Of a DNA stretch of 64,000 nt, positions 1-64,000 are shown piece after piece. How positions within the stretch are numbered: the first letter of the stretch is position 1; the number at the start of each line of letters is the position of its first letter. Below the pieces are notes generated by a model. The model was not told the DNA's origin and made no database searches. It saw nothing but the letters and a program-made list of their open reading frames with translations. The position numbers and the translations under genes are program-made. The DNA is from Candidatus Obscuribacterales bacterium (GTDB lineage Bacteria > Cyanobacteriota > Vampirovibrionia > Obscuribacterales > Obscuribacteraceae), in the NCBI GenBank assembly GCA_965228855.1, contig CBDDIJ010000005.1, positions 288,001 through 352,000 on the forward strand. Reading direction: 5' to 3'.

Positions 1-456
1 CCCATCGTCCCAGTCAGTTTTATAATTCACTTTGCGTTCAGGCCAAGCTTGAATCAAACAAATCACGGGCTTTCCAGCATCCAGTAATTCCTTCAGTTCA
101 CTGACTTTCATGTCTTTGTAAACCTGGACATTATAGCCCTTCGACTCGGAGAAGCGCTTCATCTCTGCATATGCTGTGCCTTCCTGGGGATTAGCCTTCA
201 GTAGTTTCGCAAGATCGGATTCGAGAAACTCATCCCCATAGAACATCAAAACAGACTGCAGAGCAGCCACTCCGCAGGTGTAATTCGTCGCCTGCCGCGT
301 CATCGGAATTTTTATAATATTTGCCGGCAATCTGGCTACGCGATTTTTCTCGGCTCGCTCGACAGCCAAACTTCCGGCGCACGAACAATAAATGCTGATG
401 CTCAATACCATCAACATGCAGAACACGAGCTTCGGTTGACTGTAACGAGGGTTCAT
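1..456 (-). CDS. Secreted C39-like cysteine peptidase (partial; 3' end runs off the window)
   Basis: My own translation from ATG 456 (not in the ORF track): MNPRYSQPKLVFCMLMVLSISIYC...PMTRQATNYTCGVAALQSVLMFYG...GKPVICLIQAW...DWDDG. Q-x5-C-G-x-A-A-L motif typical of C39 peptidases, with a hydrophobic N-terminus. Confidence 0.75.
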   Translation of the reverse strand, partial: MNPRYSQPKLVFCMLMVLSISIYCSCAGSLAVERAEKNRVARLPANIIKIPMTRQATNYTCGVAALQSVLMFYGDEFLESDLAKLLKANPQEGTAYAEMKRFSESKGYNVQVYKDMKVSELKELLDAGKPVICLIQAWPERKVNYKTDWDDG

Positions 457-509
457 TGTCGACCACCTTTACTTCAGTAGATCGACAATATTACCATTGA
501 GGCGATTAC

Positions 510-1580
510 CTAGTTCGACGCAATGATTTTATTGGCGCGTTGTTTCAGTCGCTGAGCTTCGGTTTTATTACCCAGAGCAGATTCCATGGTGGCATAATTA
601 TTCAAGGTGTTGGCAATTTCCAGGCCGTCTTTGCCCACTGAATCTTCGTAAGTTTTGATTGCGCGTCTGTACAGAGGCTCCGCTTCACTGTACTTTTTCT
701 GCGAGTGATAGAGCACGGCGAGATTGTTTAACGCGCTTGCAAACTTCGGACTGGGCTGATTGCGCTTTTCATAAATCGCTATTGCACTCTTATATGAGGT
801 CTCCGCATCAGCATACCTATTCCGTGCGCGATAATATTCGCCAAGGTTATTTTCAGCATTGGCGGTATCGACACTAGCTGGATCGTGAGTCTTGTATATC
901 TCCAGAGCCCACTTCAGGAGCGGCTCGGCCTGATCGAGCTTGCCCTGAGCAAAATACAGCGAACCTAAATTCGTGCGTGCGTCACCGAGTCGTTTATCGT
1001 CTTTTCCGAGCTTCTTCTCGAAAGCAGCCATGGCGTTTTTCAATTCCGTTTCCGCCTCAGAGAACGCGCCCGCTTGAAGGTAAAGCTTGCCTAAGCTTAA
1101 TTTGCTTCGAGCTAAATCGACCGAATCGCCCGGCAAATTTTCTCTGCGAATATCTCGCCCCTGCATTAGGAGAACTTCGGCGTCCTCAAGTTGTCCCTGA
1201 TCGACAAGATTGTCACCCTGCGCCGTCAAGCTCTCTGCGAGCTTTAGAAGTCCAGGGCGCAGTTCCTTCCGACGAGCTTCAATCGATTTCTGATAGAACT
1301 CTTCGGCTTCCTCAAGCTTGTTCTGCTCCTTGAGGTTGTCACCAATCAACAGGTAGTCACGAGCGACGGCTTCGCTTTCAGCGCCGAACTTCTTAACGTC
1401 CTTGGCAAGCGCGTCTTGAAGCATCTCATCGGCCTTTTTGTAGTCGCCTTTGTCAATCGATAAACGAACATTGCTGCGGATCGAATCTGTTTGGGCGGTT
1501 GGATCACCTGTTGCACAACCGGTCATAAAACCGACGGTAAGCCCGATTGCGAGAATTCCATTTACATAGTTGTTGCTCAT
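510..1580 (-). CDS. TPR-repeat lipoprotein (kinesin-light-chain-like 42-aa repeats)
   Basis: Signal peptide ending FMTG-C (lipobox-like); repeated NNLAxLYxxQxKYxEAEPLYxRA units. Confidence 0.85.
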   Translation of the reverse strand: MSNNYVNGILAIGLTVGFMTGCATGDPTAQTDSIRSNVRLSIDKGDYKKADEMLQDALAKDVKKFGAESEAVARDYLLIGDNLKEQNKLEEAEEFYQKSIEARRKELRPGLLKLAESLTAQGDNLVDQGQLEDAEVLLMQGRDIRRENLPGDSVDLARSKLSLGKLYLQAGAFSEAETELKNAMAAFEKKLGKDDKRLGDARTNLGSLYFAQGKLDQAEPLLKWALEIYKTHDPASVDTANAENNLGEYYRARNRYADAETSYKSAIAIYEKRNQPSPKFASALNNLAVLYHSQKKYSEAEPLYRRAIKTYEDSVGKDGLEIANTLNNYATMESALGNKTEAQRLKQRANKIIASN

Positions 1581-1842
1581 ATCCCGAATCCTTCTTATTG
1601 TGCCTCAAGCCGTGTTTGAAATCGGCGTCACCACCTTCCATATATTTGGCATACCTTTCAACGGTCAATGCTAATAAGCCTATTGACCCGGCTGAATGGT
1701 AAATGTGCCCGAACCGACATAATCTGCACATCGGAATTAAAACGGAACTGGGAACCAATAAATTGACTCGTCGTCGGAAAGCTAATCTGCGTCTTATTCA
1801 GGAATCGCACAGTGGCTGTGCTCCGAGACAGAGGGTGGACTT

Positions 1843-2397
1843 ATGAATTCAGGAAAGAAATTTTTGGCAGTCGCTGTCACGGCGATTATGGCTAATTCCG
1901 CCGTGCTTCCGGCTTTCAGTCAGGCGACAACCCTGACTGGTTCGATTAATCAGAATGTGGTGCCGGTCCAAAGCATGCAAGCCCAACGTGCCTCGATTGA
2001 CTATAATCGCCCGCGTCCCGTTGTAGTAAATCGCCCTGTGTATAGAACATATGCGGTGCAAGATCGAAGGACCTACTTCCAACGTCATCCCAAAGTTAAG
2101 TCCGCTGTTGTGGGCGGAGCTGTGGGCGCCGGAGGCGGCGCGGTGGCAGGTTTGATATCAGGGCGAGGTGTGCTTCGAGGGGCGGCTATCGGAGCTGGCA
2201 CCGGCGCTGGTGTCGGACTTATTCGATCAAGCAGAACGATGAAACGACATCCACTGGCTAAAGATCTGGCGACTGGCGCCGCCGTTGGTTTCGGGCTGGG
2301 AGCGGCCTCGAGCAGACGTGGAAGCACAATGGTTAAATCAGCAGCGATTGGCACCGCAATTGGTGGCGGCTACCACTTCCTCAAGAAGATGTTTTAA
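1843..2397 (+). CDS. Secreted glycine-zipper protein
   Basis: Signal peptide; repeated GAAIGAGTGAGVG-type GxxxG zippers; GAGGG SD upstream. Confidence 0.75.
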   Translation: MNSGKKFLAVAVTAIMANSAVLPAFSQATTLTGSINQNVVPVQSMQAQRASIDYNRPRPVVVNRPVYRTYAVQDRRTYFQRHPKVKSAVVGGAVGAGGGAVAGLISGRGVLRGAAIGAGTGAGVGLIRSSRTMKRHPLAKDLATGAAVGFGLGAASSRRGSTMVKSAAIGTAIGGGYHFLKKMF

Positions 2398-2439
2398 ACA
2401 CGAAGCATTTATCCGCCCATACTTAGAGACTGCAGGAGG

Positions 2440-5400
2440 TCATGAGATCACCTGCAGTCTTGATACGCCGGACTCTTTCTGCACATAAATCTGAACCGGA
2501 AACATCTCGCGCACATCCGCGATGTGCGTGATTACAAGGATTTTGCGAAAGTCGGACTGGATAGACTTGATCGATGAAACCAAGCGCTCACGACTTGAAT
2601 CGTCTTGAGAACCAAAACCCTCATCGATGACCAATGTTTCCAATCGAGCACCGGCGCGCCGGGCCAGCAGTCTGGACAGGGCGATCCGGATCGCGAAGTT
2701 GACCTTGAATGCCTCACCGCCACTGAAGAGCTCATAATTACGTGTTCCAACTTCATCGCCGATCAAGATGTCCAGCGTTTCGGCAAGCGTCCCCGACTTT
2801 GTTTTTTGCTGCGTGACCAAACCGATATGCATTTTGTTGTCACTGAGGCGAGCTAGAATTCTGTTCGCTTCTGTTTCAATTTCGGGAACCGCGTTCTCGA
2901 TGATAACTGCCTGAATGCCTTTCTTTCCGAACGATTCTGCCAGAAACAGGTGGTCCTCGCGCTCGTCAGTCAGTTCAACCAGTTCCTTTTTCTTTTCCGC
3001 CAGAGCCTCAAGTTCCTTTTCAACCTGGTGCTTTCGGCTTTCCAGAATCGCAACTTCGCGCGCCAATGCTCGATGCTCTTCTCGAAGGCGGTCTAGCTGT
3101 TCCTGGATTTGCTCCAGGTGAAACTGCTTTTCATTGAGTTCGCGGGTTTGGTCCTGCAGCTGTTTGAGCTCCTGCTCAAGCTCCGGAATTTTGGCTAGTT
3201 TAAGTTCCAACATACCGCGAACTTTCGACAACGACTCTTCAATCGCAGGCAAATCTTCGAGAGCCTTCTTCAAGTCACGGACCTGTTCAATAAAAGGCAA
3301 CAGCGCAATCAATTCCGTTTTCATCAGTTGATGATGATCTCGGTCGTAGTTGAGCGAGTCGATACGTTCTTTGAGCGCTTTCAATTCGGTTCGTTGTTCC
3401 TCGCCGTAAGACTCAGACTCTAGTTCCTCGATGCACCGACGTTCCTTTTCGAGGGCAAGCGGCAACTCGACCTCAAGCTTCTGAAGCTCAGCCTGGTCCC
3501 GCTTAAGCTGGATGTGCCGAGCTTCGATGTGTCTTTTGGCCCGAATCTGAGACTGCAGACTGGCATAAACAGCCGGATCGAATTCTAGTTTATGTATCTC
3601 GGTTTTGACATTTATCAAGCTCTCGCGTTCAATCTGTGCAAAGTCCATATCGTCGAGACGGCGACCCAAAGTGAGAATATCGGTTATTACCCGAGCGCGT
3701 GAATCACGAGCGCGCGCCATCGTCTCTTCTTTCTCGTTAAACTGGCCTATCCGTTTATCAAGCTCCTTTCGGCGACCAAGCTCTCTTTTCAATCGTGCAT
3801 AACGCAGACGCAGTTCGTTACGCTCCTCTTCAAGCTCTCCTCTGAGTTTCAGTTGGCTCAAAATATCGTCATCAAGGGCTTCATTGTCTGTGTGATAGCG
3901 ACTTATTACGGCGCTGCGATCGACGATTGGTGCCGCGCACAACGGACAGATGCTCTCATGACTGTGTTCGGTAAGTTCTCGAACCTTCTCTCGATTTTCA
4001 TCCTGCCGACGCTTTATTTCGTCGATACGAGCGTCGACGCCCTCGAGTTCGGACTTGAGCATCAATCCTTTATCCTCGACGAGATCGAACTCTGATTCTA
4101 CTCGCTCAAGTTCCTTCACATCGGCCTCGAGCGCCTGCTTTTGCTCAGCGATCAAACTTTCCGCAGCGAGAACTGAATCAAGCTCGGACAATGTCAGTTC
4201 CTTTTGGCCAAGCTCAACTTCCAGTTTGATCTTTGATTCATTAATCATCGACTGAAGCTGCGCCGCGCGTTCCGTCAGTCGAGTAAACATATCCTGCTTT
4301 AACGCTAGTTCCGATTCACTCTGCAAAAGTCTTTTGAACTCCGCGTATGACTCCTGAATTTTGTCACTATCCTTAGTGTCATATTTCAGTGCGTCGAGCT
4401 TAACCCGACAGCTTTCCGAAGACGCTTTCAAATGATCGAGTTCTACTTCCAAGCGGCTTCTTAAGCTAGCCAAGCCTGTCTGCAGCTTGAGTTTATCCTC
4501 GACCAGATCTTGAGCTTGCAAAGCTTTCTGATCGAGAATCTCAATGTCGTTTTTCAATCGGTCCAGTTCTTCCGATTTCTGTTTAATCTCGGACGAGCGC
4601 TCGACCAGATCAGTTAGTTCTTTGCTTCGCCGCTCCAGTTCAAGCTTTTGAACAGTCAGGTTCGTAACGTCGGAGTTCAGCTCTATAAGTTGTGCAGAAT
4701 CATGCTCGATTTTCTGCCTCATCAGCTTTAATTGCTGAACAGACTCTGACAGCATCCCGACACTCGTTTCAAGCTGCTTCAACTGCTGGTCCTTGCTCAC
4801 GAACTCATTAGTGCGCAACTCGTGTTCCGCAGAAACTAGATCACGCTCCGCCTGTAACTGCGGGAGAGTAAGAAGACTGGATTCAATAATATCCATTCTG
4901 GTTTTGGCATCCCGAGCTCTCAGACGACAAGCCTCTTGAAGGCGGTCGAAGTATGCAAGACCGAGTATCTCGGATAGAACGTGCTTTCGCTCCGACGGCG
5001 GGCGGGTCGTAAATTCGTCTGCGCGTCCCTGGCGCAGATAAACGCTATTCACAAACGTGTCGTAATCCATGCGCAGTAAGTCGCAAATCGATTGCTGAGT
5101 AACTCGCATACTGGGTCCGGTCAGGCTGCGCCAACGCCCGAGGTGCTCGCCGTCGCTTTCCTCAAGTGATGGGTGTGATGTGATAGCATTGCCTGCCGTA
5201 CCAGACTGTCCTCGGCCGTTTCCGCTTAACGAAGTACCACCGATGGTGCTTTCTGAAGAACCGCGTACCATTGCTCCTACAGGCGCACTCTCGCGACCAT
5301 CGCTATCTGCCATTCCTGTCTTCACGCGCTCTGAAACAGGCGATAATAATTGCAAATCAAGCAAGCCCCTGGACGTTCCACGCATTCCACCTTTGGTTGC

Positions 5401-5667
5401 GCGTTTCAATCGAGAACGTCGAACTCTATACGTGCGACCTTCGTATTCAAATACGAGATCGACCCACATCTCTTTCTCGCCCAGTCGAATAAGTTCATCA
5501 GACGACGAGCGACCTTCTTCCCAGAGGGCCCATGTTATTGCATCGAGCAAAGCTGACTTACCCGAACCGTTTTGACCGGACAAACATGCAACCGTAACTG
5601 AGCTAAGGTCCACGCTCACATCGGCGTAGCTCATAAAATTATGCAAAGTCAGGGTTTTGATGATCAC
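2440..5667 (-). CDS. sbcC: SbcC/Rad50-family SMC-like ATPase
   Basis: Walker A GQNGSGKS, long coiled coil with CPLC zinc hook, FSGGE signature, Walker B LVIDEGFGSQD, ITH motif. Confidence 0.93.
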   Translation of the reverse strand: MIIKTLTLHNFMSYADVSVDLSSVTVACLSGQNGSGKSALLDAITWALWEEGRSSSDELIRLGEKEMWVDLVFEYEGRTYRVRRSRLKRATKGGMRGTSRGLLDLQLLSPVSERVKTGMADSDGRESAPVGAMVRGSSESTIGGTSLSGNGRGQSGTAGNAITSHPSLEESDGEHLGRWRSLTGPSMRVTQQSICDLLRMDYDTFVNSVYLRQGRADEFTTRPPSERKHVLSEILGLAYFDRLQEACRLRARDAKTRMDIIESSLLTLPQLQAERDLVSAEHELRTNEFVSKDQQLKQLETSVGMLSESVQQLKLMRQKIEHDSAQLIELNSDVTNLTVQKLELERRSKELTDLVERSSEIKQKSEELDRLKNDIEILDQKALQAQDLVEDKLKLQTGLASLRSRLEVELDHLKASSESCRVKLDALKYDTKDSDKIQESYAEFKRLLQSESELALKQDMFTRLTERAAQLQSMINESKIKLEVELGQKELTLSELDSVLAAESLIAEQKQALEADVKELERVESEFDLVEDKGLMLKSELEGVDARIDEIKRRQDENREKVRELTEHSHESICPLCAAPIVDRSAVISRYHTDNEALDDDILSQLKLRGELEEERNELRLRYARLKRELGRRKELDKRIGQFNEKEETMARARDSRARVITDILTLGRRLDDMDFAQIERESLINVKTEIHKLEFDPAVYASLQSQIRAKRHIEARHIQLKRDQAELQKLEVELPLALEKERRCIEELESESYGEEQRTELKALKERIDSLNYDRDHHQLMKTELIALLPFIEQVRDLKKALEDLPAIEESLSKVRGMLELKLAKIPELEQELKQLQDQTRELNEKQFHLEQIQEQLDRLREEHRALAREVAILESRKHQVEKELEALAEKKKELVELTDEREDHLFLAESFGKKGIQAVIIENAVPEIETEANRILARLSDNKMHIGLVTQQKTKSGTLAETLDILIGDEVGTRNYELFSGGEAFKVNFAIRIALSRLLARRAGARLETLVIDEGFGSQDDSSRERLVSSIKSIQSDFRKILVITHIADVREMFPVQIYVQKESGVSRLQVIS

Positions 5668-5939
5668 GCAGCTTAACCTGGTCGAATGCGTGAGACTAAA
5701 TCAGAAGGTCGATATATCCAATCGATAGCCTTCTACTTCATGACATAATGGGTTCAACTTCCAAAGTAGCACAAACCGGACACCAATAGCATATAGCCCG
5801 TTCGGATCCGCATTTCGCAAAGATGTTGAATTAAGCAAGACTAGTCGAATTAATCGAATCGCTCAAATAGGCATTTAACAACGAAAGGACAAGAGCTCTG
5901 CCGTCAAATAACAACGAAAAAATACCAGGTCAGACACCA

Positions 5940-8900
5940 GTGGGGCTAACTGCAAATCTGCTATGGCTTGTTGGAGCGGCGTTCTCCATCTCGGGTTTTG
6001 CCGCCCTCACTTACGAAATCGTTTGGCAAAGAGTGCTTGTCCGCGTCATCGGAGCGACAACACCGGCAAGTTCAGTCATTATCTGCGCATTCATGGGTGG
6101 ACTAGGAATCGGAGCCCTTCTTGGAGCGAAATTCGCACAGAGAAAAAACTTTCTGCGCCAACTGGCAATCATTGAAGTCTTGATTTTCGTCTGCGCGATC
6201 ATATCAAGTAAACTGTGTTCCACAGACGTATTACAGCAACTAATTCGTTTTTTAAACAGCACCATTGGCGATGGCAACCCGAACGCCGCCATCGGCTTCG
6301 TTCTAGTATTTCTTCTTGTGCTTGTACCAACATCGCTAATGGGCGCAACATTCCCGATTATCGCGGACTTCGCGGCGCAGTACGACTGGAAGGGTTCCGG
6401 AACACTGCTGAAGCTCTACGCAATCAATTCGACCGGCGCCGTATTTGGTGCGTTCGTATCCGGTTTTCTCCTCATGCCGGCGTCAGGTATCGAGAAAACA
6501 CTCCTGGCGACAGGTTGCTGCAACCTTGTATCAGCAATTCTCTGCCTTATCGCGTCCAGAGTGGTTGTTCAGAACAATGTTTCCACTTCCCTAAGTTTGA
6601 AGGAGGAAGCCGAAGCAGGATTGGGAACGGCAAAAGCGGAAGTGGAAGCGGAATCTGATTGCATTCAGGCACCAACCAGGTCAGTTCCCGATCCTTTGAT
6701 GTTTCTGACGCTCCTTGTGTTTGCCACCGGCGCGATGTCGTTTGCCATGGAAATCGTCTGGACACGATTTCTCGTCATGATAATCGGTTCCTCAACTTAC
6801 GCGCTAAGCCTCATGCTCACTGTGTTTATATCTGGGCTCGCCAGTGGTGCCTGGGTCGCGGAAAAGATTGGAGAAAAAACAGTGAACATGCTGGGCAGCA
6901 TTGCAATCATGCTCGCCATGGCGTCAGGCGCAGTGACACTCAACCTCTATCAATATCAAGTAACGCCGTCAACTTATTTGACCATGAAAAAGGTGACCAG
7001 CACTATAGGTCCAAGCTTCTGGAATGAAACAATTTCGATGCTCTTGCTGGCTGTTTTCTTAATCTTCCTGGCAGCGACCGTAATCGGCACGATTTTCCCG
7101 CTCGCTCTGGGAGCAGTGCGAGGAAACAATCAGAAGAGTGATAACAAGCGCGTATCGCTGCTCTACTGCTCGAACATTGCCGGCTCGATGCTGGGCTCCT
7201 TCGGTTGTGGTGTCATCCTCTTGCCGGTGATGTCGGATCTGTTCATAAGCGCGATCGAGCAGACGACTTTCCTGGTGTCTGCAGGCTTCATATTTGTTTC
7301 CATGGTTACTCTTCTTATTACACCAAAGACAATTACCTTGCGTTTAGACAAAACCCCTTCGCGTTTCAGCGTCGAGTTGAAGCGAGTAGCATTGCTCTGT
7401 GCAGCCAGCATGCTCGCACTTTCATTGCACCCTCAGTGGGATTCGATTTTACTTTCCAGCGGACTGTCGTACGTTTCCGAACAAGACGCGAAGACGCTCC
7501 CGGTACAGGATCTGATCGACGCTCTCAGTTTCAATACTAAGTTGACTTCGGGACAAAGCCTTCTAATGTACAAGGAAGGGACCAACAGCACTATTTCGGT
7601 GATTTCAAACCCAAACGCAAATCTGGTTTCGCTGCGCAGCAATGGAAAGGTCGAAGCCGCGATGCCCTTGACCAGACAATTACCGGCACCTGATAGTGAT
7701 TTGCCCACACAAAAGTTGCTCGGTCTGTTGCCGGCAATTATGTGTTCCGCGCCACAAGAATTGAATGGTCTGGTAATCGGCTATGGTACAGGCACCACCT
7801 GCAGTACCATCATGACGGCACCATGGGTGGAAGCGGTCACCGCAGTCGAGCTCGAGAAGGCTATCTGGAACGCTCGTCAGTACTTTCAGGGACACACGAA
7901 CCATGATGATGAATCGAAGCTTCGCAAGGTCACAGGCGATGCTCGGAATTATCTATTGCTAAGCGAAGACACCTATGATTTCATCGTTTCACAGCCAGCC
8001 GAGCCGTGGCTGAGCGGAGCGTCAGATCTGTTCACCGTCGAATTTTATCAATTAGCAAAATCGCGATTGAGGAACACCGGTATGTTCTGCCAGTGGATAC
8101 CTCTCTACTCGCTGACAGCCAATCAACTGAATTGTTTGCTTAATACGTTCGATTCGGTTTTTCCAAACGTTAAAGTTTGGCACTCCAGTCGAGCCGGAGA
8201 GTTGATTGTGACAGGACAAATCGCTGACGGAGCCGATTCAGAGGAGATTAAAACTAGATTTGCTAGCCCGGAAATGTTTAAACAGTTTCAACAGATTGGT
8301 CTAGAAAGCGAAGTCGAATTGAACACGAATCGCATAACATATCCGCCTCAGGTTTCCGACCCGTTGCTGACCACCGAGCTGAACACCGATGACAACATAT
8401 TGATTGAAGGCATCCTGGCGCGTCCGATGTATGAGCATAAAGACGATATCGAAAGCGTACTTGAGAGAGTTTTTGGAAAACCGGTAGCGTGCATGCTCGA
8501 GTTTCAAGACACGAGCAGCTTAGAAAGGATTGAGCAGCTCCTTGCGCACACCCGCCGGGCGACGGCATCTACGATTCTCCCTACTGATTCTTACTATCTG
8601 GCGGCGCTAGGTGAAAACATGATTCGCAACGACATTCACGATGAAGTCCAGAGGAGATTGGATGCACTCGAGATTGACGCCCGGACGAAAACGCTGGCGC
8701 AACTCAGAATTTCACTGCACACGGGAAAACTGGCGGAGGCGCGGCGCTTACTTCCTTTGATAGATGTGAAAAACTTGAGCACATATGCTGAACTCTGTGA
8801 TGTCGCGAGCGTTTTGTATCTAGCCAGGAGCTACGAGGACGCGCTGCTTGCGTTTGCTCGTGCAGAGGAATTGAAACCGCTCGGTGCTCGAGCTCTGGCA

Positions 8901-9362
8901 GGCAGAGGTTTATACTACTGGCAGAAGAAGGACTGGGTGAGGGCGATTGAGCCCTTGCGGAAGTCATTGCGCATCGACCCGAACCAGTTTCTTGCACGCT
9001 ACGCGCTGGGTCAATCGCTTTACCAGTCGGGGCGAAAATCGGAGTCTCTGACGCAGCTTCGTGCTGCAGGCATCATCAATCCCAACTCCAGCTTACCGGG
9101 ATTGTTCGTGACGGCGGCATATCTAAAAGACAAAGACCTTGAACTTGCGACCGCCAACCAGCACCTAATTATGAGAAAAAAACCGCTCGCGCCCGACGCA
9201 ATCGCGCTCGGCATCGTGGTTGACGCACTCGACGGTCGAGGAGATCTCAGTGAAAATCTGCGCAAGCGCTACAGAGAAATCACTACCCGTGATATCACAG
9301 TCACTGATGCACGCAAATTAGTCGACACGATTCTCTCAGAACCCTACGTTCTTTCGAACTGA
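5940..9362 (+). CDS. Membrane-bound spermidine synthase-like protein (multi-TM + aminopropyltransferase/SAM domain) with C-terminal TPRs
   Basis: Two hydrophobic repeats (YEIVWQR / MEIVWTR), VIGYGTGTT, VELE, GDARNYL, LFTVEFY, FCQWIPLY, then TPRs. Confidence 0.85.
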   Translation: MGLTANLLWLVGAAFSISGFAALTYEIVWQRVLVRVIGATTPASSVIICAFMGGLGIGALLGAKFAQRKNFLRQLAIIEVLIFVCAIISSKLCSTDVLQQLIRFLNSTIGDGNPNAAIGFVLVFLLVLVPTSLMGATFPIIADFAAQYDWKGSGTLLKLYAINSTGAVFGAFVSGFLLMPASGIEKTLLATGCCNLVSAILCLIASRVVVQNNVSTSLSLKEEAEAGLGTAKAEVEAESDCIQAPTRSVPDPLMFLTLLVFATGAMSFAMEIVWTRFLVMIIGSSTYALSLMLTVFISGLASGAWVAEKIGEKTVNMLGSIAIMLAMASGAVTLNLYQYQVTPSTYLTMKKVTSTIGPSFWNETISMLLLAVFLIFLAATVIGTIFPLALGAVRGNNQKSDNKRVSLLYCSNIAGSMLGSFGCGVILLPVMSDLFISAIEQTTFLVSAGFIFVSMVTLLITPKTITLRLDKTPSRFSVELKRVALLCAASMLALSLHPQWDSILLSSGLSYVSEQDAKTLPVQDLIDALSFNTKLTSGQSLLMYKEGTNSTISVISNPNANLVSLRSNGKVEAAMPLTRQLPAPDSDLPTQKLLGLLPAIMCSAPQELNGLVIGYGTGTTCSTIMTAPWVEAVTAVELEKAIWNARQYFQGHTNHDDESKLRKVTGDARNYLLLSEDTYDFIVSQPAEPWLSGASDLFTVEFYQLAKSRLRNTGMFCQWIPLYSLTANQLNCLLNTFDSVFPNVKVWHSSRAGELIVTGQIADGADSEEIKTRFASPEMFKQFQQIGLESEVELNTNRITYPPQVSDPLLTTELNTDDNILIEGILARPMYEHKDDIESVLERVFGKPVACMLEFQDTSSLERIEQLLAHTRRATASTILPTDSYYLAALGENMIRNDIHDEVQRRLDALEIDARTKTLAQLRISLHTGKLAEARRLLPLIDVKNLSTYAELCDVASVLYLARSYEDALLAFARAEELKPLGARALAGRGLYYWQKKDWVRAIEPLRKSLRIDPNQFLARYALGQSLYQSGRKSESLTQLRAAGIINPNSSLPGLFVTAAYLKDKDLELATANQHLIMRKKPLAPDAIALGIVVDALDGRGDLSENLRKRYREITTRDITVTDARKLVDTILSEPYVLSN

Positions 9363-9625
9363 AGCGTGGATAGTCAAGCACTTCTTCAGACCTTCACCAC
9401 AACGGCTACCGGACGCTAGCCCCGGTTCTCAAGACCACGACTATGGTTTTCCCTATAGCGTAAGTTTGATGAAGCATTCAAGAAGCTGATGACAGGCTGT
9501 CCTGATTAACAATTCTGTGAAAACGGTTTCCTCACAGATCAAATTAGTGGACTAAAAAATCTCCACAACGAGACAAACTGTGTAAAAATCCTAGGTGAGT
9601 AAAGAATCCATCGACGCGGCCGAAC

Positions 9626-10564
9626 ATGTCGAAACGCCTACTACTAGTAGAAGACAGTCCAACGCAGCTAATCACGCTGCGCAGCATGCTTGAGGCTTCA
9701 GGATATACAATCTCATCGTCGAAGAACGCCGCCGAAGGGCTTGTTCGCGCCTATAACGAGCAACCGGACCTGATTATTTCCGATGTCGTTATGGCGGGAA
9801 TTAACGGATATCAGCTCTGCAGGCTGGTCAAGAGCGATCCTGAACTTTCATCGATTCCAGTAATACTCTTGACCAAGCTCGACGGCTCCGTAGACCGCTT
9901 CTGGGGAATGAAGTCGGGAGCAGACAGGTTTATCCCCAAAGAACCAGGTTATCCCAGCCTTTTGAAAGCTGTGCGAGAGCTGCTTGATACCGTCAAGAGC
10001 GAGCCCAAATTGCGGCTTGTCGGTGAACCCTCACTCTCGCCCACCGCGCAGGAAATAAACGCGCGCTTGAATCAGCTTTTAGAACGACTCTTATTTGAAG
10101 CGACCATTGTTGATGAAGTTCGCAAACTTAGTGAAGAAACGCTGGACCTTAATGTTCTGGCAGACAAACTGTTTCAGTTGCTGTCTTCAATTCTCGACTA
10201 TGAAGCGTGCGCTCTGATAGTCAACGAGGGATCGCATTCATCGGTTTACACCGATTGCGCAAAACACGTAGCAGAGGCGGCTCTGACCACCTACGTAAGC
10301 ACCTTGAGCCTCCAACTGGGGCTGCCACCATTAAAGTCGAAGCTGGCTAAACAGCTTTATTATCCGGCAAACTCAATTACGCAACCAATCGACGTTCAGG
10401 GCGGGAGACTCGGTCTGCTCGTCGTGGTACCGCCATCAAATTCGGCATATCAGCCGGGAGACCAGAAGGTAGTACGAATTATCTGCGATCAATTATCGAT
10501 TGTCCTAAGAATTTTCCGCTTGCACGCGAAGCGCAATCAAGATTTAAACGGCGCCGCCAATTAG
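9626..10564 (+). CDS. Response regulator (receiver + GAF-like C-terminus, no obvious output domain)
   Basis: LLVEDS, DLIISDVVMAGINGYQLC, LLT, FIPK receiver motifs; C-terminal GGRLGLLVV...DQLSIVL resembles the end of a GAF domain. Confidence 0.8.
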   Translation: MSKRLLLVEDSPTQLITLRSMLEASGYTISSSKNAAEGLVRAYNEQPDLIISDVVMAGINGYQLCRLVKSDPELSSIPVILLTKLDGSVDRFWGMKSGADRFIPKEPGYPSLLKAVRELLDTVKSEPKLRLVGEPSLSPTAQEINARLNQLLERLLFEATIVDEVRKLSEETLDLNVLADKLFQLLSSILDYEACALIVNEGSHSSVYTDCAKHVAEAALTTYVSTLSLQLGLPPLKSKLAKQLYYPANSITQPIDVQGGRLGLLVVVPPSNSAYQPGDQKVVRIICDQLSIVLRIFRLHAKRNQDLNGAAN

Positions 10565-10573
10565 GCAACCAGA

Positions 10574-13500
10574 CTAATCAGCTTTGTCATCGCTCTTGTT
10601 TCCAGTCTTATCATTGCGATAATAATTGTTGGAAACAGGCTTGATTACAGGTTTATCTGATTGCTTCTTATCACCGGATTTGGTGGCATTCTGGTTCTCT
10701 GACTCCGCATCACCCTCGGACTCGGTAGATTCGTCTGCCTTATCATCGCTGTCGTCCTTTGTCATTTTGGCAATTGACGAAGGAATGATCGAGTCGATTT
10801 CAGTCAGGCGCGGGCGCATCCGCTGCATATCAGGCTCCGCCTCCTCCGACATAAACATGTCTGCGAGAGAACCCTGCAGTTTATAAACAATCTGCCACTC
10901 ACCGGATTTCAGGCTGTCCTGCGGATCCTCCTGCTGTTCAACATCCACTGATTCCGCAGCGGTCTTGCCGACGGCTTCGTTCGACTCTGCAAGGTTTTGC
11001 AATTCGACTGCACTATCGCTTTGTCCAGATTCTTCATCAGAGCTTCCAGTCAGTGCCGTCTCTTCCTCCGAGGGCGGAGCACCTGCGTTCTCATCGTCAT
11101 GCGCTTCAACCGACTCTTCATGCAAAGGTTCGGAAGCCGACTTTCTGTTCAAAGAGCCAAATGGTTTTACCGATGAGCTTGGCACTTGCGGCTGGTTTTC
11201 GGAGACGGAAACTGGCGAAACGTCCATCGACACAGTTGCTTTCGATGATTCTGAAGATGCGTATGTCTCCAGAGGATTGTGTAAGTCCATGGTCATCTCC
11301 TGCGAGACTTCTGGAGCCTGGGAAGATGGTATCTGTGCCGCTGTTTCTACCTGAGGATCAAGCGGAACACGTTCAATTCCTCTAGGAATTACAAAACCTT
11401 CCTCGCCAACATGCTGTTTCATCTGCTCTTCTTTAGCGTGCTCGTTGACTGCTTTGAAAGACGATTCGTTCACGGAGATCGTGGAATCGAGCGATTGCAG
11501 AAGGTTAGAAGATAAATTGACGCCCGTTGCAGAGGAGGTTGAAGGTTCGGATGTCGGGGTGTTCGGCACTTGAGCCGGAACGGAGTTCGCCTTGTTGACT
11601 GAATCGCTCTCACCTGCGGCGACATCATCTTCCAGGTTAGCGATCGGGTAAACGCCGCTCTGCATTTGTGATTCTTCTTCCGCAATCGCCTCGAAATTTG
11701 CTTCGGCCGCAGCGCGTCGCGCCAAAATTTCCTCCGGAGGAGGAGCTTGCGGAGGGAGTTCAGGAACCTTGACGCCATTAAAAGCTTCATCCAGCACAGT
11801 TTTGATACCTGACCGATCGGCGTCGTCGGCACCCTCGGCACCTTGTTTTGCAGCTTCGGCAGCTTCGCTGTCAGCAATTGGCGTGCTGAAGTCGAGCAAG
11901 TCATCGATGCTAACCACAGAAGGTTCAGGCTCGGCTTCCGGCTGCATAACTGGTTCACCGACAGGTCTCTCCGCTTTTACTTCGGCGGCAGGGGATCCCT
12001 CGTCCGGAATGAAACCTAAATCGATTTCGCCATCAGCGTCATCTTCGTCATCATAATCGACTTCGCCAAATACATTTTCATCGTCCTCTGTAGGTGTTCG
12101 CTGAGCCTTTTCTTCCATGACGACGCGAGGAATGGGAACCTCGGTGGTTGGTCGAGCGGTTGGATGCTCAGCCGCATATAGCGCGGACCTCGAGTCAATT
12201 GCAAGTTCCTCTGACGTAGTCTCCTCTGATACCGAATCCGGTGCGTTCTCTGTCGTATCACTATCGTCTGATTCTGCAAACATCTCGGTCACGGCTTCGC
12301 GGGAAGTCGTAGCATCAGAGGTGCGCATTTGCAGACCCTGCGTTTCCAACGCTTGGGTTTCAACACCTGAGCTCTCCGCATACGGCACCGGAGACTCACC
12401 ACTAGCGGTATCATCCTCGGAGCCACCAATTGTAAAATCGATGTTCGGTCGGCCCGGCTTCGGCTTCGGCGCTTCTGGTGCGGGAGCGGCGGATTCTTCA
12501 AAGCTTACAACCTTGTCGTCCGTCTCTTCCGCGGGCGCTGGTGCGGCAAGCCTCTCTACTCGAACCTGCCCTTGCATCGGTGCATCGCCTGAAGACAAAA
12601 TACTTTTCAGCGAGACACCAGCCGGACCGCCGTCCTCTATGTTCGGCTGATCGGGCGAATGAATACCTTCCATCAGTCTTCTCAAAGACTTCTTGCCCGG
12701 ATCTTTGGCTTGGTTATCCGTGACACCCTCGATGTCGAGGTTGTTCCGAATAGGCTTGCGAATCTGTTCCTGCTCACGGTCTTCGGCGACATATTCCTCG
12801 ATGGCCTCAGGTTCTGACCAGTCGAGCTGATCCTTCCATTGAGGCACGGCACGCTCAGCACGAAAAACGCGCTTAGCAGCCTCTTCAGTGTTGATGCGAG
12901 CTGCCGCACCGCGGTTCGCACCCGCGCCGCCTTCGTAGGCCGGCACGCCGGCTGTGTCCCGCAAACCGGCAGCGACGATTCGCTCCATTTCGGTTTGGGT
13001 AACATAACCCTCAGCGACAGCGGTGTTTTCAATTGGCGTTTGGCTTTCGCGCCAGAGTTTCATGCACATCTGGTAGTGCCCGACGGTCAGGTTGCCGTTT
13101 TTCAACAGCCTCTGTCCCATCAAAACCTGCTGAAGATCCTCTTCGGAAATGAAGCCCTGCTTGACCAGGAATGCGCCAAAGAGCATCTCCGGCATGGCGC
13201 GGTGCATGTCCGCCGCGATTTCCAGCTTGGTCGGCTCCAGGAGCCCGGCACACTGCATGAGTTCGCCGATTCGAAGTGGCGTACGAGAGGAGATGGAATC
13301 GACCTTATCCTCTGGAGCGCTGTGAATAATCACATCAGGAGCGCCTCTCAGACCGAGGATTCGGAAGTCGAAATCGGTTCTGGTTACCGGGTCGCTTAAA
13401 ATGTCGTGTGCAATCCAGAGATTTTGAAGCTCTTCCAACAAAGGTCGACGTTGTTTTTTCTTCGCCTTTTTCAAGCCCATCAATACTCGTCGAACGAGAA

Positions 13501-14188
13501 ACAGAAACGAGCGATGAATCTCTTCGAAGCTGGCAATCTGCTCGACTTGCAAGATTCCATATGCGTCAAAAGCAGATTTGTCGCCCTCCGCAGTCAGATT
13601 CTCGCCGGGCACGTGACTGACAAAGTCGCCGCTGTCAGCAAGCCCGCTATCATCGCTGTGCGCCTCTTGTTGAACATCTGCCGCCGGCTGAGCTTCAGGC
13701 TCTTGCGCTTCGGACGAAACCGCCTGCGACTGCACTTGCGCTGCTGGATCATCGAGGGGGGAAACCTCAACCGGAGCACTCTCCACTGTTTCATCGGAGC
13801 TTGCATCGTCGCCCCAGACGATGTCGGGCATGACGCGCTTCTTCATCTTCTTCGGCTTCTCATGGAGCCCGGAAGGTTCGATAACAGCATTGACGTCGGT
13901 CACACTCTCGGTGCCGACAGAGGTGTACTTGGGAGGCGCCGCCGGCTCCGGAGCCGGGGCGGGGCGGTTTTCGGTTTGGTCTCCGGTATCGGTTGAAGCG
14001 GCTTTCTCAGCGGCTTGTTGCTGTCTCAGGAGAAGAAAAATTTGTTTGTGAGCCAGACTGACCCCTGATGTATCGCCGCGCGCGTGGCTCTGCTTGAGCG
14101 CGGCAGCCAAAACCTTGCTCTCGAGCTCTAGGCGGTCCTTGGAGCCCATTGAGGCTACGAGGATTGTCTGGAACGCACGTGGACTCAT
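10574..14188 (-). CDS. Large acidic disordered protein with degenerate J-like domain and MshEN-like repeats
   Basis: DAYGILQV...AHDILSDPVTRTDFD (J-like, no HPD); RIGELMQCAGLL and FGAFLVKQGFISEEDLQQVLMGQ (MshEN-like); remainder rich in E/D/S/A/P. Confidence 0.7.
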   Translation of the reverse strand: MSPRAFQTILVASMGSKDRLELESKVLAAALKQSHARGDTSGVSLAHKQIFLLLRQQQAAEKAASTDTGDQTENRPAPAPEPAAPPKYTSVGTESVTDVNAVIEPSGLHEKPKKMKKRVMPDIVWGDDASSDETVESAPVEVSPLDDPAAQVQSQAVSSEAQEPEAQPAADVQQEAHSDDSGLADSGDFVSHVPGENLTAEGDKSAFDAYGILQVEQIASFEEIHRSFLFLVRRVLMGLKKAKKKQRRPLLEELQNLWIAHDILSDPVTRTDFDFRILGLRGAPDVIIHSAPEDKVDSISSRTPLRIGELMQCAGLLEPTKLEIAADMHRAMPEMLFGAFLVKQGFISEEDLQQVLMGQRLLKNGNLTVGHYQMCMKLWRESQTPIENTAVAEGYVTQTEMERIVAAGLRDTAGVPAYEGGAGANRGAAARINTEEAAKRVFRAERAVPQWKDQLDWSEPEAIEEYVAEDREQEQIRKPIRNNLDIEGVTDNQAKDPGKKSLRRLMEGIHSPDQPNIEDGGPAGVSLKSILSSGDAPMQGQVRVERLAAPAPAEETDDKVVSFEESAAPAPEAPKPKPGRPNIDFTIGGSEDDTASGESPVPYAESSGVETQALETQGLQMRTSDATTSREAVTEMFAESDDSDTTENAPDSVSEETTSEELAIDSRSALYAAEHPTARPTTEVPIPRVVMEEKAQRTPTEDDENVFGEVDYDDEDDADGEIDLGFIPDEGSPAAEVKAERPVGEPVMQPEAEPEPSVVSIDDLLDFSTPIADSEAAEAAKQGAEGADDADRSGIKTVLDEAFNGVKVPELPPQAPPPEEILARRAAAEANFEAIAEEESQMQSGVYPIANLEDDVAAGESDSVNKANSVPAQVPNTPTSEPSTSSATGVNLSSNLLQSLDSTISVNESSFKAVNEHAKEEQMKQHVGEEGFVIPRGIERVPLDPQVETAAQIPSSQAPEVSQEMTMDLHNPLETYASSESSKATVSMDVSPVSVSENQPQVPSSSVKPFGSLNRKSASEPLHEESVEAHDDENAGAPPSEEETALTGSSDEESGQSDSAVELQNLAESNEAVGKTAAESVDVEQQEDPQDSLKSGEWQIVYKLQGSLADMFMSEEAEPDMQRMRPRLTEIDSIIPSSIAKMTKDDSDDKADESTESEGDAESENQNATKSGDKKQSDKPVIKPVSNNYYRNDKTGNKSDDKAD

Positions 14189-14348
14189 CTGGTGGATTTC
14201 ATCGGGTTGCTAAGCAGATAAGGTAGTCCTGAACTCCTTATCACCAACTTTATTGACATTTTTGATTAGACATTAACACCTTTTTGAAAAGGAAAATATA
14301 AATAGGCAAAATAGGAGCTGAATCTCGGCGACAAAAGGAAATTGAAAA

Positions 14349-15122
14349 TTGAGCGTTGAAGCGGCATTAGAGCTTTTATCAGAACAGGCGGCAACCTTAT
14401 CCATGAGCTTTTCGGATGAGGAGATAACCGAATTTGAAACCTATCTCAAGGCTTTAGCGGCTTATAACGAGAACGTGAATCTCGTCGCTGACGCATCGCC
14501 GGAACTGGTAGTCAAAAGACACGTGCTGGACTGCCTGGCCGTCGTGGAGGTACTCATCCGGCTCACCGGAGAAACAGAGGGCGGCTCCGTACGCGACCCA
14601 GAAGCCCAGCGCCGCACATTGATTGACGTCGGCAGCGGAGCGGGACTACCGGGGTTGATTATTGCCATTGCGTGCCCTGGACTCGATGTCGTTTTACTAG
14701 ACTCAATCGGCAAGAAGACAAAATTTCTTCAACAGGCGGCGAAGCAAATCGGTCTGGAGAAGCGAGTTTCAGTCATCACCGGACGCGCGGAAGAACTGGC
14801 GAGATCTCCTAAGAGGTCAAGTTTCGACTTCGCCACTTCACGCGCCGTTGGACACCTGGGCTTGGTGTCGGAACTTACGCTACCGCTGTTGAAAAACCGC
14901 GGACGCCTGCTCTGTCAGAAGTCTCGAAAACAGGTCGATCCAGAAGTGAAGGAACTGATGCCAGTTCTCGAGGAACTGGGCGGCAGCAAGCCAGAGATAA
15001 TCGTTCCAAAACTGCAAACAGGCGAGAACGAGCACGTCATCGTTTCAATCGAAAAGCGAAAAGGTACCAGGCAGATATATCCAAGAACCTGGGCTGAAAT
15101 TATCAGGCACTGGAAGGGTTAG
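14349..15122 (+). CDS. rsmG: 16S rRNA m7G527 methyltransferase
   Basis: RHVLDCL, IDVGSGAGLPGL, LDSIGKK, GRAEE, TSRAV motifs. Confidence 0.93.
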   Translation: MSVEAALELLSEQAATLSMSFSDEEITEFETYLKALAAYNENVNLVADASPELVVKRHVLDCLAVVEVLIRLTGETEGGSVRDPEAQRRTLIDVGSGAGLPGLIIAIACPGLDVVLLDSIGKKTKFLQQAAKQIGLEKRVSVITGRAEELARSPKRSSFDFATSRAVGHLGLVSELTLPLLKNRGRLLCQKSRKQVDPEVKELMPVLEELGGSKPEIIVPKLQTGENEHVIVSIEKRKGTRQIYPRTWAEIIRHWKG

Positions 15123-15148
15123 ATTGAAAACGGTTTTGAAAACAACGT

Positions 15149-16093
15149 TTAAACCATCATGTCGGCCATGTCGCTCTCGGCTTCATCAGCGACAAGCCAG
15201 CCTTCAGCCGACGCTTGTTGCCGTGCGCCTTGATTGTCTCCGTTGACGCGCAGCTCTAAAATCCGGCGCTTACTGCCAAAAATGTACTTCGCTCGATTGA
15301 TGAGGGCAGTCACGTCCACGTGTTCGTGAGCAAAAATGATGTTATCGGGATGGCGATACCAGCTATCGCCGACCGGCACGACTATATCAGCGACCATCTC
15401 GCCGACGTCCAGATACTCAGGTTCCAGATTCGCCTTGACAGGCCAGTGAAGCAAATAACGGCGCTGGTCGAAGCCCAGACACTCAATTCGTCCCAGGTAG
15501 TGCATCGACTCTTCTTCTATTTTGAAGCCGGCGTCACTGTAGTTGCGCAACTCCTCGCGCCAGCAGTCCTGCAGAACCTGAGAGACCGTACTGATGTGAT
15601 TCTCCAGCCGCCACATCTGTGAGGTCGGGAGATACGACTTGGACGGTCGGAAATCCCATTCTCGGTCGTTGTACATGAGCTGATACTGGTGAGTGTGCGC
15701 CCAGGAAGTCATAAGCACGCTCGTCCAGATGTTGTTGTCTTGATAGACCTGAGCGTAGCTTTTCTTGAACCATTCCTGCCACTCTTCAAAAGAGTCGTAA
15801 TTCGAAGAGCGCTTGGCTAGACCTTCGCGCCACTCGCGCTCGTCGTGCAGTGGGTCTTCGGCGTGGAAAAATTCTTCCCAGTATGCGGTCACTGCCGCGA
15901 CTTCCAGAACCGACCTGTCAGCGCGACCGATTTTCTCAAGCCACAAACGATTGGCTACATTGAGGATCTCCTCGCAGCGAGAGTAAGGATTCGAATCCTT
16001 CAATTCATCGCTATGTCGCACGTAGTCTACTGATGCTCGGATTAAGAATGCCGGAAGCATGCGCCAACAATCCCTCGGTTTCCGCCTGGTCAA
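15149..16093 (-). CDS. Hypothetical protein
   Basis: 314-aa ORF filling the gap with natural composition; no family recognised; start codon uncertain. Confidence 0.6.
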   Translation of the reverse strand: MTRRKPRDCWRMLPAFLIRASVDYVRHSDELKDSNPYSRCEEILNVANRLWLEKIGRADRSVLEVAAVTAYWEEFFHAEDPLHDEREWREGLAKRSSNYDSFEEWQEWFKKSYAQVYQDNNIWTSVLMTSWAHTHQYQLMYNDREWDFRPSKSYLPTSQMWRLENHISTVSQVLQDCWREELRNYSDAGFKIEEESMHYLGRIECLGFDQRRYLLHWPVKANLEPEYLDVGEMVADIVVPVGDSWYRHPDNIIFAHEHVDVTALINRAKYIFGSKRRILELRVNGDNQGARQQASAEGWLVADEAESDMADMMV

Positions 16094-16191
16094 TCTAACA
16101 CAGCACTATAACAAAAGTTTTGCGCGTGATGTTGGTTGTATGCCCGAAATAGAAAAATAATGCGTTTCTAAACCGGACAAGGTAGTCAATA

Positions 16192-17925
16192 TCAGCCGCC
16201 GGAAACGCCGGTTGGCGTTTTTGACACGCGATTGGTTGATACAATCGCGTCGCGATAGCGTTGAATGCGAGGTCCGAATACCGGATCGGCTTCGAAATCG
16301 CTGAGCCTCATTGCAAGCCGCTCGGTCCAGCACGCTTCACCTGACATTCCCGGCTGGTTGAAACGCTGGGTGGTCGCGAGCAAGTCTGTGATCATAAACA
16401 CAGCCAGCCAGCAGGGACTTTCGAACAGACGCTCGATGAATATCTGATGCAACTCATCGGTGAATTCTTTTGGCGGCTCTTCTTCGTCGTCCATGTCGAG
16501 CAAACGGAGCAGGCGCTGGACTTCTTTCCAGCCTTCTTCGCCGTCCTCGCCGTGCCACCATTCGACAAGACCTTGATAGTACGCCGCGATCGGCTGGTGA
16601 TCGTGTGTCGCATAGGTCGCCAATGACAGCGGATGATGCTCGCCCATCGGTTTGAACTCACGAGTCTCCTCAATCCGTTCAAAAATCGGAATCGCGAAGC
16701 CTGCCATGCCAAGCTCATGCAGAGCCGGTCTCAGGTACTCGGGAACGATGATGCCCAGATCCTCGGCGACGATATTGCAATCACGGGCGGTATCACCAAG
16801 AACTTTCAGGATTCTTGAGCCTTCCTCGCAATTTTGTTCAGCATCCTCTTCTTCCTCATCCGAGCGAGGAAGAAACTGGGGGAGCAAGCCCCCGGTCAGT
16901 TCTTCTGCCTCTTCCTCGGTTAGCTCCAGAAACTCGTGATTCCGCTCAGGAATCCAGGGAAATGCATAGACGCGGAAAAAACCGAGGACATGATCGATGC
17001 GATAGTCGTGGAAGTGATCGAGGTTTCTCAGCACGCGCTGTTTCCACCAGCTGAACTTTTCCTTTGCGTTAGCCTTCCAGTCATAAATCGGAACGCCCCA
17101 GTTTTGCCCCCATTTTTTTGTGAATTCATCACTGGCGAAGACAGGCTCCGGCGGAGCTCCTCCAGCCCACTTCAAGTCGAAGAGACTTTGATGGCTCCAA
17201 ACATCGGCACTGTATCGACTGACACCAAATGGGATATCGCCCATTAAGCGAACGCCCTGCTTTTCCGCGTTCTTTCTGACCTCGCCCCATTGTTGATAAG
17301 CGACCCATTGAACGTATTTGAGGAAGTCTCGCTGTTCTTCCAGGCGAGCCCTCTCCTCGTGTTTCAACAACCACTTCTCTGCACTTTCAAACGTCTGCAG
17401 GTTCTTCTCCCATTGTGTCCAGCACGGGTTTCCGAAGTGCTCGTTCATAATTGTTTTAAACAACGAGTACGGCTCCAGCCACTGCTTATGGTGCGCTTTG
17501 AATTCGTCGAATCCGGACTTGAGCGGATGTTTTTTATCGGCAACGAAGCCATCGTAAGCGAGTTTCAGCAACTTGAGCTTCAGCGCCCGAACCTTGTCAT
17601 AATCAATGCGGTGACTGCTTGCATCGATACCGGAATTCGGAACTTCCGAAGCGAGATGCTCCTCAGTCAGACCGGGCACCATATCCGGCATCAGTGTAAG
17701 CAAGCAGGGTTCAAGCGAAATGGAACTGATTGCGTTGTAAGGGCTGTTGTCACCGCTGGTTTCATTAATCGGCAAGGTTTGCAACACAGCGATTTTGTTT
17801 CTCGCACAAAAATCAACTGCATCTTTCATAGCCAGCGTATCACCAATTCCAAGGTCACCTTCGCGTCGAAGCGCAAATGCGGGAATTAGCACACCAGCTA
17901 GTTTACTCTCAGGATTGATCGGCAT
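16192..17925 (-). CDS. malQ: 4-alpha-glucanotransferase (amylomaltase, GH77)
   Basis: SPY, LMGDIPFGV, GAPP, GQNWGVPIYDW, YRIDHVLGFFR, AEDLG, ATHDH. Confidence 0.93.
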   Translation of the reverse strand: MPINPESKLAGVLIPAFALRREGDLGIGDTLAMKDAVDFCARNKIAVLQTLPINETSGDNSPYNAISSISLEPCLLTLMPDMVPGLTEEHLASEVPNSGIDASSHRIDYDKVRALKLKLLKLAYDGFVADKKHPLKSGFDEFKAHHKQWLEPYSLFKTIMNEHFGNPCWTQWEKNLQTFESAEKWLLKHEERARLEEQRDFLKYVQWVAYQQWGEVRKNAEKQGVRLMGDIPFGVSRYSADVWSHQSLFDLKWAGGAPPEPVFASDEFTKKWGQNWGVPIYDWKANAKEKFSWWKQRVLRNLDHFHDYRIDHVLGFFRVYAFPWIPERNHEFLELTEEEAEELTGGLLPQFLPRSDEEEEDAEQNCEEGSRILKVLGDTARDCNIVAEDLGIIVPEYLRPALHELGMAGFAIPIFERIEETREFKPMGEHHPLSLATYATHDHQPIAAYYQGLVEWWHGEDGEEGWKEVQRLLRLLDMDDEEEPPKEFTDELHQIFIERLFESPCWLAVFMITDLLATTQRFNQPGMSGEACWTERLAMRLSDFEADPVFGPRIQRYRDAIVSTNRVSKTPTGVSGG

Positions 17926-19221
17926 CTATACACCTACTCTCGTAAAAACAGCGTCTATGTTTTTCAAATAATTTTCCGGATTCAAGCAACCCTCGATATC
18001 TTCCTTGGTGATCAATTTCATCACCCGCTCATCCTTCAAAAGATTTTCGTGAAAACTTGCACCGTTGTTGTTGTAGGCTTGATGAGCATTGGCTTGGACG
18101 ATCCGATAAGCTTCCTCGCGCGCCAGACCTTTTTCGACGAGCTTCAACATCACAGCCTGCGAGAAAATCACGCCGCCAAAAACATCCATGTTGCGCCGCA
18201 TGTTTTCCGGATAGACAACAAGATTTTCCATTATTCCAGCGAAACGGTGAAGCATGTAGTCAATTAGAATGGTCGAGTCGGGCAGAATAATCCGCTCAAC
18301 AGAACTGTGACTGATGTCGCGTTCGTGCCATAACGGAATGTTCTCCAGAGCAGCCATAGCATTTCCGCGGAGCAATCGAGCCAATCCGGAAATATTTTCC
18401 GAACCAACGGGATTTCGCTTGTGCGGCATTGCCGAGCTACCTTTCTGGCCTACGGTAAATGGCTCCTCCGCTTCGAGAACATCGGTGCGTTGCAAATGAC
18501 GAATCTCGGTTGCGAACTTATCCAAACTGCTTCCAATTAGAGCAAGCGTGAATACGTACTGAGCATGCCTGTCTCGCTGAATGATCTGCGTAGAGATTGG
18601 CGCAGCGGTGATACCCAGCAGTTTGCAAGCCGCTTCTTCAATCACCGGAGTGATGTTTGAAAACGTTCCAACCGCCCCTGAGAATTTGCCGACAGAAATC
18701 ATATCGATTGCTTGTTGCAACCGTATCTGGTGGCGTCGCACCTCTTCCAGCCAGACAGCCATTTTAAAACCGAATGTAGTGGGCTCGCCGTGAATTCCGT
18801 GAGAACGACCGATTGTGACCGTATGTTTGTGTTTTTGAGCCTGGGAAAGAATGGCGTCGTGCAAACGATTGAGGCCGACTTGAATGAGCTTCGCCGCTTT
18901 GATCATAGTTAGAGCCAGCGCTGTGTCGATGACATCGGAGCTGGTCATACCCTTATGAATGTAACGACCAGCGTCGCCGACATTCTCGTTGACATTCGTG
19001 AGGAACGCGATTACGTCATGCTTCACTTCCAACTCAATTTCTTTAATTCGATCGACATCGAAAGAAGCTTTCGCCTTGATTTCGGCCAGCGCCTCTTTGG
19101 GTATCATGCCGAGTTCAACTTGAGCCTCGACGACTGCTATTTCAACGTCCAGCCAGGCCTGAAAGCGGGCTTCGTCAGTCCAAATTGCGCCCATTTCGGG
19201 CCTCGTGTAACGCTCAATCAC
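17926..19221 (-). CDS. purB: Adenylosuccinate lyase
   Basis: MIERY start, HKGMTSSD, GRSHGIH, GQKGSSAMPHKRNP signature; abuts malQ directly. Confidence 0.97.
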   Translation of the reverse strand: MIERYTRPEMGAIWTDEARFQAWLDVEIAVVEAQVELGMIPKEALAEIKAKASFDVDRIKEIELEVKHDVIAFLTNVNENVGDAGRYIHKGMTSSDVIDTALALTMIKAAKLIQVGLNRLHDAILSQAQKHKHTVTIGRSHGIHGEPTTFGFKMAVWLEEVRRHQIRLQQAIDMISVGKFSGAVGTFSNITPVIEEAACKLLGITAAPISTQIIQRDRHAQYVFTLALIGSSLDKFATEIRHLQRTDVLEAEEPFTVGQKGSSAMPHKRNPVGSENISGLARLLRGNAMAALENIPLWHERDISHSSVERIILPDSTILIDYMLHRFAGIMENLVVYPENMRRNMDVFGGVIFSQAVMLKLVEKGLAREEAYRIVQANAHQAYNNNGASFHENLLKDERVMKLITKEDIEGCLNPENYLKNIDAVFTRVGV

Positions 19222-19411
19222 TCTGAGGTCTCCTGTGCGGAAAAACGCTTATTTTACACCGAGGAGACGGAAAAACCGCCATGCACACAAGCATTACGCA
19301 AACTTCTCTTCAAAGTCGAAGAGCTTATTTCAAACGCGCTAAAATAGGCTCGACCGAAACATATATCGATCGGGCCCTGTAAGTACCATCACGCTGACTA
19401 CGGAAAAAAAA

Positions 19412-20308
19412 ATGAAAGTTTTACTACCTGTTGACATTGCCCATCCTCATGAAGACTTGACGGAGCACGTCAGTTGGATTTTGCCCCTGAAAGATCAAGA
19501 AGTAAAGTTGGTATTCATCAAAGAAGTTCTTCCCTCGTATGAACGACTGGTTGCGTCGATGGGAGACTTTCCCGACGACTGGAGCCATCAAGTCGACAGC
19601 AAAGCTCACACGTATCTAGACCCGCTCAAGCGCAAGCTTGAAACCGTCGGCGCCAAAGTGAGCCTGGAAATCGCATCCGGACCTCCGGAACACATGATTG
19701 CCACAATGGCGCGCGACGGAAATTATGATGTAACGGTGGTTGCGCCCGGTCAAAAACATAACATCGAAAAGTTTTTCATGGGCTCGACATCAAGCTCACT
19801 GGTTAAGCTGGCGCCAGGCACGATTCTGGTATTACGCGATCACAAAGGGCATGAAAAACTTAATCACGTCGTTTTCGGCGTTGATGGCTCGGAAGAATCC
19901 AACCATGCTTTGACTACTGCCGTGAAACTGCTCGATCTCGCCAATCGCCAGGTCAAAATCACGGTACTACATGCGGTGTCAGTACCGCCGATGGTAGCTA
20001 TTTTTTCACCTCCGGAATTCGGTATCGCTCTGGAAAAGAACATGGAGATGGAAGGAGAAGCAACCCTGGCCGCCGCACTGAAACTCCTCGAAGACCTGGG
20101 GATCAAGGGCGCAGAACCACGTCTGGTTCAAGGAGAAGCAGCCTGGGAATTGATCCGCTATGCGGAGCAATCCAACGCCCAGCTGATCGTCGCCGGTGCA
20201 GGAGGGCAAAAATTCGTTGAGCACGCACTCATGGGAAGTGCAGCATCGCGCATTGTCACTCATGCGAAGTGCTCGACTGCAATCGTGAAAATGCCTCACA
20301 AGAAGTAG
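19412..20308 (+). CDS. Tandem universal stress protein
   Basis: Two USP domains: KVLLPVD...FMGSTS and VFGVDGSEES...LMGSAASRIVTHAKCS. Confidence 0.9.
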   Translation: MKVLLPVDIAHPHEDLTEHVSWILPLKDQEVKLVFIKEVLPSYERLVASMGDFPDDWSHQVDSKAHTYLDPLKRKLETVGAKVSLEIASGPPEHMIATMARDGNYDVTVVAPGQKHNIEKFFMGSTSSSLVKLAPGTILVLRDHKGHEKLNHVVFGVDGSEESNHALTTAVKLLDLANRQVKITVLHAVSVPPMVAIFSPPEFGIALEKNMEMEGEATLAAALKLLEDLGIKGAEPRLVQGEAAWELIRYAEQSNAQLIVAGAGGQKFVEHALMGSAASRIVTHAKCSTAIVKMPHKK

Positions 20309-20329
20309 AGAACCTATAGGAAACGCTTA

Positions 20330-21610
20330 GTGAAAACAAGAAAGTTCAAACATCATCCGACCGCCGCAATCGGTTTGCTGATATCAAATTCTTTGTTCCT
20401 AGCCCAAGCTTTTTTGATCGCTGAAACATTCATTACCGCGGACGCAATTTTCTTTCCAAAGGCTGCGCAAGCGGATCTTATGGATGGCGACCTGGCGGAA
20501 GAACAGGCGAAGGAGAAAGAAGAGCTTCGCGACATGAAGCGCGAGATGGATGATATAAATTCGACCGTCGACAGCGCTATGGGTCAGTTAAATGACCTGG
20601 GACAAAAGTTCAACAATCAGCAAAATGCCAAAGAGTTTCATCTTTTCGCCAGAGAGTCCGACTGGGAGACTGCAAGCGGTTCTACGGTTCGATGCCTGAC
20701 TTACAATGGTAAGATTCCGGGGCCTGCGATCAATGTGGTCGAGGGAGACTTCGTACGCGTCGTTCTCCACAATCAGATGAAAACACCCACGAGTTTGCAA
20801 TTTCACGGCATCATAGTGCCGCACAGCGTCGGAGGATTGCCGAGGACCGGAGCCGGACTCGTTCCTCCTGGACAATCATTCGTATTTCAATTTATCGCCA
20901 AACAACCCGGGACATTTTGGTATCACCCTCAAGTCGTTCATCCGACTCAGAAGCAAATGGGAATGTTCGGAGCGATAGTTGTTGCGCCAAAGTTGAGGTC
21001 ACGCCCGATCGACAAGGATGTCACCCTGTTCATCTCAGAAATCCGCAAGGCACCACGAGCGGTATCAGAGAATGCGGCTACAGTTGCTACCAGAAAAGTG
21101 ACCGGTCAGAAATTAAGCAAAGGCGCTGAAGCTCCTGCCGCAGCGCCTCCTGCCACCATCGATGCGGAGCCCAGCAAAAGCACTTTCAGCGCGGTGGCCT
21201 GGACCGACGGCGCCGCACCGCCTGACATAGAGACAGATTATCTGATCAACGGCAAAACCGCGCCAAACATTCCTCCAATCGAGTTACGCAAGGGTCAGCG
21301 CGTGCGCTTGCGCCTGATCAACGCCGGACAGGAAGCAGTGCCGTTGCAACTCGGTGGTCATCGTTTGGAAATCGTTTCGCAAAACGGCGGTGACCGGCTT
21401 GAACCGCACGTCCTGCGTGACACCATCTGCTTGAACCCATCAGACCGAGTCGACGTTGAATTTTCAGCGGACAATCCTGGTGTGTGGTCGCTAGCGTCGG
21501 AGGTCGCGCATCAATCGACCCACAAAGGCAAGTTTCCCGGCGGAATCGCATGTGTGGTGCGTTACTCGGAGCTGAAAACCAACGCGCGAAAGCAGCCTCC
21601 CGGCGAATAG
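20330..21610 (+). CDS. Two-domain multicopper-oxidase homolog with degenerate copper ligands
   Basis: YNGKIPGPAINVVEGD, PGTFWYH, INGK, ADNPGVW scaffold motifs. The HxH and HCH motifs are largely replaced (see findings). Confidence 0.8.
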   Translation: MKTRKFKHHPTAAIGLLISNSLFLAQAFLIAETFITADAIFFPKAAQADLMDGDLAEEQAKEKEELRDMKREMDDINSTVDSAMGQLNDLGQKFNNQQNAKEFHLFARESDWETASGSTVRCLTYNGKIPGPAINVVEGDFVRVVLHNQMKTPTSLQFHGIIVPHSVGGLPRTGAGLVPPGQSFVFQFIAKQPGTFWYHPQVVHPTQKQMGMFGAIVVAPKLRSRPIDKDVTLFISEIRKAPRAVSENAATVATRKVTGQKLSKGAEAPAAAPPATIDAEPSKSTFSAVAWTDGAAPPDIETDYLINGKTAPNIPPIELRKGQRVRLRLINAGQEAVPLQLGGHRLEIVSQNGGDRLEPHVLRDTICLNPSDRVDVEFSADNPGVWSLASEVAHQSTHKGKFPGGIACVVRYSELKTNARKQPPGE

Positions 21611-21627
21611 ATCGCTGAATGAATGCA

Positions 21628-21945
21628 CTAAATAGCTTCTCTCAACTGTCGTAAGTGCGAGTTCACTTTGTCACGCGACAAGCCAGTATGGACGCAGAAT
21701 TTGTCCCATCCGATTTCGATCACTTCTTCCCAACAACTGAAATAGATGTCTTGATTCAGATAGCCCTTTCCTAGCTCATACGAATAATCAGCGATTATCG
21801 CCTTAGCCATGTCGTGCTGGATCATGTGCTGCAAATCGAACCACTGCTCTTCCACGGCAAGCTCAAACAGGGTCTTCAAAAACTCCTGTTGGCTGTATCT
21901 GTTTTCAGCTAATTCCTGCAATCGTTCAGGCAGAGTCATTGTCAT
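21628..21945 (-). CDS. Small hypothetical protein
   Basis: 105-aa helical-looking ORF convergent with the MCO-like gene; function unknown. Confidence 0.7.
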   Translation of the reverse strand: MTMTLPERLQELAENRYSQQEFLKTLFELAVEEQWFDLQHMIQHDMAKAIIADYSYELGKGYLNQDIYFSCWEEVIEIGWDKFCVHTGLSRDKVNSHLRQLREAI

Positions 21946-22346
21946 TTACCGTTTATAGCGCGGCTCAGTCCGGTCAATACTGCCTTTAGCCTTACTCTAG
22001 GCTATCATAAGTTTTGTTAAATGGAAAACACTTGTTCGCATATATGGGTCTACCCTTTCGTACCGGAGCTCTGTACTCAACTGGCTTCATGTCTGGATAT
22101 CAAAGCACTCATTAATCTGTTTCATGCTAACGAAATCACAAGAAGGAATTTTTGAAGTTGCTTTTCTCTGGTAGTGCAACTGGTGGCACTTGACTTGTAA
22201 CCTGGCGGTTCACACGTGTTATCACAAGGGCTGTGCTTCCGCCATGAAACGTAGTAGGTTTCATTAATTCCGGTCGAAGCCGGTCGATTTTAAGCATAAA
22301 ACTTTCGGCGTTGGCTATAGTGGAATAACTAGTTCAGGTGCGAAGT

Positions 22347-22898
22347 ATGCTTCTTAACAAGATCGAAAGCATCAGGCATCAGGTAGCCGACAGGGAGCTT
22401 AAGCTCTCAGACGCCCTGCTCCTCGTACTGCGAAGTTTACGGGAGAGAATGCCCGAAGATCGATTGACCTGGCTCAACAGAGAACTGCTCGGATATCGCC
22501 AGGACGACCTTGAAGCGCTGTCGGATCAACGCATGGGACTCAATATGTTCCTCGCGTGGATTTCAGAGTCGCGCCGGCGCACGCCGCTGGAGGTCCCCGG
22601 TTATCGCTTCCTGGATGGAGTCTGGGGGCGCATTGACCGCTCTGGACGTCTGGTCTCGGTAATGGAACCGGAATTGTCCCAGCGTCAAATCTTCTGCAAC
22701 ATTGGCATTCAACAAATCGAGCTCCAACTTGACGAAATGGAGCATCCGACCGAAGCGCTATTTAGCCTGAGCTTTGACGAACGCACAGGCGCGGAATTTT
22801 TCTGCGAGTCGGCTGAGCTTGTCAGGGTTTACGAGCATGTGCGGGTCAAACTGTTGGAATGGCTCGATAAAGTCATTGTCGAGTTGCGTGTAGCCTGA
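22347..22898 (+). CDS. AbiTii-like domain protein
   Basis: LSDALL...WLNRELLGY...VPGYR...IGIQQIE pattern resembles AbiTii. ATG 22347 follows AGGTG; alternative start GTG 22338. Confidence 0.6.
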   Translation: MLLNKIESIRHQVADRELKLSDALLLVLRSLRERMPEDRLTWLNRELLGYRQDDLEALSDQRMGLNMFLAWISESRRRTPLEVPGYRFLDGVWGRIDRSGRLVSVMEPELSQRQIFCNIGIQQIELQLDEMEHPTEALFSLSFDERTGAEFFCESAELVRVYEHVRVKLLEWLDKVIVELRVA

Positions 22899-22963
22899 AC
22901 GATACCGCATTCGGTGTTCAGCAAGTACAATAGTCTGATGGAGCCGATTCTGCGAACATCGAT

Positions 22964-24043
22964 TTGAAACCGAGCAGACGTTTTATCACTGGAAGTTTTT
23001 GGTACAGCGGCAAACCGCTTGCGATCATACTCGCGCTGTATGGAGCCGTGACGCTGGTGGTGCCGGTCAGCTCGCAGGAAACAGCGGAGGAAGCCTCGCT
23101 GGACAGCGTCGTGCAGAGCCTGGAAGAAGATGCGGGTTTAGTTGCAACACCGGCAGATCCTATTACAAAGCGATTGTCGGGATTGGAACTGAAAGTGTTC
23201 GGCTCGATTCAACCAGGAGCCCTAATCGATAGGATCAACAATATCAGGTTGAAACTGGATGCGAAAAAAGCAAAACAACCGCAAGACGCGCCTCCCGAGC
23301 CAGGTGAAGCACCAGTTGCGCCGGAGGATCCGGTAAAGAAAAAGATCTTTGATTTGAACAGAACACTGCCTATGGTCAATGCCAGCATGCCGTTGTTCTT
23401 CCGCGTCGAGCCCACCGAGCCTGTAATGGCCAGGGATTATTTGAACGATATTCTTGATGCCACGCAGAAAAAGGTGATGCGTTTTAAATCGATGCCCATT
23501 CCGGTCTACATAACGCCGTATCAGATAAGAAGCTACACTCGCGCCTGTGTGGAAGGTTTCGAATCGTGGGAACACCGAACCAATGGTTTAGTCAGATTCG
23601 TGCAGGTTGCCAGTCCCAATCAGGCAAGAATTCGAGTGACGTGGAAACGTCTCGGCATGTCAACGGACACAGATAACTGCGCGCTTGGAGCCCACACCGT
23701 TACGAAATGGCAAAAGAATGCCGGCGGCAAAATGACGCTTGTTGGATTTGGCTCGATACCGCTACCGGTCTACATTCCGAGAATGGGACCGAAATATACG
23801 GTGCCGGCACAAGTAATCGAAATCAATGTCGATTTGATTGACCAGAAAGTTCAAGATTACCGCTTCACATTGTTGAAGAACATAGTCACGCACGAGTTGG
23901 GGCACGCTCTGGGACTTCTTGGTCACAGCGGCGAGAAAAGCGACATGATGTACACAGTCACTGATGAAAACTCGAGGATTTCCGATCGTGACATCAACAC
24001 ATTGGAAAAACTGTATGGAATGAAAATCGACATTCCATTATAG
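22964..24043 (+). CDS. Secreted matrixin-family (metzincin) zinc metalloprotease
   Basis: HELGHALGLLGHS zinc motif, DMMY Met-turn, N-terminal hydrophobic segment. Confidence 0.88.
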   Translation: MKPSRRFITGSFWYSGKPLAIILALYGAVTLVVPVSSQETAEEASLDSVVQSLEEDAGLVATPADPITKRLSGLELKVFGSIQPGALIDRINNIRLKLDAKKAKQPQDAPPEPGEAPVAPEDPVKKKIFDLNRTLPMVNASMPLFFRVEPTEPVMARDYLNDILDATQKKVMRFKSMPIPVYITPYQIRSYTRACVEGFESWEHRTNGLVRFVQVASPNQARIRVTWKRLGMSTDTDNCALGAHTVTKWQKNAGGKMTLVGFGSIPLPVYIPRMGPKYTVPAQVIEINVDLIDQKVQDYRFTLLKNIVTHELGHALGLLGHSGEKSDMMYTVTDENSRISDRDINTLEKLYGMKIDIPL

Positions 24044-24096
24044 ATAGTATAGATAGGACATATGGGATGGTCGAACTGCCACCACTGGCGATGACA

Positions 24097-24801
24097 TTAG
24101 TATTGATACGGAGGAATTCCGAACTGCGCGCGCAATTGCGAGTCGATAGCCTTGTTGGCCTGGTCTAAACCTTCCAGATTTTGTTTACGAGCCATAAGCG
24201 TGCCGGCGACCGGATTTCCACTTTGATCTGTGGCAAGCGGATTTTGCTGCACCGTCAAATAGTCACTGAATAGCTGACGAGCACTCGTAAAATATTGATA
24301 GTACCCCCGGTGCAATCTTTCGGTTTCAGGATAGAGTGGTAATCGTTTGAACTCATCAACGGCCTGCGCGTATCGAGCAACGAGGCTGGACAAGAGCGCT
24401 TTGGCCTGGGTCTTCTCCTCGCCCGGGATAAACATGCTCAGAGCTTTCGACATCAAGGCATCGGCCTTTGCCCTCTCAGCCGGGTTCATCTGCGCCTTGC
24501 GCCGGATATCATCGTAGTTTTTAAACCACTGCCCGATCAGCTGCAGACGTTCTTGACTCGGCTGCGCACTGATTTGCTGTTGATAGTTTTGCTGCGGGTA
24601 ACCGGCAGGCATCGTTTGTGGAGGGCCCTGCATCGGCGTTGCCTGACCCGGAGCTTGCTGAAACTGCTGAGGAAATTGCTGAGCATCTGCCCCAGCCACG
24701 CTCCAGAAGAGCCCAATCGTCAAGGCGAACGCGAGGCGACAGGTACTCGAGGAAAGACGTCTTTTGTCAAAGCCGGTTACACAACTCATCAGGAAAGCCA
24801 A
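24097..24801 (-). CDS. Secreted Gln/Pro-rich hypothetical protein
   Basis: Signal peptide (AGADA), Q/P-rich linker, helical C-terminal domain. Confidence 0.7.
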   Translation of the reverse strand: MAFLMSCVTGFDKRRLSSSTCRLAFALTIGLFWSVAGADAQQFPQQFQQAPGQATPMQGPPQTMPAGYPQQNYQQQISAQPSQERLQLIGQWFKNYDDIRRKAQMNPAERAKADALMSKALSMFIPGEEKTQAKALLSSLVARYAQAVDEFKRLPLYPETERLHRGYYQYFTSARQLFSDYLTVQQNPLATDQSGNPVAGTLMARKQNLEGLDQANKAIDSQLRAQFGIPPYQY

Positions 24802-24931
24802 TTTAACCTATAGTGGGCGTAACATATTCTACAGCGGACGACAGCCCGATCATGTTGTTCCACCGAAGAGATTTAAATACGCGCACACGTGGCAAGCAAA
24901 GGTAGCACGGGTATCCGCAGGGGAGATATAG

Positions 24932-25729
24932 ATGACAATCCTTGTTGCAGTCAAGAAGAACGGCAGAATCTGGATGGGCGCCGACCGCATTACAACATTC
25001 GGCAGCGAGTACACAACCGATCTGGTCAACGCTTCGAAAATTATCAAGCTGAAGCATGCCTATCTTGCGACAAGCGGTTATACGCTGCTCGACAACATTA
25101 TCGAACACCTGTATGAGCACAACCATAAGATGATGGAGTCCGAATTCAAAAATCGGGCGCAAGTGTTTCAGTTTTTCCTCGAGATGTTTACCGAGATGAA
25201 GAAAACATACACGCTGGTGGATACCGGAAAAGAGACTTATGCTGGCATATACAACGTTTTCCTCCTGGTGACTCCCAAAAGCATTTACGGTGTTTCAAAC
25301 AATCTAAGTGTTCACGAGTATGACCGATACGCGGCTAAAGGAGCCGGTTCCGACTACTCACAAGGAACACTTTATGCTCTCTATGATTTGATCGACGACG
25401 GACACGAACTCGCTAGAGTCGCTCTGGAAGCGGCTTGCCACTTCTCGATCTATTGCAAGGAACCGATTGATATTCTCGAAGTAAAGGCGAGTGATTTTGG
25501 TCAACGCGAACCGGGCGGCTATAAGTCTGTAGGCAGCAATCTTTCGACGATTCCGAGTCGAACCGGCATGGCTAAGTTTTCGTTGGTCGAGAAAGAGAAA
25601 TTGAAATCGAAACTACAGTCCGCCAAGGATGATAGCGGCTCTAACGGCGCGAAACACACGACAAAAGCGAAAGCATCAGCAACCAAGAAGTCGACGAAAA
25701 AACCATCAGGCAGCTCAAAAAAACGGTAA
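24932..25729 (+). CDS. Proteasome-beta/HslV-like Ntn hydrolase (BPH-like) with Lys-rich tail
   Basis: M-T start (Thr1), GAD (Asp17), SKII (Lys33), ALEAACHFSIYC; GGAG SD. Confidence 0.75.
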   Translation: MTILVAVKKNGRIWMGADRITTFGSEYTTDLVNASKIIKLKHAYLATSGYTLLDNIIEHLYEHNHKMMESEFKNRAQVFQFFLEMFTEMKKTYTLVDTGKETYAGIYNVFLLVTPKSIYGVSNNLSVHEYDRYAAKGAGSDYSQGTLYALYDLIDDGHELARVALEAACHFSIYCKEPIDILEVKASDFGQREPGGYKSVGSNLSTIPSRTGMAKFSLVEKEKLKSKLQSAKDDSGSNGAKHTTKAKASATKKSTKKPSGSSKKR

Positions 25730-25872
25730 CGGCTTTCGCCTTAGCAAATTCCGAATCCTCATGTTTTCCAACCTCAGGGCAAACCCGGTGGCGTTTCGCT
25801 AAGAAATGGTCGAATATACCGCCATTCTGGGAAAGATATATTGGACGGTAGAGTGAACGCGAGTGCCTGAGT

Positions 25873-28674
25873 TTGGAACTTGAACCGAACCACCCGGACG
25901 TCGCTACCAAAACGGAAGCGGAGTCCAAATCGAAAGATACCTGCGACGCCTGCCAGAAGCCGCTGGCAACGAGCAACTCAGGTAGCGTCACCCAGTGGCT
26001 CTTTAAGGGTCTGTACTGCGCTTGCGAAGAAACTCCCGCCGCGCCGAAAGAAACTATCACCACCTTCTTCGCGCCTGAGGGAATGGACTCCTGGCGTCCT
26101 CCTCCGGAATCAGCAAACCATGAACCGATACGATTCGGCTTCCCGCCGCAAAAACCGGCTCCTGAACAAGCCCACAAGGCACTTTACAAGAAAGTACGTC
26201 TCGTCCCACCGGGTGCAGCCTTCAAGGTCAGCGCCCCCGTTCCTGAATCAATCGACCGTGACGGTGGAGTGATTTCGCCGTTCGACCTGAACGGTGCAGC
26301 GCATGTTCCCATGTGGGAACCAAACACGCTCTCCTCCGATCTTCTTCCGGCAGGCCGCCTGGCTCAAAACGATCCTGAAAAGTTGATCGGAAAGACAATC
26401 GGTCATTACAAAATCGACGCATTCATAGCGAAGGGCGCCTCAGGTCATGTCTTCAAAGCGCATCACCAGGGTTCGCTTCAGCGAGTGGCGTTGAAGCTCG
26501 TCACCCCTTCTTTGAACTTTGGAAAGCGGCATAATCAGAGGTTTCTTAACGAAGCGCGTGCGGCGAAGAATATCGAACACGACAACGTCATAACGTTGTA
26601 CGACGTCGGTCTGACCGGTGATGAAATTCCATATCTAGTCACTGAGTTCTTTGAAGGCAGGAGACTGAACGACGTTTTGAAAGACGACGGACCAATTTCA
26701 GAATCCGAAGCGATCAATCTTTTTATACAAATCTGTCAGGGACTGAGTCACGCACATTATATGGGCGTGATGCACCGAGACGTGAAGCCGAGCAATATCC
26801 GTATAGATGAAAACAATCACGCCAAGGTAGTTGACTGCGGCGTCAGTAAAGTTCTGCCCGATCCCACTCGCGAGACCCGCTACTTTACCGAAAGCGGATT
26901 TGAGTACGGAGACGCGCGCTACATGAGCCCTGAGCAATGCCGCGGCGCGAAAACTGATCATCGCTCGGACATCTACTCACTGGGCTGCCTGATGTACGAG
27001 TGTTTGTCAGGCAAAACACCTTTCAGCGCTGAGAAAAATTCGATGCTGATCTACAAGCATGTGAAAAAGCGCCCCAGAAGCCTGAATTCAAGGTTTCCAG
27101 ATCTGCAGCTCAGTAGAGATCTCGAAAATCTGATTATGAGATGTTTGGAAAAAGAGCCCGACGATCGCTATCAGTCGATTTCAGACATGCTTGATGATTT
27201 GATGACCATCCGCTCCGAGAAGCAGGTAAAAAGGGCATTTCGAAAGAACCTCCAGATCACGCCGGAAAAGAGAGAACAACTTTCGATCGCTGAGGTTTTA
27301 AGTGCAGCATTGTCGTCCGTGTGGTTTGGAGCCTCGTCAACAACACGGCTTCTGACGCTCTGCATTGTCCTTTTAACGCTTGTTTCAAGCTCCATCCTCC
27401 TCATACTGGATAACTCCAAACGAAACAAACCGCAACCGACTACAACCCCCTGGACCTACTACCAAGAAATTCAAAATGTTTACTCAGATCGTCTGGAACG
27501 CCTTAGAAGGGAATCGGATGAAATGCTTGCAGCCTTAACGGCGTCCAAATCGCAGTTTAAGCCAGAAGCAGAGATTATCGTTAACGATGTCATCGGCGCC
27601 CAGACAAGGGCAATGAAAGACAATCCGGGCGGACAGGTGTTTGATGCCAGAGAGATCGATTTACTCGAGCGGCGACTGCTGAAGTTGAAGTCGAGTGCAG
27701 GCGCCGATTCTCTGGCAGCCACAAATGTAATTAGAAACAGCCAGCAGGGCACTCTATATATCGCCCCTCAGGATGCGACCAAAGAGCAGACACTGTTAGC
27801 GGCAATAAGGGACGATGCAGACCTCACAGATGCGGACCTTTCCAATATAAAACTAACCGGTATCACCATATCTAGTGCCAATCTTACAAATGCGAACTTC
27901 TCTGGCAGCGATTTGACCGGTGCAACGTTCAAAGATGTGAGCATGACAGACGCTCGCTTTGATAACGCTAACCTGGACATGGCGCAGTTCGATAACGTCA
28001 ACGCAACCGGCAGCTCATTTCAAGGCACATCTTTAAGGGGAGCGACCTTTGCAAATTCAAGCATTGAAAACGCGAAACTGCGAGATGCAAACTTTGAGGA
28101 CAGCGACATTTTTGGCGGCAAGACCTCGAACCTTACTATGATCAAAACAAATCTCGATAACGCAATTATCTTTGAGTCAGGCAGCACCGTTGATATGAGT
28201 CGAACGCCAGAGTTGGTAGCGTTGACGAAAACTAAATCAGAATTCGAGAAAAGACTTATTAGACTTTCCGAAGTATCCAACATTGCAGCTGTTTTAAAAC
28301 AAGCCAGCACCACCGAAAAAATTAGACTGCCGATGGCCGGGTCAGATCAATCAGTGATGATGTCCGTGTTCACGAATGACTCGACGTCGGCGCTCGACAC
28401 CAAAGTAGATACCGCGCTTGGCACTTGCAGAAGCGCAATCGCTGATGCACGAAAATTACGACGGCTTGAAATTGTTTCTGCAAAAACAGTCCGCCCTGAG
28501 GAGTTTAAAACGAGCTTGAAAAAGCTGGCAGACTCGATGAAAAAATTAGACGGACAGATAGCCGATGTCGACCGGGAGATTGAGATTGTCCAGGCACGAC
28601 AGGCTGCTGCAAATCCCGCCCCGAAAGGGCGCAAGTATCTTTTCAGTCCGTCGGTCGAAGTTCGTGAGCAATAA
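25873..28674 (+). CDS. Membrane Ser/Thr protein kinase with extracellular pentapeptide repeats
   Basis: AKGASGHV, VALK, HRDVKPSNI, DCG, YMSPEQ, SDIYSLG; TM segment; ADLTD/ANLTN/ANFSG repeats. Confidence 0.92.
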   Translation: MELEPNHPDVATKTEAESKSKDTCDACQKPLATSNSGSVTQWLFKGLYCACEETPAAPKETITTFFAPEGMDSWRPPPESANHEPIRFGFPPQKPAPEQAHKALYKKVRLVPPGAAFKVSAPVPESIDRDGGVISPFDLNGAAHVPMWEPNTLSSDLLPAGRLAQNDPEKLIGKTIGHYKIDAFIAKGASGHVFKAHHQGSLQRVALKLVTPSLNFGKRHNQRFLNEARAAKNIEHDNVITLYDVGLTGDEIPYLVTEFFEGRRLNDVLKDDGPISESEAINLFIQICQGLSHAHYMGVMHRDVKPSNIRIDENNHAKVVDCGVSKVLPDPTRETRYFTESGFEYGDARYMSPEQCRGAKTDHRSDIYSLGCLMYECLSGKTPFSAEKNSMLIYKHVKKRPRSLNSRFPDLQLSRDLENLIMRCLEKEPDDRYQSISDMLDDLMTIRSEKQVKRAFRKNLQITPEKREQLSIAEVLSAALSSVWFGASSTTRLLTLCIVLLTLVSSSILLILDNSKRNKPQPTTTPWTYYQEIQNVYSDRLERLRRESDEMLAALTASKSQFKPEAEIIVNDVIGAQTRAMKDNPGGQVFDAREIDLLERRLLKLKSSAGADSLAATNVIRNSQQGTLYIAPQDATKEQTLLAAIRDDADLTDADLSNIKLTGITISSANLTNANFSGSDLTGATFKDVSMTDARFDNANLDMAQFDNVNATGSSFQGTSLRGATFANSSIENAKLRDANFEDSDIFGGKTSNLTMIKTNLDNAIIFESGSTVDMSRTPELVALTKTKSEFEKRLIRLSEVSNIAAVLKQASTTEKIRLPMAGSDQSVMMSVFTNDSTSALDTKVDTALGTCRSAIADARKLRRLEIVSAKTVRPEEFKTSLKKLADSMKKLDGQIADVDREIEIVQARQAAANPAPKGRKYLFSPSVEVREQ

Positions 28675-28751
28675 TGTAGCCGGAAGTACACAGCCTAATA
28701 AGGTATATGCTATGCCCTCCTTGTAAGTCTAAAGACAGAAAGGAGAGCGGA

Positions 28752-29870
28752 ATGTTTGCAAATTCCAGGCGTTTTTTACCGCTGCTGACGGCGGCGGCGA
28801 TCGGTTTCTGCGGGCAAGCCGCTTTTGCCCTAGACGTAAACGCGGACCTGCTCGAGAACCAGGATGACAAAGACGTCGAAGAGGTGGTTCCTTCAACCAA
28901 GAATGAGCCAGCCGCAATTGCTCAACCGGCCGCTCCTCTTGGTCTGGAAGCCACAATCGCTCGATTAAAAAGCAGCAGGACCGGCAAGCCTAGACTTGCG
29001 CTCACACTTGCTGGGGGCGGCTCTCGCGGAGCGGCACACATCGGCGTGCTAAAAGTTCTCGAGAGAGAGGGAATCAAACCTGACTTTATCGCCGGGAGCA
29101 GCATCGGTGGAATGATCGGTGCGCTGTACGCCTCCGGTCTGAGCGCAGCACAGATCGAGAAGCTCGCGTTGAACGGCGAATTGAAAAAGGCATACTTTCC
29201 ACTCCCGCAAAAAGTGCAATCGTTTCTATACTCAATCAGATACGGACTCTGTCGAATGGTATTGATTCATCCTAAGATTGGCTTGTATAGCGGCGATTCC
29301 ATAGCCAAGTTTGTTGAGAAGCAGTTGCCTGAAGGGGTCGAGAATTTCGAGGATCTGAAAATTCCATTTGCTGTAGCCGCAGTGAATCTGGTGGACACAA
29401 AACCCGTTTGGATGAGCAAAGGAAAAATCTCTACGGCAGTGAGAGCCAGCAACACCGTTCCATTCATCTACAGACCGATCGGTCCAAAAGATGGAGCACA
29501 GCTCGTGGATGCGGGCATTCGAGACAACCTGCCTACCGACATCGCAGACGCGATTGGTTCACCACTGGTAGTGGCAGTGAAGCTGCACTCCTATCTGGAG
29601 AAAGTTCCGCTGAAAGAGTTTGACACAAACTTCGACTACGCTGACCGCATCACAAGTATTTTCATGGCTGAAATTGAAAACAAGGGTGTGTCCAAAGCCG
29701 ACGTTTTAATCGAGCCCAAAGTACAGTTCATGAACATGCAATCGTTCAACAAGAAAGAGATGTCCAAAGCGATTGCTGTTGGCGAACAAGCAGCTGAACA
29801 AGCGCTTCCCGAAATAAAGCGAAGACTTGGAACCGGTGTCGCTCACAGCGAATCGAAAACAAAACTTTAA
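28752..29870 (+). CDS. Secreted patatin-like phospholipase
   Basis: GGGSRG oxyanion loop, GSSIG nucleophile, DAG; ATG 28752 after AAGGAG. Confidence 0.9.
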   Translation: MFANSRRFLPLLTAAAIGFCGQAAFALDVNADLLENQDDKDVEEVVPSTKNEPAAIAQPAAPLGLEATIARLKSSRTGKPRLALTLAGGGSRGAAHIGVLKVLEREGIKPDFIAGSSIGGMIGALYASGLSAAQIEKLALNGELKKAYFPLPQKVQSFLYSIRYGLCRMVLIHPKIGLYSGDSIAKFVEKQLPEGVENFEDLKIPFAVAAVNLVDTKPVWMSKGKISTAVRASNTVPFIYRPIGPKDGAQLVDAGIRDNLPTDIADAIGSPLVVAVKLHSYLEKVPLKEFDTNFDYADRITSIFMAEIENKGVSKADVLIEPKVQFMNMQSFNKKEMSKAIAVGEQAAEQALPEIKRRLGTGVAHSESKTKL

Positions 29871-31147
29871 GTCTTACTTCCGACAAGTTGCGCGAGATCA
29901 ACCGCAAAAGTGGGATAGGAGACGCTCATGCATGAAGGATCATCGATGTCGAGCTGAGCGTCAAAAACTTGGGCTGCAATTAAACCGGTCATGGCTAAAC
30001 GATGGTCGAGATGAGTCAGCCAGGGGCTTCCACCTCGAATCGTTTTCTGCCCTTTGATTGTGAAACCATCCGGTTGTTCTTCTACTTTCACGCCGGCAGC
30101 CTTCAGGTTATCGCACAATGAAGTAATGCGGTCGCTCTCTTTATGACGTAATTCGGCGGCGCCGGAAACGTGGAACTCGCCCTCGCAAAGCGCACCGGCA
30201 ATTGCAAGAATCGGAATCTCGTCTATACCGGATGCGATGCTATCCGGCGGCACAGCGATCCCTTTCAAACGACCGTTGTATCGAATGTGGATATCTGCAA
30301 CTGGTTCTCCGCACAGAACCCGAGCGTTCTCAATCTCAACCGAAGCGCCCATACTGCGCAGTATATCAACGATCAAGGTACGACCAGGATTCATACCAAC
30401 AGTCGTCAATGTCAGGTCGGAACCGGGTGAACATGCAGCAGCCACCATAAAAAACGCGGCAGAAGAGATATCGGATGGAACGGTCAGTTCATAAGCATTA
30501 ACCGGCTTTGCCAGCCGCTTGACGCTCAGCGTCTTGCCGTTCTGATTAAACGGAATGCCTATGTATTCGAACATTCTGCGAGTGTGATCTCGCACCGTAT
30601 GCGGTGCAGTTACCGATGTCTCGCCGTCAGCTTGAAGACCCGCAAGAAGGACACAAGCCTCGACTTGCGCAGATGCTACTTTCAGCTCGAAGCTTTTGCC
30701 AATCAGGTTGCCACCCGTTATTTGGAATGGGGCAAATGTATCTTCACTTGCTGAGACCTGCGCCCCGAGTTCACGCAGAGGCTCGAACACTCGCTTCATC
30801 GTGCGTTTCCGCAGCGACTCATCCCCATCGAACTTACTGACGAACGGTCGGCCAGCCACCAGTCCCGACATCAATCGAATGGTCGTTCCGCTGTTTCCGG
30901 CATCGAGAATATCCGTGGGATCCACCAGCGAATCGATTCCATTATTCTCAATCTCGAATACGCCCGTTTCGTCACGAGTTATTTTTAGTCCGAGCTTTCG
31001 CAAGCACTCGGCGGAACTCTCGACATCGTGGGCAGGCGAACAGTTAAAAACCCGGCTCTTGCCCGTGCTAAACGCCGAAAAGATCAGCGCACGATGAGAT
31101 ATTGATTTATCGCCCGGGACAGTGAGCGAACCGATGAAGGGTGCCAT
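29867..31147 (-). CDS. aroA: 3-phosphoshikimate 1-carboxyvinyltransferase (EPSP synthase)
   Basis: PGDKSISHR, GNSGTTIRL, ASAQV, RDHT, DISSAAF, IDEIP, ELRHKESDR, DHRLAM. Confidence 0.97.
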   Translation of the reverse strand: MAPFIGSLTVPGDKSISHRALIFSAFSTGKSRVFNCSPAHDVESSAECLRKLGLKITRDETGVFEIENNGIDSLVDPTDILDAGNSGTTIRLMSGLVAGRPFVSKFDGDESLRKRTMKRVFEPLRELGAQVSASEDTFAPFQITGGNLIGKSFELKVASAQVEACVLLAGLQADGETSVTAPHTVRDHTRRMFEYIGIPFNQNGKTLSVKRLAKPVNAYELTVPSDISSAAFFMVAAACSPGSDLTLTTVGMNPGRTLIVDILRSMGASVEIENARVLCGEPVADIHIRYNGRLKGIAVPPDSIASGIDEIPILAIAGALCEGEFHVSGAAELRHKESDRITSLCDNLKAAGVKVEEQPDGFTIKGQKTIRGGSPWLTHLDHRLAMTGLIAAQVFDAQLDIDDPSCMSVSYPTFAVDLAQLVGSKT

Positions 31148-31248
31148 TACGATTTACCTGTAACAGATTTACATCCGTTTGAGATGCGGAAAAACAGTCG
31201 CTCACTATTGTAAGATCATCGGGTCCGAAGAAACACAGGATTCATGAG

Positions 31249-32472
31249 ATGTTGCGGTTCTTAACAAGCGGCGAATCACACGGCAAAGGCCTGGTAGCTA
31301 TGCTGGAAGGTTTTCCTTCCGGACTGGCCGTCGATGGTGAAAAGATAAATGACGAATTGTTCAAACGGCAGCAGGGCTACGGCCGCGGTGCTCGCCAAAA
31401 GATTGAAAAGGACAAGGCGGAAATTTTAAGTGGTGTTCGGCATGGCACCACCACCGGTGCCCCGATCGCGTTATTGATTGAAAACAAAGATTGGGCTAAC
31501 TGGCTTGACGTGATGTCTACTGAGCCCGTCGACGTAACGGACAGCGAGATAGCAGACAAACTAGCGAAGAAGACGATAAAACATTTCCGCCCGGGTCACG
31601 CCGATCTTGCCGGTACGATCAAGTACAAGCACGATGATATTCGCAATGTGTTGGAACGGGCAAGCGCCAGAGAGACGGCCGCGAGAGTCGCTGCTGGTGC
31701 TCTCTGCCAGCAGTTTCTCGCCGCCTTCGGAATAAAAATAGTCAGCCACGTTATCCAGGTTGGATCGGTAAAGGCCGGCACGGCGGAAGACGATGACCTG
31801 GAAAGAATTGAAGCGGCAATCGCCGACTCAGAGCTATTCTGCGCGTCACAAGATGCGACCGAAGAGATGAAAAATTACATCAAGGAGACCTGGAGTGAAG
31901 GAGACAGCCTCGGCGGAGTAATCGAGGTTCTCGCCGACGGCTTGCCTGTAGGATTGGGCAGCTATACACAGTGGGACAGGAAGCTCGATGGACGTCTGGC
32001 CCAAGCAATTTGCAGCATACAGGCAATGAAGGCTGTCGAGCTGGGTGATGGCATCTCTGCCTCAAGCAGCAAAGGCTCCAGGGTTCACGATGCGCTTTAT
32101 CCGGCCTCACAAGAAAGTGACGGCTACTTGCCGTTTCAACGGAAAACTAATCGCGCAGGCGGTCTGGAAGGCGGTATGACAAACGGGGAGCGACTCGTAG
32201 TTCGCGCATACATGAAACCAATTCCGACTTTGCTTCGTGGACTGGATTCTGTTTCCTATCCGGATTTCGTCGCGCACAAAGCAGACTACGAACGGTCCGA
32301 TGTTTGTGCAATCGCTGCAGCTTCAGTGGTGGCACGCGCGATGGTGGCGATAATTCTAGCTGATGCGTTCATGGACAAATTTGGCGGCGATTCGATATCG
32401 GACATACGTGACGCATATGACAATTATCGGACATCTCTGCGAAGCGCAAAACCCAAGCCCAGTCAGGTTTAA
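31249..32472 (+). CDS. aroC: Chorismate synthase
   Basis: TSGESHG, RQQGYGRG, RPGHAD, ERASARETA, GGLEGGMTNG, MKPIPTL, ERSD. Confidence 0.97.
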   Translation: MLRFLTSGESHGKGLVAMLEGFPSGLAVDGEKINDELFKRQQGYGRGARQKIEKDKAEILSGVRHGTTTGAPIALLIENKDWANWLDVMSTEPVDVTDSEIADKLAKKTIKHFRPGHADLAGTIKYKHDDIRNVLERASARETAARVAAGALCQQFLAAFGIKIVSHVIQVGSVKAGTAEDDDLERIEAAIADSELFCASQDATEEMKNYIKETWSEGDSLGGVIEVLADGLPVGLGSYTQWDRKLDGRLAQAICSIQAMKAVELGDGISASSSKGSRVHDALYPASQESDGYLPFQRKTNRAGGLEGGMTNGERLVVRAYMKPIPTLLRGLDSVSYPDFVAHKADYERSDVCAIAAASVVARAMVAIILADAFMDKFGGDSISDIRDAYDNYRTSLRSAKPKPSQV

Positions 32473-32587
32473 CAACATCATCAGCGAGTGATGTAAGCGC
32501 GACCACGGAAAAAGCTTTCGATATGTAATAAACGCTTATAGGCTGGGCATAGAGGTCTATGAGTAGCTTGGATGAAACTGCTATGGT

Positions 32588-33826
32588 TTGATTTCCAGAC
32601 CGTTACGCGAATCTTCTCAAGAACTTATGGCTACGCGGCCACGACGCGGTCAACTTCACACGCCGAAAGGGAGCATCTCTATCATGCGTCACAAAGCCAA
32701 ACACCGGGGACCGGTCGTCACAATGTTGTGGAACACGGCGCTCGAAGTTCGCACACGAGTAGCTGTTGGAGCCGGTGCCCGACATAAGTTGTCGAGCACG
32801 CTCGCACAAATCGGCGCTGGAAAACGGGTGCTGGTGCTGTGTCAGGCGTCGACAGCCGTTCATTGGCTCAGAGACGTATTAGACGACCTACCTGGCGAAG
32901 ACTTCAAAGTGACCACGCTTGAAGTTCCGGACGGCGAAGCTTGCAAGTCGACAGACTGGTTGATTCGTATCTGGGAACACCTACAGGAACGCAGTTTCGA
33001 TAGACACGACACGATAGTCGCCCTGGGCGGAGGTTCAGTTTCCGACCTGGCCGGATTCGCGGCCTCGACTTACTTGCGAGGTTTAAACCTTGTGATTGTG
33101 CCGACTTCCCTTCTCGCGCAAGTCGACGCCGCCATCGGAGGCAAAACAGCAGTTAACTTACCGGCCGGTAAAAACCTCGCCGGTACCTATTTCTTTCCTA
33201 AAGCGGTCCTCGCGGATCAAGAGATGCTCAGCACGGTTCCACGAAAACAGGTAATGAGCGCTATTGGCGAGATCTTGAAATACGCAATGATCGAAGAAAC
33301 CGTTGCGAAAAACAGCGATTACGAGATGGGACCAACACCACTTATCGATGTGCTGGAGAAGATTATCAAGGACGGCTTCGATATTGAAGATCCGGGAATA
33401 TCCGGACTCATTACAAGCTGTATTAAGATGAAACTGTATATAGTGGCACGCGACCCGCGGGAAGCAAATCTCAGACGAATTTTGAACCTGGGACACACCG
33501 TCGGTCATGCCCTGGAGAAAGTCGGAGACTTCAAGCTCAGTCACGGAGAGGCAGTCGGCATCGGTCTTGTGCAAACGACAAAATTGTCAGTCGCACAAAA
33601 ACGCATAGAGAAAGCAGCGGTCGAGCGTGTCAAAGAGATTTTGATCAGGGCTGAATTACCGCATGAACTGCCGAAAGGAAGCAATAAAGAAGAGCTGGTC
33701 AGCACCATGGCTCACGATAAAAAGCGACACGGCGAAAACATCAAACTTGTCTTGCCGCACACGCGTCTCGGCATGGTCGACTACGAAGTGTCCTATCCTA
33801 TTGCAGACCTCAATAAACTCCTCTGA
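32588..33826 (+). CDS. aroB: 3-dehydroquinate synthase with N-terminal extension
   Basis: DGEACK, ALGGGSVSDLAGF, AQVDAAIGGKT, LNLGHTVGHALE, HGEAV, HDKK. Start is TTG 32588 or ATG 32627. Confidence 0.95.
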   Translation: MISRPLRESSQELMATRPRRGQLHTPKGSISIMRHKAKHRGPVVTMLWNTALEVRTRVAVGAGARHKLSSTLAQIGAGKRVLVLCQASTAVHWLRDVLDDLPGEDFKVTTLEVPDGEACKSTDWLIRIWEHLQERSFDRHDTIVALGGGSVSDLAGFAASTYLRGLNLVIVPTSLLAQVDAAIGGKTAVNLPAGKNLAGTYFFPKAVLADQEMLSTVPRKQVMSAIGEILKYAMIEETVAKNSDYEMGPTPLIDVLEKIIKDGFDIEDPGISGLITSCIKMKLYIVARDPREANLRRILNLGHTVGHALEKVGDFKLSHGEAVGIGLVQTTKLSVAQKRIEKAAVERVKEILIRAELPHELPKGSNKEELVSTMAHDKKRHGENIKLVLPHTRLGMVDYEVSYPIADLNKLL

Positions 33827-34767
33827 TGAATGCGTCAGGTGCGACATCCGATCCGTCAAAGACTACCGCTGAGCTCTCCATCGCGTTCCAGGGAGCGCCT
33901 GGAGCCTACAGTCATGTCGCGGCTCGTATGTTTCTGGCGAAGAAGGGCAAGGAGCTGGGATTACCGACTGACCCCAAAAGTGCCGAAGAACTGTCGGTTG
34001 TTTTCGAGTCCTGCAAATCGTTTCAAGAAGTCTACGACAAGGTTCGCGATGGCGAATGCAAATTCGGAGTGATCCCCCTTGCGAATTCATCGATAGGTGC
34101 CATTACACCCGCCTGGGAGCTCATTCTTCAGTATCAGGTCTCATTCATCGCTGACGTCTACGTTCCGGTCCACCATCAGCTGCTCGGCCTTCCTGGGACC
34201 AATCCGAAAGACATCAGGGTTGTGCTATCACATCCGGTGGCGTTAAAGCAATGTATTCGTTTTTTAAACCAGATGCCGTGGGCGCAGAGTACGGGTTTCT
34301 GGGATACGAGCGGCGCCGCCTTTCATGTAAAAGAACAGAATGATCCATCGATCGTGGCAATCGCCGGTGAAGCTTCAGCAACCCTTACCGGATTAACTAT
34401 CCTCGCAAGAGATATCGAAGACTTTAAACACAATGAAACCAGATTCGGTATCATCGCGCCGGTGAATGTAGCCATGGATGCCGTCAGCAAAAACTTTCCA
34501 ACCCGGCCCCGACTGAGTTGTTGTGTAGAGCTTGATCCGGAGACCATCGAGTTTTCCACATTTGTAGCGTCGACGATCGGCAGGCACAACGCCAAGGTTT
34601 TATCAATAGTACCGCTGATGATTCCCGAACGCTCGTGGCAGTACCGATACGTTTTCGAGCTGGAGCTAGGCTCAAACCAACAAACTCAGAACATCTGGAC
34701 AGCAATTAGAGATAATGCGACGAAAGCTCGCATTCTCGGGGTCTACAGCTCTATTCGCATTACTTAA
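33826..34767 (+). CDS. pheA: Prephenate dehydratase (degenerate ACT domain)
   Basis: [38 protein letters not shown]. Confidence 0.88.
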
Positions 34768-35159
34768 TCGCCGTCAAACTTGAGCGACGCGGAATTTATG
34801 CAATAACGCAGACCCGTCGGTCTCGGACCATCTTCGAAGACATGCCCAAGGTGAGCGTCGCAGCGAGAACAGTGCACTTCTACTCGCTTCATAAATAAGG
34901 TCCGATCCTCTTCCGTTTCGACAGCCTCAGGTGAAACCGGCTGGTAGTAGCTCGGCCACCCGGATCCAGAGTCGTACTTGGTGTCTGAGTGAAACAACTC
35001 AGCATCGCAACAGACGCAGAGATAGCGCCCTTTCTCTTTGTTGTCCCAGTATTTGCCGGTGAAAGCGCGTTCTGTTCCCTTCTCACGGGTGACGTGGTAC
35101 TGCTGCGGCTCCAGCTGCTGCTTCCACTCGTCCTCCGACTTCCTGATTTTTTCCGTCAT
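34764..35159 (-). CDS. msrB: Peptide-methionine (R)-S-oxide reductase
   Basis: [36 protein letters not shown]. Confidence 0.97.
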
Positions 35160-35301
35160 TGTGCCCTCAACCTCAGTCGATAATCGTTGTTATAGCACGG
35201 CGCCGAAAGATTTTTGTGTTTCGCGCAACTTTTCAAAACAGCCTGTGTAATGTGTTTGAAGGGAGAGGGCTGACACTGCACAAGCCACAGGAGCAAATAT
35301 C

Positions 35302-35853
35302 ATGAGTTTCAATTCGAGTAAAACAGAATCACCGAAATGTCCAATTCACGCAATGCAAAAGTTGTGTTCAACGAAATTGCGGAAGTCCACCGTAGCTATC
35401 GTTAGCTTACTAACAGTTGCGGGGCTATCGGCATCACAGTTCGTTCCGGCATGGGCGGACAAAACGGTTGCAAGAGCTCTGGTCGATCCAGAGCTGGAAA
35501 TTGCTCTATCCAACCATTTCAAAAAGCGGTTCTTCAATCTGATAGAAGCAACGGACGAACAACAAAACAAGCTTTCCAGCATACTGACGAAACAACTGGA
35601 AGACGCGCGTCCGCTGCGCGCTCAGATCAAAGAAGATCTGCTTGACCTATCCGACCTGATGGCAGACGAGTCTTCGACTGACGAGGTCATAAAGAACAAG
35701 GTCAGCGAGATAAAAGAACTGCGCGAGCAAATTCAAGACAAGCGCCTCAACTCAATTCTCAGCGCCCGAGCAATTCTCACAGCAGATCAGAAGCGCATCG
35801 TCTCTCAACGCATGAAGGGCTTTCTGACCGGAAATCCGCGCCTCGGTCGTTGA
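35302..35853 (+). CDS. Spy/CpxP-family periplasmic chaperone-like protein
   Basis: Signal peptide; two LTxxQ-like motifs (ATDEQ, LTADQ); AGGAG SD. Confidence 0.75.
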   Translation: MSFNSSKTESPKCPIHAMQKLCSTKLRKSTVAIVSLLTVAGLSASQFVPAWADKTVARALVDPELEIALSNHFKKRFFNLIEATDEQQNKLSSILTKQLEDARPLRAQIKEDLLDLSDLMADESSTDEVIKNKVSEIKELREQIQDKRLNSILSARAILTADQKRIVSQRMKGFLTGNPRLGR

Positions 35854-36557
35854 GACCTGATAAATTCGTCGAATACTCAGGCGAGGTATATATGCTAGGA
35901 AGCGGCACATTGTGGCCCAAACGCAAAAAGATTTCCCTCTGGACGATGGGCAACGTGGAGAATCCAAAGAGAAGCGCGAGCGACATAACTACAATTGCCG
36001 ACGCCGAACTCGTTGGGAAGACACGTGCGGGCGACAATAAGGCTTTCGAGGTCCTCGTGCGGCGGTATCAAAAGCTGGTCTACAACATCATTTATCAAAT
36101 GATTCGAAATCATGACTCAGCGTCCGATCTCACACAGGATACATTCTTGAAAGCCTACAAAGCGCTTCCTAGCTTTGATACAACAAAAAGCTTTAAACCA
36201 TGGCTTTTAAAAATTGCTACAAACTCGACACTAAACACAATCCGCGATCAAAAAGGTCAGCAATCGCTAGAAGAACTTTTGGAGGTGAATCCCCAAGCAG
36301 AACCGGCATCAACAGAGGATGTAGAACAGGAGGTAGAATGGAGAGTTTCACAGCACATGCTCTTCGACGCCCTGGGACAGCTTCCGATTCAACAGAGAAA
36401 AACTTTTGTGCTGCGTTATCAACAAGATTTGCCGTATGAGGAAATCGCTGAAATAAGCGAGCTTTCGGTGAGTTCGGTGAAGTCGCTGCTCTTTCGCGCA
36501 CGAGAAAACTTGAGAAAGATACTGTCCGAACAGCTTGCAGTCTCACAAAACGTATGA
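35850..36557 (+). CDS. ECF RNA polymerase sigma factor
   Basis: AFEVLVRRYQ, DLTQDTFLKAY, FKPWLLKIA, YEEIAE, VKSLLFRAR. Start uncertain (TTG 35850, ATG 35892 or ATG 35946). Confidence 0.93.
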   Translation: MRPDKFVEYSGEVYMLGSGTLWPKRKKISLWTMGNVENPKRSASDITTIADAELVGKTRAGDNKAFEVLVRRYQKLVYNIIYQMIRNHDSASDLTQDTFLKAYKALPSFDTTKSFKPWLLKIATNSTLNTIRDQKGQQSLEELLEVNPQAEPASTEDVEQEVEWRVSQHMLFDALGQLPIQQRKTFVLRYQQDLPYEEIAEISELSVSSVKSLLFRARENLRKILSEQLAVSQNV

Positions 36558-36572
36558 AGGTGGTGATTTAAG

Positions 36573-37034
36573 GTGGATGAATTGAACGAAACAAAATGCA
36601 GCAGAGTTCGAGAAATTTTGACAGAGATTCTGGACGATACTGCCGACTCAACCAGAAATAATCTGGAGAATAGCACTCAAGAAGTCGATGGTGAGCGCGT
36701 ATCGATTCACTTGCAGAGTTGCGATCGTTGTCAAAATTGGCAAGCGCAAACAGAAGAAATGGTGGACATGGCAAGATTGCTACCGCAATTTGACGTTTCG
36801 GAACGCCTGACTCAAAGCATTCTTGCGCAGGTGGCCGTGGTGGAAAGTTCTAAACAGCAACAATTGAGCTGGCTCGTATACGCCGCGGCCGTTGCTCTGT
36901 TCCTTTACGTAATGCTGTTCGTCGATGCGTTCGAATCGGTGTGGGGAATTGGTTCCTGGATTGTAGGTTTAGGAACTATGATTGGATTGAAACTGCTCAT
37001 TGCCGAGCCCAGAAAAGAAAGTCAGGTGGTATGA
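36573..37034 (+). CDS. Zinc-binding (ZAS) anti-sigma factor with two TM helices
   Basis: HLQSCDRC (HxxxCxxC), immediately downstream of the ECF sigma gene. Confidence 0.85.
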   Translation: MDELNETKCSRVREILTEILDDTADSTRNNLENSTQEVDGERVSIHLQSCDRCQNWQAQTEEMVDMARLLPQFDVSERLTQSILAQVAVVESSKQQQLSWLVYAAAVALFLYVMLFVDAFESVWGIGSWIVGLGTMIGLKLLIAEPRKESQVV

Positions 37035-37984
37035 ATTTTTGGCGCATGGTGACCAGGCAAAAGCCGACGGTGAGGACGCGAGCCGTTGGTTTTCGCTCGA
37101 CACCACATTTGATGGCACTACTACTGCTATTGTTCTATACCACAGTCAGTTTTACCGCATTCGACTCCAACAAAGCAGCAGCCCAAGCCGGCAATGAAAA
37201 CGCTGTTCACGCTCCGGTTGCGACCGAGTCGATTGCAGCAGAAGCGACTGATACCACATCAGCTAAACGCATACTCAGCAAGGAAAACTATCAAAGAAGT
37301 GATGCTCATGATTCGGCTAACGCCTATCCGGCTGGGATGGACGACGAAGATCGCTCTCGAATTGAGAAATTCAAACGTTTGGTTCCTGACCGCTGGCGAG
37401 CGTGGTTGCCGGATGCCCGAGGAAAAGCCCACCACCACACACCAGTTCTATCATACAAATATTGGTCTAACGAGCCAAAACGCTTCGCCCCTACTCTACT
37501 TTTCTGCTTATTCACCGGATTGATCGGCGTCGCATTTTTCTCGCGCCAGGTTACCGTCGCACAAGAATGCTGTAAAACTCAATTCTGGAGCTGCTTTTTC
37601 AAGGCGAGCTTGAGCGGCATCACGGTTCTTATCTCGGTAATCGTTCTCGATAGGCTTGGGATTACAGGCGCTCTGGCCACAACTTTGCTGGCAGTGTTAG
37701 AACTGGTAGTCGTAGCCGGACTATCGGTCGGCGTTTCGCTCATCGGGGAACGCGTACTTGAGAAGACAGGCTTGGCAAGACTCGAGTATTTCAAATCGCA
37801 TCCACGCATGAGCACCTTTACGAAGGTGTTCGTCGGCAGCCTTATTATCGCCCTTATCGTACAAATTCCCGGTCTCGGAAGACTTCCGCGAATCGGAATT
37901 AGAATTGCAACACTAATTGCAGTTCTAGGTGCTGGTGGTTTACTAAATACAAAGTTTGGAACGCAATCTGGAACTCCAGACTGA
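37031..37984 (+). CDS. Multi-pass membrane protein of the ECF operon
   Basis: ATGA overlap with the anti-sigma stop; N-terminal signal and about 5 C-terminal TM helices. Confidence 0.7.
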   Translation: MNFWRMVTRQKPTVRTRAVGFRSTPHLMALLLLLFYTTVSFTAFDSNKAAAQAGNENAVHAPVATESIAAEATDTTSAKRILSKENYQRSDAHDSANAYPAGMDDEDRSRIEKFKRLVPDRWRAWLPDARGKAHHHTPVLSYKYWSNEPKRFAPTLLFCLFTGLIGVAFFSRQVTVAQECCKTQFWSCFFKASLSGITVLISVIVLDRLGITGALATTLLAVLELVVVAGLSVGVSLIGERVLEKTGLARLEYFKSHPRMSTFTKVFVGSLIIALIVQIPGLGRLPRIGIRIATLIAVLGAGGLLNTKFGTQSGTPD

Positions 37985-38083
37985 CTACTCTTCCAGTTGT
38001 CCCCCTAACGACGTGTTGTCGTTAATCCATGCTGCTGCTACGGTTGCTACTACGAGAACGGCCAGACCTGCTAGGAATGACAT
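37985..38083 (-). CDS. Small hydrophobic protein (32 aa)
   Basis: GAGGT SD then ATG 38083: MSFLAGLAVLVVATVAAAWINDNTSLGGQLEE*. Confidence 0.5.
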   Translation of the reverse strand: MSFLAGLAVLVVATVAAAWINDNTSLGGQLEE

Positions 38084-38299
38084 ATAGGACCTCGAAGAGG
38101 GGATGACACAGCAACGTTTACTGCTGTGAGTGAAAGTGTACCAAGTGATATATATCGACTGATCAGACAAAGGCTCACGTTTTATATTAATCCGTGATCA
38201 AGTTGTCAGCAGAACATCCAACACCACTTCTTGGAAAGCCGCGCGGATGGAATCTCACAGACCGTCCACGGACTTTTTGCGAATTGGTTGTCATGGCGC

Positions 38300-39490
38300 T
38301 CATGCAACCACTCGTTTTGGCAGTGCATTTTCGACCTGAATTTGACGGCTGGCGTCCATGATTCGCTCGTATATGTTGCGAACCCGGGCGGCGACGCGCG
38401 GATCTGTGCATGCCAGACCAACCAGATCGAGAACCTCGCGTTCGCGAGCAACGTCACGCGAAGGCACCTTGAGCTCTTGCTTGAGCTCACCTGCACGCAT
38501 AGCGAGCATCAGACGCTCTTCCAGCAAAGCGGCAATGCTCGTGTCGGTTTTGTCAATTTCGCGACGAATATCTTTGAGTTCAGCGACCAAAGTTTCATAA
38601 CCCGTCAGTTTGTGCGACTCTTTGATCTCAGCTTGAGGCTCGTCCACGCCCTTAACTAGAGTCGGATTGCAAATGGTTCTTCCCACCGCCGCTGCAATTG
38701 GTTCGATGCTTCGAATGATTTCAATCATGTCATCCATGTGAATCGCCTGACGTGCGTCGGAAACAGACTTTTCCGGCTCAGGATGGCATTCGATCATCAA
38801 ACCATCAGCGCCGCACGCAATTGCCGCGCGAGCGAGGTCGGCGACCAGCTCTCGGCGTCCACAAGCGTGCGAAGGATCAACCAGAATCGGCAAGTGGGTC
38901 ATTTGCCGAAGGGCTACGACACCGCCGAGGTCAAGCACATTTCTCGTCGCATTATCGTAGCTTCTGATACCGCGCTCGCAAAGAATGACCTGATCGTTGC
39001 CGCCTGCGAGTATGTACTCAGCCGCGTTCACCAGTTCCTCCAGGGTTGCTGATAGCCCACGTTTGAGAATTACGGGCTTACGAAGCGTTCCGATGTGCTT
39101 CAAAAGTTCGAAGTTCTGCATGTTTCGGCTGCCGATCTGCAAAACATCGGCTGTGTGAACGGCGATATCAGCTTGCTTTTCGGACATTACTTCTGTGATA
39201 ACAGGCATACCGTACTTCTTCGAGGTGTCGGAAAGGATTTGCAGTCCTTCTTCTCCTAGTCCCTGGAAAGCGTAGGGCGAAGTGCGTGGCTTGTAGACAC
39301 CACCGCGCAGGGCGCTTACGCCTTGACCACGCAGCGCCGCGCCCACCTGGTCCATTTGCTCCTTCGACTCGACAGAGCACGGTCCGGCAACTATTAATAA
39401 GCTTCTTCCGCCACAGGTGACACCATCGGCGATCTCAACCACAGTGCGTTTTTGGGTTTCGGTAATGCTTGCTTTCAGATTCGTAGACAT
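38300..39490 (-). CDS. aroF: Type I-beta DAHP synthase fused to a C-terminal AroQ chorismate mutase
   Basis: AGPCSVES, KPRTSPYAFQG, QIGSRNMQNF, LKRG, CERGIR, DPSH; C-terminal IRREIDKTD...ER...K...RDVAREREV...SRQIQ. ATG 39490 after AAGGA. Confidence 0.93.
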   Translation of the reverse strand: MSTNLKASITETQKRTVVEIADGVTCGGRSLLIVAGPCSVESKEQMDQVGAALRGQGVSALRGGVYKPRTSPYAFQGLGEEGLQILSDTSKKYGMPVITEVMSEKQADIAVHTADVLQIGSRNMQNFELLKHIGTLRKPVILKRGLSATLEELVNAAEYILAGGNDQVILCERGIRSYDNATRNVLDLGGVVALRQMTHLPILVDPSHACGRRELVADLARAAIACGADGLMIECHPEPEKSVSDARQAIHMDDMIEIIRSIEPIAAAVGRTICNPTLVKGVDEPQAEIKESHKLTGYETLVAELKDIRREIDKTDTSIAALLEERLMLAMRAGELKQELKVPSRDVAREREVLDLVGLACTDPRVAARVRNIYERIMDASRQIQVENALPKRVVA

Positions 39491-39513
39491 TGTTTTGGTT
39501 CCTTGTGAGAGTG

Positions 39514-39548
39514 AAAAAAAAGACCGACTCCGTTGCCCCGGGTCGGTC
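39514..39548 (-). terminator. Intrinsic terminator of attenuator 2 (gene-proximal)
   Basis: Minus strand GACCGAC-CCG-GGGCAA-CGG-A-GTCGGTC followed by T8. Confidence 0.88.
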
Positions 39549-39576
39549 ATCTAGGTCGCGTCAACGCTTCCTGGAC

Positions 39577-39627
39577 TTACCGCCCGGGGACTCTAAACGC
39601 AAAAAACCAAAAACCTTTATTACTCAT
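39577..39627 (-). CDS. Phe/Trp-rich attenuator leader peptide 2
   Basis: AAGGA SD; MSNKGFWFFAFRVPGR*; lies directly upstream of terminator 2. Confidence 0.85.
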   Translation of the reverse strand: MSNKGFWFFAFRVPGR

Positions 39628-39653
39628 GACTCAATTCCTTTACTCGTGTTCTG

Positions 39654-39689
39654 AAACAAAAAGACCGCCTGCTTGTTTTGCATGCGGTC
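39654..39689 (-). terminator. Intrinsic terminator of attenuator 1 (promoter-proximal)
   Basis: Minus strand GACCGC-A-TGC-AAAACAA-GCA-G-GCGGTC followed by TTTTTGTTT. Confidence 0.8.
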
Positions 39690-39717
39690 CACCTCGGGTA
39701 ATCATCGTGAATCTAAC

Positions 39718-39777
39718 TCACCCCGGGTGAACCTCGCTAAACCAGAAAAATCCAAAATTGCGCATCGTTTTGCTCAT
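39718..39777 (-). CDS. Phe/Trp-rich attenuator leader peptide 1
   Basis: MSKTMRNFGFFWFSEVHPG* (alternative ATG at 39765); upstream of terminator 1; weak SD. Confidence 0.8.
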   Translation of the reverse strand: MSKTMRNFGFFWFSEVHPG

Positions 39778-39815
39778 ATTGGGGCAGCTCGTGCCCGTGC
39801 GTTTCGTATGGAGCA

Positions 39816-39845
39816 ATCCTATGCGAGGTAGGTAAGAGCCGTCAA
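39816..39845 (-). promoter_or_regulatory. Putative sigma70 promoter for the attenuated DAHP synthase-chorismate mutase transcript
   Basis: Minus strand TTGACG-N18-TAGGAT, about 40 nt upstream of leader 1. Confidence 0.55.
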
Positions 39846-40013
39846 GAGAAATTTGAAGACCTGTATACAATTCCGTAAGAATTCGCAAAAGCGATGTGCA
39901 GTTTAGTCGCAAAAGCAAACAGACCTGGGGGTTTCGGATGTGAAGAATCGCACCGGATCGGCAAATTCGTTCTATATAATAAGAAAGCGTCCCTTCTATT
40001 CATATAAACAGCA

Positions 40014-40490
40014 ATGAACATACTCCTGGCAATCGATGGTTCGACTTTCTCTCATGCCGCTGTGGATGAGGTTCTCAACCGTCCGTGGCAGAGTGACACT
40101 CGGTTCAAAGTGCTAACGGTCGTCGAACCATTCCATCCCGAATACGCAGGTTGGCATGGCAATTACGTGCCCGTCGCCATGGAAGCTCAAAAGGAATTGA
40201 TTGATTCGTCTCAATCTTTAGTGAATCAAATAGCCGCGCAGCTCGGAGAGCGCTTCGCGCCTGAGCAGATTGAGAGCGAGGTAAGAGAGGGTTATATAAA
40301 AGACGTGATCGTAGAGGTGGCCAAAGATTGGCATGCGGACTTGATCATAATGGGATCGCACGGTCGAAAAGGAATAACAAAGTTCTTGCTTGGTAGCGTT
40401 TCCGAAGGAGTGCTGTCAGAGGCACCATGTTCGGTCGAAATCGTCAAAATCAAGACGGAGCAAGAGAAACTCGCCGTTGGAAACGCCTGA
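40014..40490 (+). CDS. Universal stress protein
   Basis: ILLAIDGS, ADLIIMGSHGRKG, LLGSVSE, APCSVEIV. Confidence 0.92.
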   Translation: MNILLAIDGSTFSHAAVDEVLNRPWQSDTRFKVLTVVEPFHPEYAGWHGNYVPVAMEAQKELIDSSQSLVNQIAAQLGERFAPEQIESEVREGYIKDVIVEVAKDWHADLIIMGSHGRKGITKFLLGSVSEGVLSEAPCSVEIVKIKTEQEKLAVGNA

Positions 40491-40512
40491 CAATTAAACG
40501 GCTGCGCCGACA

Positions 40513-40530
40513 TGCTAGACTCCTCGAATG
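40513..40530 (+). promoter_or_regulatory. Putative extended -10 promoter giving a leaderless mRNA
   Basis: TGcTAGACT, then 6 nt, then ATG 40528; no SD. Confidence 0.4.
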
Positions 40531-41889
40531 CAAAAGCTTCCCGTCGAGCAATCATGTTATTGGCTGGCAACGCGCGAAAATTACGTCGCGAGTGCTCCTC
40601 TTAGCGGTTCGCAGAAAGCAGATTACGCAGTTATAGGCGCGGGCTTCACAGGCTTGTGGACCGCGTATTTTTTAAAACAACTCAATCCATCGGCAGACGT
40701 CGTAGTGCTTGAACGTTCTGTCACCGGATATGGTGCCAGCGGGCGTAACGCCGGAATAGTAAGTACCAGTATCGACCACACGCACAACCTCGCCATCGGT
40801 CATTTTGGTCTCAAGGAAGCCGCTCGCCTGGCGAGTCTCGGCTTACAAAATATAGATGAACTCAGCGCGTTTGCAAGAGACTGCGACTTTGAGCGCACCG
40901 GACAATTGCAAGTAGCAATGACCCCTGCGCACATGGAAGAATGCAAGCGGAACTTGGATGTTGCATCCCAGCTCGGCATTCAGGGATATCGGCTTCTCAA
41001 TAAAGAAGAGATCCAACAGGAAGTGAACTCGCCGCTGTACCTGGGCGGATTATTCGTGCCGGGCGGCGGCAACCTCAATCCGATTAAATTGATAGATCGA
41101 TTGAAGGAAGATCTGCTAATTCGCGGTGTTCGCATCCACGAAAACACTCAGGTAGCAAGTCTGGACAATGGCTTAGTCAACTGCCGCGAAGGCAGCGTCA
41201 GAGCTCACAGAATTATTATGGCGACCGACGCCTATTCTCATCACCTGCTCCCGGAGTTGCTGTTTCGCTTCATTCCTCTGTACGACTACATTCTTGTAAG
41301 TGAGCCGTTGAACGATGACCAGAAACGAGCTATACGCTGGCATAATCGACAGGGAATGGTTGATGGCAGAACATTCTTCAATTATTATCGATTGACCGCT
41401 GATGACCGCGTTCTCTGGGGGACGAGCGAAGCGGTTTACTATCCGCCAAACAGAGTCGATGAGAGCTGCGACCATTCGGAAGGACATTACGAAACCCTGA
41501 GAGCCAGCTGGATTCGACATTTCCCGGAGGCGGCAGAGCTTAAGTTTCCATACGCATGGGGCGGGCCAATCGCATCGACGACCCGCCTGACGCCATTCTT
41601 TGGCACCGCATATGGTGACACTGTCGTCTACGGACTCGGCTACACCGGGCATGGTATCGGGACCACTAGAATAGCCGGCAAAATCCTCGCTAACATTGCC
41701 ACATCTAATAGGACAGATCTCTTATCCTTAAAAATGGTGACGGAAAAGCCATTCCCTTATCCGCCTGAACCAATCAGGTCATTATCCGTCAATGCCGTTA
41801 CCGCATCACTAAAGCGAGTGGACATGGGCGAAAGCCCCAACATGCTCCTGCGCATGCTCGACCTCTTCGGAATCGGCTTCTCCAGTTAG
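40528..41889 (+). CDS. FAD-dependent oxidoreductase (PuuB/gamma-glutamylputrescine oxidase-like, DAO family)
   Basis: IGAGFTGLW, GASGRNAG, YYRLTADDR, YAWGG, GYTGHGI. Confidence 0.85.
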   Translation: MQKLPVEQSCYWLATRENYVASAPLSGSQKADYAVIGAGFTGLWTAYFLKQLNPSADVVVLERSVTGYGASGRNAGIVSTSIDHTHNLAIGHFGLKEAARLASLGLQNIDELSAFARDCDFERTGQLQVAMTPAHMEECKRNLDVASQLGIQGYRLLNKEEIQQEVNSPLYLGGLFVPGGGNLNPIKLIDRLKEDLLIRGVRIHENTQVASLDNGLVNCREGSVRAHRIIMATDAYSHHLLPELLFRFIPLYDYILVSEPLNDDQKRAIRWHNRQGMVDGRTFFNYYRLTADDRVLWGTSEAVYYPPNRVDESCDHSEGHYETLRASWIRHFPEAAELKFPYAWGGPIASTTRLTPFFGTAYGDTVVYGLGYTGHGIGTTRIAGKILANIATSNRTDLLSLKMVTEKPFPYPPEPIRSLSVNAVTASLKRVDMGESPNMLLRMLDLFGIGFSS

Positions 41890-41983
41890 CTAGTCCCTCG
41901 CAAACTTTCAAAACGTAAAATCATCGCCGTCCGAGAAAAGTGCTACCAAACACTGGTACGAAGAAGTTAGGAGATGGCGCCAC

Positions 41984-42913
41984 ATGTTGAAACAGCAAAT
42001 AATGATTGCTGCACTTACTCTGAGCGTTGTAGGCGCAGGAGGTACACCCGCGCTCGCGGCGGATAAGACGATGGAAGTGCAATCGGCTGCAGAGCAGGCG
42101 AAAGAAGAAAAGAAAGCGGACAAATTAGCCGCGGAAAACGCCAAGGACAGCGCGAAGCAAGAAGCGAAGGACGCAAAAGCGGATAAAAAGGCTGAGCCGA
42201 CCAAAGGTCAGGTAGAGCACGCGGCGAAGAAGCAAGAGAAAACTGATAAGGCGATGGTTGATGCCGCCAATAAAATTGACGGAGTCGAAATTGATCCCAA
42301 GACATTCGAAGCTGAAAAGAAAGGTTTCAAAGTCGGTGATCTGAATCCCATCAAGTGGGTATTCAAGCCGGTCATCGATATGCAAAAACAAGTCGTCCAC
42401 CTCGAAAAACAGATTATGCGACTTGAGGCTCCAATTGCGTCGTTGCAAAAACCCATGGTCGGTCTGCGAAAAGACATGGTTCAAGTACAAGAACAAATGG
42501 GCTCTCTTCGCGAGGACATTGGCGGCGTGCACGGTCAGATGGGTAGCGTAGACCAACGACTCAGTCGCGTCGAATCGCAACTCAATAAGATGTATGGTCC
42601 AATCGTCTCTCTCAAGGATCCGGTTGTAGAACTCAAGAAGCCGGTTGTCGGAGTCAATTCGGAACTGCTGACACTGAAAAAAGATTTGAAAGAACTCAAG
42701 GAAGTTGTTAGCGTCACCTCGACCCTGATTCTCGTAGCTGTAGTCGCAGTCGGTCTTTTGATTGTTGTTGGTACGCCTATCGCAGCGATGTTCGCATGGC
42801 GACACAGAAGAACAATCATGGAAAAACTCGGCGAAGATACAAGCAACAAGAAAGAGCCTCTGGACGAAACGCCAAAAGAACGCCGCGATGCAGCGGTGAG
42901 TTCAAGGCGATAA
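41984..42913 (+). CDS. Secreted coiled-coil protein with C-terminal TM anchor
   Basis: Signal peptide, K/A/E-rich region, heptad region, TM segment LILVAVVAVGLLIVVG. Confidence 0.75.
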   Translation: MLKQQIMIAALTLSVVGAGGTPALAADKTMEVQSAAEQAKEEKKADKLAAENAKDSAKQEAKDAKADKKAEPTKGQVEHAAKKQEKTDKAMVDAANKIDGVEIDPKTFEAEKKGFKVGDLNPIKWVFKPVIDMQKQVVHLEKQIMRLEAPIASLQKPMVGLRKDMVQVQEQMGSLREDIGGVHGQMGSVDQRLSRVESQLNKMYGPIVSLKDPVVELKKPVVGVNSELLTLKKDLKELKEVVSVTSTLILVAVVAVGLLIVVGTPIAAMFAWRHRRTIMEKLGEDTSNKKEPLDETPKERRDAAVSSRR

Positions 42914-42953
42914 CGAGCCGACTACAAAACTTTGTTCACAGAAAGTTGCCCAC

Positions 42954-42991
42954 AGGAGAACGTCATCAAACTGATGACGTTCTCCTTCTTT
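42954..42991 (+). terminator. Perfect 15-bp hairpin, probable terminator
   Basis: AGGAGAACGTCATCA-AAC-TGATGACGTTCTCCT then TCTTT, about 40 nt after the stop codon. Confidence 0.7.
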
Positions 42992-43385
42992 CAGGTGGAA
43001 CCTCTGCAATTAGCTCCAGAGATGGCGGTACGCAAAGTCAGAAAAGCCTCGCCAGCCTCTTGGTATCACCAACGGTATCAGATAAATATTGGCGGATTTC
43101 CCAATTGCAACCTGTTGAATTAAACTAATCGCGTGAAGAAAGGCATCAATGGTGTTTATTGAATACGCAAGTAGTGGTTACCTTTTAGAAAGTTTCCAGA
43201 AATGGAGGATCGAAAGTTTTAAGGAACAAACAGAACTTTCACCCGTCACTCTCGAAGATTGGCGACTGATGCCTTTATGCACTTGCATGTCGGTATTCAA
43301 ATGACGACCGAAAGATAACAGACATCCCGTTTGGACCGCGCGGATGATCCGGTTTTGCCCTTACCTCAAGTTCAGGAGAAACTTT

Positions 43386-45254
43386 ATGGACAATAACAAA
43401 AGCCGAGAGTCAACACGCGTTCTGCTCGCTTCGCTGACCGCATGTTCGATCACTCTTTTCGCGGCCATGGACGTGAAAGCTGCCAGCAAACGTTTTTATC
43501 ATGGTCGCGTCAGCGCTAGTGTCGCTGCGGCGGATAGTCTTATGATGAAAGGCAAATATGCCGATGCGGCAAAGTACTATCAATCCGCGCTAAAGAAAAA
43601 CCCCAAAGATGTGAACGCAAACATTGGCTATGGAATGGCGCTTGCCAAACAATTCAAGGTCGACGGCGCCGAGGATCAGTTCAACAAAGCATTGAAGCGC
43701 GATCCAAATAATCCGGGCGCTCACGCCGGCAAGGCACTCAACATGCTTAACCGATTGCAATCATCATCCAACACGATAAGGAAAAACCGCGATTCCATTC
43801 TGCGCGAAGCTGAAGCCGAAGCGCAAAAAGCTCTGGATGCCAATCTCGACATTCCCGAATCCCATTACGCTATGGGCATGGTCTACAAAGAGCAAGGTCG
43901 TTTAAATGAAGCAGCCAACGAACTCAAAAAAGCGATCAGCATGGACTCGAAGTATAACGACGGATACACCGGTCTCGGCATGATACAGCTCGCCCAGAAC
44001 AATCCAGGTGCGGCTGCAGCTAATTTCAAACAATCGATACGCTTGAACTCAGGTGACTGGACAGCGCACTACGGACTCGGCCAATCGCTGTTGACTCAAG
44101 GTCAGACAGACGCAGCATTGAAAGAACTGAACATCGCGCAGTATCAGTTTCCAAATAGCTGGCCCGTTCGCCTGGCGCTTGGAAAAGCCTACGAGTCACA
44201 GGGCAACACGGTCGCGGCGGTTCGTGAATATCAAGAATCTATCAGAATCAAGCCGGAAAACCCGGCGGCTTACCTCGGAATAGCAAATGTACGCGAAGTG
44301 CGTGGCGATATCGAACATTCGATTGCGGAACTGCGCTCTGGTCTCGAACTTATGCCGGACAATGCCGATCTCCAGTCACGAATTGGCGATCAGAGTTTGC
44401 GAGTTGAAAAAATCGACGACGCGATCAAAGCGTATCAAGCAGTTCTAAACGCACAACCGGGCAACGCGAGAGCAGCAGATGGGCTGACCACAGCCTATTA
44501 CATGAAGGCGAACAAGGAGACCACCGGCGGTTACTTTGGAGACAACGACTTCGATGACGCTCTGGCAATGCTCGATCGCGCAGTGCAGATGAATCCTAAC
44601 GATATGAAGCTGCGTCTTGCCCAAGCTAAACTTCGCTCGCTTGCAGGCGAGGAAGTTGACCTTGCAGCACTGGGAACTCCACGCAACGATGGCGAGCGGG
44701 TTAGTTACGCCCAAGCGCTGATGGCGCAGAACCGCTTCCAGGAAGCGAATCAAGAGATCCAAACCGTGTTGAACAACACCAACAACCCGAAACAGATTTT
44801 TAGTTTCGCAGATTTGCTCTTGATGGTTCATGACCTCGATAACGCCGAAGCCGCTTATAAGAAAGCAAGTACCACCGCGGGCGGTGCAGAACGAGCGCGG
44901 AGAGGTCTCACGCAGGTTGCTAAAAACCGCGAGAACGCTCGTAAGAGCTTGACTCTGGCAACGGATTTGTCGAGAAAGCACATGACCGGCAGCGCGGTCG
45001 ATACTTTCCACGAAGCCGTGTTCTCAAATCCGAAGTCCGCAGAAGCAAGGATCGGATTGGCAAAGGCGCTTGAAAATGTTTCCAAGCCGACACCGGTTCA
45101 ACTGCGGGAAACCGCGTTTCAGTATCGCGCCTATGTTGCACTATCTCCTGCAATGCCGGAGAAGGAGCAACAAAAATTCCTGTCGAAAGCGACTAAGCTT
45201 GATGACAAAGCTGGAAAGCGAGAGCGAAAAATGGCGAATGCTACAGCCAAATAG
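43386..45254 (+). CDS. Secreted TPR-repeat protein
   Basis: AGGAG SD before ATG 43386; signal peptide; many TPRs. Confidence 0.88.
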   Translation: MDNNKSRESTRVLLASLTACSITLFAAMDVKAASKRFYHGRVSASVAAADSLMMKGKYADAAKYYQSALKKNPKDVNANIGYGMALAKQFKVDGAEDQFNKALKRDPNNPGAHAGKALNMLNRLQSSSNTIRKNRDSILREAEAEAQKALDANLDIPESHYAMGMVYKEQGRLNEAANELKKAISMDSKYNDGYTGLGMIQLAQNNPGAAAANFKQSIRLNSGDWTAHYGLGQSLLTQGQTDAALKELNIAQYQFPNSWPVRLALGKAYESQGNTVAAVREYQESIRIKPENPAAYLGIANVREVRGDIEHSIAELRSGLELMPDNADLQSRIGDQSLRVEKIDDAIKAYQAVLNAQPGNARAADGLTTAYYMKANKETTGGYFGDNDFDDALAMLDRAVQMNPNDMKLRLAQAKLRSLAGEEVDLAALGTPRNDGERVSYAQALMAQNRFQEANQEIQTVLNNTNNPKQIFSFADLLLMVHDLDNAEAAYKKASTTAGGAERARRGLTQVAKNRENARKSLTLATDLSRKHMTGSAVDTFHEAVFSNPKSAEARIGLAKALENVSKPTPVQLRETAFQYRAYVALSPAMPEKEQQKFLSKATKLDDKAGKRERKMANATAK

Positions 45255-45326
45255 TAGTATGCTGCGCGCAGCCCGTTTTGAACTCACCGGCAAAGAGTAG
45301 AACTGCGCGAAGAGAGTCCGGAACTG

Positions 45327-45360
45327 GAAGGCAGGGATCGTGTGCTCCCTGCCTTCGTTT
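45327..45360. terminator. Hairpin between convergent genes
   Basis: GAAGGCAGGGA-N8-TCCCTGCCTTC. Confidence 0.65.
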
Positions 45361-45399
45361 ACAACCTAACGTACCTAGATGCAGACAGGCGGCTGATGT

Positions 45400-46767
45400 C
45401 TAAACGGGAACCGATGCCGCGATCCCTTGTTCCTTATAAACCTGCTGAATCGACTCCTCAAGCGAACTGAGGAATTTATCGATTTGCTCATACGATATCA
45501 CTAGCGGTGGCTCGACCCTGAGCACGCGAGCGTTGATATAGGTTCCGGAAATCAAAATGTTTCTTGCGAATAAGTTCTTTGAGACCTGGTATCCAAGATC
45601 GTTGTTGGTGAATTCCATTCCGAGCATCAGACCGACACCTCGGGCACCTGCAAGCACTTCCGGATACTTCTCAGCGAGCTTGTTCAAGCGAGGTAGCATG
45701 TACTCGCCTTTCTCCCGAGCTTGATCGAGAAGACCTTCTTCGAGCAACACCGAGATCGTCGCGATCGCTGCGGCACATGCCAATGGATTGCCACCAAATG
45801 TAGTGGTATGCAAGAACGGATTCTCAACATATTTCTCCCATGTCTTGGCCGAACCGACGCACGCGCCGATTGGCATGACACCGCCACCGAAGCCCTTTCC
45901 GAGGGCCATCAGATCGGGAACAACGTCGTCGTATTCGCAATAGAACATCTTACCGGTGCGCCCCATTCCGCACTGAATCTCGTCGAAGATCAGCATGGCG
46001 CCGTACTTGTCGCAAAGCTCTCTGGCAGCTTTCAAATAACCGGGAGGGGCGACGTTAATTCCGCCTTCACCTTGAATCGGCTCCACAAGAAACGCGGCCA
46101 CTTTGTCACCGGAGAAGTCATTGCACTCGAGAGTCATTTTGAGCGCTTCAACGTCGCCGAACGGTAAGTGAGTCCAATTCATAAGAGGCAAAAATGGCGC
46201 GCGGAAAACAGCTTTAGAAGTGCCTCCGAGAGATCCCAGACTCTTTCCGTGGAAACCACCTACGGTGCCCACGAAGTGATGCCGGCCAGTCGCCAGCATC
46301 GCCATCTTCAAGCACGCCTCGACGGACTCCGTACCGGAGTTTGTCAGAAAAGAGTATTGCAGATCGCCGGGCGTAATGAGAGCCACGAGACGCGCCAGGT
46401 AGGTTCTCAGAGGGTCAATAAGTTCCTGCGAGTGAATGCACTGCTTTTCCAACTGCTCGCGTACGGCCTTTATGACCTTGGGGTGGCGATGCCCGACGCT
46501 GTAGATACCAAAGCCACCTAGCATGTCGATAAACTCTTTGCCGTTGATGTCGCGAAAGACAGCACCGTCATCTTCCCACTCGACGGCGGTATAGTCAGTA
46601 CTGACAGACTTTCGGTACTGCAAGAAGCCCTCATTAACGTGGTCGCGCCAATACTTAGCGGACTCATCCACGACCTTTTTGCGCTCACCTGGGTCGAGCG
46701 TCTTCTTAGAGATTAGCTCCAGCACATCTTTGGCTTTGTCTTTGGCCTGATTCAAATCTTGAGGCAT
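45400..46767 (-). CDS. patA: Putrescine aminotransferase (class III PLP enzyme)
   Basis: HVNEGFLQYRKSV, LGGFGI, HSQELIDPLR, NSGTESVEA, FDEIQCGMGRTG, LGKGFGGG, HTTTFGGNP, as in PatA/YgjG. Confidence 0.92.
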   Translation of the reverse strand: MPQDLNQAKDKAKDVLELISKKTLDPGERKKVVDESAKYWRDHVNEGFLQYRKSVSTDYTAVEWEDDGAVFRDINGKEFIDMLGGFGIYSVGHRHPKVIKAVREQLEKQCIHSQELIDPLRTYLARLVALITPGDLQYSFLTNSGTESVEACLKMAMLATGRHHFVGTVGGFHGKSLGSLGGTSKAVFRAPFLPLMNWTHLPFGDVEALKMTLECNDFSGDKVAAFLVEPIQGEGGINVAPPGYLKAARELCDKYGAMLIFDEIQCGMGRTGKMFYCEYDDVVPDLMALGKGFGGGVMPIGACVGSAKTWEKYVENPFLHTTTFGGNPLACAAAIATISVLLEEGLLDQAREKGEYMLPRLNKLAEKYPEVLAGARGVGLMLGMEFTNNDLGYQVSKNLFARNILISGTYINARVLRVEPPLVISYEQIDKFLSSLEESIQQVYKEQGIAASVPV

Positions 46768-46953
46768 TATGGTTTTCCGAGTTGAGTAGCAGATATAAAA
46801 CGTATAAAACGAATTTAGAATTCTAACTCTAAATATATAGATTGGGAAACCACATCACCCATTTCCGCCTCTGAACGCCCATCAGTTCACAAAAACATCA
46901 CACCAGGGTTCCCAAGAGGCGATAGTACCGGCGCGAACGGTTTTCCTTCACGC

Positions 46954-46980
46954 AAAAAAGTAAACCGAGCGGTTTACTTC
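46954..46980 (-). terminator. Intrinsic terminator downstream of the 43-aa small ORF
   Basis: Minus strand GAAGTAAACC-GCTC-GGTTTACTTTTTT. Confidence 0.7.
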
Positions 46981-47019
46981 AAAGAAAAGGTAATTGAATT
47001 TTCAAGCCTGGTCGGCGTT

Positions 47020-47151
47020 TTAGTCTTCTTGTTTATCGACGTAGGGCTCGAAAAACACTTTGCGCCCGGCCAAGAAGAAGAATGCCAGGGCAAACCAGCC
47101 GAAGCAAATACCGATGAAAACCCAAGGATTGATAGGTACGAAATCTTCCAT
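47020..47151 (-). CDS. Small single-TM membrane protein (43 aa)
   Basis: My own translation: MEDFVPINPWVFIGICFGWFALAFFFLAGRKVFFEPYVDKQED*; followed by its own terminator. Confidence 0.6.
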   Translation of the reverse strand: MEDFVPINPWVFIGICFGWFALAFFFLAGRKVFFEPYVDKQED

Positions 47152-47417
47152 ATTATTCTTTGTTGCTAACCTTTCCTGCGACGGGAAGCTGCCACTGACT
47201 ATGAAAACACGGTCCGAGTACCTTTATACCCGGAAACACCTTCAGATTATAAACATTTGAGGGGATTCTGTGATCGGCCGCTTTCATTTGTCTTACCCCT
47301 TGTAATATCGGGTGGTCCGGCAATTGGAAAGTGTTACGGCGCTCATGGCAAGCCTCCAAACCTATGATATAAAAGACGGAACCTTTTACCAGAAACAGGA
47401 CCGAGGGGATTTTTTTG

Positions 47418-48764
47418 ATGAACTCTTTAAAAGGGTATGTACCATTATCACTGGCCATTCTGCTCGCAGCGACTGTCCCTGCCGCAAATGCCGGGTCCGC
47501 GCTCGACCCCTACAAACATATACAGCCTGATGCGCCTGCTGCGAAGAAGAAAGGTAAGGATGAGCGCGCAGTCGTTCCGCAGTTCGATGACGCCCAGGCG
47601 AAAACTCAAACATTCACGAACAAATCAATAATTCTTCCGAGCGCCGACTTCGAAGAGAAGAAGCCAGAGAAGAAAGGCTTGCTTGGCATACCAAAAGTCG
47701 GCATGCCCAAAGTCGGGATGCCCAAAATGGGCGGTATCACCGGTGGTCTCAAAGCTGGCGCCGGCGCAATGGTTAGCGGAACCAAAAAGGTTGGTGGCGG
47801 AATCGCCAACGCTTCGAAGGACGCAGCCGGTGCCGTTGGAAGCGGAGTGAAGTCAACCGGCGACAAGCTCGCTGATGCAAAAGACAGCGCTATCAGCAAG
47901 ACCAAGAAACAAAAGAAAGAAAGCCCGAACAAGGTAGCAAGCAAGGCCGGCTCGGTAGACGAACTGTACACCGAAGCCTCTAAAGATGTACTTGCCGCAA
48001 ACAAAGACAAAGCCAAAGCAAAAGCTTCTGAAGGCAAGAAATCCCTCGCCTTTATGCCGAAGTTTGGAAAGAAGAAATCGAAAAAGGAAGCACCGAACGA
48101 CATCAATCTTCGCCCGAGGAGCGGTTTCGAAGCAGCAGCGACCGAGCCTGATGAAGAAGTTATAGCTGAAATCCAGGAAGAAAAAGCCAAACGTATTGCC
48201 GCGAAAAAGGCCAAAGCTGCAAAAGAAAAGTTTGAGCCGATCGTCAATCTTCCGGAAGACAACATAAAGACGACTTCAAATCAGGTCGCCGCCACGCCCG
48301 CACCAACCACCACAGTTAACAAACCAGCCAAGAAATCAAAGTTTGGAATGCCGAGTTTCAAGGCTAGTATGCCATCAATGCCAGGACTGAAGAAAAAGAA
48401 AAAGTCTGATGCACCGAAGCAATCGGTAGCAGCAGCTCCAAAGAAACAAGCTCCAGTTCCGGTTAAAAAAGAGATTGAGGAATCGCAAGTGGCGATCGAT
48501 CCCAACGAATTTTCAGAGGGAGATATCACGGCGGCGAATCAGTTCAATACTGGCGACAAGGAAATAGACAATGCAGTAGCAAAGTCTCCGGCACCACAAG
48601 CGCCAACCAACAAAGTTGCACAAAAACCGGCGAAGAAAAACAAGATCGGCGGAATGAGTTCGGCTATGAAAGGCGGTTTCGACAAGTTCAATTTCTTGAA
48701 CAAGAAGAAAAAGCAGCCGGATCCACAAACTGCCACCAAGGCGGATGCTCCTAAACAAATGTAA
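47418..48764 (+). CDS. Secreted Lys/Ala-rich disordered protein
   Basis: Signal peptide (VPAANA), poly-Lys patches, repeated GMPK motifs; GAGGGG SD. Confidence 0.75.
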   Translation: MNSLKGYVPLSLAILLAATVPAANAGSALDPYKHIQPDAPAAKKKGKDERAVVPQFDDAQAKTQTFTNKSIILPSADFEEKKPEKKGLLGIPKVGMPKVGMPKMGGITGGLKAGAGAMVSGTKKVGGGIANASKDAAGAVGSGVKSTGDKLADAKDSAISKTKKQKKESPNKVASKAGSVDELYTEASKDVLAANKDKAKAKASEGKKSLAFMPKFGKKKSKKEAPNDINLRPRSGFEAAATEPDEEVIAEIQEEKAKRIAAKKAKAAKEKFEPIVNLPEDNIKTTSNQVAATPAPTTTVNKPAKKSKFGMPSFKASMPSMPGLKKKKKSDAPKQSVAAAPKKQAPVPVKKEIEESQVAIDPNEFSEGDITAANQFNTGDKEIDNAVAKSPAPQAPTNKVAQKPAKKNKIGGMSSAMKGGFDKFNFLNKKKKQPDPQTATKADAPKQM

Positions 48765-49674
48765 GACAGGTCTGAGACCCACCTTACTGGTGGACTCTGT
48801 CAAGCTCAACAACGAGCTTGGCATGAGGGTTCTCATTGCCTCGGAAACCTTTCAACATACGGGCAGCTTTAAATTCAGAGCTGCCTATAATGTTGCGCTG
48901 AGTTCTTCGGCACCACATCTGGTGACGGCATCGTCAGGCAATTTCGGGCAGGCACTAGCATATGCGTGCCAGCTGACCGGAAAAAACTGTACGGTCGTCA
49001 TGCCGGAAACTTCGACGAAGTCGAAAATCGAGGCGGTTGAAGGTTTCGGCGCAGAGGTCAGGCTTGTCGATGTCGGAGTCAAGAGCCGCGGCGAGTGGCT
49101 GCTTGATGTTTTGATCGAGCTTGGTACCGAAGTCGAAACAGTCAGTCCTTATGACGACGAGAGAGTGATCGAGGGGAATTCAACGCTTGCTGATGAACTC
49201 GTCAACTACAAAGACGACTTCGATTCAGTCATAGTGCCTATCGGCGGGGGCGGTTTGAGCGCCGGACTGATAGAAGGGTTCAAACGCAACGGCGTGGATG
49301 TCAAAGTTTTCGGCGCGGAGCCAAAGCTCGGCAACGACGCTGCGCAGAGCCTGGAGAAGGGTGAGATCGTTTCAAACGAACAGGAGCCTGCCACCATTGC
49401 GGATGGCGCACGCACTCTTAGCGTCGGCAAGCATAACTTCCCGATTTTGAAGAGTGGTCTCACTGAGATTCTCGAAGTTGAAGAAGACGAGATCGTGGCG
49501 GCAATGCGGTTATTGTTCATGCAGGCGAATTTGAAGTGCGAACCGACAGGCGCGCTCAGTCTTGCAGCGTTGATGGCGAACAAGGAGCGCTTCGAGCACA
49601 AAAAGCCGCTCGTGATCGTAAGCGGCGGGAATGTTGATGCTGCGCAGTATGCAAAGCTGATCGCGGGCGACTAG
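48745..49674 (+). CDS. PLP-dependent serine/threonine dehydratase or racemase family protein
   Basis: ETFQHTGSFKFR, ASSGNFG, PIGGGGL, TIADG, EPTGA, SGGN; no ACT domain. Confidence 0.88.
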   Translation: MLLNKCKTGLRPTLLVDSVKLNNELGMRVLIASETFQHTGSFKFRAAYNVALSSSAPHLVTASSGNFGQALAYACQLTGKNCTVVMPETSTKSKIEAVEGFGAEVRLVDVGVKSRGEWLLDVLIELGTEVETVSPYDDERVIEGNSTLADELVNYKDDFDSVIVPIGGGGLSAGLIEGFKRNGVDVKVFGAEPKLGNDAAQSLEKGEIVSNEQEPATIADGARTLSVGKHNFPILKSGLTEILEVEEDEIVAAMRLLFMQANLKCEPTGALSLAALMANKERFEHKKPLVIVSGGNVDAAQYAKLIAGD

Positions 49675-49739
49675 CTTCAAGCTCAAATAGAAACAGGCGA
49701 GTGTTTCCACCCGCCGCTTCCATTTGATTGTTGTCGCGC

Positions 49740-49787
49740 AAACAAAAGAAAGTCGCAGGCCATCACTGTTTGAGCTTGACCTGCGAC
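49740..49787 (-). terminator. Probable speD terminator
   Basis: Minus strand GTCGCAGG...CCTGCGAC followed by TTTCTTTTGTTT. Confidence 0.55.
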
Positions 49788-49803
49788 CCGGTTGTTTCGA
49801 TGC

Positions 49804-50229
49804 TTAGCTGACTGCGGTCAGACGAGCTCTTTCGCCTTCGACGATCGCACGAGCGCGTCCTGCGCTGCGTGGGAACTCGCGGCCTCTCATGAACACTTCC
49901 TTGTCAAAGCTCTCAGGCTCGAAATACGAGTTGAAGAATTGGACTGCTTCTTCAACATCGAAGTCTTTGCAAGAGAAGATATCAAGGGTTGCAAAACCCT
50001 TATCAGGAAACGTGTGAATGGAGATGTGAGACTCAGCAATGAGCACCACTCCACTAACTCCCCAATCATCCTCAACTGCGCCGTGGTACGTGAAAACGTA
50101 CGGTGGCATTATTTTGGTCATACCTAGTTGAGGCGGATACGCATCAAGCATCTTACACATTGAGTTTACGTCTGCGAGTTTTTCTTTGTTGCAACCGTAA
50201 GCTTCAAGAATTAGATGTGGTCCGAACAT
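49804..50229 (-). CDS. speD: S-adenosylmethionine decarboxylase proenzyme family (pyruvoyl-dependent)
   Basis: GPHLILE, GVSGVVLIAE-SHISIHTFP cleavage motif, DIFSCK; ATG 50229 after GGGGG. Confidence 0.88.
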   Translation of the reverse strand: MFGPHLILEAYGCNKEKLADVNSMCKMLDAYPPQLGMTKIMPPYVFTYHGAVEDDWGVSGVVLIAESHISIHTFPDKGFATLDIFSCKDFDVEEAVQFFNSYFEPESFDKEVFMRGREFPRSAGRARAIVEGERARLTAVS

Positions 50230-50745
50230 TTCTTTCCCCCTTTCCGCATCGCTGCTAAACGAGCGGTGAAAGTGATTCCTATACATGCCAAGACTCGAAC
50301 AACCTCATGGTTAGCCAGTCTTGTGGGGTACACGAAACGCTTACTTAACACCATCGGACAAATGCCTTCTGGGAGTTGGGCGTTGTTGTGTCTAGCTGAA
50401 ACCTCCTTTGGATTTCGTTTCCAATATTTTGGAAGAGAGTAATTCTACATTAAAACTACCTGTCTTCCATCGTTTAGCACCTGCTGATCAAAATATTTAC
50501 AAGATTGTTTTTCAACCAACAGCTACTCAAGACAGTGTGCGACTTCCGAATGTTCCCGCTCCGGAAATCGCTTCATAAACCATTACGAATCCCGACCGGC
50601 AGCGGGAGATCACCGGTCAGTAATCGGGTAGGACGGGCCTGGGATAAACACAGACTCGCCGGTAACGATTGGATTTTTTTCGATTTACAGCGCGAGTGTT
50701 TTCCGTGAAGAGCCGCTAGAATAGAGGGAAATCTGAGGTTCAGCC

Positions 50746-52056
50746 ATGAACGATCTTTTCGTAGCTCGTTCGCAAATGGGCATGTCACTTGCCTTCCACA
50801 TCATCTTCGCGGCAATCGGTGTCGCTCTTCCACTAATGATGTGTATCGCAGAGTGGCTCTGGCTGAAGACCGGCGATGATGTTTATCTTGAACTGGCAAA
50901 GAGATGGTCCAAAGGTGCGGCAATTCTTTTCGCCGTCGGCGCAGTATCGGGCACGGTGCTCTCCTTCGAGCTTGGACTCCTATGGCCGGTCTTCATGAAG
51001 TGGTCGGGCGAAATTATCGGTCTGCCTTTCGCACTCGAAGGCTTCGCATTCTTCACGGAGGCGATCTTCCTCGGCATCTACTTATATGGATGGAAACTCG
51101 TGCCGAAAGCGGCGCACCTTGCTGCAGGTGTCGTCGTCTCGCTGAGTGGCGCCCTCTCCGCTTTCTTCGTAGTGCTTGCGAACGGATGGATGAACACGCC
51201 GACCGGCTTTCGCATCGTCGATGGCAAAGCCGTCGACATCGAGCCGGTAAAAGCGATGTTCAATCCGGCTGGTCTTCCTGAAGCGGCACACATGATCATC
51301 GCCGCTTATGCCGCAACCGCGTTCCTCGTGGCGGGCATCCATGCGTACATGCTACTGAAAGACAGGTCGAACATCTTCCATCGAAGAGCGATCGCCATTG
51401 CGCTTGTCCTTGGAGGAGCCATGGCCGTTCTCCAACCGCTTAGCGGCGACATTCTTGCCCAAATGGTCGCCTATATGCAACCGGTGAAACTTGCAGCGAT
51501 GGAAGCGCACTACGAAACCCGACGCGGAGCACCGATAATCGTAGGAGGAATTCCCGACAGCGAAAAAGCTGAAGTCCATTACGGCATCGAAATTCCCTAC
51601 GGTCTAAGCTTGCTGTCCTTCCACGATCCAAACGCGGAGGTGAAAGGACTTAAAGACTTCGCAAGAGAAAACTGGCCGAACGTCGCCCTCGTACACTACA
51701 ACTTTCAGGCAATGGTCGGATGTGGAATTCTCATGATGTTGGTTGCCGCCTGGAGCGCGCTTTTGTGGTGGAAAAAACGCTCACTCCCCGACTCCGATGT
51801 GTTCTTGAAAGCGCTGATACTGACGTCGCCTTTAGGTTTCATCGCGCTTGAAACTGGCTGGATGGTTACCGAGCTTGGACGCCAACCTTGGGTAGTCCAC
51901 AATATTATTCGTACGCGAGATGCCGTCACTCCTATGCCCGGATTGATAGTTCCATTCACAACCTTCACCATCCTCTACATCGTTCTGATGATAATAGTCA
52001 TTTTCCTAATCCGGCGGCAGGTCGTCAAAAGCCCAAGCCTAAAAAAGGTGGATTGA
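50746..52056 (+). CDS. cydA: Cytochrome bd ubiquinol oxidase subunit I (short Q-loop)
   Basis: FHIIF, GAVSG, EGFAFFTEA, NGWMNTP, QPVKLAAME, AMVG, GWMVTELGRQPW. Confidence 0.96.
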   Translation: MNDLFVARSQMGMSLAFHIIFAAIGVALPLMMCIAEWLWLKTGDDVYLELAKRWSKGAAILFAVGAVSGTVLSFELGLLWPVFMKWSGEIIGLPFALEGFAFFTEAIFLGIYLYGWKLVPKAAHLAAGVVVSLSGALSAFFVVLANGWMNTPTGFRIVDGKAVDIEPVKAMFNPAGLPEAAHMIIAAYAATAFLVAGIHAYMLLKDRSNIFHRRAIAIALVLGGAMAVLQPLSGDILAQMVAYMQPVKLAAMEAHYETRRGAPIIVGGIPDSEKAEVHYGIEIPYGLSLLSFHDPNAEVKGLKDFARENWPNVALVHYNFQAMVGCGILMMLVAAWSALLWWKKRSLPDSDVFLKALILTSPLGFIALETGWMVTELGRQPWVVHNIIRTRDAVTPMPGLIVPFTTFTILYIVLMIIVIFLIRRQVVKSPSLKKVD

Positions 52057-52057
52057 C

Positions 52058-53074
52058 TTGAACATCCCTTCACCTGAGCACATTCTGGGCCTTGCTGCGA
52101 TTATCTCACTGACATTTTATGCCCTCATGGGCGGTGCCGACTATGGCGGCGGCGTCTGGGACTTGCTTGCGTTCGGTCGCAGGGCAGCCAAGCAACGAGA
52201 GACGATCGCAAACGCTATCGGTCCGATTTGGGAAGCAAATCACGTCTGGCTCATCCTTGTAATTGTGATTCTGTTTGCCTGCTTTCCGCCGGCGTTCTGC
52301 GCAATCTCAATTGCGTTGCACATTCCACTTACAATTCTATTAATAGGTATCGTCCTGCGCGGCTCCGCATTCACCTTCCGGACCTATGACTCGCAACGCG
52401 ACAATGTTCAACGTCTGTGGGGAAGAATCTTTGCAATTTCCAGCACAATCACGCCAGTCGTGCTCGGTATAATTGTCGGTGCGATTTCGAATGGTGCTCT
52501 GACAATCGATGGCACCGACTTCTTGCAGATATACGTTCACTCATGGGCGCAACCGTTCCCCATCGCGGTAGGACTATTCGCATTGGCATTGTTCGCCTAT
52601 CTGGCAGCGGTTTATCTAACATCCGACACACTTGACGCAGAACTGCAAAACGATTTTCGGACGCGAGCTATGCTCTCGGCAATAGTAAGTGCGATCATGG
52701 CGGCAGTCGTTTTCTTTCTGTCGAAGAACGAAGCGCCCGCAATCTATGCAGACATCTCTCGTGTGATACCACTACATGTGGTGACCGCGCTTCTGGCACT
52801 CGGCTCGCTTTCATGTCTGTACTTTCGAAAGTTCGGCGTCGCCAGATTTTTCGCGGCCGGTCAAGTCGCCTTCGTTCTCTGGGGATGGGCGCTCGGACAG
52901 TATCCCTTTCTGGTTCGGCCTAACTGGACGATCACAAACTCAATGGCGAACAAAGAAACCCTGGATCTGGTAATCATTGCGCTGATGGCAGGAACAGTTT
53001 TACTTTGTCCATCGGTCCTTTATCTTCTCAAGATCTTCAAGTCGCGTTCGGATGTTCCCAAGTTAAACAGTTAG
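52058..53074 (+). CDS. cydB: Cytochrome bd ubiquinol oxidase subunit II
   Basis: GGADYGGG, GPIWEANHVWL, LRGSAF; follows cydA. Confidence 0.94.
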   Translation: MNIPSPEHILGLAAIISLTFYALMGGADYGGGVWDLLAFGRRAAKQRETIANAIGPIWEANHVWLILVIVILFACFPPAFCAISIALHIPLTILLIGIVLRGSAFTFRTYDSQRDNVQRLWGRIFAISSTITPVVLGIIVGAISNGALTIDGTDFLQIYVHSWAQPFPIAVGLFALALFAYLAAVYLTSDTLDAELQNDFRTRAMLSAIVSAIMAAVVFFLSKNEAPAIYADISRVIPLHVVTALLALGSLSCLYFRKFGVARFFAAGQVAFVLWGWALGQYPFLVRPNWTITNSMANKETLDLVIIALMAGTVLLCPSVLYLLKIFKSRSDVPKLNS

Positions 53075-53152
53075 CCCAAAACTCGACAAGCTTCGGGCAC
53101 TGACCTCGCTGACCTGTGTAAGAACAGCGGCAGCACCGCGAACTAAGCCATC

Positions 53153-53809
53153 CTACGAGCCAGACCCTGAATCCTCGCGGTGCTCTTCTTCCATCTTTTT
53201 CCACATCTCCTCTTCTTCGTTCTCAAACTGTTCAAGCTGTTTCAATGTATCGGCTTGAATCTTCAGCTGTTCATCCTCAGCCCAGGATGCAAGTCTTTGC
53301 TCTTTGCTTTGCCGCGCATCCTGCCAGAGTCGCTGGGCGTGAGTGTAAAACTCCAGCGCCGAAGTATGGCTGTCGAAAGCATAGGAGGGAACGTAGATGC
53401 TCGTGAAGATTTTCGAGAGAAAGTATACGCTGCCATTGTCGAACTGAACCTTGTCGACCTTACCCCAGGTCAACTTTGTATCGTTGACCTTATCGGTGAA
53501 GTCACGCACTCCGTCTTCCGAGATTGTGGTGGTGCACAATCTTGGCTTCGAAAGCAACTTGCGCACCATGAGCCACGATAAAAGTATTGGCGCCAGAAGT
53601 GTAAATGCAATAATGAACATGATGTCTACCAGCGGAAAGTGAATTCCTAAACCAGCAGCGCAGACGACGATGACTATAGACGAGATAAGAATGAACGTTG
53701 GAAACAACTGCCCCTTCTTTAATAGATACAGATTGCAGCGCCAAATCTCGTCGCCATTGCTGGCGTCATAACTTATCTCTCGACTCTCCATCGGCACAAG
53801 CTCGGACAT
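53153..53809 (-). CDS. YcxB-like membrane protein
   Basis: Two TM helices, then ISEDGV...WGKV...YVPSYAF pattern and an acidic tail. Confidence 0.6.
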   Translation of the reverse strand: MSELVPMESREISYDASNGDEIWRCNLYLLKKGQLFPTFILISSIVIVVCAAGLGIHFPLVDIMFIIAFTLLAPILLSWLMVRKLLSKPRLCTTTISEDGVRDFTDKVNDTKLTWGKVDKVQFDNGSVYFLSKIFTSIYVPSYAFDSHTSALEFYTHAQRLWQDARQSKEQRLASWAEDEQLKIQADTLKQLEQFENEEEEMWKKMEEEHREDSGSGS

Positions 53810-53887
53810 CTTCGCTCCGATGTTTAGTGTGAACTGAAACGTTCGGGTGTGAGACTTGAACGTTCGCGGCGCTCTTGGACTGGGAAA

Positions 53888-56800
53888 TTAAGCTCTAACT
53901 CTACTTGCCGACACCCTCAACGCATCGCTGAAGTTCGCTTTGATGTCGGTGATCAACTCAGGCGAAGCGCTAACCCAGAACTGCGAGCCGACAAGAATGA
54001 CCTTACTTTCTTTACCCATTCTGAAGTGCAGCATCACAGGGTCCTCGCCCTTATGCGCGTTCAAAATGTCTTTCAAGCGGTGCATATCCGAAAACGACGG
54101 GTCTCTGCCGATGACGATATCAACCATTGAGGCGTCCGCGATCCTTCTTACTGACGTAGCGACAATACTGAAGTTATCTTCGAACTTCTTGACCTTCCCT
54201 TTTATCAACACGAGTGCTTGAGCTTGCAATGTCTCCGGCGGAATTTTCTCGAGCAGATCGCTATAGATGACGACTTCGCACTTGGAACTAAGGTCTTCCA
54301 TGTGAACAATACCGAGCAGCTTGTTCGACTTGGTGAGCCGCTTCTCAACCGCGTTGGCGAGACCTCCGATAATAGCGTTTGTTCCATCGGCCGATTCGCG
54401 CAATTCCTTTATAGAGTGAGTAGTGAGGAACTTCAGTCGATTGGCAACCCGATTGAGCGGATGACTGGAAACATAGAAGCCGAGAAGTTCATGCTCCATA
54501 ACCTGCATTTCCGCTTCTTCAAATTCGGAACCATCGCCGCGCAAACTCATATCGAGTTTCATCAGCGCGCCGCTGTCGTCATCGCTTCCGCCGAAAGAAA
54601 ACAGACTCATCTGCCCACTCGCTTCGGAACTCTGCCTGCGAGCAGAGGCATCGACGATAGCGTCGAGGTTTTCGAGAGCTTGTTTGCGCGTGATGTTTAA
54701 ACTTAAGCAAGCACCGCATTTGATGAGCGCTTCAAGCGTCCGCTTGTTGACGGTTTTGAGATCGATGCGATTGCAGAAATCATGCAGGCTTTTAAATGGT
54801 CCACCGAGTTCGCGTTTTTTGACAATCTCCTCGACTGCGGCTTCGCCGACGTTCTTAATACCGGAAAGTCCGAAACGAATGTTGCCACCATCAGCGGTGA
54901 ATTCCTTCCCGGACACATTGACGTCCGGAGGAAGAATTTCGATGTTCATCGACTGGCATTCGGCGATGTAACCCTGAACCTTATCTTGTTCTCCAGCGAC
55001 CGAAGACATCAACGCGGTCATGTATTGGACCGGATAGTGCGTCTTCAGATACGCAGTTTGGTAGGTTAGAACACCATACGCAGCGGAGTGCGACTTGTTG
55101 AAGCAGTACTCAGCAAACTGAACCATGATGTCGAACAGTTTGTCGGAGATTTCCTGCGCAACACCACGCTCCGCAGCACCAGCGATAAACTTGCCGCGGT
55201 GCTTCTCCATCTCCTCCGGCTTTTTCTTACCCATGGCTCGACGGAGCAAGTCGGCTTGACCCAGACTATAACCACCGAGCTGCTGAGCGATCTGCATGAT
55301 CTGCTCTTGGTACACGATCTGCCCGTAGGTGTCCTTGAGAATCGGCTCAAGCAGCGGCGTGTCGTAGGTAATTTTCATCTTGCCGTGTTTACAGCCGATG
55401 AACTTATCGATCATCCCTGAGTCCAACGGACCTGGTCGATACAACGCGATTAGCGCTGAAATATCTTCCATGTTGGACGGCTTCATGTCGCGCGCGACTT
55501 GACGCATCCCTGAAGAGGTTTCTAACTGGAAGATGCCCGAGAGGTCCCCGTTACTGATTGTTTGATACGTCTTCTCGTCGTCTAACGGAATGTCGTCAGG
55601 ATTGATCTCGACTCCAACGGTTTGCTTGATGCACTTGACCGCTTTGTCGATCATAGTCAAGTTTCTCAGACCGAGGAAGTCCATCTTCACCAGCCCGACA
55701 TAGGCGGCGTCTTCCATGTAGAACTGACAGATGACTGTTCCATCATTGTTCTTCTGTAGCGGAACAAGGTTTTCCAGTGGTGTATCTGAGATTACAACAC
55801 CCGCGGCGTGCATACCGAAGGTTTTGTTGGTGCCTTCAAGTTGCTGAGCGAGATCGATAACTTGTCGAGCTTCGTCGCTGTTCTGATATTCCTTTTTAAA
55901 CTCAGGGTGCTCAACAAGCATGTCCTTCAATGGAGTCGGTTTACCGCGAACAACCGGCACCATCTTAGCGAGCTTCGTGGACTCAGCAAAAGGAAATTCC
56001 AACACACGAGCAACGTCTTTGATGACTGCTTTCGAAGTCATTTTGTTGAACGTGATGATCTGTGAAACGTGATCCTGACCATACTTTTCCGCGCAGTATT
56101 TGATGACCTCGTCACGACGTTCGATACAAAAGTCGGTATCGATGTCGGGCATGGATTGTCGTTCCGGGTTCAAAAATCTTTCGAAGAGCAATGCGTTCTT
56201 GATCGGATCAATGTTCGTGATCCCAGTCGCGTAAGCTACTAAACTTCCTGCAGCAGATCCACGACCTGGGCCCACGGGAATGCCATTGTCGCGCGCGTAC
56301 TTTATGAAGTCAGCGGTCATGATGAAGTAGGACGCGAACTTTTTCTGCTCGATACATTCGAGTTCCATCTTCGCTCGGGCTTCATACTCAGGTGGAATCA
56401 CTCCTTCGCAACGCTCTTTAACACCTTCCATTACGATGTGGGTGAGGTAACTATCTGCCGTGTGACCGTCAGGCATCGCAATGATCGGTAGCCTCGGCTC
56501 GCCGGCTAATTTGATGGTCTCAACTCTGTCGGCAATCTCAAGAGTGCTGTTTAGCGCCTCTTCGATGTATTCGGTATCAAGGTGATCGCGGAAAAGATAC
56601 GACATCTCGTCGCCGTTCTTCAAATATTCCCAGCCGGAGAACTTCATGCGATTCGCATCGGTAACCATCTTGCCCATCTGAATACAGAGCAAGCAGTCAT
56701 GCGCCATAGCATCATTCTTGTTGGTAAAGTGCGAGTCGTTGGTTGCACAGAGTTTGATACCAAGGTCACGCGAAATTTTGATCAGCTCACGGTTAACTTT

Positions 56801-57349
56801 GCGGTCTTCCCAGTAGCCGTGATCCTGTATTTCGATGAAATAATCATCCTTCAGTGTGTCTCTAAACCAAGCCGCTTTCTCGCGAGCCTCGTCAAATTTG
56901 TCCTTCAAAATGAGCTGCGACAGCTCCGCACCAAGACAGCCGGAGAGAACTACCAGTCCCTCTTTGAACTCGGCGAGCATTTCTTTGTTGATTCGAGGTT
57001 TGTAGTAATAGCCGTTCAAGTGAGCGCGAGAAACCAGCTTCACCAGATTCTGATAGCCAGTTTTGTTTCGCGCAATTATCGTAAGGTGATAGAGACTTTG
57101 CTTCGTCTTCTTGTCAGTTACGTCACCATCAATGATGTATGCTTCGTAGCCCAAAATGGGCTTAACACCACCTATTTCATTGCAAGCTTTGGTAAGTTCG
57201 ACCGCACCATACATGACACCATGATCGGTGATCGCAACAGCCGGCATGTTTTCAGCTTTTGCCTTCTTGACCAAATCTTTGATCTTAGTAGCGCCATCAA
57301 GCAAGCTGTATTCCGTATGCAAATGTAGCGGTACATAAGGGCGCGGCAT
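53888..57349 (-). CDS. dnaE: DNA polymerase III alpha subunit (uninterrupted)
   Basis: HLHTEYSLLDG, GPGRGSAAGSL, PDIDTDF, HAAGVVI, KMDFLGL, FNKSHS; ATG 57349. Confidence 0.98.
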   Translation of the reverse strand: MPRPYVPLHLHTEYSLLDGATKIKDLVKKAKAENMPAVAITDHGVMYGAVELTKACNEIGGVKPILGYEAYIIDGDVTDKKTKQSLYHLTIIARNKTGYQNLVKLVSRAHLNGYYYKPRINKEMLAEFKEGLVVLSGCLGAELSQLILKDKFDEAREKAAWFRDTLKDDYFIEIQDHGYWEDRKVNRELIKISRDLGIKLCATNDSHFTNKNDAMAHDCLLCIQMGKMVTDANRMKFSGWEYLKNGDEMSYLFRDHLDTEYIEEALNSTLEIADRVETIKLAGEPRLPIIAMPDGHTADSYLTHIVMEGVKERCEGVIPPEYEARAKMELECIEQKKFASYFIMTADFIKYARDNGIPVGPGRGSAAGSLVAYATGITNIDPIKNALLFERFLNPERQSMPDIDTDFCIERRDEVIKYCAEKYGQDHVSQIITFNKMTSKAVIKDVARVLEFPFAESTKLAKMVPVVRGKPTPLKDMLVEHPEFKKEYQNSDEARQVIDLAQQLEGTNKTFGMHAAGVVISDTPLENLVPLQKNNDGTVICQFYMEDAAYVGLVKMDFLGLRNLTMIDKAVKCIKQTVGVEINPDDIPLDDEKTYQTISNGDLSGIFQLETSSGMRQVARDMKPSNMEDISALIALYRPGPLDSGMIDKFIGCKHGKMKITYDTPLLEPILKDTYGQIVYQEQIMQIAQQLGGYSLGQADLLRRAMGKKKPEEMEKHRGKFIAGAAERGVAQEISDKLFDIMVQFAEYCFNKSHSAAYGVLTYQTAYLKTHYPVQYMTALMSSVAGEQDKVQGYIAECQSMNIEILPPDVNVSGKEFTADGGNIRFGLSGIKNVGEAAVEEIVKKRELGGPFKSLHDFCNRIDLKTVNKRTLEALIKCGACLSLNITRKQALENLDAIVDASARRQSSEASGQMSLFSFGGSDDDSGALMKLDMSLRGDGSEFEEAEMQVMEHELLGFYVSSHPLNRVANRLKFLTTHSIKELRESADGTNAIIGGLANAVEKRLTKSNKLLGIVHMEDLSSKCEVVIYSDLLEKIPPETLQAQALVLIKGKVKKFEDNFSIVATSVRRIADASMVDIVIGRDPSFSDMHRLKDILNAHKGEDPVMLHFRMGKESKVILVGSQFWVSASPELITDIKANFSDALRVSASRVRA

Positions 57350-57608
57350 GACGTGATCTCCCAAAGAGCAAATTGGCTGCCGAAAACAAAACAAATCGGC
57401 GACAATCGATCGATATATCCAATGGATACAGGCTAAAAACCCCGCAATCCATATCATCCTCCCCATTTTCGCACGTTCGTCGAAAACTCGGAGGCTATAT
57501 ATCGTTTATACGATGAAACCGCGCAAAAAGTTCAGCTCACAAAAGCCGCTGCTATTGCCTGAAACCAACGAAACAGACAAGGGGAAAGATTAAATCTCAA
57601 ACTTTCAA

Positions 57609-58622
57609 TTACTTGCCGCGCACCCAATCGCCAAATCTGCGCAGCTGTCCATCGACCGAGAGCGGGTTGATGGCATCCTGCGGCGCGCCCGGTCTGGTCG
57701 GATCAGACGACGGTTTCGGCTTCGGTGCGTTTTTGCCAAGATAATCCTGAACAGACTTCTGCACCTGCCTTCCGTCCTTGTCAAAATCTAGCTTGTCATT
57801 GAATGTTCGTGTGCTTCCGCCTGGGGGCTGCCACCGCGTTCCGTCCGAGGGTAGCGCTCGAGGTTGATACGGCGCGGGAGGCTGCGACGGCTTTGGCGTT
57901 GAATCGGCTGGTCGAAGCTGCTGTTCTCGCCTATCAACGTCACGACGCATCTGCTGTTCGCGATCCGAGAGAACTCGCCCGGCTCCTGGGTCGACTCCGA
58001 ATCGAGCGCGTCCACTCGGAGGAAGAGGCGCAAGCGGTCTCGCCCCCTCTTCAATTCTGTCGATGTCTCTTCGATCTTGTTGATTTCTGTTGTCCAGTTG
58101 CCTGCCAAGGTCCGTAGGCACTCCATAACGAGCGCGTCCTCCCGGAGTGGGTCCAACAGGTGCAGGCGGGGTTAGTGGATTCGGAACGTACCTTTTCGAT
58201 TCTTCGATGTCATGTTTTCTGCGCTCTTCTGCTTCTTTAGCCAGTCGCTCTCTTACGCCTTGCTGCTCGCGGCGCGCTTCCATGATGCGCCTGCGATTCT
58301 CAGCCTCTCGCTGTGCCGCTGGATCCAAGCCGCCTTCCGAAACAGGGTTTACAACCTGTGGTGAACCAGGTGCGCGATTAGGCTGACCTTGCGGCTTTGG
58401 AGTTAGATAATGATCAAGAATCGTTGGTTGCTGAAACGGATTTGGTGTTGTCGCAGGCGAGGCCATTCGAGGGGGCTCAGCAGTTTTCGGCACCACAGGT
58501 GGTGCTACAGTTTGCGCGGTTCTTTTCTCAACCGGAGGACTCAGATACAAGTCAACAAGACTCAACTGGCGCTGCGGCGGTGACGCTTCAACTCTGGCAG
58601 GATCCACTTCGTTGTTCGCCAT
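57609..58622 (-). CDS. Pro/Arg/Gln-rich hypothetical protein with a 42-aa internal repeat
   Basis: GGAGG SD; low-complexity sequence; two GRAR[YF]GV units. Confidence 0.7.
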   Translation of the reverse strand: MANNEVDPARVEASPPQRQLSLVDLYLSPPVEKRTAQTVAPPVVPKTAEPPRMASPATTPNPFQQPTILDHYLTPKPQGQPNRAPGSPQVVNPVSEGGLDPAAQREAENRRRIMEARREQQGVRERLAKEAEERRKHDIEESKRYVPNPLTPPAPVGPTPGGRARYGVPTDLGRQLDNRNQQDRRDIDRIEEGARPLAPLPPSGRARFGVDPGAGRVLSDREQQMRRDVDRREQQLRPADSTPKPSQPPAPYQPRALPSDGTRWQPPGGSTRTFNDKLDFDKDGRQVQKSVQDYLGKNAPKPKPSSDPTRPGAPQDAINPLSVDGQLRRFGDWVRGK

Positions 58623-58904
58623 GACATTCCTCCATGTAGAAACTGCGCCTGAATTGACAGGCGATAAACTTTTCCCGATTACGTATCTACAATTCTTCTC
58701 GAGTCATCGGTCAAGAACAATACGCAAATGCACAGTCGCAATGTTGAAAACCGCACTCAAAGCCGCGACTCACTAGAGTTTTTCCCACTCATAATGCGGT
58801 TCTAAATGTTAAAGATCTCCAATATCAAAACTAGGATGTTTTAGTTCAAAGCTGCGAAATTGAACTCATTTTTGCTATTTCGTGAAGTCTCTAGCGAGAT
58901 GGTG

Positions 58905-59516
58905 TCAGATTCGCTTGATGATTTCCGTGATTTGGTTCCTATGTATCTGTTGATGCATAGGAGCGAACACCTGCCACTGCTGAGCGTTTAGCGGACCAAA
59001 CCAGGGATGGGCGTACTTTAACTCCGGAAATTTGTCTACTGCGAGGCCTGTGATCGTAGCTATAAAATCATCCGAATTTTTCCGGTAATCGTGACAAATG
59101 GTTTCTGGATTTACATCGGCTGACGGTTTAACGTCCGCAGTTGAAGAAGGTTTATCTGTTTCCACCTGTATGCCGTTCGATAGGCTAACAATCAGGCTTT
59201 TCATACGATCGTTCACAATGATTAGATGCTGCAGCGTCATCGCCACAGACCAGAACCGTGAGCTGTCCTCTAATCCACGTAATCGAGGAATGAGACGCCG
59301 GGTGGCCAGCTCAACAGGAGACAAACGACTAGCAGCTGCAATTATCTTGCCAGACTCATCGGCGAACTGGTCGAGCGCTTGTCTCGGCGTTGTCGTGCGA
59401 AGTCGAATCGGGACCAGGATGTAGTTAGCCAGCGCCCATTCGTAAAATGGCAAACCATCTCCGGGCTTCGCGAGGTGAGGCTCTTTCTGCTCAGTTCGAA
59501 TCATGATTAACACCAT
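58905..59516 (-). CDS. DinB-family protein
   Basis: WSVAMTLQHL and HPWFGPLN...HQQIHRNQI His pattern. Confidence 0.82.
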   Translation of the reverse strand: MVLIMIRTEQKEPHLAKPGDGLPFYEWALANYILVPIRLRTTTPRQALDQFADESGKIIAAASRLSPVELATRRLIPRLRGLEDSSRFWSVAMTLQHLIIVNDRMKSLIVSLSNGIQVETDKPSSTADVKPSADVNPETICHDYRKNSDDFIATITGLAVDKFPELKYAHPWFGPLNAQQWQVFAPMHQQIHRNQITEIIKRI

Positions 59517-60018
59517 TGTCCAACTTCTTCACATAACCGAGCACCACCACATCCGGTGCCAGATGAAAATCTATCTCACTGAATCGTTGATACCCCCTGC
59601 GCTCATACATTGCTTTGGCGACTGCCATCAGCCTTGTCGTGTGCAGAGTTATGGCGGCAGAGTTCTCTTGCGCCGCCTTCTGCTCGCATGCGTTTATCAA
59701 CTTATCTGCAATACCTTTATTGCGATGGCGGGGCAAAATTGACAGCAACCGCATCTCTGGATAGGGATTTTTTATACGCTGCGCACCGAAGTCCTTTTCA
59801 TACGGCGGACAGTAAACAACTGACCCAACAATATCGTCGTCCTCCACCGCCACCATCCGAAGCAGAGACGGGTCAGTCAGTATCAGTTCGCGAGTAGATT
59901 GCGCGTAACGCAGCCACGACTCTTCACCCATTTCGTCTGCGTATTCGGCATAAGCATCGAGCGTCAAATCGGCAATTGCCGGTCGCTCTTCGAGCGTCGC
60001 CTGGCGCAAAGTAATCAT
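59491..60018 (-). CDS. GNAT-family N-acetyltransferase
   Basis: RLLSILPRHRNKGIA, LHTT, AMYERRGY; probable start ATG 60018. Confidence 0.88.
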   Translation of the reverse strand: MITLRQATLEERPAIADLTLDAYAEYADEMGEESWLRYAQSTRELILTDPSLLRMVAVEDDDIVGSVVYCPPYEKDFGAQRIKNPYPEMRLLSILPRHRNKGIADKLINACEQKAAQENSAAITLHTTRLMAVAKAMYERRGYQRFSEIDFHLAPDVVVLGYVKKLDNGVNHDSN

Positions 60019-60122
60019 CAGACCCCGAGCCTCTCTATATAAGGAACCAAAACCACTTGCATTTTGCAAGTACTCTTCAAGCATACCCTTAGCGCTTGCA
60101 AATTGCAAGTACCTGCTAATAT

Positions 60123-60575
60123 ATGAGTGTGACCCAATCCAGCAAAGCCAAACCACGTTCCGAATGCGTTTTCAGCAATGTCCTCGATTTGTTCGGCGAC
60201 AAATGGACGCTGCTGGTCATAAGGGACATTTTCTTTTTCAACAAGCACGAATTCAAAGAGTTTCTCGCCAGCCCTGAGTGCATAGCCACAAACATTTTGT
60301 CGGATCGATTGAAACGACTTCTAGCCAACGGCGTGATCGCGGAACAAGTTCATCCGGAAAACAAATCGCGCAAGTTTTACTACTTGACCGAGAAAGGAAA
60401 GGCGCTTCTACCCATGCTGATCGCGATGGCGAAGTGGGGCGCTATCTACATGCCGGACTTAAACGAGATGCAAAAACTCTACGCCCGCCTTCGCGAAGAC
60501 GAGGACAAATTGTTGAGTGAGGTTTTGGAAGCTATCGAGCAGTGGGAAGTGCAGAATATTCCGCAATCCCGGTGA
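60123..60575 (+). CDS. HxlR-family winged-helix transcriptional regulator
   Basis: DLFGDKWTLLVIRD, NILSDRLKRL, YYLTEKGKAL, WG; divergent from GNAT-DinB. Confidence 0.9.
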   Translation: MSVTQSSKAKPRSECVFSNVLDLFGDKWTLLVIRDIFFFNKHEFKEFLASPECIATNILSDRLKRLLANGVIAEQVHPENKSRKFYYLTEKGKALLPMLIAMAKWGAIYMPDLNEMQKLYARLREDEDKLLSEVLEAIEQWEVQNIPQSR

Positions 60576-60827
60576 GCGCGGAGGGTTTCCGAACAAACGA
60601 TCAGAATCGCGAGGGAGACAGCGCAACTAACCGAGAATTCTGCGCGCCGGTGTGAAACCCGCGCTCATCGGCGCAGGTTGGCTCGCGGCTGATGACGCCT
60701 AGGAAGACTATGAGAATTTGAAAAGCAACTCTAAATAATGTTTCGGAAAACATCCCTATTCGAAGCGGTATGCATGAGATTCCACCGATGAATTTTTACG
60801 ACCCTTTATTGCCATTACGACAAGGAA

Positions 60828-61592
60828 TTACTTTTGCCGCGTTTTTGAAGTTTCCAGAAAATCGAACTTCGGAAATGTTTCAATAGAAAGATGATTGTAG
60901 CGAATATTTTCAATTGTCCAGATGTCTGGCTCCAGAGCTTTTTCCAATTCATTTCGCATTTCCGGGGTAAAGGTACGAGGAGAAATGCTTCGAGCAAGAG
61001 TGGCGCCGATGGTCAACACACTCGAAAAAAACTCGTTGAATAGTGGAGTTCCAGCCAACTCGCAACGCCTAATAGTAAAATCTGATTTCGAAACCCAGAT
61101 CAAATTGGGTTTATAGATTTCACGCAGGACAAAACAGTCTTCGCCGTTCAAAAAAGCGTCTGTGAGCAAGCTGTGCTTTTGGGAAATCCAGTAAGCTTTT
61201 CCGCTCAGCAGTGGGCTAATCGTGAAATCGCTAAAACAGTGAGTGAAACCTCTCACACCACAGATAATGTCATTGTAATGCCGTACGCTTTCCAATCTCA
61301 AATGCGCTGACTTCGGAATCCAGGCCAGACTTTCTAGAGCCATAAGTTCGTTACTGTAAAGACTGCTAAGGAGTTGTCCTTTTTCGCCCTTAACTATAAA
61401 AACTAGCTTGTTTTTATCGCCAGCATGTGGTGACCACTCAAATCGCAGCTGCAGCGGAGACTTAAGGTAAACCGTTTTGAACCAGCCGCCTGACCGCAGC
61501 ATTCTATCTGACCGATAGGTTCCGCTGTCCTCGTACGAATCAATGGAGTCGTATGTTGTTTTGATTTGTTCCTTGAGACTTTCTGGGTCCAT
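60828..61592 (-). CDS. Hypothetical protein (possible LolA/DUF2092-like fold)
   Basis: YDSIDSYEDSG, LRFEW, IWVSKSDFTIRR pattern; start uncertain. Confidence 0.5.
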   Translation of the reverse strand: MDPESLKEQIKTTYDSIDSYEDSGTYRSDRMLRSGGWFKTVYLKSPLQLRFEWSPHAGDKNKLVFIVKGEKGQLLSSLYSNELMALESLAWIPKSAHLRLESVRHYNDIICGVRGFTHCFSDFTISPLLSGKAYWISQKHSLLTDAFLNGEDCFVLREIYKPNLIWVSKSDFTIRRCELAGTPLFNEFFSSVLTIGATLARSISPRTFTPEMRNELEKALEPDIWTIENIRYNHLSIETFPKFDFLETSKTRQK

Positions 61593-61876
61593 GCTTTCGA
61601 ATCCACAGTAGTGATTCCATAATACATTGAAAAATCCTACAGCCACTAGAAAGGGATTATGTCGCAAGACTTATTCGCTCATCCAGCGAACTCAGGAAGA
61701 CGGATTGTTTTGGGAATGCCACTATAAATGGTGTTTAGAGTGTGAAGATAATTCCCAAAATTTCTAAGTTCAAACTCAGTCGTACGGGTGATTTTGCATC
61801 CAAACAATATGCCTAAGCAGAGACAGCAGAGGGTCTTTGTGGTTTATTAGAGTAAGCGATCACCAAGAATGAAGTT

Positions 61877-62569
61877 ATGGAAAACAACGACAACACCGAC
61901 GACAAAAAAGCTAGTGACAAAAGTCGAGAGAATAAAAACTTTGTCGACCTAGGACCCAGAACGCGCGTCTTACAAACTCTTTTGAGCGTCGCAATCTTCA
62001 TGCGGCTGTTCGATCTATTTTTCGGTCTTTTAGTTTTTGCCTTTCCTCAACTCGTCAACACTGATGTTTGCTCGCTCTTAGTTAGAATAATTACGTTTGG
62101 AACTCCGCTCGCCACGATACCCGCCGGGATAGCGCTCCTGATGTGGATGGGTCGAGCATTCACCAATCTACAAGCGATGAAAGTCAAAACTCTCGGGAGA
62201 AAGAGCATTCAATGTTATTGGGGCTGGATCATTCCATTGGCAAATATCGTGATACCTGTTTCTACAATGCAAGACATTTGGAAAGCGAGTGATCCGAGTG
62301 AGATGGACCAGAAACGATGGAGACTGCTGAAATCGTCTTTACTGATTTCGACGTGGTGGGCAACATACCTGCTAGCAGGAGCGCTGGGAGTCGCTCAGCG
62401 ATTACAAATGAATGCTGATCCCATGGTACAGTTCACCATAGGTATCGCACTGGACATAATGTTTAGCGCGGCGTTTCTGCAGCTAATATTTATAGTTCGA
62501 GATATTGGTACGCGTCAGCAGTCGAAGAAGGCACTTTTAGAAACACCAGATTCGGTATCATTAGCTTGA
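61877..62569 (+). CDS. DUF4328-like membrane protein
   Basis: MWMGRAFTNL, GWIIPLANIVIP, DIWKAS, WWATYL. Confidence 0.78.
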   Translation: MENNDNTDDKKASDKSRENKNFVDLGPRTRVLQTLLSVAIFMRLFDLFFGLLVFAFPQLVNTDVCSLLVRIITFGTPLATIPAGIALLMWMGRAFTNLQAMKVKTLGRKSIQCYWGWIIPLANIVIPVSTMQDIWKASDPSEMDQKRWRLLKSSLLISTWWATYLLAGALGVAQRLQMNADPMVQFTIGIALDIMFSAAFLQLIFIVRDIGTRQQSKKALLETPDSVSLA

Positions 62570-62645
62570 TCCAGTTTCGATTGCCCAGTCAATTTCAACT
62601 CAGGGATCGCTCTCAACAATTGAGGATGCTCGTATAGGAAGTTTT

Positions 62646-63467
62646 ATGCGAAGGCGACAGCGTCTTAACTACGAGAAATCACAGAAGTTCGCAGCAAACT
62701 GTGTACACGTCGCAATATTTATTCAGGTAACAATCCTCACCTACTTTCTCTATCAGGTCACTCTTGGCGGTCAGACGGACTGGGAGAATTTGTATGGCTG
62801 CTACCTTTGTGTCTTAATATCAGGCGGCCTTCTCATAGCGTATGTAGCCAAGCGCAACCTCGAAGATATGGACGGAGACAGACTGCGGTCGATGTTACAA
62901 GGAATTCGAATTTGGTTTCCCCTGATTTGCGGTTCGATTTTCGGATTTCTCCTGACATGGCCGCTCTTTTTCTCTCCTAATCCGATTGATCCGTGGAAAA
63001 TTTGCCTGCTATTTTCGATTCCATTTTCTTTCGGCGTTTTTTGCCAGTTAATAACCTTCGGTGCGACGGTACCGCCGCCATCAGCGACAGAAACGCGAAT
63101 GTGCATCTACCGCTGGCCCTGGCTTCAAAGGTTTTTTCTCGAAAAATCTTTGCATGCCGGACTGTCACTTCAGGACCGCCCTGCTCCCAAAACTCGGTTG
63201 ATAGCGGCCGAACTAACGCACCTTCCAACCTCAAAACTCTGGACGTTTAAAACCCAATTCGACGGACAACAACAGGTAATGCTAGATTTTTTCTGGGACA
63301 TTTACGGACAACGGTTTCACTGCGAACGCTTTGCGATCTCAAATATACCGGTGGGTATTGCTGGTGAGACTTTTGAGATTCTGATTTACGTGAATCAAGA
63401 GAGAGCTATCGAATGCGAAGTCGCTGAGCCACTAATAGTGACCAGAATATGTGTTCAGCCAAAGTAA
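62646..63467 (+). CDS. Four-TM membrane protein with C-terminal Hsp70 substrate-binding-like domain
   Basis: Four hydrophobic helices, then LPTSKLWTFKTQFDGQQQV...FAISNIPVGIAG...FEILI resembling the DnaK SBD-beta. Confidence 0.55.
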   Translation: MRRRQRLNYEKSQKFAANCVHVAIFIQVTILTYFLYQVTLGGQTDWENLYGCYLCVLISGGLLIAYVAKRNLEDMDGDRLRSMLQGIRIWFPLICGSIFGFLLTWPLFFSPNPIDPWKICLLFSIPFSFGVFCQLITFGATVPPPSATETRMCIYRWPWLQRFFLEKSLHAGLSLQDRPAPKTRLIAAELTHLPTSKLWTFKTQFDGQQQVMLDFFWDIYGQRFHCERFAISNIPVGIAGETFEILIYVNQERAIECEVAEPLIVTRICVQPK

Positions 63468-63698
63468 GCTTGAGTGGGGACAGAACAAAACGACATCAAC
63501 AGAATGCCCTAATTAATGTACTGACATCACACATGCATTGAACTTTTTGTATGAATTGATCGTTATACATATTAGGACGCTGCGTACTCTAGTTTTTCTC
63601 AAAGCGAATTCCAGAAGAACTGCTTTCGGAATCCTCGACCGAAATATTCAAACCCGCCCAAGCATTCAGTCTGGATGCTCATCTTCGGTGGTGCTTTT

Positions 63699-64000
63699 AT
63701 GATGGACCATGACCGACTATTTAAGGAATTGCTGACGACGTTCTTCACCGAGTTTATCGAGCTGTTCTTCCCGGAACTCTTTGATTGTTTAGACCCAACG
63801 TCAGTCGTCTTTCTGGACAAGGAAATCTTCACCGATGTCACCGCCGGCGATGCGCACGAGGCCGACCTGGTGGCACAGGTAAAGCTGCGAAGCGACGACT
63901 CATTTATTCTTGTACACACCGAAACCCAAGCGCACTCCCAAGCTTCTTTTGCAAGGAGAATGTTTTGCTACTTCGCTAGACTTCATGAACGACACAGCTT
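63699..64000 (+). CDS. Rpn-family recombination-promoting nuclease / putative transposase (partial; runs off the window)
   Basis: My own translation: MMDHDRLFKELLTTFFTEFIELFFP...FLDKEIFTD...ADLV...LVHTETQ...FARRMFCYF (PD-(D/E)xK-like). Confidence 0.82.
   Translation, partial: MMDHDRLFKELLTTFFTEFIELFFPELFDCLDPTSVVFLDKEIFTDVTAGDAHEADLVAQVKLRSDDSFILVHTETQAHSQASFARRMFCYFARLHERHS

Follow-up and report, generated by a model that had tools for sequence, protein, structure and literature searches.

Two Phe/Trp-rich leader units in series, predicted transcription attenuators of a DAHP synthase-chorismate mutase gene in Obscuribacterales

The DAHP synthase-chorismate mutase gene (aroF) of an Obscuribacterales genome is preceded by two leader units in series, each rich in Phe and Trp codons, and we consider it likely that the two are ribosome-mediated transcription attenuators of this gene. 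Inspection of the window, by which we mean the whole 64,000-nucleotide stretch of DNA that was analyzed, found every element on the minus strand where a preliminary description had placed it, in the order promoter-like site, leader 1, terminator 1, leader 2, terminator 2, and gene. The features are as follows.

39816..39845, minus strand: promoter-like site, TTGACG (39845-39840), an 18-base spacer, and TAGGAT (39821-39816)
39718..39765, minus strand: leader 1, frame MRNFGFFWFSEVHPG plus TGA, 15 codons, from the second ATG (most likely start)
39686..39733, minus strand: predicted antiterminator 1, GGTTCACCCGGGG (39733-39721) pairing with CCCGAGGTGGACC (39698-39686)
39654..39690, minus strand: predicted terminator 1, GGACCGC.TGC / GCA.GCGGTC, then TTTTTGTTT (T5GT3)
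39577..39640, minus strand: leader 2, AAGGA (39640-39636) plus frame MSNKGFWFFAFRVPGR plus TAA (39627-39577)
39536..39591, minus strand: predicted antiterminator 2, the leader 2 end GTCCCCGGGCGGT (39591-39579) pairing with ACCGACCCGGGGC (about 39547-39535)
39514..39548, minus strand: predicted terminator 2, GACCGACCCG / CGG.GTCGGTC, then T8
38300..39490, minus strand: aroF, DAHP synthase (type I family) with a C-terminal chorismate mutase domain, ATG at 39490, 396 aa

The 396-aa product matches Pfam DAHP_synth_1 (PF00793, 5.9e-77) and, in its C-terminal part, CM_2 (PF01817, 1.7e-14); its orthologs within the genus are 82 to 100% identical, and AAGGAA lies 8 bases 5' of the ATG. Since the upstream neighbor, a Usp family gene at 40014-40490 on the plus strand, is divergent, the two hairpins do not terminate another gene. 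TTGACG-N18-TAGGAT was the single match in a promoter scan of 39200-40200, a result that is nonsignificant by itself (shuffle mean, 0.7), and a similarly spaced TTGAC / TAnnAT pair was seen by eye in the upstream sequences of relatives.

Both leaders contain four Phe codons, one Trp codon, and no Tyr codon, as the preliminary description had reported, with the Phe and Trp codons of each packed within 6 to 7 codons. Each module combines the features of an attenuator: a short frame with a start codon, a cluster of pathway codons, and a predicted intrinsic terminator. The reading frame first given for leader 1 was also right, but its start at the first ATG is most likely wrong. That longer frame, MSKTMRNFGFFWFSEVHPG, runs from ATG 39777 to TGA 39720-39718, and the in-frame upstream ATG would add MSKT. 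Given that a one-base insertion in the closest relative (L002) shifts the first ATG out of frame and that the start in all relatives is the equivalent of the second ATG (39765), leader 1 is most likely the 15-codon MRNFGFFWFSEVHPG. A Shine-Dalgarno-like AAGGA precedes leader 2 only, as had been described for that leader; inspection of the window and its relatives revealed no clear Shine-Dalgarno sequence before leader 1. The N-terminal length of leader 2 ranges from 16 to 48 codons in relatives, with the frame and the aromatic block kept.

This arrangement makes it likely that the leaders let ribosome speed report aromatic amino acid supply. With charged Phe and Trp tRNAs plentiful, the ribosome would reach the leader stop codon; this codon marks the 3' edge of the antiterminator 5' arm, so that a ribosome there would mask the arm, and the terminator would fold and end the transcript at the U-tract. 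With charged tRNA scarce, the ribosome would stall 4 to 11 codons earlier, on the aromatic block, and leave the arm free to capture the terminator 5' arm, allowing polymerase to continue. Full-length transcripts would have to clear the two checkpoints in turn, so that overall read-through would approximate the product of two probabilities; basal expression would then be low and the response steeper. Leader translation, termination at the U-tracts, the response to Phe and Trp, and the multiplicative effect are what we infer from the sequence. We are less sure that Trp is sensed than that Phe is, since each leader has a single Trp codon. Codon content alone is no proof of the amino acid sensed, since the C. 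glutamicum aroR leader contains Tyr codons and yet, according to PMC11802643, Tyr supply has no effect on it.

The two modules differ in how cleanly the predicted states exclude each other when terminator is folded against antiterminator. In module 2, antiterminator 2 (-34.4 kcal/mol) covers the entire 5' arm of terminator 2 (-18.4 kcal/mol) and is the minimum-energy fold with a ribosome placed at Phe-8, so that the constrained folds flip cleanly. In module 1, the 5' arm of antiterminator 1, GGTTCACCCGGGG, is formed by the last four sense codons of leader 1, and a small inner hairpin lies between the two arms; the predicted nascent-RNA fold has -24.3 kcal/mol, and terminator 1 has -15.6 kcal/mol. 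The alternative helix is present in module 1, and it covaries (see below), but it overlaps terminator 1 only at GGACC (39690-39686; 4 to 5 bases), and with a ribosome on Phe-7 or Phe-9 the equilibrium fold keeps terminator 1 together with a shortened antiterminator (-30.2 and -28.0 kcal/mol). Since the overlap is so short and terminator 1 survives the equilibrium folds, the switch in module 1 would have to be kinetic and not an equilibrium one.

A different reading of these folds is that there is a single working attenuator, most likely module 2, and that module 1 is a constitutive partial terminator, a pause site, or a nonswitching relic. The persistence of terminator 1 at any ribosome placement next to the clean flip of module 2 speaks for it, as does the existence of single-module loci (L170 of G113, L172 of G074, and the Pseudanabaenaceae loci L050 and L064), which imply that the second module is dispensable. 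However, these loci retain module 1 and not module 2, module 1 is conserved more widely than module 2, and at L017 and L055 the second position is occupied by another copy of module 1. Antiterminator 1 moreover covaries, with the leader stop fixed inside its arm in 97 of 98 copies and the aromatic block kept. We regard a single working attenuator as unlikely and retain two attenuators in series as the preferred reading.

Module 1 was found before DAHP synthase genes both in Obscuribacterales-type (Melainabacteria) genomes and in photosynthetic cyanobacteria. A pattern scan of named genomes gave at least 119 stretches, 80 of which were taken as loci, and among the matches listed all loci were in cyanobacterial and Melainabacteria/Obscuribacterales records. 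There were 76 open reading frames (ORFs) downstream of these loci; Pfam DAHP_synth_1 was present in 34 of the 36 tested, the 2 others had no leader-like peptide, and the chance estimate for the pattern is ~2 hits. The type consists of an aromatic block-x-E-V-H-x-x-stop, a GGTTCAC / GTGAACC helix, and then the DAHP synthase gene, and the window fits it. A model built from 18 sequences (R1; R1, A2, and A3 are a model and alignments built here, the cyanobacterial-type tandem aroF leader not being a published family) matched module 1 of the window at 101.7 bits, which is true by construction because the window is among those 18 sequences; independent matches to the module 1 model were obtained in 100 further places. 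Across the 8.2-Mb genome, R1 gave three matches only, namely, both window modules and the leader of a paralog.

Both helices of module 1 are conserved as pairings. Antiterminator 1 is 93.4% paired in the 18 sequences and 93.3% paired in 99 distinct sequences, with compensatory changes in 7 of 11 pairs (65 cells), in an alignment made with a model that held the terminator only. None of 500 shuffles paired as highly, and sliding the partners gave at most 53.3% pairing, controls that leave relatedness among the sequences in place. Terminator 1 is 88.4% paired with compensatory changes in 4 of 11 pairs, rising to 91.4% and 7 of 11 in the larger set.

For module 2, 92 loci were evaluated, and by our rule 68 had a second aromatic ORF with a T-run; a further 14 had the ORF but no T4 run by the rule, and 10 lacked such an ORF. 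In 62 sequences, antiterminator 2 is 84.9% paired, a figure that understates the pairing because alignment A2 displaces the 5' arm in the seven rows from the window's own clade, and terminator 2 is 81.0% paired with compensatory changes in 9 of 10 pairs. The observed paired percentage, compensatory cells, and covariation score of the module 2 helices were reached by 0 of 500 shuffles. In the nascent fold, 60 of the 62 sequences pair the leader end with at least 6 bases of the terminator 2 5' arm, compared with 444 of 1,240 shuffles. Within the window's clade, antiterminator 2 has a compensatory G-C to A-U change (L001 versus L007 to L009). Compensatory covariation was therefore seen in all four helices, and the claim that the 3' end of each leader pairs with the 5' arm of its own terminator is borne out by pairings that are conserved and covarying in both modules.

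The comparison of upstream regions from related genomes that the preliminary description had called for thus found both short ORFs conserved and the stems covarying. Many genomes have this two-module layout before a DAHP synthase gene, and the tandem arrangement is more than chance. A fortuitous combination of intergenic GC-rich hairpins with U-rich codons could draw on the facts that TTT and TGG runs are common in U-rich leaders and that the promoter scan is nonsignificant by itself, but it is hardly credible in the face of covariation in all four helices, a DAHP synthase gene downstream of 34 of the 36 loci tested, and a model that, apart from its built-in match to the window, finds so few places in the genome.

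The leader 1 frame also shows a coding signal. Codon positions -3 to -7 are aromatic in 87 to 96 of 98 distinct copies, and synonymous codons are both used within the block (TTT, 253, and TTC, 24; TAT, 105, and TAC, 88). The stop lies exactly 4 codons past the Val codon in 97 of the 98, a fixed place within the antiterminator arm, and an in-frame ATG is present in 87. In the "EVH" end, a His-to-Arg change (CAC to CGC) retains the pair as G-U, which argues that this end is constrained as RNA.

The same genome encodes a paralogous DAHP synthase with the same two-module leader but with Tyr codons only. This division recurs in G000, G004, G005, and G006, where the gene fused to chorismate mutase (CM) has Phe/Trp leaders in both modules (leader 2 of G005 has one Tyr) and the aromatic run of the unfused paralog is all Tyr in both modules, as in the G000 leaders MTRKYYYYHNDEVHQM and MSQQRTYYYYQSRTLRGSPR; in the unfused paralog of G004, one Phe stands beside the Tyr run in each leader. 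G132 has one Phe-only set and one Tyr/Trp set. Together with the comparative evidence, the Tyr-codon paralog supports the proposal that tandem translation-coupled attenuators control the DAHP synthase-chorismate mutase gene.

The paralogs also bear on whether the short frames might instead encode functional small aromatic peptides, or act through translational coupling or mRNA stability, and not sense charged tRNA for termination. The frames are conserved, their C-terminal residues look conserved (EVH.G; P/S-G), and termination is predicted only. The C-terminal codons, however, are conserved as nucleotides, third positions included, and change together with their pairing partners, and the N-terminal length and sequence of the leaders vary freely. 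A hairpin and U-tract follow each frame well upstream of the gene's own ribosome-binding site. Between paralogs of the enzyme that opens the pathway, the aromatic residues change wholesale, Phe/Trp in one and Tyr in the other, which fits a sensor and not a peptide with a fixed target, and we consider these alternatives very unlikely compared with attenuation by ribosomes reading the leaders.

The Pro-Gly ends (CCCGGG core) and GACCG...CGGTC terminator stems shared by the two modules had suggested a duplication. A recent duplication of module 1 into module 2 was rejected, since they are two distinct types, each conserved in both lineages across the phylum. An ancient common origin is possible: against the module 1 model, module 2 of the window has only a weak score (26.1 bits, E = 0.04), and module 2 of a Trichodesmium relative scores 26.8 bits. 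An unrooted FastTree tree is compatible with either vertical descent or ancient transfer.

Cognate single-leader candidates occur elsewhere in this genome: hisG is preceded by H6, the aspartate-tRNA(Asn) ligase gene by N5, thrS by T4, a cystathionine gamma-synthase-family gene by a Met run, a 2-isopropylmalate synthase-like gene by a Leu run, and a trpE-like gene by WW.W...W.W. Five of six tested candidates from a generic attenuator scan were cognate to the downstream gene; a W-rich frame upstream of a patatin-like gene proved noncognate on testing. The top matches of the generic scan were for the most part runs of Lys, Glu, Pro, or Gly that lack a cognate gene and seem to be chance matches. 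No leaders were found before the two prephenate dehydratase (pheA-like) genes of the genome.

Leader-peptide attenuation is a textbook mechanism, mainly in Proteobacteria, Actinobacteria, and some Firmicutes, and Rfam has families named Phe_leader and Trp_leader. Covariance models of Rfam 15 gave no match in positions 39300-40100 of the window at E values up to 10, nor at the leader positions of six related loci at E values up to 1. A simple terminator scan recovered neither terminator 1 nor terminator 2 because their loops exceed its 3- to 8-base limit; a fold-based genome scan listed both. A search for RNA runs that contain this DNA listed none. Run X19, which is labeled RNA-Seq, consists of contigs and is probably DNA; two of its short contigs lie over the leader and have no bearing on expression.

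The preliminary description knew of no leader-peptide attenuation in this lineage, and our full-text literature search likewise found no published case in Cyanobacteriota; a 2016 paper (PMC4833913) states that there are no reliable data on attenuation in cyanobacteria. In C. glutamicum, the aroR leader (Phe-Tyr-Phe) lies upstream of an operon with a DAHP synthase gene, and Phe limitation stalls ribosomes and raises transcription (PMC11802643, summarizing Neshat et al. 2014). The leaders described here resemble aroR-aroF in placing a short aromatic-codon frame before a DAHP synthase gene, but that system is single, belongs to Actinobacteria, and has no sequence relation to ours, which has two modules, lies in another phylum, and has a Tyr-only paralog. 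They share with the enterobacterial pheL-pheA and trpL-trpEDCBA systems the regulatory codons, the terminator, and the alternative pairing set by ribosome position (PMC11802643). Unlike in pheL and trpL, the antiterminator 5' arm is formed by the last sense codons of the leader, with no separate region 1 evident, and control falls on the first step common to the whole pathway and not on a terminal branch.

The Salmonella mgtCBR leader also has two short frames, mgtM and mgtP, each of which controls alternative stem-loops and the passage of transcription into the coding region; their signals differ (ATP and proline), and the two act additively (Lee and Groisman 2012, PMC3641672). Here, in contrast, both modules have the same codon set and a U-tract terminator each, and are predicted to read the same signal in series. 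The uORFC-13-1 motif before aroF in Acholeplasma is a predicted Phe-codon leader by an intrinsic terminator (Brewer et al. 2021, PMC8632094), albeit as a single module in another phylum, with 24 representatives and likewise as a prediction only. Counterparts are also present in named records of photosynthetic cyanobacteria, where both module types precede a gene of the same DAHP synthase family. Their leaders mix Phe, Tyr, and Trp codons before an unfused enzyme, whereas the window, from a nonphotosynthetic sister lineage, has a CM-fused enzyme and a codon content split between two paralogs. What is new here is the occurrence in Melainabacteria and the split between Phe/Trp and Tyr paralogs; the attenuation mechanism itself is known.

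A broader reading, which we judge to be evenly poised, joins these observations. An ancient two-checkpoint ribosome sensor on the DAHP synthase gene would predate the split between photosynthetic cyanobacteria and Obscuribacterales and would have been recoded codon by codon in large Obscuribacterales genomes, such that the CM-fused isozyme answers to Phe/Trp and another to Tyr alone. The series of same-signal units would act as an ultrasensitive, low-leak switch, and, with the His, Leu, Thr, Met, Asn, and Trp candidates, attenuation would be general in a phylum where it was thought absent.

In E. coli, AroG, AroF, and AroH divide the labor at the level of the proteins, and the broader reading, if true, would supply an RNA-level counterpart. 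Two same-signal attenuators in series would be a conserved design, in which serial sharpening of a response becomes testable, and rewriting of codon content would give isozyme-specific control, with the Phe/Trp and Tyr paralogs as a natural experiment. The leaders would also be compact, portable parts for engineering the production of aromatic compounds in cyanobacteria. If the prediction holds, Cyanobacteriota, including their nonphotosynthetic branch, would control entry into the shikimate pathway by ribosome sensing.

Inspection of the 355 bases upstream of the DAHP synthase-chorismate mutase gene revealed, on the minus strand and in the order given in the preliminary description, a promoter-like site followed by two leader-terminator modules and the ribosome-binding site of the gene itself.

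Elements upstream of the DAHP synthase-chorismate mutase gene (window positions)
39845-39816, minus strand: promoter-like site TTGACG-N18-TAGGAT
39765-39718, minus strand: leader 1, most likely the 15-codon frame MRNFGFFWFSEVHPG, stop codon TGA at 39720-39718
39690-39654, minus strand: terminator 1, hairpin then T5GT3
39640-39636, minus strand: ribosome-binding site 2, AAGGA
39627-39577, minus strand: leader 2, MSNKGFWFFAFRVPGR
39548-39514, minus strand: terminator 2, hairpin then T8
39490, minus strand: ATG start of the gene, preceded by ribosome-binding site 3, AAGGAA

The promoter-like site was the sole match of a simple scan across 39200-40200, which is not significant alone. The 396-amino-acid gene product combines Pfam DAHP_synth_1 (5.9e-77) with a C-terminal CM_2 chorismate mutase domain (1.7e-14). 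Since the upstream neighbor, a universal stress protein gene, is divergently oriented, the hairpins are not another gene's terminators. The frame first proposed for leader 1 was retained, but its start was not: in L002, the closest relative (protein 99.7% identical), insertion of a single base shifts the first ATG out of frame, and in all other relatives the leader starts where the second ATG lies here, so the second ATG is the more likely start. No clear Shine-Dalgarno sequence was found in the bases upstream of leader 1. A gene with a prephenate dehydratase (PDT) domain (~33880-34458, plus strand) is located about 5 kb away, closely behind another open reading frame (ORF); inspection of its upstream region found neither an aromatic leader nor a terminator.

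A model of module 1 (R1), built from 18 copies in relatives and containing only the terminator helix, had three matches in the 8.2-Mb genome of the window: module 1 itself (101.7 bits), a site on another contig before a paralogous DAHP synthase (47.2 bits), and, weakly, module 2 (26.1 bits, E 0.04). Among 151 genomes of the same class, including the window's own, R1 matched 21, all from the window's family (20 of the 30 others sampled plus the window's genome). It matched 0 of 120 genomes across ten other sampled families, several of which lack a close DAHP synthase, and this result is not proof that the device is absent from them.

Named records that share these leaders and contain the closest enzymes go by the titles Candidatus Obscuribacterales, Obscuribacteraceae, or Melainabacteria, names of the non-photosynthetic lineage that is sister to the photosynthetic cyanobacteria. 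When named genomes were scanned with a sequence pattern, at least 119 stretches matched, 80 of which were taken as loci; their sources were Melainabacteria/Obscuribacterales records and photosynthetic cyanobacteria such as Trichodesmium, Calothrix, Coleofasciculus, Leptolyngbyaceae, Moorena, Microseira, and Spirulina. Downstream of the pattern-scan loci were 76 ORFs, and 34 of the 36 tested encoded DAHP synthase. The two exceptions (L039 and L104) had no leader-like peptide and match the ~2 chance hits estimated for the pattern. The complete device was also present in three metagenome bins titled Proteobacteria, Bryobacterales, and Actinomycetota (L044, L079, and L113). Their enzymes were placed among Melainabacteria or cyanobacterial rows of the enzyme tree, and L079 exactly matches a locus from a relative of the window's genome; the labels probably reflect misbinning or misnaming and not transfer.

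Pairing in module 1 was assessed in an alignment of 102 R1 matches from 100 supplied sources (99 distinct). The antiterminator, which lies outside the R1 model, was paired in 93.3% of cells (slid controls, ≤53.3%), and 7 of its 11 pairs had changed on both sides; such changes occupied 65 cells, compared with 21.3 ± 3.5 in shuffles that leave sequence relatedness in place (0/500 as high). The terminator was paired in 91.4% of cells (slid controls, ≤54.8%), again with 7 of 11 pairs changed on both sides and 0/500 shuffles as high. The slid controls argue for real pairing in both helices, as does the range of pair types seen at individual positions (one antiterminator pair is UA 42, GC 24, and AU 11). 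A coding signal was seen as well: among 98 distinct copies, codon positions -3 to -7 before a conserved Glu-Val were aromatic in 87 to 96, with both synonymous codons in use, the stop codon fell exactly four codons past the Val codon in 97, and an in-frame ATG was present in 87. Both the aromatic frame and the stems of module 1 are thus kept in relatives. The EVH codons of leader 1 make up the antiterminator 5' arm, and a His-to-Arg change (CAC to CGC) retains the pair as G-U; this end of the leader is conserved at the RNA level.

In most loci, the interval from terminator 1 to the gene is long enough to accommodate another unit, and one was found there. By an automatic rule applied to 92 loci, 68 had both a second aromatic frame and a T-run, 14 had the frame without a run of four T, and 10 had no second aromatic frame; the last group includes truncated loci, the two chance hits, two Pseudanabaenaceae loci, and one locus with a second module 1 copy, among others. 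In L012 and L013, a second module was visible by eye though outside the regular expression. After removal of six rows (one wrong frame and five duplicates of loci already included), 62 sequences were aligned. The antiterminator was paired in 84.9% of cells and the terminator in 81.0%, both lower bounds because the 5' arm is shifted in seven rows of the window's own clade. The antiterminator had 28 compensatory cells, versus 12.3 ± 2.8 in shuffles; 0/500 shuffles were as high in paired percentage, compensatory cells, or covariation score, and 63/500 were as high in the count of pairs changed on both sides. Nine of 10 terminator pairs were compensatory, with 0/500 shuffles as high on the same three measures. 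When each RNA was instead folded, free of the alignment, to the start of the terminator 3' arm, at least 6 bases of the terminator 5' arm paired with the leader-stop region (-28 to +12 around the stop) in 60/62 sequences versus 444/1,240 shuffles. Compensatory changes were also seen within the window's clade, both in CCCCGGG/CCCGGGG (L001) versus CCCCGAG/CTCGGGG (L007-L009) and in GACCGAC/GTCGGTC versus GACCGGC/GCCGGTC. Conservation and covariation thus extend to module 2, which by these comparisons is a second conserved type distinct from module 1. In L017 (genome G008, ~1154-1434 of the locus) and L055, both from one Melainabacteria genus, the second position holds another module 1 copy rather than module 2 (MSSRRFYFWYFCEVHLG then MNTCKSGFYFWYIKEVHLG); the tandem state was therefore rebuilt by duplication at least once.

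A full exchange between terminator and antiterminator was seen in the equilibrium folds of module 2 and not in those of module 1. Free module 2 RNA was predicted to fold into the terminator, which stayed (-19.1 kcal/mol) when a ribosome was placed at the stop codon. With the ribosome at Phe-8, the minimum-energy fold was the antiterminator alone (-34.4 kcal/mol), and with the ribosome at Phe-11, which covers the arm, the terminator was back. This predicted behavior is that expected of a classical attenuator. The nascent module 1 antiterminator was predicted to be stable (-24.3 kcal/mol), but it overlaps the terminator only at GGACC, and with the 3' arm in place, folding at equilibrium gives a shortened antiterminator beside the terminator at every ribosome position. 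Since the overlap is so small and the terminator is kept, module 1 could act only kinetically: the antiterminator would hold the bottom 4 to 5 bp of the terminator stem during the polymerase's short stay on the U-tract. Conservation extends to the small overlap (5 alignment columns), and on these folds the behavior of module 1 is the weakest point of the model.

The paralogous DAHP synthase in the window's genome (contig C3, 412789-413577) is unfused, has a separate chorismate mutase-like ORF downstream, and is preceded by a leader with the same two-module layout, in which each block is a run of Tyr codons free of Phe and Trp.

Leader of the paralogous gene (contig C3, ~413578-413935 in all, minus strand)
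Leader 1: MTRKYYYYHNDEVHQM, and terminator
Leader 2: MSQQRTYYYYQSRTLRGSPR, and terminator

Both paralogs were compared in four genomes of the genus (G000, the window's own, and G004, G005, and G006), and all four showed the split between Phe/Trp and Tyr leaders in both modules, with minor exceptions: leader 2 of the fused gene has one Tyr in G005 and the Tyr leaders of G004 have one Phe each (beside the run in leader 1 and near the N terminus in leader 2). G132 has one Phe-only set and one Tyr/Trp set, G023 has one mixed set and one Tyr set, and single-copy genomes have mixed Phe/Tyr/Trp leaders. Codon identity follows the isozyme, which is difficult to account for if the codons are not themselves sensed. 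Within a gene, both modules were always of one specificity; the tandem arrangement thus repeats a single signal instead of integrating two different ones. A third paralog (contig C5, 382318-383034, minus strand; 55% identical, with an N-terminal extension) has no leader in its upstream region and is possibly controlled allosterically instead.

We also examined all 4,376 terminator-like hairpins of the window's genome for short frames close by that contain an amino acid run. Many matches look like chance; five of six chosen downstream genes were cognate.

Candidate single leader-peptide attenuators in the window's genome (the first five are loci L153-L157, on contigs C3 and C2)
HGHHHHHH (H6) run before hisG
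NNNNN run before the aspartate-tRNA(Asn) ligase gene
TETTTT run before thrS
MSMAMQM run before a cystathionine gamma-synthase-family gene
LLGLLLL run before a 2-isopropylmalate synthase-like gene
contig C3, ~2451360-2451515, plus strand: Trp-rich leader MMTTNTANAQNWWTWCNLVDEPRWRW and terminator immediately upstream of the sole trpE-like (Chorismate_bind) gene

Judged from these leaders, attenuation looks general in this genome.

In an unrooted FastTree of 94 DAHP synthase cores (local support values only), a well-supported branch (85 rows, support 99) separated the leader-linked enzymes of Obscuribacteraceae and cyanobacteria from those of the class's other families. Most cyanobacterial rows formed one group (46 rows, support 98), and the window's chorismate mutase-fused clade (8 rows, support 100) branched near the base. 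This topology is compatible with common descent as well as with an old transfer; a recent transfer does not match it.

Leader-peptide attenuation has been described for the DAHP synthase operon of Corynebacterium glutamicum (aroR; PMC11802643) and predicted before DAHP synthase in Acholeplasma (uORFC-13-1; PMC8632094), and a 2016 paper states that there are no reliable attenuation data for cyanobacteria (PMC4833913). The tandem attenuators in the Salmonella mgtCBR leader are described as sensing two different signals (PMC3641672), in contrast to the single codon specificity repeated here. In keeping with the initial impression that the arrangement was undescribed, searches of the open full-text literature found no report of this device. 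Taken together, the feature is real, and the comparative evidence supports reading it as two leader-peptide attenuators in series, a function that we infer. The tandem aromatic leaders would thus represent a new form of an already known kind of control, leader-peptide attenuation.
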